Source: Gammaproteobacteria bacterium (lineage in GTDB: Bacteria > Pseudomonadota > Gammaproteobacteria > UBA4575). From it: a DNA stretch of 64,000 nt. Of this stretch, positions 1 through 64,000 are shown piece by piece (the stretch's first letter is position 1; each line of letters begins with the position of its first letter). Where the stretch lies: positions 32,001-96,000 of the forward strand of contig CBDCTA010000028.1 of NCBI GenBank assembly GCA_965221955.1, written 5' to 3'. The position numbers and the translations under genes were made by a program. The notes under the pieces are model-generated. The model was not told where the DNA came from and made no database searches. It worked only from the letters and a program-made list of their open reading frames with translations.

Positions 1-360
1 ACCCCAAGTAGGTTTACCCCATAACATTCCAGTAATCAGCGCTAGTGCTGTGAACACAGCACCAATTACTGCACATTCAGACACTACAATTTCGGAAATC
101 TTTGTTTTCCATACCAATGCTACAAATCCTGCAACTGCCATCACCATATATACAAACATCGACATCCACGCTGCTGGCACATGAATGAAAATGATTCGAT
201 AGGATTCACCTTGTTGATAATCCGTAGGTGCAACGACTAAGCCCCAATACAAGCCAATTGCCATTAGTATGAGCGTTATACCGCCTAACCACGGTAGCCA
301 TTTACCCGACCACTCGTAGTAATATTTTGGTGAAGACAATTTATGAAACCAAGCCCACAT
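1..360 (-). CDS. ccmC: heme ABC transporter permease CcmC (5' part; runs off window)
   Basis: Manual translation from ATG at 360: MWAWFHKLSSPKYYYEWSGKWLPW...APTDYQQGESYRIIFIHVPAAWMS; follows ccmB. Confidence 0.93.
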   Translation of the reverse strand, partial: MWAWFHKLSSPKYYYEWSGKWLPWLGGITLILMAIGLYWGLVVAPTDYQQGESYRIIFIHVPAAWMSMFVYMVMAVAGFVALVWKTKISEIVVSECAVIGAVFTALALITGMLWGKPTWG

Positions 361-372
361 TTATAACTTTCT

Positions 373-1041
373 CTAGTTCATACTAATTTTTAGTGAAGCA
401 CCGATCGCTAGTGGTGCCAATATCAATGCCAGAATCAATCCAGCACCAAGCATTGCTAAGTGCCCAGAAGATGACATGCCTTCAATAGCTGTACTGACTG
501 CAGCAGAAGCAAAAATCAACACCGGGATATACAATGGCAATACCAGCAAGCCTAATAGTACACCACCGCCACGCAAGCCTGCGGTTAATGCCACACCAAT
601 TGCACCAATTAAGCTGAGTATCGGCGTCCCGATTAATACTGTTAACAATAATGTGGGTATTGCCTGCTGAGGTATATATAAGAGTAAGGCCATTAAAGGC
701 ACTATGATCAACATTGGCAAACCTGTAATCAACCAGTGCGCAATGACTTTGCCTAAAATTAATAACGTCGGAGGATGTTGGCTTAAAAACAATTGCTCAA
801 CACTACCGTCATCAAAGTCTTGCCTAAAAATACTTTCCATCGAAATTAATGCTGCAAGCAACGCAGTAACCCAAACTACACCTGGTGCTAACTGACTTAG
901 AAAGTCCTTATCAGGACTCACTCCTAATGGAAACAAAGTTACTACAATCACATAAAATAGAATTGGATTCATTAATTCCGCACGTCGGCGAAATGCGACT
1001 AATAAATCGCGACGTATAATTGTGATAAGTGCATTTAACAT
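373..1041 (-). CDS. ccmB: heme exporter protein CcmB
   Basis: RRDLLVAFRR, FRQDFDDGSVEQL, LLVLPLYIPVLIF motifs; between ccmA and ccmC; ATG at 1041. Confidence 0.95.
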   Translation of the reverse strand: MLNALITIIRRDLLVAFRRRAELMNPILFYVIVVTLFPLGVSPDKDFLSQLAPGVVWVTALLAALISMESIFRQDFDDGSVEQLFLSQHPPTLLILGKVIAHWLITGLPMLIIVPLMALLLYIPQQAIPTLLLTVLIGTPILSLIGAIGVALTAGLRGGGVLLGLLVLPLYIPVLIFASAAVSTAIEGMSSSGHLAMLGAGLILALILAPLAIGASLKISMN

Positions 1042-1051
1042 CAATTTATAT

Positions 1052-1687
1052 TCAACTAGACAGGTTAATACATTTCATTTTCTGCGAAGGAAGCACTAGT
1101 TCACGATGCGTGGTTACAATTAACATACCGTTATTTTCTAAATGCTTTTTCAACACATTTTCAAACTCAGTAACAAATTCTTTATCTAATGCAGTAAGTG
1201 GCTCATCTAAAACCCAAAGAATCCTTTCCTCTAGTTGCAAACGAGCTAATGCTACGCGGCGTTTTTGTCCTGCAGAAAGTTTACGTGTAAGCACGTTGCG
1301 TTGCTTAAACAATCCTACCGAACGAATAATGTCTTTAATTTCGCTCTCTTCTCTATTCGAACCTACTAAACGCTGTGCAAATACAAGGTTTTCCAATACG
1401 GTTAGATCCAATTTGACACCTGAAGCGTGTCCAATATATGAAATCTGCTGTTGATAATCTTCATGACCATCAATTGATTCACCACACCAGCTTATTTCGC
1501 CTTCAGTTGGATAATTAAATCCACATAAAATTCTAAGCAGACTGGTTTTACCGCTACCATTGCTGCCTTCAACAACTAAAGCTTCACCAGATTGAATTTC
1601 GAAATGAATTTTAGAGAATAGTTCAGTACTACCCTTCACACATTTAAGGTCATGTGCTTTGAGTACGCTTACCTCCTGTGTGCGCAT
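1052..1687 (-). CDS. ccmA: cytochrome c biogenesis ABC ATPase CcmA
   Basis: Walker A GSNGSGKT, signature LSAGQKRRVALARL, LWVLDEP. Confidence 0.95.
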   Translation of the reverse strand: MRTQEVSVLKAHDLKCVKGSTELFSKIHFEIQSGEALVVEGSNGSGKTSLLRILCGFNYPTEGEISWCGESIDGHEDYQQQISYIGHASGVKLDLTVLENLVFAQRLVGSNREESEIKDIIRSVGLFKQRNVLTRKLSAGQKRRVALARLQLEERILWVLDEPLTALDKEFVTEFENVLKKHLENNGMLIVTTHRELVLPSQKMKCINLSS

Positions 1688-1914
1688 AGCATTCTAATAA
1701 TTAAAGAAAAATATAGGTTAAGATGGGTAACTCATTAATTACATAGGGATCTTAACACGTGGTGGCGTAGAAGCGACGAATGATGCTCTAACGCCGATAG
1801 CAGGTGGGACCCAATCTTTATAAAGACTAGCAAATCGCGGTTCCAGCCACCCATCACAATGAGTAGAATGTCGTGCTTTTTAACCATCTGTCATAAGCCC
1901 ATCTAGAACCTCAA

Positions 1915-4900
1915 ATGAGCATTTTTAATCCCCCACTGCCTGGAAACGAGCATAGTCATGTTACTTGGGGACGCACCTATGGCTGCAGCAAAGGATTAGC
2001 CTTAGCGAAAGCTGTAGAGCAATTCAACGGGCTGACGTTAATCATTACACCCGATATTCAGACTGCTCATAGCTTAGAAAGTGAATTGAAGTTCTTTTGT
2101 ATCCAGGGCATCAATATTTATTTATTCCCTGATTTGGAAACCCTTCCATACGATGTTTTCTCCCCACATGAAGATATCATTTCTGATCGCATTTTAGCCT
2201 TAAGCGCTTTACCCAAAACTCAGCAAGGTGCATTAATCATTTCCGCAGGGACAATTTTATCCAAGCTGGCTTCAAAAGATTTTATTTTAGGACAGACATT
2301 AAACTTAAAAATTAATGATCAATTACATTTAGAAAACTTCAAACATACACTTACTAAGGCAGGTTACCAATACGTGTCGCAAGTCGTCACACATGGCGAG
2401 TTTGCCGTTCGAGGTTCCATCATCGACTTATTTCCTATGGGATCAAATCATCCCTATCGAATTGATTTATTCGATGATGAGATTGAAACCATTCGAATCT
2501 TTAATCCAGAAACTCAAGTTTCTACAGATAAGGTAGGTACATTACAAGTTCTACCTGCACGTGAATTTCCAACAGACGAAAATGCAATTAAACGTTTTCG
2601 ACAAAACTATCGCATTCAATTTGAAGGCGACCCAAATAAGAGTGTAATCTATCGTGGTGTCAGCAATAATAATTTGCCTGCTGGAATTGAATATTACTTA
2701 CCTTTATTTTGCGAAGAAACCAGCACATTTTTTGATTTTATTCCAGAAAACAGCCAGCTGGTTTTGATTGAAGACATCGTTGATATTGCTATGGATTTTG
2801 AAAACGATGTGTTTTATCGCTACGAACAACGCAAATACGATTTAGAACGCCCACCATTGCATCCTAAGCAAGTATGGATATCAACTGATTTTTTTGAAAA
2901 GAATTTATTTAAATTCAACACCATTAAGTTACAACAATATGAATTAGAACATTTACATCGTGATCAATATAACTTTGATGCACAAGCACTCCCTACTCTT
3001 ACTATTAACTCACGCATCAAAGATCCTGCAAGTGAATTAATTCGTTTTATTGAATCCGGTACAAAGAAAATATTGTTTTTAGCTGAATCTGCTGGTCGTC
3101 GTGAATATATTCTAGATGTACTTAAAGGATTTAAAATTATCCCTACTGTTGTGGACTCATGGCCAGAGTTTTTATCTTCAGAACTTTCTTTAGCCATCAC
3201 ATTAGGGCCTTTAGATGATGGGTTGCTACTACAACAAGAAAATATTGCCATTATTACTGAAAGCAATTTATTTGGTGCAAAGGCAAAACAGAAACGCAAA
3301 CGACGTCGACAGATCCGCGATGCAGAATCTCTAATTAAGAACCTTTCAGATTTAAGCGAAGGTTCACCAGTAGTACATGAAGATCATGGTGTAGGAAGAT
3401 ATAAAGGCTTAAAAACGCTTAGCCTGAGTGGTACCGATACTGAGTTTCTCATTCTTGAATATGCGGAAGGCGATATTCTATATGTACCGGTTTCATCTTT
3501 GCACTTGGTCAGTCGATATAGCGGTGCCTCTGAAGAAAATGCGCCTTTACATCATTTGGGTGGCGATGCATGGAAAAATATTAAACGTCGTGCCGCAAAA
3601 CGAGCTCAAGATGTCGCGGCAGAATTATTAGACATTTATTCCAGACGTGAAGCCAAACAAGGTTTCCAATATAAAATCGATGTGATTGAGTTCAACGCTT
3701 TTTGCAATTCCTTCCCCTATGAAGAAACCCCCGATCAACTAAAAGCTATTGAGGATGTCATTTCAGACATGGAGTCGAAACGCCCCATGGATAGAGTTGT
3801 CTGCGGTGACGTAGGCTTTGGCAAAACTGAAGTGGCGATGCGCGCTGCATTTATAGCGGCAAATGCAGGAAAACAAGTTGCAGTATTGGTTCCAACCACT
3901 CTTCTAAGCTCACAACACTTTCAAAATTTCAGTGATCGATTCGCAGACTTGGCAATTGAAATAGAAACTCTATCAAGATTTGTTCCTGCCAAAAAACAAA
4001 AACAAGTACTAACCGGACTTGAAGACGGCCAAGTTGATATTGTGATTGGCACCCATAAACTATTTAACTCAGCAATTAAGTTTAAAAACTTAGGCCTTGT
4101 AATTGTTGATGAAGAGCAACGCTTTGGTGTTCGTCAAAAAGAAATACTTAAAAAAATGCGTACTGAAGTCGATATTCTCACATTAACTGCAACTCCAATT
4201 CCAAGAACTTTGAACATGTCTTTAAGTGGCTTACGTGATTTATCTATCATCGCTACACCACCTAATTTGCGCCTTGCAATAAAAACGTTCGTTGGTACAT
4301 GGAACGATGGCATGATTCAAGAAGCTTGTATGCGCGAAATGAAGCGTGGTGGTCAAGTATTCTTTTTACACAATGAAGTAAAAACCATCGAAAAAGCTGC
4401 CAAAGATATCCAGCAGTTACTTCCTGACAGCGCTATTCGTATTGCTCATGGCCAAATGCCAGAAAAAGAATTAGAACAAGTAATGTTAGATTTTTACCAT
4501 CAACGATTTAGCATTTTAGTTTGCACAACGATTATCGAAAACGGAATTGATATACCCACTGCAAACACCATTATTATTAACCGTGCTGATAAACTTGGAC
4601 TTTCACAGTTACATCAAATACGCGGTCGTGTAGGCCGATCACACCACCGTGCCTATGCTTATTTAATTGCCCCACCACGTCCAGCGATGACAGCTGATGC
4701 GGTTAAACGTTTAGAAGCGATTGAATCATTAGAAGACCTAGGTGTTGGCTTTACTCTTGCCACCCATGACCTTGAAATTCGAGGTGCCGGTGAATTATTA
4801 GGTGCTGAACAAAGTGGTCAAATCCATGAAGTAGGTTTTACATTGTATAACGAATTATTGGGTCGGGCAGTAGAAGCGTTAAAAGCAGGCGAAATACCAG

Positions 4901-5370
4901 ATTTGGATCAACCGATGGATCAAGGCATTGAAGTTAATCTAGGTGTGCCTGCGCTCATCCCGGATGATTATTTACCTGACATACATGGAAGGTTAGTCAT
5001 GTATAAACGCATTGCTAGCGCAAAAACCAGCGATGATTTAGATGATCTCGAAATCGAATTAATTGATCGTTACGGATTATTACCTGAATTTGCTAAAAAT
5101 TTATTCTTAGTCACCCATCTAAAACTGCTTGCAAGTAGCTTTGGTGTATCACGAATTGAAATGAGCCATGAAACAGCGCGCATTCATTTTGGCAAGTCGC
5201 CAAATATCGATACTACGAAGATATTAGAGCTTATTCTTGAGCAACCTGATACTTATAAGCTTGATGGCTCCGAAAAGCTCACGGTTTATACAGAAACTGA
5301 AAATATTGGGGAACGAATTGACACCATCGTGAATCTATTAAATGATCTACAATTAAAACAAGCTGCTTAA
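1915..5370 (+). CDS. mfd: transcription-repair coupling factor
   Basis: 1151 aa; CGDVGFGKTEVA, DEEQRFG, TATPIPRT, QIRGRVGRS, HDLEIRGAGELLG. Confidence 0.98.
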   Translation: MSIFNPPLPGNEHSHVTWGRTYGCSKGLALAKAVEQFNGLTLIITPDIQTAHSLESELKFFCIQGINIYLFPDLETLPYDVFSPHEDIISDRILALSALPKTQQGALIISAGTILSKLASKDFILGQTLNLKINDQLHLENFKHTLTKAGYQYVSQVVTHGEFAVRGSIIDLFPMGSNHPYRIDLFDDEIETIRIFNPETQVSTDKVGTLQVLPAREFPTDENAIKRFRQNYRIQFEGDPNKSVIYRGVSNNNLPAGIEYYLPLFCEETSTFFDFIPENSQLVLIEDIVDIAMDFENDVFYRYEQRKYDLERPPLHPKQVWISTDFFEKNLFKFNTIKLQQYELEHLHRDQYNFDAQALPTLTINSRIKDPASELIRFIESGTKKILFLAESAGRREYILDVLKGFKIIPTVVDSWPEFLSSELSLAITLGPLDDGLLLQQENIAIITESNLFGAKAKQKRKRRRQIRDAESLIKNLSDLSEGSPVVHEDHGVGRYKGLKTLSLSGTDTEFLILEYAEGDILYVPVSSLHLVSRYSGASEENAPLHHLGGDAWKNIKRRAAKRAQDVAAELLDIYSRREAKQGFQYKIDVIEFNAFCNSFPYEETPDQLKAIEDVISDMESKRPMDRVVCGDVGFGKTEVAMRAAFIAANAGKQVAVLVPTTLLSSQHFQNFSDRFADLAIEIETLSRFVPAKKQKQVLTGLEDGQVDIVIGTHKLFNSAIKFKNLGLVIVDEEQRFGVRQKEILKKMRTEVDILTLTATPIPRTLNMSLSGLRDLSIIATPPNLRLAIKTFVGTWNDGMIQEACMREMKRGGQVFFLHNEVKTIEKAAKDIQQLLPDSAIRIAHGQMPEKELEQVMLDFYHQRFSILVCTTIIENGIDIPTANTIIINRADKLGLSQLHQIRGRVGRSHHRAYAYLIAPPRPAMTADAVKRLEAIESLEDLGVGFTLATHDLEIRGAGELLGAEQSGQIHEVGFTLYNELLGRAVEALKAGEIPDLDQPMDQGIEVNLGVPALIPDDYLPDIHGRLVMYKRIASAKTSDDLDDLEIELIDRYGLLPEFAKNLFLVTHLKLLASSFGVSRIEMSHETARIHFGKSPNIDTTKILELILEQPDTYKLDGSEKLTVYTETENIGERIDTIVNLLNDLQLKQAA

Positions 5371-5382
5371 ATCAATCATTAC

Positions 5383-6045
5383 ATGCCTTACTTTAATAAA
5401 ATCTTTCTACTCTCTGTTCTACTCGCCTTTTGCAACAATGCTTTCAGCAAGGACTATATCGTTGAAATGGTGTTTTTCGCGAATATGAAAAGCAATGCGG
5501 GTTCCGTACATGTATCCAACCAAGCCGTTATACCTGATCTGGGCGGTGCAATCACCTTAAATGAAGCTTCGCAATCGAAAGGCTTTATTCCCTTAAGTTC
5601 TGACACATTTCAGTTAAGCAATAAAGCTGCTGCACTGAATAAGTCTGGTAACTATCGTGTAATTAAACATATGTCCTGGCTACAACCCGGGCTAGCAAAA
5701 GAAGATGCCATTGCAGTGCGTGTACATGCTGGCAAAAATTACAAAGATGAATTTAAAGAGCGGTCTTTTGCACAAGCAAATTTTAGTGACCGACAAGTTC
5801 CAATCAATCACCCTGTCAATGAATTAGATGGCACGGTAAAAATCGTACTTGGACGTTTTCTACATTTATACACCGACTTAGCCTATCGAAAAACATTTAA
5901 TATCTCTTCAGGAGATGCCCTAGGTAGAAACCGCGTGCTTGCAGATTTTCCAGTTAAAACACATCGTAAAATGCGCAGCAAAACCCTACATTATATTGAC
6001 CATCCCTACCTTGGAATTCTAATTGAAATCCGCCCTGCTGGATGA
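5383..6045 (+). CDS. CsiV-family periplasmic peptidoglycan-binding protein
   Basis: Signal peptide, YIVEMVFF, WLQPG, ELDGTVKI, RKMRSKTLHYIDHPYLGILI; usual position after mfd. Confidence 0.8.
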   Translation: MPYFNKIFLLSVLLAFCNNAFSKDYIVEMVFFANMKSNAGSVHVSNQAVIPDLGGAITLNEASQSKGFIPLSSDTFQLSNKAAALNKSGNYRVIKHMSWLQPGLAKEDAIAVRVHAGKNYKDEFKERSFAQANFSDRQVPINHPVNELDGTVKIVLGRFLHLYTDLAYRKTFNISSGDALGRNRVLADFPVKTHRKMRSKTLHYIDHPYLGILIEIRPAG

Positions 6046-6052
6046 GTGAGTC

Positions 6053-6162
6053 CATGGATGTGAGCGCAGGACGACGTGCATGGATGCACTAGTGTCTCGG
6101 GAGACAGGATGTAGGGAGCGACCGCACGAATATGAGATCCATCAGGAATGATGCAACTGATT
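6053..6162 (+). repeat. left inverted repeat with nested CATGGATG-type hairpin insert
   Basis: 6127-6162 matches the reverse complement of 8598-8633 at 31/36 nt; TGTGAGCGCA also shared; nested hairpins GTGCATGGATGCAC and TGTCTCGGGAGACA. Confidence 0.75.
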
Positions 6163-6177
6163 AAAGATCTTTATTTA

Positions 6178-6209
6178 AAATGACCGCTTTCAGTCAATAG
6201 CAGTCATTT
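6178..6209 (+). repeat. 32-bp palindromic cassette-boundary site R1
   Basis: AAATGACCGCTTT-CAGTCA-ATAGCAGTCATTT. Confidence 0.85.
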
Positions 6210-6576
6210 ACGTTCTTGCTGACTGGGACCAATAATCGAGCTCGGCGATAATGTAATTAGCTACGGCTTCCTCAATTGAATTAAATTCAATTCGTTTTTC
6301 TGGATTCTCAAATAGCCAAATTTCATTGGATTCCGGAACCAGTACCCACCCACTAGATGTTCGTTTGTCCTCACAAAATTGAATCCAATCGTCAACATAT
6401 CTACTTTCTTTTCGTATCTCCTTGACAAGATCCTCTGGAACAACCATTTCTCGAAGGCTTTTGTAATGTGTTTGGTCGATTGCTTTTCGTAAAGATATGC
6501 CCTTACCACGAATCGACACATCTCGGCCAATCGAAAGAATATTTCTCAGATCCTCGCTTTGTGCTTTGGCTGGCAT
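6208..6576 (-). CDS. hypothetical protein (cassette ORF 1)
   Basis: 122-aa ORF; TAA stop overlaps R1. Confidence 0.7.
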   Translation of the reverse strand: MPAKAQSEDLRNILSIGRDVSIRGKGISLRKAIDQTHYKSLREMVVPEDLVKEIRKESRYVDDWIQFCEDKRTSSGWVLVPESNEIWLFENPEKRIEFNSIEEAVANYIIAELDYWSQSART

Positions 6577-6676
6577 GGCGTCTTACAATTAATTAAAGCG
6601 CATAAACTAAATTCTAATATGTTTTTAAGTGACAGAAATGTATTGCAATTGAAACCTTATATTTATACAGAATCTG

Positions 6677-6708
6677 CAACGTTCGCTTTGGGTCGAATGC
6701 AGTCGAAA
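6677..6708 (+). repeat. 32-bp site R2 (degenerate)
   Basis: CAACGTTCGCTTT-GGGTCG-AATGCAGTCGAAA. Confidence 0.7.
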
Positions 6709-6710
6709 TA

Positions 6711-7025
6711 TTATTTTGAATCATACATGGCATTATCATAAAGGTGGTGAAACATATCTTCTGTCAACTCAGGACAAATCCCTAGAATTGCTTTCATAAA
6801 ATCATCCTTCTCTATCTCCTTGCCCCAACGCTTAAATGATAACTCCCATAAGGCTTCATTCATTTTTACCCCTACTTTTATTGCTTCATCAATTTCTGTA
6901 GCGGAATAATTTGAATAATTTTGAAGTAGTATTGCTTTGGCTTCATCAAGCTTTCCTCTACGACTCAACCAACATGCATCAATATGAATGTTATTAAAAC
7001 TATTGTCGTATCCAAGTCCACTCAT
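6711..7025 (-). CDS. hypothetical protein (cassette ORF 2)
   Basis: 104-aa ORF filling the R2-R3 interval. Confidence 0.7.
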   Translation of the reverse strand: MSGLGYDNSFNNIHIDACWLSRRGKLDEAKAILLQNYSNYSATEIDEAIKVGVKMNEALWELSFKRWGKEIEKDDFMKAILGICPELTEDMFHHLYDNAMYDSK

Positions 7026-7035
7026 ATCTTCAACT

Positions 7036-7067
7036 TTATGTACGCTTTGGGTCGTTAGTGATCATTT
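7036..7067 (+). repeat. 32-bp site R3
   Basis: TTATGTACGCTTT-GGGTCG-TTAGTGATCATTT. Confidence 0.8.
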
Positions 7068-7375
7068 ATCCTTATCTTTGAGGACATAATTAGAATTAAA
7101 CCTACGATTAGGCTAATGATAAAAATTATAAGTGAGAAGGGTCTTTCTAACACCCAAAAAATTAATCTTTGCAACTCTTGCCAATCCATATCAAGTAATT
7201 TTGTGAAGTCAATATTTAATTTTTGGAGAACTTCATAAAACCGCAATGAAAACCACTCCCCATACTTAATCCAAAAATAACCTTGGTAAGCTAGAATCAC
7301 TAAAGTTGCGAAGAAGCCTGCACTAATAATAAATATTCCAGCATCACTTATTTTTTCCGATTGTTTAGTTCTCAT
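7055..7375 (-). CDS. hypothetical two-TM membrane protein (cassette ORF 3)
   Basis: 106 aa, two hydrophobic segments; stop lies inside R3. Confidence 0.7.
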   Translation of the reverse strand: MRTKQSEKISDAGIFIISAGFFATLVILAYQGYFWIKYGEWFSLRFYEVLQKLNIDFTKLLDMDWQELQRLIFWVLERPFSLIIFIISLIVGLILIMSSKIRINDH

Positions 7376-7464
7376 GTTAATGCAATTAAAATATTAGAAT
7401 CTTTTTCCCAGTATTGTTTATTTATCGTTTTGTTCAGCTTGAATGATCAGATTAGCCTAACGTT

Positions 7465-7496
7465 AAATGTCCGATTAGGGTCGATAGCGGTCATTT
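7465..7496 (+). repeat. 32-bp site R4
   Basis: AAATGTCCGATTA-GGGTCG-ATAGCGGTCATTT. Confidence 0.85.
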
Positions 7497-7797
7497 ATTG
7501 ATATGTGAAATATTCAAACTCTCGATCTCTCGCAAATTGGGTTTTGCATAATTCATAACCCTTGTCCCATGCAGACGTGTACAAATCATCTTTTAAATAC
7601 GCCTCGCTTCGTTTAAAGGTTGACATAAAATTGCCTGCAACCTCCCAGCCACTGTTGCAACCATCTGTATAGCCTTGCTTATATGCCAATGGTGTATTCT
7701 CAGGTAGTGTATTTCTGTATTCATCATAGGCACCATAGGGGTCATTAGCACAAGAAATAATCATAACGATTAATATTGTGATAATTATATGTTTCAT
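7495..7797 (-). CDS. hypothetical lipoprotein (cassette ORF 4)
   Basis: MKHIIITILIVMIISC lipobox-like leader; TAA overlaps R4. Confidence 0.75.
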   Translation of the reverse strand: MKHIIITILIVMIISCANDPYGAYDEYRNTLPENTPLAYKQGYTDGCNSGWEVAGNFMSTFKRSEAYLKDDLYTSAWDKGYELCKTQFARDREFEYFTYQ

Positions 7798-7821
7798 ATA
7801 AATAAATGATATTCAGTTTGT

Positions 7822-7853
7822 AAGTGTCCACTTTCGGTCAATAACGGACATTC
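7822..7853 (+). repeat. 32-bp site R5
   Basis: AAGTGTCCACTTT-CGGTCA-ATAACGGACATTC. Confidence 0.8.
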
Positions 7854-7880
7854 GTTATTTAAATTTTTATTCTCAATTAT

Positions 7881-7918
7881 TGCATCATCTTGGTGCTCAG
7901 ATGCAACATGATAGTGCA
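7881..7918. promoter_or_regulatory. tandem NtrC-type binding sites
   Basis: TGCATCATCTTGGTGCT (7881-7897) and TGCAACATGATAGTGCA (7902-7918) versus consensus TGCACCA-N3-TGGTGCA. Confidence 0.75.
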
Positions 7919-7992
7919 GCTTCAATTGCGCACTAGCTAAAGTCTTTACCTTTTCAATTATAAGTATCTAATAACATTGAAATAGTAGGTAC

Positions 7993-8008
7993 TGGCATAA
8001 CTTGTGCA
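7993..8008 (+). promoter_or_regulatory. sigma54 promoter of cynS
   Basis: TGGCATAACTTGTGCA = GG-N10-GC; RBS GGAGG at 8031-8035. Confidence 0.75.
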
Positions 8009-8042
8009 TTGAATTGTTGTTATTTGTTATGGAGGAAATGAA

Positions 8043-8528
8043 ATGAACGAAATAATGACAGAACCAGTATGTGTGGTAAATAAAGCCATGTCCAAAGAAG
8101 AAATGACCGATTTAATCATTTCTGCAAAAAAAACAAAGGGGCTTTCATGGAAATCTATAGCAAACGAATTGAATGTTGGAGAGGCTTGGATTGCCTCAGC
8201 CTGCCTTGGAATGAATAGTACATCAGAGGTAATTGCAAATAAACTTTGCGATCTCCTCGAATTAGACGACAGAGTATGCACCCTGCTACAAGAGTACCCT
8301 CATAAAGAATGGGCTAAAGCAATCCCTCAAGACCCAGTTATCTATCGACTTTATGAAATTGTCGGAGTATATGGTGACACTATTAAAGAAATCATTGCTG
8401 AAAAATTTGGCGATGGAATTATGAGTGCTATTGATTTTTCAATGGACATCGACAAAGAGGAAAATCCAAAAGGCGATCGTGTTGTGATTACACTTAATGG
8501 TAAATTTTTAAAATATACATCGTGGTGA
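8043..8528 (+). CDS. cynS: cyanate hydratase (cyanase)
   Basis: DPVIYRLYE, EKFGDGIMSAIDF, GDRVVITLNGKFLKY motifs. Confidence 0.96.
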   Translation: MNEIMTEPVCVVNKAMSKEEMTDLIISAKKTKGLSWKSIANELNVGEAWIASACLGMNSTSEVIANKLCDLLELDDRVCTLLQEYPHKEWAKAIPQDPVIYRLYEIVGVYGDTIKEIIAEKFGDGIMSAIDFSMDIDKEENPKGDRVVITLNGKFLKYTSW

Positions 8529-8552
8529 TTATTGGACTAGATGAATAATTAC

Positions 8553-8584
8553 AAATGTCCGCTTACGACTCAAAGCGGACATTT
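8553..8584 (-). repeat. 32-bp site R6 (inverted relative to R1-R5)
   Basis: Reverse complement AAATGTCCGCTTT-GAGTCG-TAAGCGGACATTT. Confidence 0.85.
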
Positions 8585-8597
8585 TAATTAAAAATAG

Positions 8598-8652
8598 AAT
8601 CGGTTGCATCATCCTTGATGGACATCATATTCGCACATCCATGCGCTCACAC
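8598..8652 (-). repeat. right inverted repeat
   Basis: Reverse complement GTGTGAGCGCATGGATGTGCGAATATGATGTCCATCAAGGATGATGCAACCGATT matches the left copy. Confidence 0.75.
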
Positions 8653-8672
8653 ATTTGGGTCGCATGCAGGAA

Positions 8673-9413
8673 TCACAAATTCGCAACTACAGAACTCAAT
8701 ATTGTTTTCACTAAAGCCATTCCCTTTTCTATTGCTTGCTCAATTTCTTCCATAGTAATTTCTTGATTGGTTTTACCTGCAGCCCAATTAACGCATAATG
8801 CGCAACACGCATAATGCAAACCTAGTTCTTTCGCTAACGCCGCTTCTGGCATCCCTGTCATACCGACAATGTCGCAGCCATCTTTTTCCATGCGATTAAT
8901 TTCTGATGCAGTTTCCAGCCGTGGACCTTGAGTGGCACCGTAAACACCACTTTGGTGTACATCGATATTTGAATGGGTCGCAGCATTTAATAGCTTTTTT
9001 CTAAGTGCTTCATTATAAGGATTTGTAAAATCAATATGGGTAACTTCAGATAAGTCGTCTTCGAAAAAAGTATGCTGTCGACCATACGTGTAATCGATAA
9101 TTTGGTCTGGAATGATAATTTTCTCTGGTGGAATGTCTTTATGTATCCCCCCTACTGCTGCCACTCCTATCACATCAGCCACTCCTAAACTTTTTAATGC
9201 CCAGATATTTGCACGGTAATTAATTTTATGTGGAGGAATAGTGTGATCATTCCCATGTCTCGCTAGAAAAACGACTTCATTTCCAGAAAGTTCTCCACTA
9301 ACGAGTGGCGCGCTCACTTCACCATATGGCGTCTCAATCGAATGAGTTTCGGTAATTGAAAGCTCATTGATGGCAGTAAGCCCTGTCCCTCCAATGATGG
9401 CAAGTTTTGTCAT
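8673..9413 (-). CDS. mtnP: S-methyl-5'-thioinosine/MTA phosphorylase
   Basis: IIGGTG, RHG, HKINYRANIWAL, QGPRLET, GMTGMPE, VNWAAG. Confidence 0.9.
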   Translation of the reverse strand: MTKLAIIGGTGLTAINELSITETHSIETPYGEVSAPLVSGELSGNEVVFLARHGNDHTIPPHKINYRANIWALKSLGVADVIGVAAVGGIHKDIPPEKIIIPDQIIDYTYGRQHTFFEDDLSEVTHIDFTNPYNEALRKKLLNAATHSNIDVHQSGVYGATQGPRLETASEINRMEKDGCDIVGMTGMPEAALAKELGLHYACCALCVNWAAGKTNQEITMEEIEQAIEKGMALVKTILSSVVANL

Positions 9414-9429
9414 TACTTATGGCTCTTTA

Positions 9430-9990
9430 TCAATCACTCTTAGCAATCGCGTAAATTGAAGACTGATTACGCAAATAACCTTTGTAATCCATCCCCCAAC
9501 CAAACACATAGCGATCTGTTACTTCCAACCCTAAAAAATCAGGCACCACGTTAACAGGTGTATTGGATAATTTTTTCTTTAGCAGTACAGCAGACAATAC
9601 ACGCTTCGCACCCTTTGCCTGACAATAGGCAATTAATTCTTGCAAGGTATATCCTTCGTCTAAAATATCATCAACGAGAACAACAATACGACCATCTAAT
9701 GATGTATCAGGTTCTTTATGCCAGTGGATACTACTGCCTTGAGTTTTATTACGATATCGATCGACGTGCACATAATCCAAAACCATAGGTGATTGAATAC
9801 GCTGCATTAATGCAGCGGTAAACATAAGCCCACCTTTCATTACGCACAATAAAATAGGCACTTCCCCATTGATCGTTGATTCAATTTGTTTCGCCACTAA
9901 ATCGATAGCGTTATTTATTTCTTGCTCAGAAACTAATACATCCGCATCGTCGCGAACTTGATTGACTTGTTGATGAGACAGATCTTCCAT
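9430..9990 (-). CDS. hpt: hypoxanthine-guanine phosphoribosyltransferase
   Basis: VVLVDDILDEGYTL PRPP loop, YVFGWGMDY. Confidence 0.9.
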   Translation of the reverse strand: MEDLSHQQVNQVRDDADVLVSEQEINNAIDLVAKQIESTINGEVPILLCVMKGGLMFTAALMQRIQSPMVLDYVHVDRYRNKTQGSSIHWHKEPDTSLDGRIVVLVDDILDEGYTLQELIAYCQAKGAKRVLSAVLLKKKLSNTPVNVVPDFLGLEVTDRYVFGWGMDYKGYLRNQSSIYAIAKSD

Positions 9991-10003
9991 GAGCTACTTT
10001 TGA

Positions 10004-11122
10004 TCAATGATTGGCTTTTGTTAACACGCTGGTATCATTGTTTTCAATTTGAAGTACACGTGTAGGGAAAGCAATCTCTGCGTTATTTCTCTGAATAATA
10101 TCTGAAACCTTTAACAATACATCATGCTTAACTTCATGGAATTTAATCCAGTTCGTTGTTTTCGTAAATGTATAAATAAAGAAGTCAACTGAAGATTCAT
10201 TAAATTCATTAAAGTTGACGATCATTGTTTGATTGGTATCAATTTCTTCATGGTTGACTAACATTTCTTTTACATCGCTTACGATGGCATCCATCACAGC
10301 AATATCATTATATCGAATACCAATTGTTTCATAGATTCTTCTATGAGACATACGCGAAGGGTTCTCAACAATGATGTTCATGAAGATTGAATTGGGAACA
10401 TAAATAGGTCGCTTACTAAAAGTACGAATACGAGTTTGACGCCAACCAATTTCTTCCACAGTACCTTCTAATTTCTTATCAGGAGAACGGATCCAATCAC
10501 CGACTTTAAATGGACGATCTAAATAAATCATAAGCCCACCAAAGAAATTTGAAAGTAAATCTTTAGCAGCGAAACCAACTGCGATACCTCCTATACCTCC
10601 AAATGCCAAGACGCCGGAAATACTAAATCCAAGTGTTTGTAGCATAACAAGTGCAGCCGTTATAAAAATGGATGCGCGCACCAACTTTGCTAATGCATGT
10701 GTTGTGGTTAAGTCAACAGATTTACCTTTTTGGCGTTGCTGATAGACATAGGCTTTTTCAAATTCTTTTACAAAGCGAATTAAAAACCACACCAAAGTAG
10801 CAACAATAGTTACATTCCTTATTGGTTCTATTGCTCGAAAGATTTCTGCATCAGTTTGGCTAGCGACAATATCAGCAGCAAATAAAACACCAATAACCCA
10901 TACTAGAAGGCGGAAAGGTTTGTTCGCCGCTTGGATAAATGCATCGTCCCAGGGGTTAGCAGTATTTTCTGCTCTTGATGCTAATTTTCTTAAAAATAAT
11001 TTAAATGCAAAATTAACTAATAAAACAGCCAATACAATGATGAATACTTCCAACACCCATGGCTTGAAATACATCGCTAAACTTGAATCACCAAATAATT
11101 TTGTAATATCGATATTATTCAT
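10004..11122 (-). CDS. MscS-family mechanosensitive channel
   Basis: GGIAVGFAAKD, RPFKVGDWI, GTVEEIGWR, IAFPT. Confidence 0.92.
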   Translation of the reverse strand: MNNIDITKLFGDSSLAMYFKPWVLEVFIIVLAVLLVNFAFKLFLRKLASRAENTANPWDDAFIQAANKPFRLLVWVIGVLFAADIVASQTDAEIFRAIEPIRNVTIVATLVWFLIRFVKEFEKAYVYQQRQKGKSVDLTTTHALAKLVRASIFITAALVMLQTLGFSISGVLAFGGIGGIAVGFAAKDLLSNFFGGLMIYLDRPFKVGDWIRSPDKKLEGTVEEIGWRQTRIRTFSKRPIYVPNSIFMNIIVENPSRMSHRRIYETIGIRYNDIAVMDAIVSDVKEMLVNHEEIDTNQTMIVNFNEFNESSVDFFIYTFTKTTNWIKFHEVKHDVLLKVSDIIQRNNAEIAFPTRVLQIENNDTSVLTKANH

Positions 11123-11131
11123 TTTTTATTT

Positions 11132-12193
11132 TTATAGTGTGAGCTCACCGTAAGGTGAATCTTGATAGGACTCAATTTGTTTCACAGCATCTTGCCATTG
11201 TTTTGAATCTCGCAACGCGTGATATGAAATAGGTTCCTTACCCCCATGCATACGTGTTAAGCGCATTTGCGAGGCAGGATTGTTATAGTTTTTGAGTTGT
11301 TCTGCAACTAAGCAAGCATTTTCACTAGAATTACAAATTAGCGCCATATCGCAGCCAGCATTTAAGGCTTTTTGAGTGCGCAAAAGATAGTCCTCATTGT
11401 CATTCTCATTACAATGAGCTGCTTTCATGCTTAAATCATCACTAAAGATTACACCTTTGAACTCCATTTGTTTGCGCAAGATATCTTGCAGCCATAATTT
11501 TGAAAAGGTAGCAATTTCTGCATCCACATTTTTATATATTACATGAGCGCTCATCAAACCGGCCAAGCCTTGATTTATCATGCGTTGAAAAGGTATCAGG
11601 TCTTGCATGGCAATATCTTGAAACGCTCTATCATCAGTGGGTAACTCAATATGCGAATCTGCAACGACCGCCCCATGACCTGGAAAATGTTTCCCCACCG
11701 CTTGCATACCCGCACTTCGCATTCCTTGAATGTATTTCGCCGCTAAAGATGAAACGATTTCAGGATCTTTATGGAATGCACGATCTCCAATCACTTGGCT
11801 TACGCCATAATTTAAATCCAATATCGGAGCAAAACTAAAATCAACACCGATAGCTCTCAGCTCTGCCGCCATTAACCACCCCGTGGTAGAGGCGAGTTGA
11901 TACGCGCGCTTTGGCTCATCATCGTAGATTTCACCTAACCTATTTATAGCAGGAAGTTGTGTGAAGCCTTCTCGCAAACGTTGAACGCGTCCTCCTTCTT
12001 GATCAATTGCCACTAATAATCTCGGATGGCGAATTTCATGAATTTCTTTAATTAAAGCGATGAGCTTTTCAACAGAAGTAAAATTTCGACTGAATAAAAT
12101 TACCCCACCCACTTGCGGAGATGTAAGTAATTCTTGCTCTTTGGCAGAAATGCTATCTGCACAAAGATCAACCATGAGTGGACCTAGTGACAT
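11132..12193 (-). CDS. nagZ: beta-N-acetylhexosaminidase
   Basis: DQEGGRVQR, KHFPGHG, DSH, SDDLSM. Confidence 0.95.
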   Translation of the reverse strand: MSLGPLMVDLCADSISAKEQELLTSPQVGGVILFSRNFTSVEKLIALIKEIHEIRHPRLLVAIDQEGGRVQRLREGFTQLPAINRLGEIYDDEPKRAYQLASTTGWLMAAELRAIGVDFSFAPILDLNYGVSQVIGDRAFHKDPEIVSSLAAKYIQGMRSAGMQAVGKHFPGHGAVVADSHIELPTDDRAFQDIAMQDLIPFQRMINQGLAGLMSAHVIYKNVDAEIATFSKLWLQDILRKQMEFKGVIFSDDLSMKAAHCNENDNEDYLLRTQKALNAGCDMALICNSSENACLVAEQLKNYNNPASQMRLTRMHGGKEPISYHALRDSKQWQDAVKQIESYQDSPYGELTL

Positions 12194-12235
12194 AGTGAAG
12201 TGATTATATGAGTATTCTGCTATTTTATTTCAGAC

Positions 12236-12264
12236 AAAAAAAAGGCCGCCAATATAGGGCGGCC
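12236..12264 (-). terminator. Rho-independent terminator
   Basis: GGCCGCC-CTATATT-GGCGGCC followed by T8 on minus strand. Confidence 0.8.
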
Positions 12265-12332
12265 GAATCCAGGAGGAGTCGAGAATAACAACATGTCAAA
12301 TAGAGGATATTTGTATCATGTTGAGAGGCTCG
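12236..12332 (-). ncRNA. predicted sigma54-dependent small RNA (~97 nt)
   Basis: Bounded by a sigma54 promoter and an intrinsic terminator; 5' hairpin with UCCUC loop; CUCCUCC motif. Confidence 0.55.
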
Positions 12333-12341
12333 TATATTAAT

Positions 12342-12359
12342 AAGCATAATTGATGCCAA
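12342..12359 (-). promoter_or_regulatory. sigma54 promoter
   Basis: Minus strand TTGGCATCAATTATGCTT, GG-N10-GC. Confidence 0.7.
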
Positions 12360-12676
12360 TATTTACAATTCCTTTATTTTCAGCCACTTATTAAAAGTAA
12401 GACGTAAAATTGTCGGTAATAACCCTATGATTTACGACAATTTTGGGCACTTTTGTGACAATTTATCGCATAAAAATTGCCCAAGTACTCTGATTCATAT
12501 AGGTTTTTGAAGTTTTATCATTACCAAAAAGCTTAAATTTTAAGCAAAAATTGGGATTTATTTAGAGATTCCGGCCTAAAGCGGGCTTTTCTATTTATAC
12601 TGATTGATTGAGCATTTGTTTTTGTATCTATGTACACCATAGATATTCGAGCACATAAAAATAATAACTTTGACCA

Positions 12677-13777
12677 ATGATTGAATCCGTATACCAAGCC
12701 CTGTTGGACAGTAATGAGTTGGTCGAAGACCCTAACCAAAAAAGTGTGATTCAAGCATTACAGATTCTTCATGATGAGCTAAGTGCCGACAACTCAGAAG
12801 ACTCCACCATTATCGATCGCTTTACGACATTTTTATCGCGAAAATCCAATACACGCAGCATCCAAGGTCTTTATATATGGGGCGGCGTAGGACGTGGCAA
12901 AACATTCTTAATGGATCTGTTTTTTTCTAATCTACACTTTCAAGACAAATTACGCTTACACTTTCATCGTTTTATGGATCAAGCCCATAAAATGCTAAAG
13001 AACCATCGCGACAAACCTGATCCACTTAAACTTGTTGCGAAAGAGTTTTCTGAGAAAGCCAAAGTTTTATGCTTTGACGAGTTTTTTGTGAACGATATTG
13101 GCGATGCTATGATTCTTGCAGGTTTGCTCGAAGGCTTATTTGAAAATAATGTGGCACTCATCGCGACTTCCAACGTAGAACCAAGCTTACTTTATAAAGA
13201 CGGCTTACAGCGTGAACGATTTCTACCAACCATTGATTTACTTCAAAAACATACAAAAGTGATTCATTTAGAAGGTGAAACTGATCATCGATTTGAATTT
13301 TTACAGAGTAATGACGTTTATAACTCCCCTATTGATGATAATTCACGAGATTGGCTAAAGCATAGTTTTCTTAACCTTGCGAACGAGCGGGTTGAACAGT
13401 CTTGGGAAAAAATTAAAATTAATGACCGTGAGATACAGACTATTCAACACACAGACACCGTAGCTTGGTTTGATTTTAAAGAAATCTGCGATGGACCACG
13501 CAGTAGTGCCGATTACATTGCTATTGCCAAGCAATTCAACACAGTTCTGATATCACATGTACCTATTCTAGAAGGTAAAGATGATCAAGCCAGAAGATTC
13601 ATTACTATGGTAGATGAATTTTATGATCGAAATGTAAAACTCATTTTGTCAGCAGAAGCTGCACCAGATAAACTATATGCCGGTTCGCGCTTAAATGCTG
13701 AATTTGAACGAACCACAAGTCGGCTCACAGAAATGCAGTCACATGAATATTTAGAAAAACAACATCATCCAGATTAA
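12677..13777 (+). CDS. zapE: cell division ATPase ZapE (AFG1 family)
   Basis: WGGVGRGKT, CFDEF, TSN, ARRFITMVDEFYD, FERTTSRLTEMQS. Confidence 0.93.
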   Translation: MIESVYQALLDSNELVEDPNQKSVIQALQILHDELSADNSEDSTIIDRFTTFLSRKSNTRSIQGLYIWGGVGRGKTFLMDLFFSNLHFQDKLRLHFHRFMDQAHKMLKNHRDKPDPLKLVAKEFSEKAKVLCFDEFFVNDIGDAMILAGLLEGLFENNVALIATSNVEPSLLYKDGLQRERFLPTIDLLQKHTKVIHLEGETDHRFEFLQSNDVYNSPIDDNSRDWLKHSFLNLANERVEQSWEKIKINDREIQTIQHTDTVAWFDFKEICDGPRSSADYIAIAKQFNTVLISHVPILEGKDDQARRFITMVDEFYDRNVKLILSAEAAPDKLYAGSRLNAEFERTTSRLTEMQSHEYLEKQHHPD

Positions 13778-13798
13778 TTACACTTATCTTAAAGGAGA

Positions 13799-14779
13799 AT
13801 GAGTAAGATGAAATCCGCTGTAAGAGTTGCCATCACAGGCGCCGCAGGAAATATTGGCTATGCTGCTGCATTTAGAATTGCTGCTGGCAATATGCTTGGC
13901 ACAGATCAGCCCGTAATTTTACAACTGATCGAAATTCCACCTGCACTCGATGCGTTAAAAGGCGTGGAAATGGAATTGCGTGATTGTGCCTTTCCACTTC
14001 TTGAAGACATTATATGCACTGCAGATGTAAACCAAGGGTTTGGAGATGTAGATTATGTTTTATCTATTGGTTCTAAACCACGCACCAAAGGCATGGAAAG
14101 AGCGGATTTGCTAAGCGAAAATGGAAAAATATTTGGTCCACAAGGAAAAGCGATTAACGACAATGCTTCTAAAGATGTAAAAGTATTAGTCGTAGGTAAT
14201 CCAGCAAACACAAACGCGTTGATCGCATGTAACAACGCTCCTGACTTAGACCCTTCACAATTTACTTCTATGATGCGGCTTGACCATAATCGCGCTATTA
14301 GCCAACTTGCGTCTAAAACAGGTGCTTCAGTTACCAAAATTAATCAAATGGTGGTGTGGGGAAATCACTCACTTACCCAATATCCAGACATCAGTCATTG
14401 CACGGTAGATGGCAAAGAAGCTAAATCTTTAGTTGATGATGCTTGGTACAAAGATGAATTCATGCCAAGAGTACAAAAACGTGGCGCAGAGATTATTGAA
14501 GCTCGCGGTGCATCTTCTGCAGCTTCAGCTGCATCTGCTGCAATCGACCACATACGAGATTGGGTAGCTGGTACCAATGATTGGGTCAGCATGGGCATGA
14601 TCTCAAAAGGTGATTACGGTATATCTGAAGGACTCATGTATTCTTTCCCTGTGGTTTGTGAAAATGGAAACTATGAAGTCGTACAAGGCTTAAACCAAGA
14701 TGACTTTAGTGTTGAAATGATGAAAGCTACTGAGAAAGAATTACTTGAAGAAAGAGAGGCTGTAAAAGATCTACTTTAA
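13799..14779 (+). CDS. mdh: malate dehydrogenase
   Basis: [37 protein letters not shown]. Confidence 0.96.
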
Positions 14780-14792
14780 TTTTTTTATTATA

Positions 14793-15384
14793 GTGAATAA
14801 AAGGTTAGCCACAAAACTAAAAGAGCTTGTTGACCTAGATTTTAAGACTAGAGAAAAGTCACGTAAGAATAATCAACTGAACAGCAACTACCCGCAAGAA
14901 ATGCAAATTGTGCATACAAATAATGCACATACGCTTAATAACATTATTGAAAAACATGACTGGCAGGTATTTCATTAGTTGGAGAAGAAAGTGCAAAATT
15001 CGCATGTATACTCACGCAGCATGCAATTTGCACCCCCACCAACTTCAAAGAAAGTTTTTAAAGTATTCATCGAATGCCGTAGATAAAGATAACGCGCCTA
15101 AGCAACAGTTGGCATACTTAAGTGATCGCATTCGTTTTAACGAAGATAAACCACAACTTTATAGAACAGTGTTAGATTGGAATAAGGAAGACGAACTCTC
15201 TTATAAATTGGAAGATCCAATAAATGTAGATGTCCGCAGAAACAAAATGGACTAGCCGCCATTTCAGAAAACTTTAGAACAACATCGAAAAGAAGTTAAA
15301 GCGGAAGGTGATCGCCCTCCTTATAATTGTATTGAATACAAACAAGCAGCAAAGGATTGGGCTAAAAGTGTTGGCTGGTGTTAA
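14793..15384 (+). pseudogene. disrupted DUF6624-like gene
   Basis: Fragments across frames (LNNIIEKHDW / GISLVGEE / QHA / AYLSDRIRFNEDKPQLY / VDVRR); TAG at 15253-15255, then reading continues to TAA 15384. Confidence 0.65.
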
Positions 15385-15429
15385 AAATAATTGTACCTCA
15401 AGAATTTATCGCACCAGCAGCCATAAACA

Positions 15430-16191
15430 CTAAAACCTTATTTCTCTCTTTATCAACATGGGTTGATAGCCAAATATTGCACTCAGGTGATGAATAAAAG
15501 CATGTTGTCCTTCGTTTCTATATTTGTTTGTTACGTTGGTATTGACTTGTCTATACTCTTTCAATAAAAAATTAATATCATCAGATGTTTGGGGAGAATT
15601 TTGCATATCTGCAATGATTAGACCAAGCCAAAGCGAACTCACGCCCATAATATACGAAGGCCAATACTTTTGTATTTCTGGAGACCAATGTGAATCACTG
15701 GTTGCATTAATACTTTGATGCTTAGGGTTTTTTGGATTGTTCATATACACTTTATCAATGAGCTTCGCTTTAATTGAATCCTTTAATATTTCATTGTTAT
15801 TTATTGCAGCAAATACAGAGGATGCAATCTCTGGCTTGCTATAAAAAATAAAAGAAAATTTGTGCCCTGAACTATCGCGAACTGCTCTACGATGAAATCG
15901 CCAATATGGAAGACCATCTTCATGTTGGGATAAGACTGGCGCTACAACGGCATGAGCAAGTAGCAAATCCATAGCCCAATTAGGCTCTTCACCCTCTGGC
16001 CAATTCATTATGAACTGACACTTCCACCAGTATGAATCATCAATTACTGCCAAACCCGGCGGAAGGTTATAGGCAGACCCTATTACAACTGAATTCGTTG
16101 GAATGATGGAAGTGGCACAACCATAAATCAACAAAAGGGTTAAAGAAAAAAACAAGCAACGTACAGAGGCTGATTTACCATTAAAACTCAT
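15430..16191 (-). CDS. hypothetical lipoprotein
   Basis: LLIYGC lipobox-like leader; 253 aa. Confidence 0.7.
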   Translation of the reverse strand: MSFNGKSASVRCLFFSLTLLLIYGCATSIIPTNSVVIGSAYNLPPGLAVIDDSYWWKCQFIMNWPEGEEPNWAMDLLLAHAVVAPVLSQHEDGLPYWRFHRRAVRDSSGHKFSFIFYSKPEIASSVFAAINNNEILKDSIKAKLIDKVYMNNPKNPKHQSINATSDSHWSPEIQKYWPSYIMGVSSLWLGLIIADMQNSPQTSDDINFLLKEYRQVNTNVTNKYRNEGQHAFIHHLSAIFGYQPMLIKREIRF

Positions 16192-16227
16192 TTAACGAAC
16201 CTGTAAGATAAAATTTTATTACCGAAT

Positions 16228-16254
16228 AAAAAAGGGCCTTTAGTAGGCCCTTTT
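16228..16254. terminator. Rho-independent terminator
   Basis: AAAAGGGCCT-TTAGT-AGGCCCTTTT. Confidence 0.8.
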
Positions 16255-16280
16255 CAAACAAAACTACTAAAAAATTAATT

Positions 16281-17138
16281 TTATAAACTAACACCTTCCC
16301 ATTCCGTTACAAAGTCATTGATATACTTTGCTACTTCATCTGGACGATCTTCTTGCACCCAATGTCCGGCACGTTCTAAATATTGCACACGAGTTGGGCC
16401 AGAGATTCTTTCTTTTAGTTTTTCAGCAGCCGTGCAAGACATAAAGTTATCTGCCACTCCCCACATTACCATGGTAGGACAAGTAATTTTACTATGATCT
16501 ACATCGGTATCTGAATTCTGTGGGTCTGCAGCAATACGAATTAAGGATTTAAATCCAGTCATACCCGGCCCACGACCCCAGAACTGTAGATAATTTTGTT
16601 TGCAGTTTTTATCAGTAAAGGGTGAACCATCATAACTGCCCATGCGCATCAATGCTGGAAATCCTGCCACTGCCTGCCCTAGCGCCATCTCTAACACCTC
16701 GTCTGGTGCACCATCTAGTGCTGCCAAGGCCTCCACTTCACACACTGGCCATTGGTCGAAGCAAACGGGATTAATTAACACGAGTCGAGAAATATAGTCG
16801 CAATACTTCGTTGCAAATACTTGCGCCACACCGCCGCCATGATCGTGAGCGACTAGTATGACTTTGCCTTTTAAACCTAGGCCTTCAATAACGCCTTTCA
16901 CAGCCTCCGCCTGATTCATGAACGAGTGCTTGAATTTATCTAATGGCATATCGGACTGGCCGTACCCCACCATGTCCATAGCAAGAGTTCGATATTGTGG
17001 GAGCATAGCCTGCACATGTCTCCATAGCCGCGCATTAGTAGGAATACCATGCACCATTAGTAACGTAGTATCTCCACTGCCACTTTCTTCAATATTTATA
17101 TTGATGTCCAAACCATCAACTGTGACTTGCTGCATCAT
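16281..17138 (-). CDS. alpha/beta hydrolase (epoxide hydrolase/dehalogenase-like, Asp nucleophile)
   Basis: HGIPT, GYGQS, AHDHGG, GHWVQED. Confidence 0.85.
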   Translation of the reverse strand: MMQQVTVDGLDININIEESGSGDTTLLMVHGIPTNARLWRHVQAMLPQYRTLAMDMVGYGQSDMPLDKFKHSFMNQAEAVKGVIEGLGLKGKVILVAHDHGGGVAQVFATKYCDYISRLVLINPVCFDQWPVCEVEALAALDGAPDEVLEMALGQAVAGFPALMRMGSYDGSPFTDKNCKQNYLQFWGRGPGMTGFKSLIRIAADPQNSDTDVDHSKITCPTMVMWGVADNFMSCTAAEKLKERISGPTRVQYLERAGHWVQEDRPDEVAKYINDFVTEWEGVSL

Positions 17139-17228
17139 AGTTGCTTCTCCTGTCTTCTTATCATTATTTATAGTTGTAATAAGGCTAATAATAGACCTTT
17201 TACAGAATTATGAACATATCGAGCAGGC

Positions 17229-17258
17229 AAAAAAAACCCGCTTATAAAGCGGGCTTTT
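17229..17258 (-). terminator. Rho-independent terminator after Rrf2 gene
   Basis: CCCGCTT-ATA-AAGCGGG with A8 flank. Confidence 0.75.
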
Positions 17259-17276
17259 CAACAATATTAGCTAATC

Positions 17277-17750
17277 TTAAGCTGCGGTTCGTTTAGGGAA
17301 CATATGACTTCGATTTCCGCCACTTGCTTGTTGCCTCAATGCTTGATACTCAGGTTTTTGAGTAAATTCACCAAGGGAAACATTATCTAGATAGTTGTAG
17401 ATCTTTGCGCTTAGCTCATCCCAAATCTGATGTGTGATACAGCGGTCATCAAATTGCACAGTCAACTCAGAATGCTCTTGCTGAGGCTGTACATTTTCAT
17501 CAATTGCGGTGATGACTTGAGCAACAGAAATTTCATTAGGTGAACGTGAAAGACGATAACCGCCCCCTGGTCCACGTACACCAACAACCAAACCACCTTT
17601 ACGTAATTTGGCAAATAATTGTTCTAAATATGACAAAGAGATCCCTTGGCACTGCGATATATCTGCGAGTGTTACAGGCTTATAGTTATCATTAATTGCT
17701 AAATCCATCATTGCAGTAATTGCATGACGGGCTTTTGTCGAGAGTTTCAT
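17277..17750 (-). CDS. Rrf2-family (IscR-like) regulator
   Basis: ISLSYLEQLFAKLRK, VRGPGGGYRL, CITHQIW. Confidence 0.88.
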   Translation of the reverse strand: MKLSTKARHAITAMMDLAINDNYKPVTLADISQCQGISLSYLEQLFAKLRKGGLVVGVRGPGGGYRLSRSPNEISVAQVITAIDENVQPQQEHSELTVQFDDRCITHQIWDELSAKIYNYLDNVSLGEFTQKPEYQALRQQASGGNRSHMFPKRTAA

Positions 17751-17921
17751 AATCTTTCACCTTCTACCTTGAATGGCAAAAATTTGGTTTAGCCTTCCAA
17801 AAACACTAATCTTGCGGTTATTTTAACACCAACTAGTGTATTGAAAATGTCGACTGAGCCAAATTCTAGGAATTATTCTTATTCTTATATATCAACAAGT
17901 TACAAGATATAGGTAACTTGT

Positions 17922-18467
17922 TCACTCAATTATGGTACTGGAAGTGGCAGCGCCCTGCAACGGAATTTCCACATTTTTAGTAATAAGTTGATTTTTGGCC
18001 TGCTTAGCTCCGACATGAAAACTATGTCCCTGGCGGTCACAGAAGGCGAGCCATTTGAATAAAAAGCGATTCATTCTCCATCGCTTGAGTAAGGATGGGT
18101 CATGCGCGTGATTAAAGGCATGAAAATCAGGCTCTCGCCGCCTGTAAGCTTGGCTCATGACCTCTGCTTGCAAGGCATCATAATAAATCCTGATTTTAAG
18201 GTTTGGATAGGCTAGAAACCGTTCATTTACATCAGAGAAATAGTAAGTCAGCGCGATGGTAGAGGTATATTTAGTCTGATCAAGGACCTGAAGATATAAA
18301 TCCATACCTTGAGCAATTCTCGACACAGCAACAGCGGGTATATCGTTTTTATCGCCAAGCAATTTGCGTAAGCGAATGTAATTACCCTCGTACATCTCCA
18401 TTAACCCTGCAAATGAACTAGGCAAAGGCGTTGCGAGTATACGTCCTTGTTGAAGGGTCTGTATCAT
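17922..18467 (-). CDS. DUF1249-family protein
   Basis: MYEGNYIRL, IRIYYDA, RWRMNRFLFKWL. Confidence 0.75.
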   Translation of the reverse strand: MIQTLQQGRILATPLPSSFAGLMEMYEGNYIRLRKLLGDKNDIPAVAVSRIAQGMDLYLQVLDQTKYTSTIALTYYFSDVNERFLAYPNLKIRIYYDALQAEVMSQAYRRREPDFHAFNHAHDPSLLKRWRMNRFLFKWLAFCDRQGHSFHVGAKQAKNQLITKNVEIPLQGAATSSTIIE

Positions 18468-18601
18468 CTTATTAGTGTGGCATGTGCATCCACTACCTCA
18501 TTTAAAAGTTAATAAAACAATTAAAATACGTTTTAAACAAATTTATATTCGCATAGTTTGAAGTTTCTCACAAAGTTGCAAACGTGTGAAATTGGTTTTA
18601 C

Positions 18602-19039
18602 TTATCGTTGGTTATTTAGAGACCGAAGGTATAAACGTAACGCATAGAATTGTTCTTGACTCAAAGCGTCTTTTGCGATAGTTAATTTAAATTTTTTCGA
18701 ATTACTTTGCAGCATTATTACTACAAAATAATTAAATAACCACGCTGCCGAAACTACTTTCGTTTGGTATACTTTACCGTTGTTAAGCTCTATTCTGCAC
18801 TTATTGTTCGCGATGCAGTTTAAATGTTTTATAGAATCATCTGATGCAATAAAAGCGTAATGTCTAATTACAATAAATGCCATCACGACAATCAGTAATA
18901 TTACTAAACATTTAATCCATATAGGAACTGAGATAAAAACCAGCGAGATGATTGCTAAAGCGTGAAGGAAAACAAAGCTTAAAAATAAAGCTTTGGAAGG
19001 TTTTGCCGAATAGCTGAGATTAAGCGTAGATTTGTTCAA
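18602..19039 (-). CDS. YgfX-like membrane protein
   Basis: Two TM helices, C-terminal D..S...F..LR; overlaps sdhE. Confidence 0.65.
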   Translation of the reverse strand: MNKSTLNLSYSAKPSKALFLSFVFLHALAIISLVFISVPIWIKCLVILLIVVMAFIVIRHYAFIASDDSIKHLNCIANNKCRIELNNGKVYQTKVVSAAWLFNYFVVIMLQSNSKKFKLTIAKDALSQEQFYALRLYLRSLNNQR

Positions 19040-19250
19040 TCACTTTATTAATGTTTTGATCTGCAGAAGTTTGTCTGCCTATCAACAAGTCATATAATTC
19101 AGGATCTTGCATATCCAACATGCGTTCAAAGGCTTGTTGTAATTCTGGCGATGCAGATTGATAAAACTCATTAAGAAATTTCTGCATTAAAACATCCAGC
19201 TCTTTGGTGCCACGTCGACAGCGCCATGCTAGCTTATTTATATTCTCCAC
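19020..19250 (-). CDS. sdhE: succinate dehydrogenase flavinylation factor
   Basis: WRCRRGTKELD motif. Confidence 0.92.
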   Translation of the reverse strand: MENINKLAWRCRRGTKELDVLMQKFLNEFYQSASPELQQAFERMLDMQDPELYDLLIGRQTSADQNINKVIEQIYA

Positions 19251-19287
19251 GAGCTTCTAAATCAGAAAGAACCGAGTAGATTAAAAA

Positions 19288-20070
19288 TTAATTTCTTCGA
19301 GCAGCAATCAACTTTTTAATCTCTGCTATTGACTTTGCAGGGTTTAAATTTTTTGGACAAGTATTCGTACAGTTCATAATTGTATGACAACGATATAGCT
19401 TGAATGGGTCTTCAAGCTCATCCAATCGTTCCCCAGTTGCTTCATCACGACTATCAGCAATCCAACGATATGCTTGCAATAATGCTGCAGGACCAAGATA
19501 GCGATCACTGTTCCACCAATAACTAGGGCAACTTGTAGAACAACACGCACAAAGAATGCATTCTTCTAATCCTTCAAGCTTTTCACGGTCTTCCTTTGAC
19601 TGTAATCGCTCACGATCTGGTGGCGGTGGTGTATCTGCCTGCATCCATGGTTTCACAGATGCGTATTGCGCATAGAAATTAGTTAAATCTCCAACCAAAT
19701 CTTTGACTACTGGCAAGTGCGGTAAAGGGTAGATTTTTAAATCTCCTTTATAGTCATCCACAGCTTTAGTGCATGCCAATGTATTGGAGCCATTAATATT
19801 CATTGAACATGAACCACAAATTCCTTCACGACAGGATCTTCTAAAACTTAATGTAGGGTCCATTTCATTTTTGATTTTGATAAGGATATCCAAAATCATT
19901 GGGCCACAATCATCCATATCAACTTCATACGTATCTGTACGAGGGTTTTCTCCAGTATCAGGCTCGTAACGATAAACCGTTACTTTCTTAATATTGTTGC
20001 TATTCGTAGGGCACTTAAATGTTTTGCCCGGTTTAACAACAGAATTTGCTGGGAGTGTAAATTGCGCCAT
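19288..20070 (-). CDS. sdhB: succinate dehydrogenase iron-sulfur subunit
   Basis: [35 protein letters not shown]. Confidence 0.97.
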
Positions 20071-20095
20071 TCTCTTTACTCTAATGATTATTAAA

Positions 20096-20213
20096 GAATC
20101 TCTGATTTATTTTGAGATTAGGCAAAAAATATTTAAAAAGCGGAGTGTATATGAATATACATGAATATTTTGAAATATTTTTTAACGACATATTCAGAAT
20201 AAATCAGGAATTC
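20096..20213. mobile_element. MITE-like palindromic element
   Basis: 20-bp TIRs (17/20 match); internal TAGGCAAAAAAT...GTGTAT...TATACATG...TTTTTTAAC shared with 57476-57655. Confidence 0.65.
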
Positions 20214-20214
20214 G

Positions 20215-22005
20215 CTAGTATGTTCTGGCTTTAGGAGGAATCACCTCTACATCGTCGCTTTGTGTATACATATGCACAGGACGGTAGTCGATGGTTACAT
20301 TACCTTTTTCATCTACAGAAACTAAAGAATGTTTCATCCAGTTATCATCATCACGTTCTGGATAATCATCACGTGCTTGTGCGCCACGACTTTCAGTTCG
20401 GTTTAACGCAGATTGAGCCGTTGCTAATGCTTGTGGCATTAGGTTAGTAAGTTCCAAAGTTTCTACTAGATCTGTATTCCAAATCATTGAACGGTCAGTA
20501 ACTTTCAAGTCATCCATTTGATCATTCAAGACACGAAGTTTTTCTAAGCCTTTCTCAATGGATTCACCTGTTCTAAATACTGCAGCATGGTTTTGCATAG
20601 TTTTTTGCATTTCCATACGCAAGTCTGCGGTAGCAACACTGCCATTTGCATGACGCAACTTATCAAATCGATCTAGAACTTTATCTACCGCACCATTTTT
20701 TAATTCACTATGTGGTTGCTTTGGTTTTACAAGCTCTGCTGCACGTATTGCGGCAGCGCGCCCAAATACAACTAAATCAAGTAAGGAGTTAGAACCTAAT
20801 CGATTTGCACCATGGACAGATACACATGCTGCCTCACCAATTGCCATGAGTCCGGGTATGACCGTGTCCGGATCACCATCTTTAAGTGTGACTACTTCAC
20901 CATGATAATTGGTAGGAATTCCCCCCATGTTGTAATGCACAGTAGGAATAACTGGAATGGGTTCTTTTGTTACATCAACCCCTGCAAATATGCGAGCGGA
21001 CTCTGCAATTCCGGGAAGCTTTTCATTAATTAAATCCGCACCTAAATGTTCAAGGTGCAAATGAATATGATCCTTTTCTTCTCCGATACCACGACCTTCG
21101 TTTATTTCCACTGTCATAGAACGGCTGACTACATCACGTGAAGCCAAGTCTTTTGCATTCGGAGCATAACGCTCCATGAAGCGCTCACCATCAGAATTCG
21201 TTAAATAACCACCCTCGCCTCGTACACCTTCAGTAATTAAGCATCCTGCCCCATAAATTCCAGTTGGATGAAACTGAACAAATTCCATATCTTGTAAAGG
21301 AAGCCCGGCACGCAACACCATGCCATTGCCATCACCCGTACAAGTATGTGCAGAGGTACAAGAAAAATAAGTGCGTCCATAACCACCAGTGGCAAGAAGT
21401 ACCATGTGTGCGCGGTAAATATGCAAATCACCCGTGGCTAAATCCCAAGCCATCACACCTTTACAACTACCATCGTCATCCATCAACAAATCAGTCGCAA
21501 AATATTCAATAAAAAATTCAGCATTATGTTTTAAGGATTGCTGATACAAGGTATGCAAAATTGCATGACCTGTACGATCGGCTGCAGCACAGGTTCGTTG
21601 TGCAATTCCTTCACCATAATGCGTTGTCATACCTCCGAACGGACGCTGATAAATCTTTCCTGCATCAGTTCGAGAAAATGGCACACCATAATGCTCAAGT
21701 TCTACTACCGCAGGAATAGCTTCGCGGCACATATATTCAATTGCGTCTTGATCACCTAACCAATCAGAACCTTTTACGGTGTCATACATATGCCAACGCC
21801 AGTCATCTTCACCCATATTACCGAGTGCTGCACTCATTCCACCTTGTGCTGCAACAGTATGACTACGTGTAGGAAACACTTTTGTGATGCATGCAGTAGA
21901 TAGACCACTTACTGCCATACCTAATGTTGCACGCAAGCCAGCGCCGCCCGCGCCAACTACTACTACATCATAAGCATGCTCAATTACGTTGTACGCTTTA
22001 CTCAT
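20215..22005 (-). CDS. sdhA: succinate dehydrogenase flavoprotein
   Basis: [33 protein letters not shown]. Confidence 0.98.
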
Positions 22006-22015
22006 AGTTAAATTT

Positions 22016-22387
22016 TTATAAAAAGATTTTTAGTAACGCAACAATTCCAACCACTGCGAGCACAATACATAGAAAATTAATAATGACTAAAGTCGCTATT
22101 TTCAACCATCCATGCACATAGTCTTCAACAATTACCTGTAGCCCTAGCTGCGTGTGATAAAAAGTTGCCACAATAAATAAAATGAGTGCGACTACAACAT
22201 ATGGGTTTGATAACCAAGAAACTACAGACTCATAACTAGCATTTCCCAAACAAGCCACTGCAAAAACAAACCAAATAGCTAGCGGCACCAATGCAACTGC
22301 AGTGAGTCTTTGCAGCCACCAATGGCTTGCACCTTCTTTTGCAGAACCTAAACCTTTGGCTTCAGATAATGGTGTACGTAGTGACAT
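22016..22387 (-). CDS. sdhD: succinate dehydrogenase membrane anchor
   Basis: Start moved to MSLRTPL; [17 protein letters not shown]. Confidence 0.93.
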
Positions 22388-22398
22388 AAGATTTAACT

Positions 22399-22776
22399 TT
22401 AGTAAGCTACCCACCACACAGCAATGGTGAGTATAAGTGTTGCAAGGATTACCCAAATACCAGATTTGAATGTTGTACCTTTTTCAAATCCATAGCCTGC
22501 GTCCCAAAATAAATGACGAATTCCATTAAAGAGATGTAAAAATAGCGCGAAGGTCCATAGAAACAAAAACGCTTTGCCAATTTTGCTTGCAAGAATTCCT
22601 CTGATCCACTCATAACACTCAGGATCTGAAGCCACTGAAACTAAAACCGCTACCATTAAAACAGCACCTATTGCGAGCGCAACACCCGTAACACGGTGAA
22701 GAATTGAAATTGCCATGGCTAATGGCCATTTATAAATTCCCAAATGTGGCGATAATGGCCGCTGACTACCCGCCAT
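22399..22776 (-). CDS. sdhC: succinate dehydrogenase cytochrome b556
   Basis: RPLSPHL, SILHRVTG, HLFNGIRHLFWD. Confidence 0.95.
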   Translation of the reverse strand: MAGSQRPLSPHLGIYKWPLAMAISILHRVTGVALAIGAVLMVAVLVSVASDPECYEWIRGILASKIGKAFLFLWTFALFLHLFNGIRHLFWDAGYGFEKGTTFKSGIWVILATLILTIAVWWVAY

Positions 22777-23046
22777 GAAGCTCCTCTTTAATACCTAGCT
22801 AATGCACCTCAGAAACCACTTATCCCGGTATCCATTTACCGTCATCCATTTAGTAGAGGTGATGAAATCGATTTATTATGGTCTGAATACTACCCGATTG
22901 ACACAGGATATTGAACATATCTCTAAAGAAATGCGAGTAATAACAATCGCTTAAATGATTTTAATTCTATGATTTATGATAGATTCTGAGTCTTAAACCT
23001 ATTTTACATGAAATAAAAGTTAGCTTGGTTACATTTTAAACAGCAA

Positions 23047-24099
23047 ATGAATAAAAACTGGCAAGAATTCTTATCTACTCAAGGAGCAGTGTTGGACAAC
23101 AACGTCGTTCAAGGCTTTGAGCCATTTGAGGCTCCTTACTATTCAGAGGAAGAAACTTACCTTTGTGACCTATCATCCTATGGAATCATTCAGGCTACAG
23201 GTGAAGATACACAATCTTTCTTACATGGCCAATTCACCAATGACCTCAACCACGTTACAGAAACAATAAGCCAAATAAGTGGTTACTGTAATCCTAAAGG
23301 AAGATTACTTAGTGTGTTTCGAGTATTTATATATGAAAACAAATATTTTCTACTCATGCCAAAAGATGTGCTTGAGCCTGTACTTAACAAACTCTCCATG
23401 TTCAAACTCATGGCAAAAGTAGATTTAACAGATGTTTCAAATGACTTTGCAGTTTTTGGGCTAGCTGGAGCCCGCACCGAATACATACTTGATGAAAACG
23501 AAATGCAGCTTCCTCTAAAGACTGATCACTGCATTCAATACGATGGAGCTACAGTAATCAATGTTCCTGGCGTAACGTCTCGTGCTCTTTTTATTTCTAC
23601 ACCTGAAAAAGCAGAGAAAATTTGGAATGCATTATCAGAAAAGTCAAAAAAAACATCATCAAATATTTGGCAGCTTTACGACATACATGCAGGTATTCCA
23701 CAAATAACTAGCGAAACATTTGAAGCGTTCACACCACAGATGGTGAACTTAGAACTCATTGGTGGAGTAAATTTTCAAAAAGGTTGTTATCCTGGTCAAG
23801 AAATTGTTGCAAGGACTCATTACTTAGGCAAACCTAATAGGAGGATGTATAAAATAGATAGTCTTGCAGAGCAAACTTTCCCGCCAAGCACTAATATATA
23901 CTCGGAAGAAGATGGTGAACAACCAGTTGGTAAAATTGTGAGCTGTGTTAGATTTACGAGAGACAATATTTCCGCGCTTACTGTATTAAGAACTGAAAGA
24001 GAAAATAGCAACCACCTAAAAATTGGAGCAATAAATGGCCCCACTGCATTAATCAGAACTTTGCCTTATGACCTTAATCCAAATGATTCCTCAACATAG
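23047..24099 (+). CDS. ygfZ: folate-binding Fe-S/tRNA modification protein YgfZ
   Basis: KGCYPGQEIVAR motif. Confidence 0.93.
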   Translation: MNKNWQEFLSTQGAVLDNNVVQGFEPFEAPYYSEEETYLCDLSSYGIIQATGEDTQSFLHGQFTNDLNHVTETISQISGYCNPKGRLLSVFRVFIYENKYFLLMPKDVLEPVLNKLSMFKLMAKVDLTDVSNDFAVFGLAGARTEYILDENEMQLPLKTDHCIQYDGATVINVPGVTSRALFISTPEKAEKIWNALSEKSKKTSSNIWQLYDIHAGIPQITSETFEAFTPQMVNLELIGGVNFQKGCYPGQEIVARTHYLGKPNRRMYKIDSLAEQTFPPSTNIYSEEDGEQPVGKIVSCVRFTRDNISALTVLRTERENSNHLKIGAINGPTALIRTLPYDLNPNDSST

Positions 24100-24160
24100 G
24101 AATAAAATGTCTTCTATATCTATAGAAGTGTTTCAAATATTGATCAATTAACATTGAACA

Positions 24161-25297
24161 TTAAAACTCTATAGAGAATTGTGCGGCAAATAAATTACGG
24201 TCCTCAAGTTCTCTATCTTCATCATCAAAAACAAAACTTTTTTCAAATTTTCCATATAAATATTCTGCTGTAACACTTACCCTATCTTTAGGCCGCCATG
24301 TTGTGGATATACCATATTGGTTTTTAGGCTCATCAGAATATTCATGAGATTCTTCATAACGCAAAGAAAATTGTATAAGTGGATTATAAAAATAAGCTAA
24401 TTCAATATTAAATGCAGAGGGTTTATCCTCTTGTTTTTCAAACTCTCTAAAATGCCGCAATGCAGTAACATGTTCTGCAGTAATTTCAAAATGATTAATA
24501 CCCAACAATGCATAAACATTTAATGCATCTACTCTATTTTGGTAAATATTATTTTCATCTCTTAAAAATCTCTCATCACTTTCAGATAAATCAGAGAGGT
24601 AACCAATACCAAATCTAATAGATTCTGCCATCGACACAAACTCAAAATTTACACCCCAATCATATTCAGTATTTCTGTCTAATTTTTCTGAATCACTATC
24701 GATAACAAATGCACTGACCTCAAATTTTTCAAAAAAGGAATAATCAATTATTAGCCCATTCCTAATTGTTTCTCCAAATTCTAATAATGGCCCTGTTATA
24801 AAGTGACTGTAATATTCGCCAAAAGGAATAGAAAGTTTACCAACCTCGACCCCCAAACCGATCTCATCAAAATCTAAGTATACGAATGCCTCATCCATTC
24901 GTGCAGTATGCTTATCCCCATCATGTTCTACCTCATATACAATTTCTGAGCCAAACCACTCGGTAAAATTTAACTCTAACCCAAACTGAACAGTTGGGGT
25001 TGTATTACCATATTCGCGATTTTTTTTATTATTCTTTAAATTTTCTTCGAAATACTCTTTTTCAACTTCCAGCAATCCTGAAAACGCAAGCCACTCATTT
25101 AGTTCTGTTACTAGTCCTGCCTCTCTTCTCTCATCTGGGGTGCGATAAATTCGTGCTTTTTCAGATTCACTTGCTTGAAGCTCATTAGAAAACAATACAC
25201 CAACAACACAAACGATGGATGTTAATAAAATTAACAAGATTCGTTTTTTAAATTTTATGGCTTCTATCAACATCAGAATAAAAAGTCGAAAATACAA
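24161..25297 (-). CDS. outer-membrane beta-barrel, LbtU-like porin
   Basis: SGLLEVE, PFGEY..HFITGPL, C-terminal AAQFSIEF; start uncertain. Confidence 0.65.
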   Translation of the reverse strand: MYFRLFILMLIEAIKFKKRILLILLTSIVCVVGVLFSNELQASESEKARIYRTPDERREAGLVTELNEWLAFSGLLEVEKEYFEENLKNNKKNREYGNTTPTVQFGLELNFTEWFGSEIVYEVEHDGDKHTARMDEAFVYLDFDEIGLGVEVGKLSIPFGEYYSHFITGPLLEFGETIRNGLIIDYSFFEKFEVSAFVIDSDSEKLDRNTEYDWGVNFEFVSMAESIRFGIGYLSDLSESDERFLRDENNIYQNRVDALNVYALLGINHFEITAEHVTALRHFREFEKQEDKPSAFNIELAYFYNPLIQFSLRYEESHEYSDEPKNQYGISTTWRPKDRVSVTAEYLYGKFEKSFVFDDEDRELEDRNLFAAQFSIEF

Positions 25298-25532
25298 TTA
25301 CCATCTACGCTATATTAAATATTTCTATATCTCAGTGATATAAATTAAAGTACCTTATAAAAATCACTAAAAGTTAACCATATGGTAATGTTTTATTGTA
25401 TGAATTGTCTTACCGTTACACTACAACATAGGAGTTTTTAGTAAAATTATTTAGAATACTCGTATTGGTGCTATAGCCCGAAATATCATAGGTTTAATCT
25501 AGATTCGGCTGTAATTTAAGAGATAGCTATCC

Positions 25533-26213
25533 ATGAAATTACTTTTAATAGAAGATGACTTAGTAATTGCAGATTTTATTCAAAAAGGGATGAAAGAAGC
25601 TGGATTTGCGATTGATCATATGCAAGATGGTCAAATGGGCCTAAGCGCTGCATTGAATTACACATACGACCTTGCGATTATTGACTTAATGCTACCTAAA
25701 CTTGATGGCATTTCAATTATTGACCGAATCCGCCAAAAAAAACTAAACCTACCCATCATAATTTTAAGTGCAAAAAGAACTGTGGATGATCGTATTGATG
25801 GTTTACAACATGGCAGTGATGATTACCTAACTAAACCCTTCTCGTTCAGCGAACTATTAGCAAGAGTAGAAGCAGTATTACGTCGGTCGAATAATACTAT
25901 AGAGCCCACAAACTTAAATATAAGCAATTTATCTCTAGACCTTCTAGCTCGTACTGTAGTGAGAGATAACAAAAAAATTGACCTTCAACCCAAAGAATTT
26001 GCATTACTTGAATATCTTGTAAGAAACACTGGTCACGTAGTTTCCAAAACGATGATTATGGAAAGAGTTTGGAACTACGACTTTGATCCTGGAACAAATG
26101 TAGTGGAAGCACGCATAAGTAAGCTCAGAGAAAAAATAGACAAAGGTTTTGACACACAACTGATCCACACTGTTCGAGGATTAGGGTACGTTCTTAAAGA
26201 AACATATGTTTAA
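25533..26213 (+). CDS. OmpR/CusR-family response regulator
   Basis: LLIEDD, DLMLP, DDYLTKPF, LIHTVRGLGY. Confidence 0.93.
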   Translation: MKLLLIEDDLVIADFIQKGMKEAGFAIDHMQDGQMGLSAALNYTYDLAIIDLMLPKLDGISIIDRIRQKKLNLPIIILSAKRTVDDRIDGLQHGSDDYLTKPFSFSELLARVEAVLRRSNNTIEPTNLNISNLSLDLLARTVVRDNKKIDLQPKEFALLEYLVRNTGHVVSKTMIMERVWNYDFDPGTNVVEARISKLREKIDKGFDTQLIHTVRGLGYVLKETYV

Positions 26214-27594
26214 ATCAAGACACACTTTATCATTCAGACTCACAGCATGGTTCACTGCTACCTTTGTTACTATTTTTATTATTGCTATAGGGCTACTATA
26301 TTTTTTAACTAATTCTGCGCTTAACAACCGTATAAACGACGATCTTATTGATGATATTGAAGAGTTTAGAACTCTATATAACAAGGGAGGAATCTCTGAG
26401 CTGAGACATGAAATAATAAATGAAATATTAACAGAGGATATGTCATCAGAATTTATAAGAATACTTGATGAAAATGGTGATCAAATATTTTCTTCTGACT
26501 TATCACACTGGAAGGGACTGCATACAATTGAAACGGTCTTGCAACGAGCAGTCGACGTTCATCCAAAACCTATTCTAGAAACTGTGAAATTTCGAGATCA
26601 GGAATACAAAACAAGAATAATCTATGGACTCATTGCTCCCAATATTATAGCTCAACTAGGCGAGTCGACTGAAGAAAAACAAGAAATTATGGAACTTCTT
26701 CCATTAGCACTGCTACCGTTATTTTTTATCATGTTGCCCTTTGCGTCATTTATTGGATGGCTAGTAGCAAGACAAGCTGTAAAAGATATACAAGAAGTAA
26801 GCGATGCAGTATTAGATATCGAGAAAGGTGAGTTTGATCGTCGCGTAACAATTAATTCTAAAAGCACTGAAATCCAAATACTTGCGAATACTTTTAACAA
26901 TATGGCAGCACGCATTCGTTCCCTGATTAATGAGATGAGAGAAATGATAGATAATATAGCTCATGACATGCGAAGCCCAGTTGGCAGAATTAGAGCGATC
27001 TCGGAAGGAGCTTTATCAAGTAAAGACTCAATAACTGAATACCAATCTGCAGCAGCGGATACTTTGGAAGAATGCGATCGACTTATCCAAATGATTAATA
27101 CAACGCTCGATGTAGCTGAAACAGAAGCTGGTGTTGGCAATATGCAGAAACAGGACATTAATGTTTCTGAACTTGTTGAAGGTGCATGTGAATTATTCAG
27201 CCCTGCTGCAGAAGAAAAAAATATCGATTTAACTTGCCAAGTATTACCAAATCGTCATATTCAAGGTAATGAACAAAATATTTTAAGGATGCTAGCTAAC
27301 TTATTAGATAATGCCCTCAAATACACACCTGAGAATGGCAAAGTAACCATAAATTTGACAAATAATCCTCAAACAGTACGTATTGCAGTGAAAGATTCTG
27401 GAATTGGTATACCAAAATCTGAACATAACAGAGTTTTTGATCGCTTTTACAGATGTGACAGTAGTCGTACTACAAATGGTTGTGGTTTAGGTTTAAGTTT
27501 TTCCATAGCTGTTGCGCGAGCACACAACGGTGATATCACGCTTGAAAGTTCTCCTAACATTGGAAGCACTTTTACAATTACTCTTCCAAAATAA
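26206..27594 (+). CDS. HAMP sensor histidine kinase
   Basis: Two TMs, AHDMRSP, NLLDNALKY, DSGIGI, GCGLGL. Confidence 0.93.
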   Translation: MFKSRHTLSFRLTAWFTATFVTIFIIAIGLLYFLTNSALNNRINDDLIDDIEEFRTLYNKGGISELRHEIINEILTEDMSSEFIRILDENGDQIFSSDLSHWKGLHTIETVLQRAVDVHPKPILETVKFRDQEYKTRIIYGLIAPNIIAQLGESTEEKQEIMELLPLALLPLFFIMLPFASFIGWLVARQAVKDIQEVSDAVLDIEKGEFDRRVTINSKSTEIQILANTFNNMAARIRSLINEMREMIDNIAHDMRSPVGRIRAISEGALSSKDSITEYQSAAADTLEECDRLIQMINTTLDVAETEAGVGNMQKQDINVSELVEGACELFSPAAEEKNIDLTCQVLPNRHIQGNEQNILRMLANLLDNALKYTPENGKVTINLTNNPQTVRIAVKDSGIGIPKSEHNRVFDRFYRCDSSRTTNGCGLGLSFSIAVARAHNGDITLESSPNIGSTFTITLPK

Positions 27595-27611
27595 ATTTAT
27601 TCAATACACTT

Positions 27612-27651
27612 AGTTACTTTAATATTACTAAATAGTAATACTAAAGTAACT
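27612..27651. promoter_or_regulatory. palindrome containing an ATTAC-N6-GTAAT box
   Basis: AGTTACTTTA...ATTACTAAATAGTAAT...TAAAGTAACT. Confidence 0.5.
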
Positions 27652-27715
27652 TTCAAGTTAGCTTTCTGACTTACCTTTATGGCTATGTTAATTTCATATC
27701 ATAGTTATAGCCATA

Positions 27716-28858
27716 ATGAAAATTGCGCATGTTCTAGGTTCATTTGATCGAACAGGTGTAACGACTGTTGTCTTAAGAATTTCTAAGTCCATGTCTGACT
27801 ATGGACATAATGTTGACATTATAGTTTGGAACGATAACAACATTCCCATATTGCCAAAAAATATAAATATAATTTTCATTAAAATTTTTGGGCTATCAAG
27901 AAGACCATTAATAGGTAAATATTTTAGAAAACTTCATAAACGTTTATTTAAAGATGTAATTTATAGTTTTTTATACTCTACATTCTTCTCAAGAAATTTT
28001 GACAAAGTTATAAATAAAAATCGATATGACATTATTTACTTTCATGGAATGAGATATTACCCCTTTCATAAGACAAAATTACCTCACATAGTTGTTGCGC
28101 ACAGCGTAAAATCTTTAAGCCTTCTAAATTCCTCCAACTCTTTAGTAAACTCATTAAACAATTTATGCTTAAAAAGAATATATAAAAACAAAACCATACT
28201 TACTGTTTCAAATGGAGTTAGAGAAGATTTAATAAATAATTTTTCTGCAAATAAAAATAAAATATTTTGCGTATATAATCCTTTCAATATACAAGATATA
28301 AAAGAAAAAGCTGACCATTTCGTTCCAGATATATATTCACCTCATGGCTACATAATCTCAATCGGAAGATCATGCAAAACAAAACGTTTTGACTTATTGT
28401 TGGATGCTTATGCTTTATCAGGAATAAAAGAACATTTGTTAATAATTGGATCCAATGCAAAACATTTTTCAAGATTAAAAAAATATGCGAAAAATTTAAA
28501 TATTGATAACTTGGTTCACTTCATACCACACCAAGAGAATATCTTTCCTTTTATTAAAAATGCAAAGCTGACAGTAGTCACGTCAGAATACGAAGGATTC
28601 GGAAATACGATTGTTGAGTCACTAATTTGTGGAGTACCTGTAGTTAGCACAGATTGTAACTTTGGCCCAAGAGAAATCTTGACAGGGAAAATGCAAAAAT
28701 ATCTAGTAAAAAATAATGACCCTAATGATATTAGTAAAAAAATACGAAAATGCTTAAATGAAAAACCTAAAATAGAATCACACAATTATAGAAGATTCGA
28801 AGACAAAAGGATTGTAACTAAATATTTTGAACATTCTATAAATATTACCAATCAATAA
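27716..28858 (+). CDS. GT4-family glycosyltransferase
   Basis: SEYEGFGNTIVESLICGVPVVSTDC, GPREIL. Confidence 0.88.
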   Translation: MKIAHVLGSFDRTGVTTVVLRISKSMSDYGHNVDIIVWNDNNIPILPKNINIIFIKIFGLSRRPLIGKYFRKLHKRLFKDVIYSFLYSTFFSRNFDKVINKNRYDIIYFHGMRYYPFHKTKLPHIVVAHSVKSLSLLNSSNSLVNSLNNLCLKRIYKNKTILTVSNGVREDLINNFSANKNKIFCVYNPFNIQDIKEKADHFVPDIYSPHGYIISIGRSCKTKRFDLLLDAYALSGIKEHLLIIGSNAKHFSRLKKYAKNLNIDNLVHFIPHQENIFPFIKNAKLTVVTSEYEGFGNTIVESLICGVPVVSTDCNFGPREILTGKMQKYLVKNNDPNDISKKIRKCLNEKPKIESHNYRRFEDKRIVTKYFEHSINITNQ

Positions 28859-28934
28859 TCTTGTAATTATCTATAAGCAATGTTTTGCATGTAACTTCCT
28901 TATTGAATCAGTAAATCAAATACGGGAGAACAAT

Positions 28935-29960
28935 ATGAAAACATTTAAATCGAGAAATATATTTTTATATATTTTACCACTACTATTACTAATACCTTTC
29001 ACCTCAACAAGCTTATTTGCTAGCCATTACAATAAACAAGAACGTTCATGCACTAAGACAGCGAAATTCCTTAACTATGCATGTGGCTTCGAAGTTAGAG
29101 ATGACTATTTGGCAGGTATTGCGATTTGCTTAAATGAGTCAGATGAAGATGAAAAGCGCGACTGTCTAAAAGAAGCAAAAGTTACTCAACGTGAGTCATA
29201 TAATGAATGCCGCGAAGTGTTTAGAGCACGAAAAGCGTTATGTGGAGACATAGGTGAAGAACCCTATGACCCCCCATTCGGAGAGGATTTTGCCGAGAAT
29301 TTTGTAGACCCGACAGAGATTGGAAAGAGTATATCACCAAACCCTTACTTTCCATTAGTCGAAGGAAACAAATGGGTGCTTGAAGGTAAGGCAGTAAATG
29401 AAGAAGGCGAAGAAGAAGTCGAAATCATTACAGTTACAGTAACCGATCAAACTAAACTCATTGACGGTATCACATGTGTAACTGTAATTGATGTTGCAGA
29501 AGTTGACAAAGAAGTACAAGAAATTACAGATGATTGGTATGCACAAGACATTTATGGAAATGTTTGGTATTGCGGTGAAGTTTCACGCAATTTTGAATCT
29601 TTTGAGGGAGACGATCCTGAGTTTCCAGAACTCACAGATCTAGATGGCTCGTGGAAAGCTGGTCGTGATGGCGCTAAAGCAGGAATACTATTACCTTCAG
29701 TACCAGTTGTTGGCGATATATTTAGACAAGAAGTTGCATGGGGAGATGCAGAAGATGTAATCGAAATTCTAGCCACTGATGCTACTGAGTCAGCGCCTGG
29801 AGGATCATGTAATGGTAATTGTCTCCAAACAAGAGATTTCACTCCCCTTGATGCAGAAGCGAATGAAAATAAATTCTATTCCCCAGGTATTGGGTTGATT
29901 CTTGAAATTGATTTAGATACAGGTGATCGAGTAGAACTAATCGAATTCATTTCAAATTAA
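28935..29960 (+). CDS. secreted acidic, Cys-containing hypothetical protein
   Basis: Signal peptide; NPYFPL, DWYAQD..GNVWYCGE, SWKAGRDGA. Confidence 0.75.
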   Translation: MKTFKSRNIFLYILPLLLLIPFTSTSLFASHYNKQERSCTKTAKFLNYACGFEVRDDYLAGIAICLNESDEDEKRDCLKEAKVTQRESYNECREVFRARKALCGDIGEEPYDPPFGEDFAENFVDPTEIGKSISPNPYFPLVEGNKWVLEGKAVNEEGEEEVEIITVTVTDQTKLIDGITCVTVIDVAEVDKEVQEITDDWYAQDIYGNVWYCGEVSRNFESFEGDDPEFPELTDLDGSWKAGRDGAKAGILLPSVPVVGDIFRQEVAWGDAEDVIEILATDATESAPGGSCNGNCLQTRDFTPLDAEANENKFYSPGIGLILEIDLDTGDRVELIEFISN

Positions 29961-29973
29961 CTCTGAACAAGTT

Positions 29974-30000
29974 GTGGCGAGTGTGCATATCGCTCGCCAC
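29974..30000. terminator. stem-loop after gene
   Basis: GTGGCGAG...CTCGCCAC; no clear U tract. Confidence 0.4.
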
Positions 30001-30034
30001 GCTATTAACTCAGATTATAAAGCAAAACTTTCAA

Positions 30035-30442
30035 ATGAATAAAAATATTTCTCCATTAGAAAGAACTGTGCTAAGACTACTGGCTTCACGAGCAGGAAAA
30101 CAAAAAGATTTAATACATACACAAATTTCACAAGCTAAAGTTGAGAGTAGACAATCTACTAATGTGGGCTTTATAACCAAATTTAGTTTGCCAAATACAG
30201 TCGATTCATTAAAAACAATGAGCAAAAGAAAAGTTTTAGAAATTTATGCAGAACACCCTCACACTCATGCAGGAGCAGAATTCTTATTATGGTTTGAATG
30301 TGGCAGACTAAAGTATTTAGAAGGCTATGTATTTATAGGCCATTGGCCTACTGAAGAATATAACTTCCACTTCTTAACTTATCATGATTCATTAAGTGCC
30401 GATTTAATTGAACGTAACAGCTCAATACACCAACACTATTGA
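30035..30442 (+). CDS. hypothetical protein
   Basis: Likely ATG at MNKNIS inside the track ORF 29972-30442. Confidence 0.5.
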   Translation: MNKNISPLERTVLRLLASRAGKQKDLIHTQISQAKVESRQSTNVGFITKFSLPNTVDSLKTMSKRKVLEIYAEHPHTHAGAEFLLWFECGRLKYLEGYVFIGHWPTEEYNFHFLTYHDSLSADLIERNSSIHQHY

Positions 30443-30448
30443 AATAAA

Positions 30449-31939
30449 TCAAGAAGCTGGGCGCATATGAGGGAATAAAATTACATCTCGTATCGTATGC
30501 ATATTCGTAAATAACATCACTAAACGATCTATTCCAATTCCTTCTCCTGCAGTTGGTGGCAACCCGTATTCTAGAGCGCGGATATAGTCTTCATCGTAAT
30601 GCATCGCTTCTTTGTCACCAGCATCTTTTTCTACAACTTGTGCCTGAAAGCGTTCTGCTTGATCTTCAGGGTCGTTTAATTCTGAAAAACCATTTGCGAT
30701 TTCACGCCCACCAACAAAAAACTCAAAACGATCTGTAACAAAAGGGTCATCATCATTCCGCCTTGCAAGCGGGGAAACTTCTGTTGGATACGCAGTAATA
30801 AAGGTTGGGTCTTTTAAATTTTCTTCAACTGTTTTCTCGAAAATTTCAATCTGAATTTTTCCTAAGCCATAGGTTTTTTTAATCGGAATACCTAACTGCT
30901 CCGCCACCTTCTTAGCTTTTTCTATATCATCAAGATCAGCATCTATTAAGTTAGAATTAAAATGCAAAATGGATTCTTTTACTGTCATGCGTGCAAAAGG
31001 CTTACTAAAGTCATACGTATCATCACCGTATTCAATAGAAGTCGTGTTTAACACTTCACTACAAATACCACGCAACATCTCTTCGGTAAGATCCATCAGT
31101 TGACGGTAGTCAGCATACGCTTGATAAAATTCAAGCATAGTAAACTCAGGATTATGACGTGTTGATAAACCTTCATTGCGAAAATTTCGATTTATTTCAA
31201 ATACACGCTCTACTCCACCTACAACTAACCTTTTTAAATAAAGTTCTGGCGCAATGCGTAGAAATAAATCCATACCTAATGCATTGTGATGAGTCTCAAA
31301 AGGTCTTGCAGTAGCGCCACCAGGTATCGCTTGCATCATTGGTGTTTCAACTTCTACAAATTTTCGTTCGGCTAGAAAATCACGTAGGTATTGAATGATT
31401 TGAGTTCTCGTTCTGAAAACATTGCGCGTGTCTTCGCTCATAATCAAATCTACATAACGTTGGCGATATTTTTGTTCTTGATCTGTTAAGCCATGATATT
31501 TTTCTGGCAAAGGTCGCAAAGATTTAGTCAACAAAGAAACGGACTCCATCTTTATATATAAATCGCCTTTACCGGATTTATGTATGGGCCCTTGTACACC
31601 AATAATGTCGCCGATATCCCAAGTATCGATTTCTTTAACAAGGTCTTTTGCTAAACCTTTTCGATCAATATACGACTGAATCCGTCCGGACATATCTTGC
31701 AATACAAGAAATGGGCCTCGCTTAGCCATGACACGACCAGCAATAGATGCTGTTTGGTTTAATTCAACGAGTTCTTCTTTTGACTTATCACCAAATAAAT
31801 CCTGCAAGTCTTGAGCATAGCTATCGCGTTTAAAAACATTAGGATAGGCATTACCTTTTTCACGTAACTCATTTAACTTTGCACGACGTTGTGCAATGAG
31901 CTTGTTTTCATCTTCCATGTTTTGTTTATTGTCTGCCAT
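30449..31939 (-). CDS. lysS: lysine--tRNA ligase
   Basis: [40 protein letters not shown]. Confidence 0.98.
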
Positions 31940-31946
31940 AGTATTT

Positions 31947-33042
31947 CTATAAACCTGATTTAAGGCTTGCTTCTATAAATTGATCAAGATTTCCATCTAA
32001 TACTGCCTGCGTATTTCCAGTTTCTACTGACGTGCGCAAATCTTTAATCCGAGATTGGTCTAACACGTAAGAACGAATCTGGCTTCCCCAACCAATATCT
32101 GCCTTGCTATCTTCAACAGCCTGCTGCTCACCTTGTCGCTTTTGAATTTCTAACTCGTATAACTTGGCTTTAAGTTGTTTCATCGCAACATCTTTATTTT
32201 TATGCTGCGATCGATCATTTTGACATTGTGTCACAACACCAGTGGGTAAGTGTGTAATTCTAACTGCAGACTCGGTTTTATTAACATGTTGGCCACCTGC
32301 CCCGCTGGCTCGATAAACATCTATACGTAAATCCGCAGGGTTAATATCGATTTCGATATCGTCATCTATTTCAGGCGAAACAAAAACGGCCGCAAATGAT
32401 GTGTGTCTGCGATTCCCCGAATCAAAGGGTGATTTCCTAACTAAACGATGCACACCTGTTTCCGTACGCAACCATCCAAATGCATAGTCCCCATCAAACT
32501 TAATGGTTGCACTTTTAATCCCAGCAACTTCTCCAGGTGACACTTCAATCAATTCCGTTTTAAAGCCTTTTTGCTCACCCCAACGTAAATACATCCGTAG
32601 CAACATTTCTGCCCAATCTTGCGCTTCGGTTCCTCCTGAGCCGGATTGCACATCTAAAAACGCATTATTTGCATCCATCTCACCAGAAAACATACGACGA
32701 AATTCTAATTCAGCAACGCGAGAATCTAATTGCTGTAGATCTTTTTCTATGGATTGCAGCGTTTCAACATCACCCTCATCAGAAGCTAGTTCTAATAAAT
32801 CGCTTGCATCACTCACTCCTGCCTCAACTTCTTCTATAGTTCTCACAACAGCTTCAAGGTTTGAGCGCTCCTTGCCTAGCTTTTGCGCAAGGTCTGGTTG
32901 ATTCCAGACTTCTGGATCTTCTAATTCTCGACCGACTTCATCCAATCGCTCACGTTTAATTTCGTAGTCAAAGGTACCCCCTTAGACTTGCCGAGCGAGA
33001 TTGTAAGTCTTCAATAAGGTTTTGTAAGGGATTAATTTCCAT
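31947..33042 (-). CDS. prfB: peptide chain release factor 2 (programmed +1 frameshift)
   Basis: ATG at 33042, 24 codons to AGG GGG TAC CTT TGA C; SPF and GGQ motifs downstream. Confidence 0.97.
32967..32982 (-). other. prfB +1 frameshift signal
   Basis: AGGGGG-TAC-CTTTGAC on minus strand. Confidence 0.93.
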
Positions 33043-33101
33043 ATAAACAAATTCTTTGATGTGTTAGCGCGCGCGTATAGTAACGCAACTATAGCTTAAG
33101 T

Positions 33102-34829
33102 CTAGAGAGACTCTAAATATTGAATAATTAATTGTGGAGAACGCATGCCACGAAATTCATTCACACTGAGCTGGTACGCAATATGAACTTCACCAGATTC
33201 TTTATTCCATTGATGTTTATCGATGTTAAATGCAATTGCATCAATCTTCTGACACCCTCCTGTAGGCGTTACATTTAACTTTAAATGATGTTTACCAACG
33301 ATCCGATGTTCGTTTACATCAAACACGCCATCAAATATGGGCTCTGGAAAACCCTGCCCCCATGGGCCTGCTTGAAAAAGGAGCTCGGCAATATCTAATG
33401 ACAATTCCTTTTCCGCAAGTTCACCATCAGAAAGTAAAATGGCTTCTAATTGTTCGGGAGTTACAAGCTCCTCAATAATTTGATTAAAAGCTTCTGAAAA
33501 CTCAGCATGCTTATCAATTGGAATGGAAAGACCTGCAGCCATAGCATGGCCACCAAAAGTATTCACCAATTGAGGATTTCGTGTAGCAAGTAGATCTAGT
33601 GCATCACGAATATGTAAGCCTGGTATCGATCGCGCCGAGCCTTTTAACTCTGTTTCATTCGTTTGTGCAAAAACTATTACCGGTCGATGAAATTCTTCTT
33701 TTATGCGTGCAGCAACAACCCCTATGACACCTTGATGCCATTCTGGATCATATAACGCTATACCAAAACGATGTGCGTCAACATTTTCGAATTTATTAGA
33801 TTTTAATACCTCCAGAGCCTCCATCTGCATCTCTCGTTCAATTTGTTTGCGCTCTTCATTTAGATTGTTTAGTTGTTCTGCTAACTCAATTGCGTGTGAT
33901 TCATCGTTGCTTAGTAAACATTCAATTCCAAGCGACATATCATCTAAACGACCTGCAGCATTTAACCGTGGGCCTACAACAAAGCCAAGATCAGCTGAAC
34001 TAATTCTATAAAGTTTTTTACCTGCAACCGTTAATAAGGCTCGAATACCTGGGCAACATTTATTGGAACGAATACGTCTTAATCCTTGTTCGACTAAAAT
34101 ACGATTGTTGTAATCTAGCTTGGCAACATCAGCAACGGTACCTACGGCAACAATATCCAAGAATTGCGCAAGATTTGGTTCTTGAATATTTCTTTCATTA
34201 AACCAATTATTATCCCTTAACAGTGCGCGTAGAGCTGACAACACATAAAACACCACACCCACACCTGCTAGGTGTTTACTAGGGAATTCATCATTCGCTT
34301 GATTAGGATTAATGATGACATCGGCATTCGGAAGCTCTTTACCGGGCAAATGGTGATCGGTAATAATTACATCAATTCCGTTTGCCTTGGCTGCTGCAAC
34401 GCCCTCTATACTCGATATCCCATTATCAACCGTGATAATCAAATCAGGTTCTAGATCAAGGGCTACCTCAACGATTTCTGCTGTTAAACCATAGCCATAC
34501 TCAAATCGATTCGGGACCAAATATTGGATGTTCGCATAACCAAAACTATTTAATGCACGCACAAATAAAGCAGTGCTGGTCGCTCCATCTGCATCGAAGT
34601 CTCCTACAATCAGAATACGTTGATCGTTTTGCATACAGTGATAAATATGCTGTACTCCAGCATCCACATTCAGCAATTTACCTGGAGGTAGTGTTTTAGT
34701 CAGTGAATGATTAATTTCTTCTTCACTATTAACCCCTCTTTGAGCATAAATACGCTGGAGGATCGGAGGCAGATCGGCAAACTCCTCACTGATCGCAACA
34801 TCAGGACGACGTTTAATGGTAGTTAACAT
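33102..34829 (-). CDS. recJ: ssDNA exonuclease RecJ
   Basis: GDFDADG, TVDNG, TDHH, GTVAD, RLNAAGRL, GGHAMAAG. Confidence 0.97.
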   Translation of the reverse strand: MLTTIKRRPDVAISEEFADLPPILQRIYAQRGVNSEEEINHSLTKTLPPGKLLNVDAGVQHIYHCMQNDQRILIVGDFDADGATSTALFVRALNSFGYANIQYLVPNRFEYGYGLTAEIVEVALDLEPDLIITVDNGISSIEGVAAAKANGIDVIITDHHLPGKELPNADVIINPNQANDEFPSKHLAGVGVVFYVLSALRALLRDNNWFNERNIQEPNLAQFLDIVAVGTVADVAKLDYNNRILVEQGLRRIRSNKCCPGIRALLTVAGKKLYRISSADLGFVVGPRLNAAGRLDDMSLGIECLLSNDESHAIELAEQLNNLNEERKQIEREMQMEALEVLKSNKFENVDAHRFGIALYDPEWHQGVIGVVAARIKEEFHRPVIVFAQTNETELKGSARSIPGLHIRDALDLLATRNPQLVNTFGGHAMAAGLSIPIDKHAEFSEAFNQIIEELVTPEQLEAILLSDGELAEKELSLDIAELLFQAGPWGQGFPEPIFDGVFDVNEHRIVGKHHLKLNVTPTGGCQKIDAIAFNIDKHQWNKESGEVHIAYQLSVNEFRGMRSPQLIIQYLESL

Positions 34830-35040
34830 GTATGAGCAGACAAGATGAAATATAATTGCCGTTAAAGCATAAGGAACGATGTCATTCTAAACAAGAACAC
34901 TAGCGTAAAGCACTTTTATTTATTGGTTAACCATAAAAATCATGACTCCTTCAGTTAACAAAGCTGTTTAACTAACCCTATAATAATCATATTTATTAGC
35001 TAGTTATTCACACTATCTTAAGCAATTACTTCATAAAATA

Positions 35041-36453
35041 ATGGCTGAGCACATTTTATTTTTAACCGGCAAACTGGCTGAAAAAAGTTTACATCGCGTA
35101 CTGGAGTCTATGCAGCCTACTGATTTTACTTATGAAGTACGACAACTAGGCGTTAGTGTTGCAGCACTGATGACCACCAACCTAATTGAAAAACGCTTAA
35201 CTGATACCGGGCATGCACAGAGAATTATTCTTCCAGGACGATGCCGTGGCGATATCGATGAGTTAGCAGAAGTATTAAATGTACTTGTAGAACGTGGGCC
35301 TGAAGAGCTCAAAGATTTACCTGCCTATTTCGGCCAAATCGACCGCAAAGCGGACTTAACACAATATGATGTACAAATTTTTGCTGAAATTGTTGACGCT
35401 CCCAATATGTCTGTTAAAGACATTGTCAAAAGAGCACAAATTTATAAACAAGATGGTGCCAACGTCATTGATCTAGGTTGTCTACCCAACACACCTTTCC
35501 CCCATCTACCTGAGGCAGTTCAAGCACTTAAATCAGAAGGCTTTAAAGTGAGTGTGGACTCACTCACTCCCAAAGACTTAGTTACCGGGGGTAAAGCAGG
35601 TGCAGACTTTTTACTTAGTATCAGTGAAAAAACGCTATGGATATTAAACGAAGTGGAATCCGTACCCATTTTAATTGGCAACACTCCATCTGATGCCCGC
35701 TCTTTATATCGCGCAATTGAAATACTACTCAAACAAAATCGCAGATTTATTGCGGATTCTATTTTAGATCCGATCCATTTTGGCTTTACCGAATCGATTG
35801 TTCGTTATCGAAATTTACGCAACCGTTATCCTGAAATTGAAATAATCATGGGGATTGGTAATTTAACTGAACTCACACATGCTGATTCTGCAGGCACCAA
35901 TGCACTTTTACTTGGCGTTATCTCTGAATTAGAAATTAACCATGTACTTGCAACAGAGGTAAGTGAACACTGTCGTTGTGCCGTACGTGAAGCTGACCTT
36001 GCCCGACGAATTATGTATGCCTCAAGGATCGATCATATTCCACCCAAAGGTTATGACAATGGCTTAATGGCATTACATGAACGCAAAGCATTTCCATATA
36101 CATTAGAAGAAGTAAAAGAATTTGCAGCCGAAATCAAAGATCCAAATTTTCGTATTCAAGTGAGCGAGGATGGCATCCATACTTATAATAGAGATGGTCT
36201 CCATACTACGACAGATCCATATGAGATTTATCCAGTATTAAATGTAGAAGATGATGGTGGGCATGCATTTTATTTAGGAGTTGAACATGCACGTGCTCAA
36301 ATTGCTTGGCAGTTAGGTAAACGTTATGAACAAGACGAAGAGCTAGACTGGGGCGTAGCGGTTAAAAAAGATGAACAAGATTTAAATACACAAAAACAAG
36401 CGGGTACTACTATGCATACTCGTAAATCTAGAAAGAATAAAAGGAAAAAGTAA
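35041..36453 (+). CDS. dihydropteroate-synthase-like methanopterin biosynthesis protein (Orf20, DUF6513)
   Basis: LFLTGKLAE, IDLGCLP, GNLTELT, HAFYLGVE, YEQDEEL; C1 cluster context. Confidence 0.8.
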   Translation: MAEHILFLTGKLAEKSLHRVLESMQPTDFTYEVRQLGVSVAALMTTNLIEKRLTDTGHAQRIILPGRCRGDIDELAEVLNVLVERGPEELKDLPAYFGQIDRKADLTQYDVQIFAEIVDAPNMSVKDIVKRAQIYKQDGANVIDLGCLPNTPFPHLPEAVQALKSEGFKVSVDSLTPKDLVTGGKAGADFLLSISEKTLWILNEVESVPILIGNTPSDARSLYRAIEILLKQNRRFIADSILDPIHFGFTESIVRYRNLRNRYPEIEIIMGIGNLTELTHADSAGTNALLLGVISELEINHVLATEVSEHCRCAVREADLARRIMYASRIDHIPPKGYDNGLMALHERKAFPYTLEEVKEFAAEIKDPNFRIQVSEDGIHTYNRDGLHTTTDPYEIYPVLNVEDDGGHAFYLGVEHARAQIAWQLGKRYEQDEELDWGVAVKKDEQDLNTQKQAGTTMHTRKSRKNKRKK

Positions 36454-36454
36454 A

Positions 36455-37018
36455 TTGCCGTTTATAAGAGAATGTATCGTCACCACCCTTCGAGAGGATA
36501 AATCTGTACACATTGCACCAATGGGCATTCACGAAGATGGCGAAAAGTTAATCATTTTGCCATTTAAACCCTCTGCAACCTTAGATAATCTCGAAAGCAA
36601 TGGCACCGCAACACTCAATTATACGGATGATGTACGCATCTACGCAGGTTGTCTAATCGGACATCAAGATTGGCCCACTTGCTCCACCGATCAAATTAAA
36701 GGAGCACGTTTAGAAAACTGCCTATCCCACACAGAGTTAGAAGTTATTAATAAAGTAGAAGATGAGGTAAGGCCGCAATATATATGCAAAACTGTTCATG
36801 AAGCTACACACCAAGCATTTCATGGTTATAATCGTGCACAATCTGCCGTTTTGGAACTAGCCATTTTAACCAGTCGTTTACATATGCTACCTCCCGAAAA
36901 AATTCAACAAGAGATTGAATATTTATCAATTGGTTACGAAAAAACTTCAGGTCCGCGCGAACAAGAAGCATGGGGATGGTTGATGGAAAAAATTCAAGCC
37001 TATTCACATAAGACGTAA
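36455..37018 (+). CDS. DUF447-family protein (Orf19)
   Basis: HIAPMG, PFKPSAT, GYNRAQ, ILTSRL. Confidence 0.75.
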   Translation: MPFIRECIVTTLREDKSVHIAPMGIHEDGEKLIILPFKPSATLDNLESNGTATLNYTDDVRIYAGCLIGHQDWPTCSTDQIKGARLENCLSHTELEVINKVEDEVRPQYICKTVHEATHQAFHGYNRAQSAVLELAILTSRLHMLPPEKIQQEIEYLSIGYEKTSGPREQEAWGWLMEKIQAYSHKT

Positions 37019-37036
37019 AAGTAAGGAAATACAAAC

Positions 37037-37744
37037 ATGACAGGTATGTTAGCCAGCGTACGCGACCTTGAAGAAGCAAAGCTAGTCTACGAAGGTGGCG
37101 TTAACATCATTGACTTAAAAGAACCCAACGATGGTGCTTTAGGAGCAGTTCCATTACAACAAATACATCGTGTAGTAGATGATTTATGGGAAAAATGTGT
37201 GATCAGTGCAACAATTGGCGATCTTCCTGCCGATTACGTCAAAATTAATGAAAAAGTCATTCAAACTGCTGAGACTGGAGTCGACTATGTCAAAGTTGGC
37301 ATGTTTAGTGAGCGTCACATTGAGACTTGTTTGCCAAACTTAATCCATTGCGCAAATAAAGGTATCGCCATAATCGCCGTATTTTTTGCCGACATGGATT
37401 TTGACGTTGACTTTGCAATTCGCATTGCAACGGACGCACGTTTAAAAGGTGTAATGTTAGACACAGCACGTAAAGGCTCAGGAGGCTTATTAACATATAA
37501 AAATATCATGCAACTAGAGTACTTTGTTAATCGTGCTAAACAAAATGATTTGCTCACAGGACTTGCCGGATCTTTAGTTATTGACGACATCCCTACTTTG
37601 TTAAAAGCATCACCCGACTACATCGGTTTTCGAACCGCATTGTGTGACAGCAATTTAAGGATGGGCTCCTTAAATCAACAAGCTATAGAATCTGTACGAC
37701 AATCCATTCCTGTTCCTGAAAAATTGCAACGCAAGCTTGCTTAA
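37037..37744 (+). CDS. mfnB: (5-formylfuran-3-yl)methyl phosphate synthase (MfnB/Orf22)
   Basis: MLASV, IIDLKEP..GALGA, SATIGD, YVKVG, MLDTARK, GLAGSL, GFR. Confidence 0.85.
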   Translation: MTGMLASVRDLEEAKLVYEGGVNIIDLKEPNDGALGAVPLQQIHRVVDDLWEKCVISATIGDLPADYVKINEKVIQTAETGVDYVKVGMFSERHIETCLPNLIHCANKGIAIIAVFFADMDFDVDFAIRIATDARLKGVMLDTARKGSGGLLTYKNIMQLEYFVNRAKQNDLLTGLAGSLVIDDIPTLLKASPDYIGFRTALCDSNLRMGSLNQQAIESVRQSIPVPEKLQRKLA

Positions 37745-37763
37745 TATTTAATTCAAAAGCTCT

Positions 37764-38024
37764 ATGAAAAAAATAAAAAATGAAGCAGAGCTCGTCAAAA
37801 AAGCCATACGTGTTGGAATGATTTATGCTCAAAAGCGTGGCGTGGTCAAATTTGAAGCCACAGACTCGGCGAATGAAAAAATCGAATATCTATACAGACT
37901 ACTTGTTCACGACAAACTCATACAACCCCTAGCAAAAGATCAATTGGGATTGCCCGGCATGAAACACAAACTTGCCATATGGGTCTCTAAGCAATTACCA
38001 AAAGATCATCCATTATTACAATAA
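37764..38024 (+). CDS. DUF5062-like small protein
   Basis: MKKIKNEAELVK...YRLLVHDKLIQPL...MKHKLA. Confidence 0.6.
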   Translation: MKKIKNEAELVKKAIRVGMIYAQKRGVVKFEATDSANEKIEYLYRLLVHDKLIQPLAKDQLGLPGMKHKLAIWVSKQLPKDHPLLQ

Positions 38025-38095
38025 TTCTATACAAGCCTTAGTATAAACCGGGTTAACTGCTAGACTTATTCTCAGGATTAGCTAAATTATTTAGC

Positions 38096-39478
38096 ATGAA
38101 TGAGCCTGAAAATAAAACGACTGTTCGACCAACTCGCACAAAGCTTGCATTTCAAAAGTTTTGGTTCAAATTCTGCCGTTTAATCGTAAGTATTTTCTAT
38201 CGTAACTTTGAAATCTCTGGAAAGGAAAATATTCCTGAAAATACTGGTCTCTTATTATGTGCAAATCATGTTAATGCATTAGTCGATGTATTGGTCTTAC
38301 AAGCTTCTATTAACAAAGAGCTGCTACCACTTGCCAGAAGTGGTTTGTTTCTTAATCCTTTTTTAAAACCTATTTTAACTTTAATAGGCGCCATCCCAGT
38401 TTTTCGTCGTAATGACCCTGGAAGTGACACTGCTCGAAATGAAGATTCATTTATCAAATGTCATGAAGCTCTTGCAAACAATAAAACCATAATCATATTT
38501 CCGGAAGGACAAAGTCATTCTGATCCACATATAAATAAACTAAAAACAGGAGCTGCACGAATCGCATTGGGCGCATTGCAGAATAACGAAAAAACTCCAG
38601 TAGTACTCCCTGTAGGACTCACCTTCTCTCGAAAAGGTAAATTTCGTAGTGATGTGTTAGTGCAATATGGGACGGCTATAGATTTATCTACTCCAGACAA
38701 TTTAGAATATTTTTCATCTGTAGAACTTATTACTGATCGGATTAAACATGAGCTCGCCAAAGTCACTTTAAACGCAGACTCATGGGAAGATCTTTATTTA
38801 ATTACACGCTTAGAAAAGTTTTTTACTTTACGGCGTGGCAAATACAAAAAAGGTCATTTAAAGAACCGTTTTCAAGCTTTACAGCGATTAATTGACGCCC
38901 AACGCCTGTTAAGAATTTATGAACCTGATAAAGTGCGATCTTTGGTAACTCAGCTACGTGGATTTGAGCGACTATGCAAGTGTTGCGGCATACGCGATTA
39001 TCATTTAACTATAAAATATAAACCTATCTTAATTACCATCTACATCCTGCGCCTAACAATACTCATATTAATAGGGCTGCCCTTAGCGATCTGGGGACTT
39101 ATCAATAGTTTTATTCCTTATCAACTTACCCGAGATGCCACACGAAAAATTGCAAAAGGTCTAGATCAATATGATACTGCCAACGTCACATTTGGCCTGT
39201 TATTTTTTTTACTTTTTTGGTCAACTCAGACATATATCGTATATCGATATTTTGGAACAAGTGCTTCATTAATTTATCTCTCAAGCATTGTTATAACAGC
39301 ACCTTTTGCACTTAAACTAAGCAAGGAATATCATATTATTTACGATAATATTAAAATATTCTTTTTATTCTTACGCAAAAAACAGTTGCGCGAATATCTA
39401 GAAGCAAAACGTAAAGATATAGAAATAGAGTTGGCAAAATTAGTCAGAATCGTGAAGAGACTTCCGAATATTCAATAA
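38096..39478 (+). CDS. lysophospholipid/glycerol acyltransferase
   Basis: NHVNALVD (HX4D), IFPEG, KTGAAR; C-terminal TMs. Confidence 0.85.
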   Translation: MNEPENKTTVRPTRTKLAFQKFWFKFCRLIVSIFYRNFEISGKENIPENTGLLLCANHVNALVDVLVLQASINKELLPLARSGLFLNPFLKPILTLIGAIPVFRRNDPGSDTARNEDSFIKCHEALANNKTIIIFPEGQSHSDPHINKLKTGAARIALGALQNNEKTPVVLPVGLTFSRKGKFRSDVLVQYGTAIDLSTPDNLEYFSSVELITDRIKHELAKVTLNADSWEDLYLITRLEKFFTLRRGKYKKGHLKNRFQALQRLIDAQRLLRIYEPDKVRSLVTQLRGFERLCKCCGIRDYHLTIKYKPILITIYILRLTILILIGLPLAIWGLINSFIPYQLTRDATRKIAKGLDQYDTANVTFGLLFFLLFWSTQTYIVYRYFGTSASLIYLSSIVITAPFALKLSKEYHIIYDNIKIFFLFLRKKQLREYLEAKRKDIEIELAKLVRIVKRLPNIQ

Positions 39479-39584
39479 ATACTAATAGTAATTCTAATAC
39501 TATATTTATAAGATAAATTCGATACGACACATAGCTTATAGTAGTTATTTTTTTAACTACTTCGACTAAAGGAGTTTAGTAATC

Positions 39585-40013
39585 ATGCAAACTATTAAAC
39601 AGCTTTTAGAAAACAAAGGTAAAGAGTTATTCACCATAAACCCTAATGACTCCGTCTATGATGCTATTAAATCTATGGCAGACCATCATATCGGTTCACT
39701 AGTGGTTATGGATAATGAAAAATTAGTTGGAATAATTACTGAAAGAGACTACTCCAGAAATGTAATATTAAAAGGAAAATCTTCGATTAACACCTTGGTT
39801 AAAGATATCATGACGAAAAATGTCTTATGCACCACTCCCGATAAAACTATCGAGGAAGCGATGGCATTAATGACTGAAAAACGTGTAAGACATTTACCTG
39901 TTGTAGAGAATAAAAATGTGCTCGGTCTGATTTCTATTGGCGACCTAGTGAAATCGATTATATCAGAACAAAAACACATAATAGAACAACTAGAACACTA
40001 TATTAATGGTTAA
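39585..40013 (+). CDS. CBS-domain protein
   Basis: GIITERDY, RHLPVV, ISIGDLVK. Confidence 0.9.
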   Translation: MQTIKQLLENKGKELFTINPNDSVYDAIKSMADHHIGSLVVMDNEKLVGIITERDYSRNVILKGKSSINTLVKDIMTKNVLCTTPDKTIEEAMALMTEKRVRHLPVVENKNVLGLISIGDLVKSIISEQKHIIEQLEHYING

Positions 40014-40019
40014 CAATAC

Positions 40020-40586
40020 ATGCTTAGAGCAAGTGATGAAACCATTACATACCAATCTATCTTAAAGTTTTGGTTTTCTGAACCAGTAAATAAACTCTGG
40101 TTTAAATCTACACCTGAATTTGATGATGAAATATTAATCAAATTCCATTCTTTGTGGTTAGATGCTAAAAAAGAAAAACTTATAAATTGGGAAAAAACAG
40201 CGCAAGGCTGTTTAGCATTAACAATAGTGCTGGATCAATTTCCTCTCAATATGTTTCGTGGCACTGCTAAAAGCTTCTCAACAGAACAGCACGCAATTCG
40301 TATATCACGTCAAGCAATTGCAAATAAATTTGATAAGAAGCTTCCTTTATATCAGCGATCATTCCTTTATATGCCACTGATGCACAGCGAAAATATTAAC
40401 GATCAAAATCTTTCGGTTGAACTATTTACAGATAGTGGACTAAAAAATAACTTACGGTTCGCAAAACATCATCGCGATATTATTAAGGAATATGGACGTT
40501 TCCCACACCGAAATTCGATTTTAGGCCGTAACAGTACAGAGAAAGAACTTGAATATTTGAATTCCCCGCAAGCGTTTACAGGGTAG
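40020..40586 (+). CDS. DUF924-family protein
   Basis: LDQFPLNMFR, YMPLMHSE, GRFPHRN..LGR.ST. Confidence 0.9.
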   Translation: MLRASDETITYQSILKFWFSEPVNKLWFKSTPEFDDEILIKFHSLWLDAKKEKLINWEKTAQGCLALTIVLDQFPLNMFRGTAKSFSTEQHAIRISRQAIANKFDKKLPLYQRSFLYMPLMHSENINDQNLSVELFTDSGLKNNLRFAKHHRDIIKEYGRFPHRNSILGRNSTEKELEYLNSPQAFTG

Positions 40587-40596
40587 TTTTTTCACA

Positions 40597-41340
40597 ATGG
40601 CAAATAAATGGACGATTAACTGGCAAGACTCATTGATAGCCTCTTTATTAATCGTCTCTTTTGTGAGTTTATTTTTTGCAGCTCCAATTCCTCAAGATCT
40701 CTCATATCATGTGTTTGCAGACAATCGAAGCATACTAGGTGTGAACAATTTCTTTGATGTAGCTTCAAACTTACCCTTCTTATTCGTAGGCACTATAGGA
40801 CTAATTAGTATTTACAAAAATTGGGGAATAACTAGTTCGTGGAGCTGGTTGGTCTTATTTTTATCAGTCTTCTTAGTTGCATTTGGTTCTTCTTACTATC
40901 ACCTAAACCCTGAAAATAGAACTTTAACTTGGGATCGATTACCGATGGCAATTGGATTTATGGCCTTGTTTGTAATTACGATAGCAGATTATATAAGCCA
41001 AAAGCTCGAAAAATGGCTATTAATACCAATGTGTTTAGTTGGAATTATTTCAGTTTTATATTGGCATTTCACAGATGACTTAAGAATTTATGCATGGGTG
41101 CAGTTTGTATCGATGGCTTTGCTATTGATAATCATTTTTATTTATAAACCACACCATTTACAAACTAAGCACCTTCTTTATGCATTCTTCTTTTACATTT
41201 TATCTAAATTAGCTGAGCACTTTGATAAACAAATATTTGAGTTACTTGATCAAATTGTAAGCGGCCACACACTCAAACATTTGCTTGCTGCAATGGCCAC
41301 ATTTTTTTTCTATCTATTACTAATTCGCAGGAAAACCTAA
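40597..41340 (+). CDS. ceramidase-like (CREST) membrane protein
   Basis: SNLPF, GSSYYH, WDRLPM, SGHTLKH. Confidence 0.75.
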   Translation: MANKWTINWQDSLIASLLIVSFVSLFFAAPIPQDLSYHVFADNRSILGVNNFFDVASNLPFLFVGTIGLISIYKNWGITSSWSWLVLFLSVFLVAFGSSYYHLNPENRTLTWDRLPMAIGFMALFVITIADYISQKLEKWLLIPMCLVGIISVLYWHFTDDLRIYAWVQFVSMALLLIIIFIYKPHHLQTKHLLYAFFFYILSKLAEHFDKQIFELLDQIVSGHTLKHLLAAMATFFFYLLLIRRKT

Positions 41341-41366
41341 TTCGATATTTTATATAATAATCGAAC

Positions 41367-42272
41367 ATGGAACACTCGCATCAGCATCCCACTCCTAAAA
41401 ACTATAACTTGGCCTTTGCAATTGGCACTGCTTTAAATGTTACTTTTGTAGTGGTAGAAGCTATTTTTGGATTTTTATCAAATTCATTAGCACTCATAGC
41501 AGATGCTGGGCATAACCTAGGCGATGTACTCGCGCTTTTACTATCTTGGGGTGCAACCTACTTAGCGCAACGTAAGCCAACACGTACCAAAACCTATGGC
41601 TTACGAAGAGGTACAATTTTGGCTGCATTTATCAGCAGCTTGATATTACTCATGACCATGAGCATCGTCGCATGGGAAGCAATAGGCAGATTCACATCAC
41701 CATTAGAAGTGAACTCAATGACCATTATCATCGTTGCAGCAATTGGCGTGGTAATTAATACTGCTACGGCTTTACTTTTCTTATCCAGTCAACATGAAGA
41801 CCTAAATATCAGGGCTGCATTTATACATATGACGGCTGATGCTGGAGTATCGCTAGGTGTTGTACTTGGAGGAATTGCAATTTTATACACAAGTTTATTT
41901 TGGATCGATCCTGCTGTGAGTTTGATCATTGTTGTTGTCATTATCATCAGCACCTGGGGTGTATTTAGAGATTCATTCAACCTTGCGCTGGATGGAGTTC
42001 CCAAAGGCATTGATATCGATGAAGTAGAAAAGTTTATCCTACAACAAGAAGGTGTAAGCGCAGTGCATGACTTGCATATTTGGGCCATGAGTACAACACA
42101 AGTTGCACTCACCACGCACCTCGTACGTGATTCACATAAACTTGATGATCAATTTGTCCATCAACTAAGTAAAGCGCTGCATGATAAGTTCGGAATCATC
42201 CACCCAACTATACAAATAGAGTCAGGAAACCAAGCACAACTCTGTGATCAGGCTCATCATGACAGTATTTAA
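41367..42272 (+). CDS. cation diffusion facilitator (CzcD/ZitB-like)
   Basis: ADAGHNLGD, AFIHMTAD, HDLHIW, HPTIQIE. Confidence 0.92.
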   Translation: MEHSHQHPTPKNYNLAFAIGTALNVTFVVVEAIFGFLSNSLALIADAGHNLGDVLALLLSWGATYLAQRKPTRTKTYGLRRGTILAAFISSLILLMTMSIVAWEAIGRFTSPLEVNSMTIIIVAAIGVVINTATALLFLSSQHEDLNIRAAFIHMTADAGVSLGVVLGGIAILYTSLFWIDPAVSLIIVVVIIISTWGVFRDSFNLALDGVPKGIDIDEVEKFILQQEGVSAVHDLHIWAMSTTQVALTTHLVRDSHKLDDQFVHQLSKALHDKFGIIHPTIQIESGNQAQLCDQAHHDSI

Positions 42273-42463
42273 TAAATCGAGAATATTTAGGTAGTGTAAG
42301 GCCTCTAATCGTTCAGTCTCATTTTTTTAGTATAGGTGGAAACAGCATTCGCTTATCACAAGTTAGCTGTTACAAAATATAGCTCCAATACTATCATGTG
42401 ACTACACACGCTACGATAATATTTACTTAATAATAATCTGTATTCAACAATTTTATTGTTGAC

Positions 42464-44965
42464 TTAAATTCTTGATGCTTTCATCGCTGTAAGCAATAAA
42501 GGGATAATACTAAAAGTGGCAAAAATGGAAATTAACATGGCCAAACATGTAAATAATCCAAAATATATTGATGGAGTGAAATTAGAGAATATAAGTAGTA
42601 CAAAACCAGACGCTATAGTTATCGAAGTAAACCATAGCGCTTTACCTACTGTAAGTTGTGAAGCTGAAATTGATTTGTAGACATCTTTTTTTTGCGCGAA
42701 TTCTTTCCTATAACGATGAATATAGTGAATTGCATCATCCACTCCAATACCTATTGTAATTGCTGCAATAGTTATAGTCATAATGTTTAAAGGTATTTTT
42801 AATAAACCCATTATTCCTAAGACTAGTATGGCTGTAAAAATATTGGGTAATATTGCAATGAATGCATACTTAATATTTCGAAACAAAATCGAAAGCACAA
42901 TAAATATACTTACAAAGACAAACCCAAGTGTAAGAATTTGAGAACGATACAAACTTTGCAATACATTATTATATAGCACACCAATCCCCGTGATATTTAC
43001 ATGTATCCCCATTTTCTCCGGGAAAAGGCTTATTAAATGTTTTTCTATATTATTTAGTAAATCGTTTCGGACCAAACTATGATCTGAATCTTTTAGTCTC
43101 GCAACAATTCTAGCCTGATCCCCTGCTTTTGAAAGATATGGATGTATTAAAATTGGCAAAGTATTTTCGGGTAGTTTTGAATAAATCAATGATAACTGAA
43201 AATCTTCTAGCTCCTTATCTCGCACAATATGTCTAAAGATATTTTCGGTGCTATATAAAGACAATACTTTACCTATTTGAGGTAATGACTCTAAATAAGT
43301 ATGAATTGTTCTGATTTTTTCTATACCTCTTCTATTGTACCAATAGCTTTGCGATGCAAAACCTTCGGAAGATTCATCCAGATCTTCTAAATAATCATCA
43401 AACTCATCTAATTCATCATCTATAAGTTCAGGCTCATCACTTTCTATAGGCGCATCTAAGACAACTTCAATCGGCACTGTTCCGCCTAGCTTTTGATCTA
43501 TAAATGCCAATCCCCTGTGTATCTCAGTAGTTTCTTTAAAGTAATCTATAAACCTATTCTCAACCGTTAGTTTTATTATACCAAGACCACTAATTAATAA
43601 ACTAATCGATAAAATAATTATCACTGTAGCTTTGTTATTTAGAATAAGCGCCAATGATTTTTCTAGAAAATTATGCGAGTAATGCTCATGCAAAGGTTTT
43701 GACTTAGGCTTTAATAACTGAATGAGCAATGGAAGAAAGGTGAAAGAGATCATATATGCTCCACACAAACCAATAACCATAATATAGCCAAATACAATTA
43801 CTGGTTTTATATCGCTTATAATTAAGGACAAAAATGCAATCGTAGAAGTTACCACCATAAATAAACATGGAGTACTAATATGTTCTATTGAAATACACAA
43901 CCTATCTCTAAAACTCGAGATGTTTTGCGATGCATCTTCTTCTTGATATCTAACTACGACATGTATGCTAATTGCTAAAGAAAATATTAATAAAATAGCT
44001 ACATAATTTGATGAGACAACTGTTAACTTATAATCAAGGAGTCCTATTAAACCAGAGACCATCAAAACATTAACAAATGCACTAAAAAGGGTTATCCCAA
44101 CCCAAGCCACATTATGAAATATGACAAATAAAATAATTGCCATCGCTAGAATGGCAACAACACCAAACACTTTTATATCATTTAGTACATAACTCTTCAT
44201 ATCGTGCGCTATCAACGGTGCGCCGCTAATATATGATTCAAATGAGTTCTCATTTGTGTATAAAATATTTCGTATCTTTTTTAATACCGATTTAATACGT
44301 TTATTATCAAGGTCTCTGAGCTGTTCTAGCCTATCATTTATTATTTCGATATCAATTTTGTCTTGTCTAGATTGAAGATTATTCTCTCGCTTCTCTATCA
44401 GTAAATATCGTTGGTCAAAAAGATCCTTATATTCACGCCTTTCTTCAAAATCGAGCTTAAACGCTGCTATTTTCAAATCCTTGCTAACAATATTTCTTTC
44501 ATACAAAGGATTGGTTAAAAACTCATTTTCTACTTTATCAAAATCTATATTTTTAGATGTTAAAAAAGGGAAAAGAATCTCTGTATTTTCATCTTTATTC
44601 GAAGATTGATATATCAACGGCACATTAGAGATACTCGTAACACTTGATATCTCTTCAAGTTCGCCGAATTGTTTCGTTAATTCTTCAATTTTACTTACAG
44701 AGGTGGGAGAGAGAATCGTATCAGCGAGATGAACAGCTACAACCATATAAACATCTGTTCCATACTCGTCATGTATAGAACGGTAAAACTTTAGATCTGG
44801 GTCACTCTCTAGCAATAATGAATCTGGTGATGCATCAATAGTCAGGTATTTTATTGGCCATGACATTAATATCATTACCAAGAACATAAGGACTAGAGAT
44901 AGATAGGGTCGCTTCGTTATAGCATGAACAACATAACTCGCTGAAGTTTCCCAGAGTTTCATCAA
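42464..44965 (-). CDS. MMPL/RND-family transporter
   Basis: 833 aa, two TM bundles, GIGVDDAIH; paralog of the next gene. Confidence 0.88.
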   Translation of the reverse strand: MMKLWETSASYVVHAITKRPYLSLVLMFLVMILMSWPIKYLTIDASPDSLLLESDPDLKFYRSIHDEYGTDVYMVVAVHLADTILSPTSVSKIEELTKQFGELEEISSVTSISNVPLIYQSSNKDENTEILFPFLTSKNIDFDKVENEFLTNPLYERNIVSKDLKIAAFKLDFEERREYKDLFDQRYLLIEKRENNLQSRQDKIDIEIINDRLEQLRDLDNKRIKSVLKKIRNILYTNENSFESYISGAPLIAHDMKSYVLNDIKVFGVVAILAMAIILFVIFHNVAWVGITLFSAFVNVLMVSGLIGLLDYKLTVVSSNYVAILLIFSLAISIHVVVRYQEEDASQNISSFRDRLCISIEHISTPCLFMVVTSTIAFLSLIISDIKPVIVFGYIMVIGLCGAYMISFTFLPLLIQLLKPKSKPLHEHYSHNFLEKSLALILNNKATVIIILSISLLISGLGIIKLTVENRFIDYFKETTEIHRGLAFIDQKLGGTVPIEVVLDAPIESDEPELIDDELDEFDDYLEDLDESSEGFASQSYWYNRRGIEKIRTIHTYLESLPQIGKVLSLYSTENIFRHIVRDKELEDFQLSLIYSKLPENTLPILIHPYLSKAGDQARIVARLKDSDHSLVRNDLLNNIEKHLISLFPEKMGIHVNITGIGVLYNNVLQSLYRSQILTLGFVFVSIFIVLSILFRNIKYAFIAILPNIFTAILVLGIMGLLKIPLNIMTITIAAITIGIGVDDAIHYIHRYRKEFAQKKDVYKSISASQLTVGKALWFTSITIASGFVLLIFSNFTPSIYFGLFTCLAMLISIFATFSIIPLLLTAMKASRI

Positions 44966-45127
44966 AATTTTACAATATATCCAGTTCTAGTAATGCATGC
45001 ACAATTACTAATAGATGTTATTAGATATATAAAATAAAGACTTCTAAAGAAGAATTTAATGAGCTGTGTCAAACATACTCTAAGTTTTTATAATTTAAGA
45101 TAAACACTACATTGCGGACCAATAGCC

Positions 45128-47617
45128 TCATGACTCTAGAGGTCTCATGGTAGATAGTAGTAAAGGAATAATACTAAACGTTGCAAAAAGAGCTACTAGC
45201 ATCGCTATACTAGTAAGCATGCCAAAATATATAGAAGGAACAAAATTCGACAAGACCAATATAACAAAGCCCAGTGTTATGGTTATTGAAGTAAAATAAA
45301 GTGCTTTACCAACCGTTGTTTGTGATGTATGTATGGCTTGAAAATTATCTCTATTTTGCGCGAACTCTTTCTTATAGCGGTGTATATAATGGATAGCATA
45401 GTCTACGCCAATTCCTATTGTTATCGCTGCTATAGTTATAGTCATAATATCTAAGGGAATATTTAACACGCCCATTAACCCTAAAATAAATAAAGCTGTG
45501 AATATATTTGGCAATGTGCCTATTACTGCTAGCTTGAAATTACGAAACAAAATAATAAGCATAATAAAAATACATACAAAGACAGTACCAAGTGTCAAAA
45601 TTTGAGAACGAAATAGACTTTGTAAAACATTATTGTAAAGTACACTAATACCTGTTAAGCGCACAGTTTCACCATTTTTTATAAACTCTTCATTTAAGTC
45701 TGCTTTAATCTTATTTAATAAATCGTTACGTATAAGTGTATGATCAGAATCTTTAATGCGCGCTAAAATACGTGCTTGACCACCATCAGTTGACACATAT
45801 GGCGAAATTAGCACCTGTTTTACATTATCTGGAATTTTTGTATAGACAAGAGAGAGATGAAAATCTTCTAGTGGTTCACCCTTATTAATTGTACGAAATA
45901 CTTCTTCTGTACTCGATAAAGACAATACTTTTCCTACTTGAGGCAAACCCTCTAAATATTTATGAATTTTGTTGATTTTTTTAATCCCACTTCTGTTATA
46001 CCAATAACTTTGAGCTGTGAAATCATCTTGAGTGCCTTCTAAATTAGCCAAGTAATCTCCAAATTCTTCATCTTCCTCTGCATCTTCATCCTCTTCTTCC
46101 TGGCTCTCATCGATCTCTAGCATCACTTCTAATGGAACAGTGCCTCCAAGCTCTTGATCTACTAGTTCTAAACCTTGGTATATATCCGTGGTCTTCTTAA
46201 AGTAATCAATAAATCGATTCTCAACAGTTATTTGACTAATACCAATGATATTTAGTACAAACATGCCCACTACAATAGTAATTGTTAGTGCCTTATTTTT
46301 GATTATAACGTTAAGCAGATTTTCTAAAAGTACAGCAGAATTATCTTGTTCGAGTTCTCTCGATTGAGGCTTAATGAGTTTTATCAAAGCGGGTAATACA
46401 GTGAAAGTAAGTAAAAACGCACATATAAGACCAAGAATCATAATATAACCAAATATGATTACTGGATTAATGTCACTTACTATCAAAGAGAAAAATGCAA
46501 TAGCTGAAGTCAAAATCATATAAAAACATGGCGTGATAATTTGTGATAAAGCAATTTTTAGATTTTCGTCTACTGCATTATTTGGCTGTAGTTTTTGAAT
46601 TTCTTGATATCGAATAATTACGTGTATAGACAAAGTAATTGAAAATATAATAAGCAATGCTACAAAATTAGACGATATAATGGTTAATTGAAAACCCAGC
46701 AAGGATGTTAAACCTGCTACTAGCAATACATTTAAAATCGCACAAATAAGCGCCAAAAATATCCAAGCAGGTTTTCTAAAAAATACAAATAACACTAAAA
46801 TCATTATTGATAAAATTGCGACACCAAAGGTTCTAATATCTTTTCCAACAAACACTTTCATATCATTGCCAATCAAAGGAGCACCTGCTAAATAAAATTC
46901 TCCCGCATTATCAGCATTTCCGATTATTTCGCGCACTTCTCGAAGTACATCTGTATATCTTTTATTAATATTCTGTCTTTCTAATAAGATATTAGCTCGA
47001 AGTCTTTCGAGTTCAGAACTGTCTTCTTCAGTTAATTTCTGATTGTTTTGTTTTTCAAGAAATACATATTTATCTTCAAGTAGACCAATCAAGGTTGTAT
47101 TTTTTTGTATATCAATCTTTATTGCAGTAGTGCTTAAATTTTCATCAACAAGATTATTTAAATAGATAGGACTCGTAGTAAACTCTGTCTTGGCTTTATC
47201 AATGTCTACTTGAGACGAAAGCAGGTTAGAAAAACTTGTCTCCCCTGTTTTCTTATCTCTTTGTATTTGAAGCAATAAAGGAACATTACTTAATGATGTT
47301 ACAGAAGATACTCCTTTAATTTTTCTAAATTTTTCAGAAATATCATCAATAAATTTAATTGTAGTGTCTTTTAAAAGTTCATTATTTGGCTTATAACCAA
47401 CAATAATAAATTCGTCGGTACCATAGTGCCGGTGCACTTCACGATAATATTTGAGGTCTGGATCACTCTCTAGCATGAGAGAATCAGGCGATGCATCAAT
47501 ATTTAAGTCTTTTATGTAAACGCTAGATGCTGCAATTAGGGCTAACATGAAAACCAATACCACAATTGGTTTGCGAATAATAAAAGCTGTCATCGCATTA
47601 ATAATATTTTGAAACAT
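45128..47617 (-). CDS. MMPL/RND-family transporter
   Basis: 829 aa, GIGVDYAIH, ENRFIDYFK. Confidence 0.88.
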   Translation of the reverse strand: MFQNIINAMTAFIIRKPIVVLVFMLALIAASSVYIKDLNIDASPDSLMLESDPDLKYYREVHRHYGTDEFIIVGYKPNNELLKDTTIKFIDDISEKFRKIKGVSSVTSLSNVPLLLQIQRDKKTGETSFSNLLSSQVDIDKAKTEFTTSPIYLNNLVDENLSTTAIKIDIQKNTTLIGLLEDKYVFLEKQNNQKLTEEDSSELERLRANILLERQNINKRYTDVLREVREIIGNADNAGEFYLAGAPLIGNDMKVFVGKDIRTFGVAILSIMILVLFVFFRKPAWIFLALICAILNVLLVAGLTSLLGFQLTIISSNFVALLIIFSITLSIHVIIRYQEIQKLQPNNAVDENLKIALSQIITPCFYMILTSAIAFFSLIVSDINPVIIFGYIMILGLICAFLLTFTVLPALIKLIKPQSRELEQDNSAVLLENLLNVIIKNKALTITIVVGMFVLNIIGISQITVENRFIDYFKKTTDIYQGLELVDQELGGTVPLEVMLEIDESQEEEDEDAEEDEEFGDYLANLEGTQDDFTAQSYWYNRSGIKKINKIHKYLEGLPQVGKVLSLSSTEEVFRTINKGEPLEDFHLSLVYTKIPDNVKQVLISPYVSTDGGQARILARIKDSDHTLIRNDLLNKIKADLNEEFIKNGETVRLTGISVLYNNVLQSLFRSQILTLGTVFVCIFIMLIILFRNFKLAVIGTLPNIFTALFILGLMGVLNIPLDIMTITIAAITIGIGVDYAIHYIHRYKKEFAQNRDNFQAIHTSQTTVGKALYFTSITITLGFVILVLSNFVPSIYFGMLTSIAMLVALFATFSIIPLLLSTMRPLES

Positions 47618-47657
47618 TTTTAGATTTTTTATTTTTATAAGAAATAATTTAAATCGA

Positions 47658-48254
47658 CTAATTGTGTTCGATTAAATTTTTGAATTCGCTTATCTGTGAT
47701 TTATGTAAAATATGAGGGTTTATTTTAGCCTTTTTTATAAACTTATTAAATTTAGCATCGACACAATTACTACTAGTTAAGCTTTCTATATTCTTTTCTT
47801 CTATTACTTTTTCACTAGATTTAACGAGTATTAAATTTTTCAACTCAAGCTCTTGTGCAAGCCAAACTGCCAAGCTGTCTGATGTTACATTCCATGATTT
47901 TTCTATTTCATTATTATCTCGCAACATCTCATAAGGTTCCCAAATCGCAATCTTTGAATCTTTCCAGGCACTGTAAATTTCTTCTTTCGAGTTTGCCTTG
48001 ATCATGCTTGAACAGAGAGATACCAGCAAAGTGCCGTATTGCTGCATCGCCATTAGTGCCATGTTGTGAGCCTGTTCTTGAGGTAAACTAAATTTCTCAT
48101 CTGCCTGCCTAACCTGATCAGCAAATGGGCCCCCACCAGGAACAATAATTACATTTTTATTTGCAAAATGATCGATTGCTTTCAGCCACTCTACTAGATA
48201 TTTACTCCCATACAAACTACCCCCTATTTTTATTCCCCAAGCATCCATGAACAC
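47658..48254 (-). CDS. amino-acid-kinase-family protein (Orf21/MfnE-like)
   Basis: KIGGSL, PGGGPFAD, SWNVTSDSLA. Confidence 0.82.
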   Translation of the reverse strand: MFMDAWGIKIGGSLYGSKYLVEWLKAIDHFANKNVIIVPGGGPFADQVRQADEKFSLPQEQAHNMALMAMQQYGTLLVSLCSSMIKANSKEEIYSAWKDSKIAIWEPYEMLRDNNEIEKSWNVTSDSLAVWLAQELELKNLILVKSSEKVIEEKNIESLTSSNCVDAKFNKFIKKAKINPHILHKSQISEFKNLIEHN

Positions 48255-48255
48255 A

Positions 48256-49662
48256 TTACTCAGTAGTTTGAGCGTACCGTCTATCCTGACTCAGCACTTG
48301 CATCATAGCCGCCGCTTTATCGAAGGTTTCTTGATATTCTGAACTGACCTCAGAATCATGCACAATCCCACCGCCTGCATAAAAATACATCTGCTGCTGT
48401 TGATGTAAAATAGTACGAATAGCAATATTTGTATCCATATAACCATTATTGCTGATATAACCAATTGCCCCACAATAAACACCTCGTCTATGTGGTTCCA
48501 ACTCTTCAATAACCTCCATAGCACGCAACTTCGGCGCACCCGTAATCGAGCCCCCAGGGAAACTGCCACGCAAAAGATCAATAGCATTACGATTTTGCTC
48601 TAATTTTCCTGTAATCGTACTCACCATATGATGCACGTTTGGAAAACTTTCAATATCAAATAATTTAGGTACTTTTACTGAACCCAAAGCACAATTTTTA
48701 CTAATATCATTCCGCAACAAATCAACAATCATTACATTTTCAGCTTGATCTTTTTTACTGTTTTTAAGTTCTTGCAACAAAACATCATCTTTAGTTTGTT
48801 CCTTGGAACGCGGACGTGTTCCCTTAATCGGCTTAGTTTGCACAATTTTATCTTTTACTGAAAGAAATCTTTCAGGCGAATTACTGAGAATTTGAAATTC
48901 CGGATAATTTAAGTAAGCACTAAATGGTGATGGATTAATTGTTCTCAACATGCAGTACGCCAACCAAGGATCTCCTTCGACTACAGCACTGAAACGCTGA
49001 GCAAGATTTACCTGGTAACAATCACCCTCTTTAATATAATTTTTGATCTTATTAAATGCTTCAGCATAAAAAGACTCTGTCATATTTGAGCGCACTTCGC
49101 TCAAAACATTAAATTCTTGTCGAGTTTTCAGAAAGTTTACATTATCAGTAGCATATTGAACTAAATCATCCCAGTCTCGCTGCAGACGCAGATCACTTTT
49201 ATCTCCAACAATAAAAGTTTTTTTCTCAGCATGATCAACAATGATTGCCCATGAGTAAATTCCAACCTTCATATCTGCTAACTGCAAATCGTCCACTGCA
49301 GTTTCAGGTATTTTCTCGATACTTCGGCCTAAATCATAACTAAAATAACCTAAAGCTCCACCTACAAATGGTAACTTGTGATCTGTATTATTTCCGCCTA
49401 GATCTAAAGGAAGATAGTCTTTAAGGATTGCAAATGGATCCCCGGGGACAGTTAAAGAATCAGAACTCGAATCTATTTTATTTATTCTATCGCGGCTAGT
49501 AATACAAACTTTTGGGCGCGACGAAATAATATCATATCGGCCATGAATACTATTAGGTTGATTGCTGTCTAAAAATATCGACCAAGGCTCATCAGCAAAT
49601 TTATCAAACAACAAACTACTGTCAGCTTGATATGGGATTTCAACTAATAAATAGTCACTCAT
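48256..49662 (-). CDS. pabB: aminodeoxychorismate synthase component I
   Basis: GDCYQVNL, SPERF, PIKGTRPR, MIVDLLRND, SITGAPK. Confidence 0.92.
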   Translation of the reverse strand: MSDYLLVEIPYQADSSLLFDKFADEPWSIFLDSNQPNSIHGRYDIISSRPKVCITSRDRINKIDSSSDSLTVPGDPFAILKDYLPLDLGGNNTDHKLPFVGGALGYFSYDLGRSIEKIPETAVDDLQLADMKVGIYSWAIIVDHAEKKTFIVGDKSDLRLQRDWDDLVQYATDNVNFLKTRQEFNVLSEVRSNMTESFYAEAFNKIKNYIKEGDCYQVNLAQRFSAVVEGDPWLAYCMLRTINPSPFSAYLNYPEFQILSNSPERFLSVKDKIVQTKPIKGTRPRSKEQTKDDVLLQELKNSKKDQAENVMIVDLLRNDISKNCALGSVKVPKLFDIESFPNVHHMVSTITGKLEQNRNAIDLLRGSFPGGSITGAPKLRAMEVIEELEPHRRGVYCGAIGYISNNGYMDTNIAIRTILHQQQQMYFYAGGGIVHDSEVSSEYQETFDKAAAMMQVLSQDRRYAQTTE

Positions 49663-49675
49663 GAAATCACTCGCA

Positions 49676-50725
49676 TTAACTGTTCATCGCTAGACATGCA
49701 ACAGCCGCCGCAGGCCCACAATCACCAACCCCAAATCCTTCACCGTCAGAATCGATAGTAAAAAGACTTTCATAATCAACATATTCACGTCCAAGTTGCG
49801 AAGCGACATCTTTCACCAAGAAACGCCCAACCCCTGCTCCTACTACAGGTGCATCAAGAGATATTTGTTTTTGCATAAGCTGATGACGACATGCATCTTT
49901 AATCATCTGTACTTGCATGCTGCGCACTTGCTTTGCGACTGCATTCCAAATATCTAATTCAGATGAATCTGCATCATTAGCAAACATTCTGGCAAGTCGC
50001 TTAACACTGCTCAGGCAATCTTTTGCACGACTATCCAGTGTTTCACCTACATCTACATATTCTTCTAATTCACCTGTTATACGATAAACATCCGCAGTAT
50101 TAGAAAAATACTCATTAATTACAGGCACGCTTTGTGTTTTAACAATCGCACTTTTACAAATGGCAAAAATGGGGGTCCTAACCACACCACAATAAACAAG
50201 TTCTTTTGCAATAAGCCTTTGCTCATCTGTATAGCCATTGTAAATTACTTTACCATCTTTAATAGGAATAATATCTGTTGTAGTACTACCAATGTCTATA
50301 AACAAAGCATGTTGAAGTTTTTCAGCTGTGTAACAAGCACTGGCTAACCAGTTCGCAGAAGCTACTTTTTTATATTCAACGATAGCTCGTTCAGCATTTA
50401 TGAAACCTAGCTCACCGGCATAGTAGAACACTTTATCTTCAGATAGTTTTGCGTTTAATTCATTAATGATAGAAATTGTACCCTGCTCACGGTTTTCGAA
50501 GTAGTCAACTAATTCTCCCGTCATCGTGACTGCATGTTTACTATGAGATAAATTTATTCTTTCATGAACAGTTTCAATACACATTCTTAGTTTATCTATA
50601 CCTTTCCATAAAGGGCATGCAAGCTGAAGAACTTCTATAATCGCTTGCTTATTTGCTCGCACAATTTTTACATGCGCACCACCTATATCCCAGCCAACCA
50701 TATTTTGCGTATTATTAAGCGACAC
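49676..50725 (-). CDS. hydantoinase/oxoprolinase-family C1 protein (Orf9/MfnF-like)
   Basis: GWDIGGAH, TMTGEL, SANW, DIGSTTTD. Confidence 0.85.
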   Translation of the reverse strand: MSLNNTQNMVGWDIGGAHVKIVRANKQAIIEVLQLACPLWKGIDKLRMCIETVHERINLSHSKHAVTMTGELVDYFENREQGTISIINELNAKLSEDKVFYYAGELGFINAERAIVEYKKVASANWLASACYTAEKLQHALFIDIGSTTTDIIPIKDGKVIYNGYTDEQRLIAKELVYCGVVRTPIFAICKSAIVKTQSVPVINEYFSNTADVYRITGELEEYVDVGETLDSRAKDCLSSVKRLARMFANDADSSELDIWNAVAKQVRSMQVQMIKDACRHQLMQKQISLDAPVVGAGVGRFLVKDVASQLGREYVDYESLFTIDSDGEGFGVGDCGPAAAVACLAMNS

Positions 50726-51710
50726 GCTCTTCTCTTACATCTACAATAACGCTACTGCCACTTTTTAATTCAATATTCGGCAATCTTTTATTCATAAACG
50801 TTTTCAAAATAAGCTCTGCTGGATTACAACCTAAAGCTGAATGAAGTCCGGCATAAGATGTAGTCAACCTTGGGTTGATTTCAACCAGAAACGTTTCATC
50901 TTCAGTAATTAAGATGTCGATACCTACATAGCCCCTCAAACCTGGTAAGGCTTTTACAAGCTGATTACTAAAGCCGATAAATTGTTCTCGTTGCAAGCTA
51001 TTTACTACACATTGATTTAATTCAAAGTAATTATTTTCTTTGGCTAATATCTGTTTATTTGCACAAAGCAAAATACATTCCCCTTCCCAACATAACAAAC
51101 TTAAACTTGCATTCAATCCTGTTAAATATGGTTGAGCTAGATAATTTTTTTTCTCAGATTGGTTAATATATTTATCAGGATCATCTGCTTGATCTAGCAA
51201 ATGCAGATTCTCACAGCCCACCCCACTTCTAGGCTTAATCATGATCTTATCGGCTTGGATAGAAGATATATCTTCTAAGCTAAAACTAGGAACCTGCGCA
51301 ATATTATGTATTTGCAAAAATTTATAGGTTTTCAACTTATCACTAGTTAAAGAGATGCTGTCTAAAGAACTATTTAAAAGTAAAAATTCTCGTTGGGAAT
51401 ACTTCCTACATAAGTCAGTTAAAATATTGTCAGACTCAGGCGCAATAATTAATAAGGCATCAATTTCATGTGCAATATTTTCTATTATTTGTTCTACATT
51501 TAACTCGGTGCTCACAATATATTCATGAATATTCTGCTCACTACTTGCAAGTCGACAATCTTTCAGAGCGCTTACTTGTATATTTTCAATTTTTGCAAAA
51601 TCATCTGTTATAGCATTTAGCATTAACTCGCCCTCTTTCACCAAAGAAGCCGGCAATGGCTCACCTAACATACCACCACCAGTGATATACTCAAAAATTA
51701 AAATGTTCAT
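50715..51710 (-). CDS. ATP-grasp ligase (Orf1/MfnD-like)
   Basis: Start moved to MNILIFEYITGGG; IIAPES, EINPRLTTSY. Confidence 0.82.
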   Translation of the reverse strand: MNILIFEYITGGGMLGEPLPASLVKEGELMLNAITDDFAKIENIQVSALKDCRLASSEQNIHEYIVSTELNVEQIIENIAHEIDALLIIAPESDNILTDLCRKYSQREFLLLNSSLDSISLTSDKLKTYKFLQIHNIAQVPSFSLEDISSIQADKIMIKPRSGVGCENLHLLDQADDPDKYINQSEKKNYLAQPYLTGLNASLSLLCWEGECILLCANKQILAKENNYFELNQCVVNSLQREQFIGFSNQLVKALPGLRGYVGIDILITEDETFLVEINPRLTTSYAGLHSALGCNPAELILKTFMNKRLPNIELKSGSSVIVDVREERVA

Positions 51711-51719
51711 AATATACAA

Positions 51720-52430
51720 ATGAAGATAATTCCCGTTATAGACCTCTATAAAGGTCTTGTCGTTCATGCTGTAGCAGGAAATAGAAAAAATTATAAAACA
51801 ATTGACTCCAAGATTTGCTCATCAGCAAATCCATTTGATGTAGTAGAGGGCTATTTAGACTTATTTAGTTTCAAATCAATATATATCGCTGACTTAGATG
51901 CTCTTGAGCAACAAGGTGACAATACGAAAATCATTAAATTATTATGTAATAAGTATCCTAATATAGAAGTATGGTTAGATTGTGGAACATCAACAGAAAA
52001 ATATTTACAACAAGAAATCTACAACAACTTACGTTTAATTTTATCCTCTGAATCAATTACCACTACATCAGTCTTCACCACTTTACTTGATCAATATTCT
52101 GAGCATCGTTTTATTTTATCTTTAGACTACAAAGCTAACGAATTACTCGGAACGAATGACTTATTTAATACTAAAAAATACTGGCCCAAAGATCTAATTG
52201 TACTAAATTTAAATAATGTTGGTGTTAAGCAAGGGTTCAAATACCCACTTCAACTTAAGCAGCACAACCTTATTAACGATTTTAATGTTTATTATGGTGG
52301 CGGAATTCGAAATACAGACGATATTGAAAAGTTAGCTTCAATTGGGTTTTCAGGCGCACTTATTTCGACTGCTTTGCATTCTCAAACCATCTCAAGCACT
52401 GAAATCCTTTCTCTCAACCAATTACTTTAA
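51720..52430 (+). CDS. HisA/HisF-like TIM-barrel protein (Orf17)
   Basis: IIPVIDL..G.VVHA, YIADLD, GGGIR. Confidence 0.82.
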   Translation: MKIIPVIDLYKGLVVHAVAGNRKNYKTIDSKICSSANPFDVVEGYLDLFSFKSIYIADLDALEQQGDNTKIIKLLCNKYPNIEVWLDCGTSTEKYLQQEIYNNLRLILSSESITTTSVFTTLLDQYSEHRFILSLDYKANELLGTNDLFNTKKYWPKDLIVLNLNNVGVKQGFKYPLQLKQHNLINDFNVYYGGGIRNTDDIEKLASIGFSGALISTALHSQTISSTEILSLNQLL

Positions 52431-53634
52431 GCTTACGCTGTATACTTTGGTCTAAAAGATTGCGTAACTGTGACTTGCCCAATTCATCCGAAGAAAAATG
52501 CTTTAATAAAGCACTACTGCCTTTCTTCTGCAGCTCATCTAAACTTGGCCCTACAAAACAACAATGCGATTGACTGGTTTCATAGATTTGTAATTCCGTT
52601 AAACCAGGAAGATATTCAATAAGCCTCTCCCAAATAAAAATGCTTAATAGTTCTGTACTAGAGCGCCAAGATAGCTCAGCAGATACATAGTTAAGATTAT
52701 GATGGTCTAGTTGCTCAATAATTTTTTCCTTCGCAATGCGTTTTAAATATCCATAATCCAGCACAAACCCAGTCAAAGGATCAATTTGATCTTTGACTTT
52801 CACGTTCATAGTGTATCTACCACCATGAAGATTTACACATTTATCTGGATGATCCGTTATAAAGTGCGCTGAATCAAATACTAGCTCTTTGGACACGAGT
52901 GCTTGTTCGTATTGCCCAAAAAACCGCTCTGATGCACTAGGAATATCTTTTAAGTACTCATCCAAAAGCACTAACAAACGCGTTGTGTCTTCTAATGTCT
53001 CGCAACGCATTAACTGTCCAGTCTGATGCTCGGATGCTAACAGTGCTTTTAAACGAACTTGATGATTGCTTGCCAATTCTTTCTCAATGCGTTCAGCGTC
53101 CTCTTTATTTGGGAAGTCAATAAACAAATAAGCTGAGTGTAATTCACCTACATGCGCAATCAATACGGCTAATTGTTGTAAAAACGATGTGCTCGAGCTC
53201 GATATAATCCTGGGAGGAAGAAATACGGTTGGAATTTTTAGAGTATTTCTAGCTATCACTCGATGACTATCATTCTCATAAAAGTATTCTTGTTTGAATT
53301 GAAAACCCATCGATTGCAATACATTTTGGTACCACAATAATTGTTCTAATCTACGAACACCTAAAGCAATATAGGTAAAATCACCTTCTTGTTGAATCGC
53401 ATCCGCCATATATAAGCCATTCAATAAGTCTTGTGCTTGTGAACTAGGGGGTAAGCTTGGCTTAGCATATGCTGCAACATCATCTTGCTGATTAATTTGA
53501 TCAGAATTTAAAAGCAAGTCTAACGGCATATGATGACGTAAGGCATACTCTTGCAAGGTTAAACCACAACAAGCATATAAATGCTCATTGCTAATTTGGT
53601 TACCAAGCTCTTTGCCGCATTCCCTACATTGCAT
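52414..53634 (-). CDS. QueD/PTPS-domain fusion protein with long N-terminal extension
   Basis: C-terminal FDSAH..KCVNLHGGRY..LDYG..LDH..LN..STE..ET; N-terminal CxxC...H. Confidence 0.75.
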   Translation of the reverse strand: MQCRECGKELGNQISNEHLYACCGLTLQEYALRHHMPLDLLLNSDQINQQDDVAAYAKPSLPPSSQAQDLLNGLYMADAIQQEGDFTYIALGVRRLEQLLWYQNVLQSMGFQFKQEYFYENDSHRVIARNTLKIPTVFLPPRIISSSSTSFLQQLAVLIAHVGELHSAYLFIDFPNKEDAERIEKELASNHQVRLKALLASEHQTGQLMRCETLEDTTRLLVLLDEYLKDIPSASERFFGQYEQALVSKELVFDSAHFITDHPDKCVNLHGGRYTMNVKVKDQIDPLTGFVLDYGYLKRIAKEKIIEQLDHHNLNYVSAELSWRSSTELLSIFIWERLIEYLPGLTELQIYETSQSHCCFVGPSLDELQKKGSSALLKHFSSDELGKSQLRNLLDQSIQRKLKVIG

Positions 53635-53688
53635 GTTGCTATTACATCCAGGTTAGATCTTGTACATTATAGAGAAAAACACACGTGC

Positions 53689-53720
53689 AAAAAAATGCCC
53701 CGAACATATGTCGGGGCATT
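53689..53720 (-). terminator. terminator after fae
   Basis: AATGCCCCGA..TCGGGGCATT with T tract on minus strand. Confidence 0.8.
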
Positions 53721-53745
53721 CTTATACTTTGCTTTAAAAAGTAGC

Positions 53746-54273
53746 TTAGAAACCTTTGAATGGGTGCTCTGCGCTGTCTTTTTGTGCAACAACAGTTGAA
53801 GCTTTTGGCTCGTCCTTAACAGCACGCTCTAATGCTTCTTTAGTTGCTTTGTAGTTATTTTCATAGATAGCTTCGTTGCTCTTGGCTTCCCAGTGAATGA
53901 AAACACCAACACAAACGTATACATCATCCGCTTCATCAGCTGGAATGGTGCCATCTTCAACACTATCCGCAACCGCTTTAGCAACCGCTGCTTGAGCTGG
54001 ACCAAACATTTGAACCGCTTGCTCAGCACCTTTGATGGTCACTTTATTGAACATCATAGTGTTAGGCTTACAAGGTAGATTTGGTGCAATTACAGCTAAT
54101 AAAGTTGAAAAGCCATCCTTGTTGTTCACCAAGCCATTACAAAAAGCAGTTTCAACAGCAGAACCACGAGGACCAACTAGTAAGTCGATATGCGCAATTT
54201 CTGCCATAGTGCCGGAAGGATCGTTATCATTAACGAGTGACTCTCCGACCATTACTTTATTAATTAATGCCAT
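53746..54273 (-). CDS. fae: formaldehyde-activating enzyme
   Basis: [31 protein letters not shown]. Confidence 0.95.
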
Positions 54274-54408
54274 TATTATTCTCCTAAATTATATTTCTAA
54301 TTTGTCGACAAACTACAAGCTCGGCATCAAATGCTTCACTTGCAAATCCACCTTGGAAAACCGTAGACAACGTCTGGGGCCTACTGCTGTTTCACTTCTA
54401 GTCCAAGC

Positions 54409-55245
54409 TTAACTTAGACCAGCTGCGAAAATGCTAGCTGCAGTGAGATCCGCTGTGGTTCCCGGGTTGATTAGGTCATACTTGAGTTGGCGGTCAATTT
54501 CTAATAATTGTGCCTCGTACCTACCCGGTGAGTCCGAACGGCAGAGCTCCATCTCAAGATCGGAGATCATATCACTAATTTCTCTAGCTTTTAACTGCCC
54601 ATACTTGCGTTCAATTAAACTATCTGGGTAATGAGCCAAAAAGGCTAAAAACAAACCAGTAACTGCCCATTTTTCTTCTTCCCACTTGGCAAGCAGATTT
54701 CGATAGCGGCCTATTCCAAAACTGAAAATATCTTCAAAATTGGTCGCATATTGAGCAGCAATTAGATCCCTATCTGCAGCAATTTCCATTGTATTTAAAA
54801 GAGTTACGTTAGGTTCTTCAGATATATCTTGATTATCTTGCTCCCCCATTCCGCCCGGATTCGCCAATCGAATGGCGCTGTAAACATCATGCGCATCCTG
54901 AACCGAAGTTAGTTGCAAAACTTCCTGCAGACTTTGTTGAATTTTAGTTACATCTTTTGCTGCATATCTAGCATGAATGAGTGGTGCGATTAGTAATACC
55001 ATGCCTAAATTAGTATTCGTGTTTACCGCTTCTTGAGTCGCCTCTACAGCCTGCAAAATACGCTTTCCGAGTGTGATATTAGGCTGCGTAATCGGAGCTG
55101 CACTGACCTCAGCGCTGTTCAAAAAATCATCAACACGGAGGTCTTTCGCTTCTGAATATACACTGATGTTTCCAGGCTTGAGTGACTGAACATCTAAATT
55201 GCATACATGAAGATACAAAATAGTCAGTTCTTCCTGAAGAGTCAT
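54409..55245 (-). CDS. CitG-like triphosphoribosyl-dephospho-CoA synthase family (Orf7)
   Basis: KPGNI, NTNLG, DSLIERKYG, NPGTTAD. Confidence 0.85.
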   Translation of the reverse strand: MTLQEELTILYLHVCNLDVQSLKPGNISVYSEAKDLRVDDFLNSAEVSAAPITQPNITLGKRILQAVEATQEAVNTNTNLGMVLLIAPLIHARYAAKDVTKIQQSLQEVLQLTSVQDAHDVYSAIRLANPGGMGEQDNQDISEEPNVTLLNTMEIAADRDLIAAQYATNFEDIFSFGIGRYRNLLAKWEEEKWAVTGLFLAFLAHYPDSLIERKYGQLKAREISDMISDLEMELCRSDSPGRYEAQLLEIDRQLKYDLINPGTTADLTAASIFAAGLS

Positions 55246-55300
55246 AGTATTCGTTTGAATTTTCGAGTTGCGCCAAAAATCATTGAAAAAACTTATTCAA

Positions 55301-56533
55301 CTAGTTTTGAGAAAAAGCTAACACTTTCTTGATGGTAAGTCCTTGCACAAGAATTGAGAAAACTACAACAAAGTAAGTAATCACCAGCAAAGGTTCCCTT
55401 GCAGGCACAGCAGGGATAGAAAGTGCTAAAGCCACTGAAATGCCACCACGCAGCCCACCCCAAGTCAGAATAGTCACTGCATAAGGACTGAAAGTTCTAA
55501 ATTTTTTCATAATTTGTACAGGAATACCCACACAAATCCACCTGGATAACAAAACGATAGGAATAGCAACCAAGCCCGCTATCATAAATTGATTGGTAAA
55601 CGTTAAGATTAATAACTCCACACCAATTAATAAAAATAAGATCGCATTTAGAATCTCATCAATGAGCTCCCAAAAATCATCTAAGCGCTCACGTGTATTA
55701 TCTGACATCGCCAAAGTTCGGCCTTGGTTCCCAATGAATAAACCCGCGACTACAATGGCAATCGGTGCAGAGATGTGAATTGACTCCGCAAACGTATAAC
55801 CACCCGAAACTAATGCCAAGGTGATTAATGCTTCAACTTGATAATTATCAACCCCACGGAGCATGAAAAAACCTAGCAAACCTAACCCCAGACCAAAAAA
55901 CACGCCTCCCAATGCTTCAACAGCAAACAAATTAATTACATGCAACGCAGTCACCTCATCACCACCGGTTGCAATGCCTAATAGCACTAAGAAAACCACA
56001 ACGCCTACACCGTCATTAAACAATGATTCACCAGCAATTTTTGTCTCCAGCGTTTTTGGCGCACCTACTATTTTTAAAATACCCATCACTGCAATAGGAT
56101 CAGTTGGTGAAATTAATGCACCAAACACCAAACAATAAATATACGCAACCGGTATTCCTAACCATTGCATCACGTAATACATGATCGTTCCTATAATAAA
56201 AGTAGAACTAATCACACCCACTGTAGCGAGCGTTCCTATCACCCATTTTTGCTCGCGTAGATCATTTAAATTTACATGTAATGCACCCGCAAAAAGTAAA
56301 AAGCTTAACATTCCATGCAAAAGCGCTTCATTAAAATCAATACTTTTAACCAGCGCTGTCGCTTGTTCATCGAGTGAAATTCCAAATTCACCAAACAAAA
56401 TCAACGCAAGAGAAAACAACAAACTCAACAACATAATGCCAATAGTTGTTGGCAGTTTTATATATTTATAATTGATATATGCGAAGACTGCAGCTAAGCA
56501 GAGCAATAATGATACAATTTCAAATAAACTCAA
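55301..56533 (-). CDS. CPA1 Na+/H+ antiporter (NhaP-like)
   Basis: SPTDP, GESLFND, GGLRG; probable TTG start overlapping the orf5 TGA. Confidence 0.88.
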   Translation of the reverse strand: MSLFEIVSLLLCLAAVFAYINYKYIKLPTTIGIMLLSLLFSLALILFGEFGISLDEQATALVKSIDFNEALLHGMLSFLLFAGALHVNLNDLREQKWVIGTLATVGVISSTFIIGTIMYYVMQWLGIPVAYIYCLVFGALISPTDPIAVMGILKIVGAPKTLETKIAGESLFNDGVGVVVFLVLLGIATGGDEVTALHVINLFAVEALGGVFFGLGLGLLGFFMLRGVDNYQVEALITLALVSGGYTFAESIHISAPIAIVVAGLFIGNQGRTLAMSDNTRERLDDFWELIDEILNAILFLLIGVELLILTFTNQFMIAGLVAIPIVLLSRWICVGIPVQIMKKFRTFSPYAVTILTWGGLRGGISVALALSIPAVPAREPLLVITYFVVVFSILVQGLTIKKVLAFSQN

Positions 56534-57462
56534 CTTGCTACCGTTATTTTGGTTTGTTCTTGCATACAAGAAATAAAGTTATCGACAAGTTGATCAGCCA
56601 CAACGAGATTATTCACACTCTGCAAACCTTTCCAAGCTGGAATACTATTTACCTCAGTCACCCATAGTTTACCTTCTACGTCCTGCATAAGATCTACTCC
56701 AGCATAAAACATATTTACTGCTTGCACCGCATCTTTAGCAATCTTAGTAAACTGGTCATTTACAACTGCTGAAAAGCATTTCCCACCATTGGCTACATTA
56801 CTAATCCAATCAACCCCTTCTCTTTTCATTGCAGCCACCACTTGGTCGCCTATTACAAATACTCTCCAATCAAAAGCGTTTTCTTGCTCGGTTTGCCTGC
56901 TTGTTTGAATGAATCGTTGTAAATAATAAATCTTGTTATAAACCGTAAAATTCGTAATATCTTCCGCTTGACTAATCAGTTGCAGATTTTTGCCTTGTGA
57001 CCCAAATAAAGGCTTCGCGACCACTTTATTCCCCATTGCAAGCTCACGACGCACAAATGAGTAAGCTTGATGTACATCATTTCCAACCCATGTAGGTGGT
57101 GTAGCGATGCCTGCATGGTCCAACAAAAAACTTGTCATCCCTTTATCAACACTGCGCTCAATCGCTCTCACATTGTTGTAAACAAGAATTTTTAACTCCT
57201 GTAATGCATGCAATACATCAAGATAAAAAACAACCTCTTCTAACGTACCACCGGGAACACCACGCACAAATACACCATCCGGCAAGGCATCTTCAAAACC
57301 CGGAATGTGTAAGCTTTTATTTTTGCCTTCGCTATTGCTAAATTGAAAGTAACAATCCGTTAATGAAACATTTGTACACTTGTACCCCTTACGTTCAAAT
57401 GCTTCATGCAATTCTTTGCCATGCCAACCGGGGTCGTCGGTAATGATCGCTATATGACTCAT
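56530..57462 (-). CDS. RimK-like ATP-grasp ligase (Orf5)
   Basis: Start moved to MSHIAIITDDPGWHG; KPLFGSQG, EVNSIPAW. Confidence 0.87.
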   Translation of the reverse strand: MSHIAIITDDPGWHGKELHEAFERKGYKCTNVSLTDCYFQFSNSEGKNKSLHIPGFEDALPDGVFVRGVPGGTLEEVVFYLDVLHALQELKILVYNNVRAIERSVDKGMTSFLLDHAGIATPPTWVGNDVHQAYSFVRRELAMGNKVVAKPLFGSQGKNLQLISQAEDITNFTVYNKIYYLQRFIQTSRQTEQENAFDWRVFVIGDQVVAAMKREGVDWISNVANGGKCFSAVVNDQFTKIAKDAVQAVNMFYAGVDLMQDVEGKLWVTEVNSIPAWKGLQSVNNLVVADQLVDNFISCMQEQTKITVAS

Positions 57463-57475
57463 AATTCTAAATAAA

Positions 57476-57655
57476 AGAAGTTCTGATTTATTAGTGAAGC
57501 GCTGGCCAGTTTTTGCTCCTGCAAAACTGGCATACAATACTTCCATGCATATAACGCTAGGCAAAAAATGTCGAGGAGAACGATGTGTATTAATTTATAC
57601 ATGGGTGATTCCGAGATCATTTTTTAACAACGCATCTGAATAAATCATAGCTTCT
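57476..57655. mobile_element. MITE-like element with nested hairpin
   Basis: 17-bp TIRs (15/17); homologous to 20096-20213; extra GCCAGTTTTTGC-TCCT-GCAAAACTGGC at 57505-57531. Confidence 0.65.
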
Positions 57656-57658
57656 TGT

Positions 57659-58603
57659 TTATGAGAATGATTTGTTTAGCAACGCAGGATCTAACTCCCC
57701 ACCACGGAAAGTATTACCACTTTCCACAGCAGTCACCATGACAGAAGCAGGACTAAACAGCATCGGGTCTACTTTAAAAAAGTCATACTCATAATCTTTA
57801 AAAATTTGCGCAAAAGGCTTTCCATAATCCCGTGAAGAACTAGAAGGTAACTCATTAGCAAGCTTTTCGGCTGCAACATCATCTCCTTTCACAAACAACT
57901 GCACCCTACCCGCAAACAAAATAGCATCATTAGTACGTCCCATGGCCTTCACAAAATCTGGAATCGGCGGAGATAAAGGTGCACTTGCTGAACCATCCAG
58001 TACATGATCAAGTGGAAAATGTAATTCATGTGTTTTATGCATTGCCACTTCTAGTACACGCGCCACTACTTGCATACAGCCTGCGATTGAACTCGTCGGC
58101 GTTAAAATAAAAGTAATTGCGCTAGGCTCTAATTTACAAGTTTCAGCCACTTTATCCACCAGCTCTATGGGCGGCAACTGATCGACTTCCAATACAAACA
58201 CCGCACTATCACAGCTATCTTTATAGCCTAACTCTTCAAATAACGGCTCTTTTAATGCTATAGCACGCCCAGGACCTGAACCTAAAGCATGAAACTTTTC
58301 ATGCGACAAACTCCAACCAGCATACTGACTCGCCAAGCAAGCTAAAACAGGATGCGATGTATGCACATGCAAAGAGAGCGGCCATTCATCCACTGCAGAG
58401 GCATGATATAGATTGACCGTACCTAAACCTCCCATGCAGATCTCGCCAATTATTCTTCCGGCTTCTAAACCACCAACACAATCGATTCCAGCGTCAATAT
58501 AATTCGCTCCGTTAGAAAACGTGCCTACTTTTATACGCAAAGCTTCACTTTTAGTAACTAGCTCTTGCACTAATGGTTTGGCTAGTTCATTTACACTGAT
58601 CAT
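57659..58603 (-). CDS. mch: methenyltetrahydromethanopterin cyclohydrolase
   Basis: [33 protein letters not shown]. Confidence 0.95.
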
Positions 58604-58625
58604 CTGGACTCCCTTTTAAAATTTT

Positions 58626-59735
58626 TTATTGAATTAATTTACTAATAATAGATTGCTTACGTGTTTTTATCATCTCACTCACTTGAGCACTATTCTTAGC
58701 GCCCGCAAAAACACTACATATTGGTTCGTATTGCAGAATCTGCTCACCATCGTGTGGGCGATCTGCTGTCCAAAGCGGCCATGACATGCTTTCTGGAATC
58801 TGTACGTCGTGTGGCGCATAGACAATTGCGTGTGCGCGCAACATAACTGGCCTTTTTTCTATGGGTAATGCTCGGCTTTTACAAACCTCGATATGCTCAC
58901 CCAGTAACTCACCGGACTTAGTTTCATAGAGTTCATAGGTAGCAGGAATTCGCGGGTTTATTTCCAATACATTGATCGAGTGACCATTGAAAATAAAATC
59001 GATACTGTTTAGGCCAATGAGCTTGAACTCTTTCGTTATAGTTTCTGTGTAATGCTGTGCAGATGCTAATACATCATTATTTAATTTTACTTGATTAATT
59101 GCACCCGCATAAACATATGGCATATTCTCGTTTAATGCTTCAGCCCAAAGTGTGTTAAAACCCAAAACAACTATTTCATTTGCATTAGCAAGAAAAGTTA
59201 CAGAAAAAGTTATACCCGATATTTTTTTCTGCAAATAGCAGCTTGCAAACGAATCACCTTTTTCCAAAAACGGGCTTACACCCACCCCACCGGTAGTGCT
59301 CTGCTCTTTTGCTAACCAAGTGTCACGATCAGAAACTGTGTCTTCAAAACTTACCTCAGGATAAGGAATAGAATGTTGATCTAGTTTTGTAAAAAATGTA
59401 GCCGGACTTTTACAATCATTCAAAGTTTGCCATGAGTTTCCATACACCGGTTCAATATTAAGCTTCTTTAATAAGTCAAAATTGGTTTCAATGGCAGCAT
59501 CGTAAAACAAACCATCATAGGAATATTCATTTGGCAATTCACTAATAGCTTGTAAAACTTCCGTTTCATCTAAACCATGGCGTGTACGTTTTACTTTTAT
59601 ACATACTTTAGTTGCTGCTAAAGTATCCAGGTCAGCAAACCCATCAATTACCGCACAGGAATGTCCAAGCGCCTTTAACCCCTGTGCGATTGCACGACCC
59701 GAAGTAGCAATTACGAGAAAAATAGACTTATAAAT
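58626..59735 (-). CDS. ATP-grasp protein OrfY (frame open to 59738; probable ATT start)
   Basis: In-frame upstream FLVIATSGRAIAQG..IDGFADLDT; LEINPR. Confidence 0.75.
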   Translation of the reverse strand: MYKSIFLVIATSGRAIAQGLKALGHSCAVIDGFADLDTLAATKVCIKVKRTRHGLDETEVLQAISELPNEYSYDGLFYDAAIETNFDLLKKLNIEPVYGNSWQTLNDCKSPATFFTKLDQHSIPYPEVSFEDTVSDRDTWLAKEQSTTGGVGVSPFLEKGDSFASCYLQKKISGITFSVTFLANANEIVVLGFNTLWAEALNENMPYVYAGAINQVKLNNDVLASAQHYTETITKEFKLIGLNSIDFIFNGHSINVLEINPRIPATYELYETKSGELLGEHIEVCKSRALPIEKRPVMLRAHAIVYAPHDVQIPESMSWPLWTADRPHDGEQILQYEPICSVFAGAKNSAQVSEMIKTRKQSIISKLIQ

Positions 59736-59773
59736 ACTCTAATTGATCTTAATAATTGCAAAACACGCAACTT

Positions 59774-60670
59774 CTATTCGTTAACGACTTCTCTGGCAAT
59801 TTCAAATGCGCGCTCAAAGTGAAGATAGATAGGCTCATCTCGGTCATGCATTTCTTGCAGCATTCTATGCTGAGTTTGGTATTTCACATTTCCAATCGCT
59901 AATGCACCAATACCAAAAGCATTTTTAGAATCTTTAATCGGCTCGCATGCACCCATTAGATCTAAACCATAAATACCAGAAGGTGGAACCGCATTTACAT
60001 CTGCGGCCACTTTTAAGTTATCTGCAACTTTAATATGCTCTTCAGTAATTACTTGAATACCAGCTGCTGCACAAGCAAGTACTACATCTGCCATCTGCAC
60101 AATGCCATCAATCATGTCATTCGCTTCACCTTTAATTCCCGTAAGGTCTGCACCATACTCTGTACACATTGCCGCAACGCGCTGTGACTTATCTTTTTTA
60201 CGTCCGAGAATACTTACTTCTGCGCCAGCTTTTGCTGCTAACACCGCAGCAGTAGAACCCACAGGCCCGGTACCACCCATCACGATGACCGTTTTGTCTT
60301 TTAAATCCGTATCGTGTTTCTCTTTAAGTGCATGCTCAACACTAGCAACCATACCTGCAGCGGTAGTGAATGCACCACTAGGATCAGCAAAACAAGAAAC
60401 TTGGAATGGAGGCACCATAGACTCTTGAACAATCTCCATCATGTCCATCGCCATATGCATATCACGACCTCCTAAGAATAAACCAGATCGTTTAGCTCCT
60501 GAGGGTCCACGTGAAAAGATAGCATCCTGCACTAATGCCTGTACTTCATCTTTTTCCACGTTTGTATAACCAATTGCATTATCCCAGCCCGCATCGAGCG
60601 CCATATTCACATCGAATGGGCTCAAATTTTTTGCAGGGGTAATCATATGAAGGATGTATGGCTTTTCCAT
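59774..60670 (-). CDS. mtdB: NAD(P)-dependent methylene-H4MPT dehydrogenase
   Basis: SPFDVNMALDAG, QDAIFSR, DPSGAFTTAA, DVNAVPP. Confidence 0.9.
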   Translation of the reverse strand: MEKPYILHMITPAKNLSPFDVNMALDAGWDNAIGYTNVEKDEVQALVQDAIFSRGPSGAKRSGLFLGGRDMHMAMDMMEIVQESMVPPFQVSCFADPSGAFTTAAGMVASVEHALKEKHDTDLKDKTVIVMGGTGPVGSTAAVLAAKAGAEVSILGRKKDKSQRVAAMCTEYGADLTGIKGEANDMIDGIVQMADVVLACAAAGIQVITEEHIKVADNLKVAADVNAVPPSGIYGLDLMGACEPIKDSKNAFGIGALAIGNVKYQTQHRMLQEMHDRDEPIYLHFERAFEIAREVVNE

Positions 60671-60774
60671 TTTTCTCTCTCTACTTGAAAATTTTAATTA
60701 ATAAAAATTATTTAATACCTTACCGACGCATAGCATAAGTATGCATATGCATCATAATTCTTCGTTTGAATGGT

Positions 60775-61779
60775 TTAGGATCTACGAGTTTTGGAAAAAG
60801 AAGTAGAAGCGTCTTGCTCGAACTCCTTTTCTAATATCAGTGCCCCAGTATTTCTTCCTGAAACAATCTTAAAATTAAGATCTTTATTATTTTCAAACTT
60901 AGATTGTAATTTTCGCAACATGCTATGAGCTTGAGTCTCACTATCTACAAATGCAAACCCTGTTGGGCCCCAGGAGCTTTGACCAACACCCTTTACACCC
61001 AATGATTCCAGATACGCATTTGCCGCTGCTACGGACGGGCTAGTATACCGTCCTCCTTGAGCAGACGCGAAATATTCGCCAATACATCTTTGTAATTCAT
61101 ATATACCCTGATTAAATACATCAATATTCTGCTCGCTTAAGGCAGGAAGAATCTGCATCAGCACCAAACGGCATAAATCTGCTGCAGTTTGTGCCGAGAA
61201 CCCAGGCAAGGCTGCAAAGGATGCAGCTTCATCTTGACCATGAAGCCCACGCTGTGCCCTATCAAAAATCAAAATCACGCGCCAATTGGATGGAAATGCG
61301 ATTCGCGAAATGATTGGCGGCACATTACTGTCGGAATTCCGACCCGCATCCACTAAAAATCCACCACGATCAAACGCCCCAATTCCAATTCCTGACCTTG
61401 CGCCACGATGTAAGAGCACCGCAATTTCAGCACTGGTGCAATCTAATTGATAAAGCTTTGAAATAGCCGTGCCAACTGCAATCGCCAATTGTGTACCCGA
61501 ACCTAAGCCCGAATGATCCAAGATTTGCTCAACCACTTGGATTTCGCAAGCACCTGCCAAACCTTTATAGGTAATAAATTGCTCTGCATACTTTTGAATA
61601 CGACCAGAAGGATCTCCAACCACGTTTAGTTGCTCAGAAGGTCGTGCAATAATTTTTGTTGCGATTTCATCAAGCGTTAGCCCTACACTGCCAAACCGTC
61701 TACCCAGCCCTCCTTCTAAGTCCAAAAAACCAAGGTGTAATCGCGCCGGCGCTTCTATATATACGGGTGAAGAATCCAT
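60775..61779 (-). CDS. mptG: beta-ribofuranosylaminobenzene 5'-phosphate synthase
   Basis: ARLHLGFLD, HSGLGSGTQ, RSGIG, GQSSWGPT. Confidence 0.92.
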   Translation of the reverse strand: MDSSPVYIEAPARLHLGFLDLEGGLGRRFGSVGLTLDEIATKIIARPSEQLNVVGDPSGRIQKYAEQFITYKGLAGACEIQVVEQILDHSGLGSGTQLAIAVGTAISKLYQLDCTSAEIAVLLHRGARSGIGIGAFDRGGFLVDAGRNSDSNVPPIISRIAFPSNWRVILIFDRAQRGLHGQDEAASFAALPGFSAQTAADLCRLVLMQILPALSEQNIDVFNQGIYELQRCIGEYFASAQGGRYTSPSVAAANAYLESLGVKGVGQSSWGPTGFAFVDSETQAHSMLRKLQSKFENNKDLNFKIVSGRNTGALILEKEFEQDASTSFSKTRRS

Positions 61780-61848
61780 AACTGAATTCTATTCGATTCT
61801 GAGCAAAAAAGGACTAGCTATTTAATCTGAACCAAAACCTGGATACAT

Positions 61849-61887
61849 AAAAAAAACAGGCGCAATCGATAGATTAACGCCTGTTTT
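61849..61887. terminator. Rho-independent terminator
   Basis: AAAACAGGCG...CGCCTGTTTT. Confidence 0.7.
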
Positions 61888-61922
61888 GACAGATTACTTA
61901 CCAGATAAGCATTTAAAATCGA

Positions 61923-62267
61923 TCAGTAAGGACAGTAATTGCGGTCACCACGATAGTACCCTCTGTTTTTATAGCGGTAATTATTTCCATAATACTTATT
62001 ACGATAATATTTCTTACCGTAGTAATGCTCACCATAACCTAAGCGGTGTTTATAGTTATATCGCGACTTATTGTAATATCGATGTTTAACAGACTGATCG
62101 TAGTGGTTGTAATATTTTTTGTGGCTCTTGTAGTAATGCTTACCATCACCATAGCCACCGATAATTATTTTAACGTCACCTGCCTGAACTTGAAATGAGA
62201 GCAACAAAAAGATAAAAACAAAAAGCGAAGCAAACAGAAACTTATACTTATAGACAGATTTATTCAT
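61923..62267 (-). CDS. secreted Tyr/Lys/Arg/His-rich low-complexity protein
   Basis: Signal peptide (VQA-G); RBS GGAGGAG upstream. Confidence 0.75.
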   Translation of the reverse strand: MNKSVYKYKFLFASLFVFIFLLLSFQVQAGDVKIIIGGYGDGKHYYKSHKKYYNHYDQSVKHRYYNKSRYNYKHRLGYGEHYYGKKYYRNKYYGNNYRYKNRGYYRGDRNYCPY

Positions 62268-62396
62268 AGTCTCCTCCAGAACCGAGTTTTCTGTGTACTA
62301 TGACCTTTTGTCAGTTGGAATGGTTGCATAAAAAATACAATAAGGTAGTTGGATAAGCGCACTTAATTACTGTCAATAACAGCGCCTTATAAATAT

Positions 62397-62675
62397 TTAT
62401 GCAAGCTCTAGCCACTCAACTAAATAATAAATATATTGCCCTTCGGAAGATTTTGATGGACCTAAGACTTTTGCAGGGTAACGATTAGCGATTTCATTTG
62501 CAGCAGTTTGCGCCTCTTCTTCGCTTTCCATTATTTCAACACAGTTTGCTGAAAAACGTTTATTGTTTCTCTTTGATGGTCTCTGTTTTTGTTTTCCGCG
62601 TTTAGGTTCATATACTACTGCAAACTGAACCTCAGAGACGCCTCCTTCAGGATCAGGAGGAACTAAACCATACAT
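62397..62675 (-). CDS. conserved-looking hypothetical protein
   Basis: 92 aa; ATG overlaps upstream TAA. Confidence 0.65.
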   Translation of the reverse strand: MYGLVPPDPEGGVSEVQFAVVYEPKRGKQKQRPSKRNNKRFSANCVEIMESEEEAQTAANEIANRYPAKVLGPSKSSEGQYIYYLVEWLELA

Positions 62676-63427
62676 TATTCTTTTAGCTTGATTTGCAATT
62701 TTCCATCTTGAACATTGATATATTCAACTCCTGCCGCAAAAGTTTTCCAAAATCCGCTTTGCAAACCAAACTCTGAGACCAGATCTACATTTTTTAAATT
62801 TCCTAACCAAGCATTTGGTATTGGCACACCCATGATACTCACACCTTTTAAAACCACTATAGGTCTATCTTTTGCAAAAGATAAGCCTAAACCTGCATTC
62901 ACGCGCAAAGTTTTACCACCGAGAATTGGAAAATCTGGATCCATAGGAATTAGCATTTTTGCGCTGGCAAGATTGCTAGATAAATCAATCGCAAGTCGTT
63001 TAGCCAAATCCGTATTATTGGCTAATAATGCATTCAGTTCTTTTTCTGTGAAGTTTATTTCTCGTTTGCTTGGATCTTCCTTATAAGGTTCAGGAGTTAA
63101 TGGTTGATCATTACCCTCCAGCTGTTCATCCACTTTTTCTTGATTACTATCTTTTTTCTTCCCAAAGCTCCATCCGCCCTTCTTTTTAGGCGCATTATTT
63201 ACTTCAGCAGTATCAGACTGAAATCCTAATACAGATAATTTTTCGTTTAATACAACTGCCTCAGACTGAGATAAGGAAACGGGTTTAAATTCTTTTGCAA
63301 ATACGAATTTTTGTAATACAAAATAGGTTCCTACTACTGCCACAAATAAAGTTAGCAGGATAATCAAAAGAACTTGTTTGCCACTAAAGCCTTTTTTTGA
63401 ATTCTCTTGAACAGTTGTCTCATTCAT
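62675..63427 (-). CDS. membrane-anchored hypothetical protein
   Basis: N-terminal TM; GVPIPNAWLGNLK. Confidence 0.7.
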   Translation of the reverse strand: MNETTVQENSKKGFSGKQVLLIILLTLFVAVVGTYFVLQKFVFAKEFKPVSLSQSEAVVLNEKLSVLGFQSDTAEVNNAPKKKGGWSFGKKKDSNQEKVDEQLEGNDQPLTPEPYKEDPSKREINFTEKELNALLANNTDLAKRLAIDLSSNLASAKMLIPMDPDFPILGGKTLRVNAGLGLSFAKDRPIVVLKGVSIMGVPIPNAWLGNLKNVDLVSEFGLQSGFWKTFAAGVEYINVQDGKLQIKLKE

Positions 63428-63447
63428 AATAATTTAAATTCAACTTA

Positions 63448-64000
63448 TTAAAGTTTGCGCCAGCTTGAGGTTCCATCTGGGTGATCTAATACTTGTATAC
63501 CCATTGCAGTTAGTTTATCGCGAATCTCATCTGCTAATTGGAAATTTTTATCTTTTTTAGCTTTGGCCCTTGAATTGATTAGTTTTTCAATCTCAGCTTC
63601 ATCAACATCTCCCATTCCTTTGAACCAATCAGCTGGGTTTTGTTGCAAAATACCTAACATATTGCCTGCTGCTAATAGTTGTTTTTTGACAAGTTTTTTT
63701 GCTTCGGGATCCGTTTCACTATTCGCTTGCTTTGCTAGCTTATGTAATTCAGCAAAAGCAGCCGGTGTATTTAAATCATCCTTAAGCGCATCAATGAATT
63801 CTTCTGGCACATTACTACTAGAAACTTCTACTTGTATATCTTGCAAGTCTTGCAAAGCACCATAAAGTTTATCGAGATTTCTCGATGATTGTTTAATCGC
63901 ATCATTCGTCCAATCCAAGGGGCTTCTATAATGTGTACTTAACAATGTTACGCGAATAGCCTCTCCTGGCGCTTGCTTGAGCAAGTCTTTTACCAGCAAC
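63448..64000 (-). CDS. cysS: cysteine--tRNA ligase (3' part)
   Basis: HYRSPL, DDLNTP, ADEIRDKL...D...GTSSW. Confidence 0.93.
   Translation of the reverse strand, partial: LLVKDLLKQAPGEAIRVTLLSTHYRSPLDWTNDAIKQSSRNLDKLYGALQDLQDIQVEVSSSNVPEEFIDALKDDLNTPAAFAELHKLAKQANSETDPEAKKLVKKQLLAAGNMLGILQQNPADWFKGMGDVDEAEIEKLINSRAKAKKDKNFQLADEIRDKLTAMGIQVLDHPDGTSSWRKL

Follow-up and report, generated by a model that had tools for sequence, protein, structure and literature searches.

REP/BIME-like palindromes as putative joints for gene modules in a gammaproteobacterium and other Proteobacteria

Five small genes lie between a csiV-like and an mtnP-like gene in the 64-kb stretch of DNA analysed here (the window), and six related palindromes are interspersed with them. 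What are these palindromes, and do they account for the presence of the genes? An earlier note, made from the letters of the window, took the block for a gene-cassette array shuffled by an enzyme encoded elsewhere, an interpretation that our analysis partly supports. We favour, with moderate confidence, a reading in which the sites are decayed members of a high-copy REP/BIME-like palindrome family that lacks a RAYT and provides the joints at which self-contained gene modules recombine.

All six 32-mers reported by the earlier note were found, at 6178, 6677, 7036, 7465, 7822 and 8553 (inverted), and its account of the layout stands: the ORF list has a single ORF between neighbouring sites, and every gene has its 3′ end against a site, the relative orientation of the two being constant. 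Bit scores below come from a rebuilt genome-wide weight matrix. Site 1 (6178..6209, + strand; 41 bits) has a B-like centre (CAGTCA) and lies at the 3′ end of a 122-aa ORF (6208..6576, −). Site 2 (6677..6708, +), of type A, scores 15–18 bits and is for that reason regarded as a weak, decayed copy; it is followed by a 104-aa ORF (6711..7025, −). Site 3 (7036..7067, +; 38 bits) combines an A-type centre (GGGTCG) with decayed arms and is followed by a 106-aa ORF (7055..7375, −). Site 4 (7465..7496, +; 43 bits) is a hybrid with an A-type centre and a B-type right side (ATAGCGG), next to a 100-aa ORF (7495..7797, −). Site 5 (7822..7853, +; 38 bits) is B-like and lies at the divergent junction between the starts of the 100-aa ORF and cynS (8043..8528, +), whose 161-aa product is identified by Pfam as cyanate lyase (PF02560 and PF21291). 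Site 6 (8553..8584, −; 46 bits), at the 3′ end of cynS, is a nearly perfect palindrome with fully (100%) complementary 12-nt arms and a TTTT tail. Single-stranded DNA folds are clearly better than shuffles for two of the six sites, site 6 (−12.8 kcal/mol, z −7.5) and site 1 (−5.6 kcal/mol, z −4.2); sites 2, 4 and 5 give z of −2.0, −1.5 and −1.2, and the hairpin of site 3 is not significant (z +0.5).

The four ORFs on the minus strand have no Pfam match and belong to no known family. No DNA match to the 122-aa ORF was found among 40 genomes of the bacterial family, and contigs from an independent second metagenome run (X2) cover the 104-aa ORF with few differing letters. The 100-aa ORF has a 72% DNA match in one relative (G019:C1:298682-299024), and family sites lie some 0.5 kb away (297162 and 298134). 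In relatives cynS is located at other loci; one of them (G002) matches the cassette at 84%, including the upstream region up to the site, and a partial second copy lies at the end of contig C20.

The conserved flanks of this variable slot are confirmed by Pfam, and the block splits csiV from mtnP, as the earlier note had described. On the left, the csiV-like gene (5383..6045, +; PF10972, E 1.3e-33) is present in 14/14 genus relatives at 58–80% identity; on the right, the mtnP-like PNP_UDP_1 phosphorylase gene (8673..9413, −; PF01048) adjoins hpt and nagZ in 13/13 relatives whose fetched stretch reaches that far. The csiV–mtnP gap ranges from 67 bp (in G011) to 3.9 kb among the 14 relatives and differs in gene content, which supports the earlier note. 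Family sites occur at this locus in only three of the 14 (G003, G004 and G005). The five cassette proteins of this genome were not found there. The left terminal linker, from the csiV stop codon to site 1 (6046..6177, −), is an inverted and diverged copy of a 94-bp linker class with insertions; it aligns with linker copies on contigs C23, C10 and C29 and with window positions 8545–8700, and related copies follow csiV in G003, G004 and G005. The right terminal linker (8585..8676, +), assigned to the 94-bp class by alignment, has many copies in relatives and finishes with a degenerate outer half-site, which runs into the mtnP stop codon. The linker core at 8598–8650 turns up in the community in numerous contexts and has loose ends to left and right; summed contig depth is 39 and 33.2 in its bin vs 2.0–5.3 or none in adjacent bins.

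The 13-6-13 layout proposed earlier did not hold. The conserved block is instead 28–30 bp long with nine paired positions per arm and a 12-nt centre, and the comparison with tyrosine-recombinase architecture is an analogy only. The family unit is a 28–32-bp imperfect palindrome whose 9-bp arms, ATGTCCGC(T) and its complement, enclose a 12-nt centre; there are two conserved types, A (TTTGGGTCGTTA) and B (TTTCGGCCAATA). Watson–Crick pairing is found at seven of the nine stem positions in 82–92% of the 171 distinct sites, and compensatory changes are few; a T–T mismatch characterises type A (72 sites) and T–A type B (78 sites). Sequence, and not structure alone, is conserved in the sites. In a logo of 173 sites with 60-bp flanks, the consensus begins (A)ATGTCCGC, three positions beside the core carry 0.2–0.4 bits and those farther out ~0–0.3, there is no conservation beyond ~30 bp, and the unit end bears no GTAG or CGTC tag. 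Single arms are not over-represented outside sites, and most units have no T-run. Type A arms are unequal; type B is nearly symmetric and hence ambiguous in orientation, although the weight matrix calls both units of a composite co-oriented.

The notion of a local system had to be abandoned, as copies of the palindrome are REP/BIME-like in form, stand at gene ends genome-wide and extend across Proteobacteria. The weight-matrix scan yields 175 sites at ≥25 bits and ~190 copies at ≥15 bits. Under the first matrix, 370 matches at ≥12 bits were obtained in the real genome vs 13 in a shuffled one, and 533 kb of shuffled loci held no match at ≥25 bits; chance is excluded. With genes taken as crude longest-ORF calls, 2/175 sites (≥25 bits) fall inside genes vs 81% of 2,000 random positions, and for 104/175 the nearest 3′ end of a gene is no more than 70 bp away. 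The 175 sites form 46 clusters, with 114 sites in 11 clusters of four or more, 15 solitary and 28 in 14 two-site clusters, many of which are an A–B composite at a single gene end. Units bracket modules of one or two genes. The largest arrays reach 24–26 sites among small co-oriented genes, the largest of all beginning ~0.7 kb upstream of xerD, and array cargo includes GNAT acetyltransferases, SnoaL-like proteins, Usp, HSP20, globins and orphans.

Well-preserved arrays repeat one plan: gene, B unit, fixed-length linker, then an A unit immediately upstream of the following gene. Thirty-eight site pairs fall into discrete spacings of 59, 71–73, 82–83 and 93–94 bp. In 32 aligned composites the linker retains GGTTGGAATCAAT, a variable stretch and TAAAAT; the 80 bp before B include a gene end in 26 of them and a gene starts 10–43 nt after A in 22. 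Promoter-like −35/−10 pairs are present in 21/32 composites in the gene direction and 12/32 in reverse, vs a mean of 10.2/32 in shuffled sequence. The entire composite (B, linker and A; ~105–115 bp) forms a single long imperfect hairpin (z −2.4 on one strand and −3.2 on the other). Its two units can pair as inverted ends; for a MITE, whose terminal inverted repeats come with a target-site duplication and derive from an IS element, the genome gave no rve, IS110 or Y1 transposase match. A consensus scan of the C5 array region found 24 promoter-like sites vs 34.8 expected and five terminator-like sites vs 5.1 expected, and one or two of the latter are family units out of ~24 sites; few linkers were flagged as promoters.

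Evidence for turnover at the sites comes from related loci elsewhere in the genome, where, in agreement with the cassette-like array of the earlier note, homology between variants or paralogs breaks at sites. Contigs C14 and C23 have flanks 99.0–99.5% identical that enclose 1.5 kb and 11 kb of unrelated cassettes, respectively. One variant has an extra 1,035-bp cassette between two sites, encoding an HxlR regulator and a flavodoxin-like protein, where the other has a single hybrid site, and the central 12 nt of one B site are inverted between the two. Contigs C10 and C29 (flanks 98.7–99.7% identical) hold 1.39 kb and 4.0 kb of unrelated DNA, again with breaks at sites. Instead of strain variants, these two loci could each reflect a segmental duplication inside a single genome; the assembly has an estimated contamination of 4.3%. 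Three cassette paralog pairs also terminate at sites (C5/C26, 86% identity; C5/C17, 77%; C5/C11, 97%), and the linkers outside paralogous cassettes at different loci differ. Homology breaks at units in every comparison that related DNA allows. Most breakpoints are placed coarsely, inside a site or at its border, since the sites resemble each other so closely; in the two informative cases the crossover is near the junction of the centre and one arm. In the assembled contigs, a kind of data that could not reveal circles, no circle, excision product or fixed crossover nucleotide was observed.

The motif was detected in 13/14 genus members and 19/24 members of the bacterial family, with 155 matches in G019. 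A scan of a genome collection returned at least 118 stretches with the motif; of 80 fetched loci, 78 hold a site of ≥25 bits and 31 hold three or more. Alpha- and betaproteobacterial carriers have 68–567 matches per genome, counts in which near-palindromic sites can score on both strands, vs none for a reversed-pattern control, and 42 of 400 sampled genomes of the phylum match (control 0). The 28-bp core was found in Alpha-, Beta- and Gammaproteobacteria, on plasmids (a Klebsiella IncFII plasmid and a Pantoea plasmid) and in an E. coli prophage. Its 8–9-bp arms are identical in genomes of 38% to 66% GC from three classes, and the fixed A/B order is common to gamma- and alphaproteobacterial carriers.

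No candidate for the proposed enzyme encoded elsewhere was found in this genome. The only recombinases encoded are XerC, XerD, a P4-like integrase and a prophage serine integrase, and searches of this genome for IntI, Y1 (HUH) transposase, IS110, rve and reverse transcriptase (RVT_1) gave none. PF01797 (Y1/RAYT) has no match in G000, G019, G004, G002 and G010 and one in G015; one of five alpha- and betaproteobacterial carriers also has a single match, with no flanking sites. RAYT is thus absent in 5/6 carriers of this bacterial family and in 4/5 of the alpha/beta carriers. IntI is below the family cut-off in 5/6 carriers of the bacterial family (the best TIGR02249 match in G000 has 83 bits against a cut-off of 265, and is XerD). 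The sole true IntI among the six, in G015, scores 483.5 bits, and no family site was found in the first 20 kb of its contig, from 7 kb before to 12 kb after the gene; no IntI adjoins any array. XerC and XerD are the only tyrosine recombinases common to all carriers, the serine integrase was not found in 2/5 other carriers tested, and an array next to xerD is present in 4/9 genomes examined, this one included, and missing in 5/9, including G019.

In form, the family is closest to the REP, BIME and REPIN elements described in PMC2817692, PMC3116915, PMC3337134 and PMC3733652. Like REPs and BIMEs, its units are 20–40-bp imperfect palindromes that number >100 in a genome and lie outside genes, for the most part at 3′ ends; like BIMEs, it joins two unit types by fixed-length linkers, and like REPINs its doublet can fold into one long hairpin. 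The REP families described so far are lineage-specific and tied to RAYT (PMC2817692, PMC3116915), for which reason we claim kinship by form only. Unlike them, the window family has no RAYT in most carriers and no conserved GTAG/CGTC tag, and its core is common to three proteobacterial classes. It is also concentrated in variable cassette arrays, whereas in S. maltophilia and P. syringae, according to PMC3733652, the abundant GTAG repeats are confined to core-genome regions.

Under our favoured reading, of RAYT-less palindromes serving as joints, the palindromes or their composites would be non-autonomous mobile DNA, dispersed to gene ends by an enzyme that is neither IntI nor RAYT and that this genome would not encode in any obvious form. 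Once placed, units may serve as portable joints where modules enter, leave or are exchanged, through the dispersing enzyme or by short-homology recombination. The hairpin and linker would make a module self-contained by supplying a 3′-end hairpin for the mRNA and promoter-like −35/−10 motifs for the next gene. The window array may be an old insertion of five modules between the 3′-end elements of two convergent housekeeping genes; in the time since, the linkers and most of the palindromic symmetry of the array would have been lost. Dispersal and exchange are both inferred. If the joints are active, they would represent a second widespread route of single-gene capture and shuffling besides integrons, one that would operate in integron-less bacteria, including Alphaproteobacteria (no integron in the 243 genomes surveyed in PMC4889954), and reach enterobacterial plasmids and prophages. 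Even read conservatively, the data indicate that a REP-like family can persist without RAYT, that its core sequence can be common to several classes, and that it marks accessory-gene turnover between co-occurring strains. The conserved 28-bp core also offers an easy means of finding variable gene cassettes in metagenomes.

A bolder proposal, which we entertain tentatively, is that Alpha-, Beta- and Gammaproteobacteria, with their plasmids and phages, share a gene-cassette system that works without an integrase. The two types of 28-bp joint would be acted on by an as yet undiscovered enzyme specific for their sequence or hairpin, or by a universal host enzyme that has been hijacked; this enzyme would cut out single-gene transcription units, integrate them and disperse them. 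Were this true, Alphaproteobacteria, reported to be without integrons, would possess integron-like gene capture.

A dedicated integron-like cassette system, as the earlier note proposed, is a doubtful alternative. Here a circular module of gene plus site would be excised and integrated at other sites by a site-specific recombinase of an unrecognised family or by an HUH enzyme, encoded elsewhere or transiently present. Regular arrays of up to 24–26 sites with small co-oriented genes would fit, as would window-type arrays with single sites between genes, arms conserved in sequence, and two site types in a fixed order kept in gamma- and alphaproteobacteria. The single hybrid site opposite two sites around an extra cassette is the expected product of excision or integration, and the cargo is typical of chromosomal integrons. 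As in integron arrays, small and mostly orphan genes are each followed by a structured repeat and vary in content between strains. However, the recombinases listed above include no candidate enzyme, the serine integrase is lacking in two of five other carriers, and the xerD-adjacent array is not general. The solitary sites and two-site clusters fit a spread of the palindrome itself. Unlike integrons, the family has no array-adjacent IntI and no R and L boxes, and consists of many small arrays at many loci where an integron has one platform. Its linkers carry promoter-like motifs, whereas promoters are rare in integron cassettes according to PMC4889954, and it is present in Alphaproteobacteria, where the covariance-model survey of the same paper reports no integron, In0 or CALIN in 243 genomes.

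Alternatively, the palindromes could be passive 3′-end or terminator hairpins that move with genes by horizontal transfer, turnover being due to ordinary homologous or illegitimate recombination in variable islands and the palindromes having no causal role in it. Placement at gene 3′ ends, the failure to find a mobility enzyme, the B site with an inverted 12-nt centre (as in hairpin loops) and the Pantoea plasmid unit, which lies between convergent genes and resembles a bidirectional terminator, are consistent with this. We nevertheless consider it unlikely. Structure alone would permit compensatory changes, of which few are seen, and the arms stay identical from 38% to 66% GC in three classes; most units lack a T-run, and terminator-like units are rare in the C5 array. 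Blooms of up to 567 matches per genome and patchy presence within one family need a spreading mechanism, and all comparable breakpoints are at units.

That the array is neither an integron nor a dif array, as the earlier note held, was upheld. attC identity is highly improbable: both end boxes, tested in the patterns quoted in that note (R″ RYYYAAC and R′ GTTRRRY), occur together in 0/32 composites, and single units are only 28–32 bp long. Rfam has no match to the arrays. A dif/pdif identity is likewise highly improbable, as the arms are unlike the host dif-like site and array sites are co-oriented.

Modules driven by XerC/XerD, as in the pdif modules of Acinetobacter plasmids, with the 28-bp core as an 11-6-11 Xer site, are highly improbable in our estimation. 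The conserved 28-bp length, the unequal type A arms, the universal presence of XerC and XerD and the position of the largest array near xerD speak for them, and single-gene modules, 28-bp bounding sites and reshuffling between replicons are shared with pdif modules as described in PMC6449649, PMC13141974 and PMC7399989. Yet the canonical dif-like site at C4:59807 has no arm sequence in common with the family, sites around a module are co-oriented rather than alternating, and the xerD-adjacent position is empty in five of nine genomes, among them G019 with its 155 matches; unlike pdif sites, those of the window family are chromosomal and number in the hundreds. Least probable of all are degenerate attC sites in clusters left by a lost integron (CALIN), for although the array layout, the attC-sized composite hairpin and the IntI of G015 could suggest them, the end boxes are missing in either orientation, no family site lies in the 20 kb around that IntI, 5/6 carriers have no IntI, and the family abounds in Alphaproteobacteria, surveyed as integron-free in PMC4889954.

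Two other kinds of mobile gene module bear comparison. Neisseria minimal mobile elements occupy a slot between conserved genes that holds different whole-gene cassettes in each strain, exchanged via homology in the conserved flanking genes. The csiV–mtnP slot resembles them in its conserved borders and variable content, but its breakpoints are at dedicated, repeated palindromes inside the slot. Phage morons are genes with their own promoter-like element and downstream stem-loop, inserted between two other genes. We know of no description of morons that share one terminator or joint sequence across hosts, or that form chromosomal arrays of 10–25 units. A likeness to morons and lambdoid module boundaries is seen in the early-gene region of the E. 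coli lambdoid prophage, where two related palindromes flank two hypothetical genes, one on either side.

All six 32-mers that the earlier note had read as the joints of a gene-cassette array, at 6178, 6677, 7036, 7465, 7822 and 8553 (inverted), were found in place. The ORF list returned a single ORF between each neighbouring pair: four minus-strand ORFs of 122, 104, 106 and 100 aa, then cynS on the plus strand. Pfam confirmed cynS as cyanate lyase and identified the flanks as CsiV on the left and, on the right, a PNP_UDP_1 phosphorylase with a phosphoribosyltransferase after it; no Pfam family matched the four small ORFs. Scanning with a weight matrix of these six sites produced 370 matches at ≥12 bits in the real genome versus 13 in a shuffled genome. 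Scored with a second matrix, rebuilt on the entire family, the window sites reached, in order, 41, 15–18, 38, 43, 38 and 46 bits. Folding as single-stranded DNA rose far above shuffles at only two of them, 8553 (z −7.5) and 6178 (z −4.2), and the remaining four are decayed as foldable palindromes. The reading of this block as cassettes is supported, but not as a local system: the window holds one locus of a genome-wide, cross-class family. Action of a recombinase on the window sites is unproven.

Among 14 genus relatives, the csiV–mtnP gap is shortest in G011 (67 bp) and longest in G007 (3.9 kb), and it holds family sites only in G004 (four), G005 (four) and G003 (at least one; the contig ends there). 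None of these 14 relatives encodes any of the five window cassette proteins at this locus (tblastn). Compared with 40 genomes of the bacterial family, three window cassettes are unmatched at the DNA level, that of the 100-aa ORF has a 72% match in relative G019 about 0.5 kb from family sites, and cynS is common but at loci other than csiV–mtnP. The window cynS is 84% identical to that of relative G002, including the upstream region through to the site. A second, partial cynS at the end of source-genome contig C20 (17178–17385) is 80% identical to the window gene, and the closer resemblance to the G002 gene suggests that the window copy may have been acquired. Six relatives (G002, G006, G008, G009, G012 and G013; loci L009, L015, L016, L018, L019 and L020) carry in this gap an ordinary GC-rich terminator 3' of csiV and, beyond it on the opposite strand, a small conserved ORF with a PEP-CTERM-like sorting tail at its C-terminus. 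This pairing may represent an older state of the csiV–mtnP slot.

Across the source assembly (2.69 Mb, 38.6% GC, 29 contigs) an iterated weight matrix located ~190 sites. A logo of 173 sites, extended by 60 bp on either side, is conserved across only ~30 bp, with the core ATGTCCGCTTTGGGTCGTTAGCGGtCAT. Only two of 175 sites scoring ≥25 bits fell inside crude genes, versus 81% of 2,000 random positions, and 104 lay within 70 bp of a gene 3' end; in 90 of 116 cases the neighbouring gene ran against the matrix orientation. These 175 sites fall into 46 clusters (15 singletons, 14 pairs, six triplets, and 11 clusters of at least four that together hold 114 sites), the largest having 24 sites each on contigs C5 and C23. 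In the complete chromosome of G019, site orientation runs in big blocks (plus at 0.13–0.43 Mb, minus at 0.60–1.02 Mb, plus at 1.64–2.69 Mb) that probably track gene orientation relative to replication.

The sites are imperfect palindromes of type A, centred on TTTGGGTCGTTA with a T–T mismatch from the right arm, or of type B, centred on TTTCGGCCAATA with symmetric arms. Over 171 distinct sites the stem comprises 9 bp (positions 3–11 with 30–22), of which seven pairs are Watson–Crick in 82–92% of sites and the other two in 48% and 53%. Pair 6/27 is T–A in 78 sites and T–T in 72, pair 8/25 is C–G in 83, C–A in 41 and T–G in 32, and compensatory changes are rare. The conserved feature of these units is their sequence, beyond mere pairing ability. 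In the big arrays they form A–linker–B doublets (38 pairs), spaced 59, 71–73, 82–83 or 93–94 bp start to start, and, in gene direction, a gene is followed by B, linker and A and then by the next gene. Of 32 such composites, 26 have a gene end in the 80 bp before B and 22 have a gene start 10–43 nt past A. The linker's constant parts are GGTTGGAATCAAT and, after a variable stretch, TAAAAT leading into the A unit, which together read as a putative −35/−10 pair. Promoter-like pairs were present in 21 of the 32 composites in gene direction, 12 in reverse and 10.2 in shuffles; a stricter consensus scan of the C5 array flagged one linker as promoter-like and few terminators. A composite can also be folded as a single long imperfect hairpin with B paired to A (z −2.4 on one strand and −3.2 on the other).

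Evidence for module turnover comes from two loci that were assembled twice (C14:1–19227 and C23:1–27587; C10:1–12356 and C29:123675–138671). Each reflects either strains assembled together or a segmental duplication; the contamination estimate of the assembly is 4.3%. The C14 and C23 versions share flanks 99.0–99.5% identical around 1.5 kb and 11 kb of unrelated cassettes, respectively. C14 has an extra 1,035-bp module between two sites, encoding an HxlR regulator and a flavodoxin-like protein, and its C23 counterpart is one site with the left arm of one C14 site and the centre of the other. The C10 and C29 versions, with flanks 98.7–99.7% identical around 1.39 kb and 4.0 kb of unrelated cassettes, lose homology at the outermost sites. 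In three pairs of paralogous cassettes at separate loci, the similarity stops at the bounding sites (C5/C26 86%, C5/C17 77%, C5/C11 97%). The linkers outside them are of differing classes, so that site, gene and linker assort independently. The crossover lay near the junction of the centre with one arm in the two cases with informative differences. In one B unit the central 12 nt are inverted between the C14 and C23 variants, as hairpin or cruciform formation would allow. What these comparisons show is that palindromes conserved in sequence stand at gene ends and that the homology of related DNA breaks at them. Among the module cargo are truncated globins, DsrC, M23 peptidases, a Rieske protein, HSP20, isochorismatase, Usp, two GNAT acetyltransferases, a SnoaL-like protein and orphans. 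Among contigs from the source community no circles were seen, and two candidate joints are unreliable, with short sides of only 21–30 letters.

The family extends well beyond the genus. The counts for a 21-position pattern with at most one mismatch were 13 of 14 genomes in the genus, 19 of 24 in the bacterial family and one of 16 outside the family but within the class (reversed-pattern control, 0). An exact scan using one genome per species returned at least 118 stretches; the matches listed include Alphaproteobacteria (Pseudolabrys, Xanthobacteraceae, Hyphomicrobiales, Maricaulaceae, Kiloniella, Sphingomonas), Betaproteobacteria (Burkholderiales, Comamonadaceae), Gammaproteobacteria (Coxiellaceae, Lysobacter, Frateuria, Woeseiaceae) and a Candidatus Udaeobacter genome. 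Eighty of these loci (GC 38–66%) were fetched; 78 contained a site of ≥25 bits and 31 at least three (shuffles, 0), the same two types appeared in the same order as in the source genome, and the high-GC consensus was ATGTCCGCTTTGGGtCAaaAGCgGACAT. Five alpha- and betaproteobacterial carriers had 68–567 matches per genome (control 0), counts in which near-palindromic units can score on both strands. A phylum sample gave a match in 42 of 400 genomes, mostly a few each and in some 10–47, and revealed a second bacterial family with a copy-number bloom. The motif is also present on a Klebsiella IncFII plasmid and, between convergent genes, on a Pantoea plasmid, and short, individually weak matches occur in 874 of 5,426 complete E. 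coli genomes. In an E. coli lambdoid prophage (L164) two related palindromes (~5001–5032 and 7203–7232) flank two hypothetical genes; each is preceded by GCTAGC, and the interval lies between a DUF977 gene and hokD.

In the literature compared, the closest elements in form are REP/BIME/REPIN (PMC2817692, PMC3116915, PMC3337134, PMC3733652), and the closest in behaviour are integron arrays or CALIN (PMC4889954) and pdif modules (PMC6449649, PMC13141974, PMC7399989). The palindrome family misses a defining feature of each of the three kinds. It is not a RAYT-driven REP family: RAYT/IS200 (PF01797) is missing from five of six carriers in the bacterial family and four of five alpha- and betaproteobacterial carriers, complete genomes included. 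Abundant GTAG repeats of two species are described in PMC3733652 as confined to core-genome regions, whereas 65% of the source-genome sites lie in variable arrays. The site strings do not occur in the main text of that paper; supplementary files may list relevant REP families.

The units are not attC sites: R boxes occur in 0 of 32 composites, and among six carriers IntI (TIGR02249) scored below cut-off in the source genome, G019, G004, G002 and G010 and above it only in G015, a relative of another genus. That integrase (L157, G015:C29:1–8018) is a true IntI at 483.5 bits. Small co-oriented ORFs point away from the gene, the contig's first 20 kb, reaching from 7 kb before the gene to 12 kb beyond it, hold no family site, and a simple repeat search found no obvious repeated attC nearby. 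A covariance-model survey (PMC4889954) reports no integron, In0 or CALIN in 243 alphaproteobacterial genomes, a class in which the palindrome family abounds. Identity with dif or pdif was likewise rejected; the family sites are co-oriented and unlike the source genome's own canonical dif-like 28-mer at C4:59807 (minus strand). This 28-mer lies ~4 kb from a small site cluster at C4:63650–65788, which suggests that the cluster is near the replication terminus. Rfam holds no family matching the window block or three arrays, literature matches listed for site strings of 10–13 letters were all unrelated, and our literature search found no description of non-integron palindrome cassette arrays.

The earlier note had looked to a recombinase or HUH enzyme encoded elsewhere. 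In the source genome, the recombinases found were XerC, XerD (twice, because its locus was assembled twice), a P4-like integrase (C29) and a prophage serine integrase (C26); IS110, rve and RVT_1 gave no match, and a Y2_Tnp search was uninformative, with 0 matches in control genomes as well. The 305-aa recombinase adjoining the largest array is housekeeping XerD, 98% identical in G014 and G011, and arrays adjoin xerD in only four of nine genomes. The large serine recombinase on C26 adjoins a terminase, a DUF2924 protein and a methylase, as befits a prophage integrase, and was not found in G014 or G001. Its locus (L159, C26:80000–90000) is a prophage-like block with DUF2924, terminase large subunit, DUF5681 and N6/N4 DNA methylase genes, and the recombinase is 70–76% identical in G010, G011 and G019. 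Genes between oppositely oriented sites encode HSP20, isochorismatase, Usp and GNAT rather than mobility enzymes, and the only family recurring in the 80 cross-phylum loci is cargo, by eye a periplasmic substrate-binding protein. Retro-copying of mRNAs would suit module boundaries that look like the ends of transcripts, but the source genome yielded no reverse transcriptase. A DNA uptake sequence was rejected, single arms outside sites being at background frequency.

We class the family as a REP/BIME-like repeat without RAYT that behaves as cassette joints, and see a real, if smaller, chance that it is an unrecognised cassette-capture system. Copies at housekeeping-gene ends, copy-number blooms in single lineages and strict arm conservation across classes lead us to infer that a sequence-specific factor and a means of spreading would be required, no known one being encoded in the source genome. 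That factor could exchange modules; short-homology recombination between ~30-bp units or ~110-bp composites, which are mutually 80–93% alike, could do so equally. Each module may be a self-contained transcription unit, as suggested by the promoter-like pair of the linker and by the B hairpin, and would then stand nearer to a phage moron than to a promoterless integron cassette.

In the 94-bp class of doublet the linker is a distinct one of 62 bp and leads into a degenerate outer unit; the class occupies array ends, always adjoining the 3' end of a converging housekeeping gene. Copies of this linker bound the window array at 6046–6177 on the left and 8585–8676 on the right, inverted relative to each other. 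Transposon terminal inverted repeats were rejected, as every other copy of the linker is also at a gene 3' end; the two are most simply explained as the own 3'-end elements of convergent csiV and mtnP. The source community carries the linker core (8598–8650) in many contexts and relatives hold many copies of it; it was not found in the alphaproteobacterial loci compared. Like its copies on C23, C10, C29 and C22, this core contains a small hairpin whose stem varies (GCAAC...GTTGC versus GCATCA...TGATG) around a constant loop, CTCCTT or TCCT, resembling an anti-Shine–Dalgarno sequence; the opposite strand carries AAGGAGG within the hairpin.
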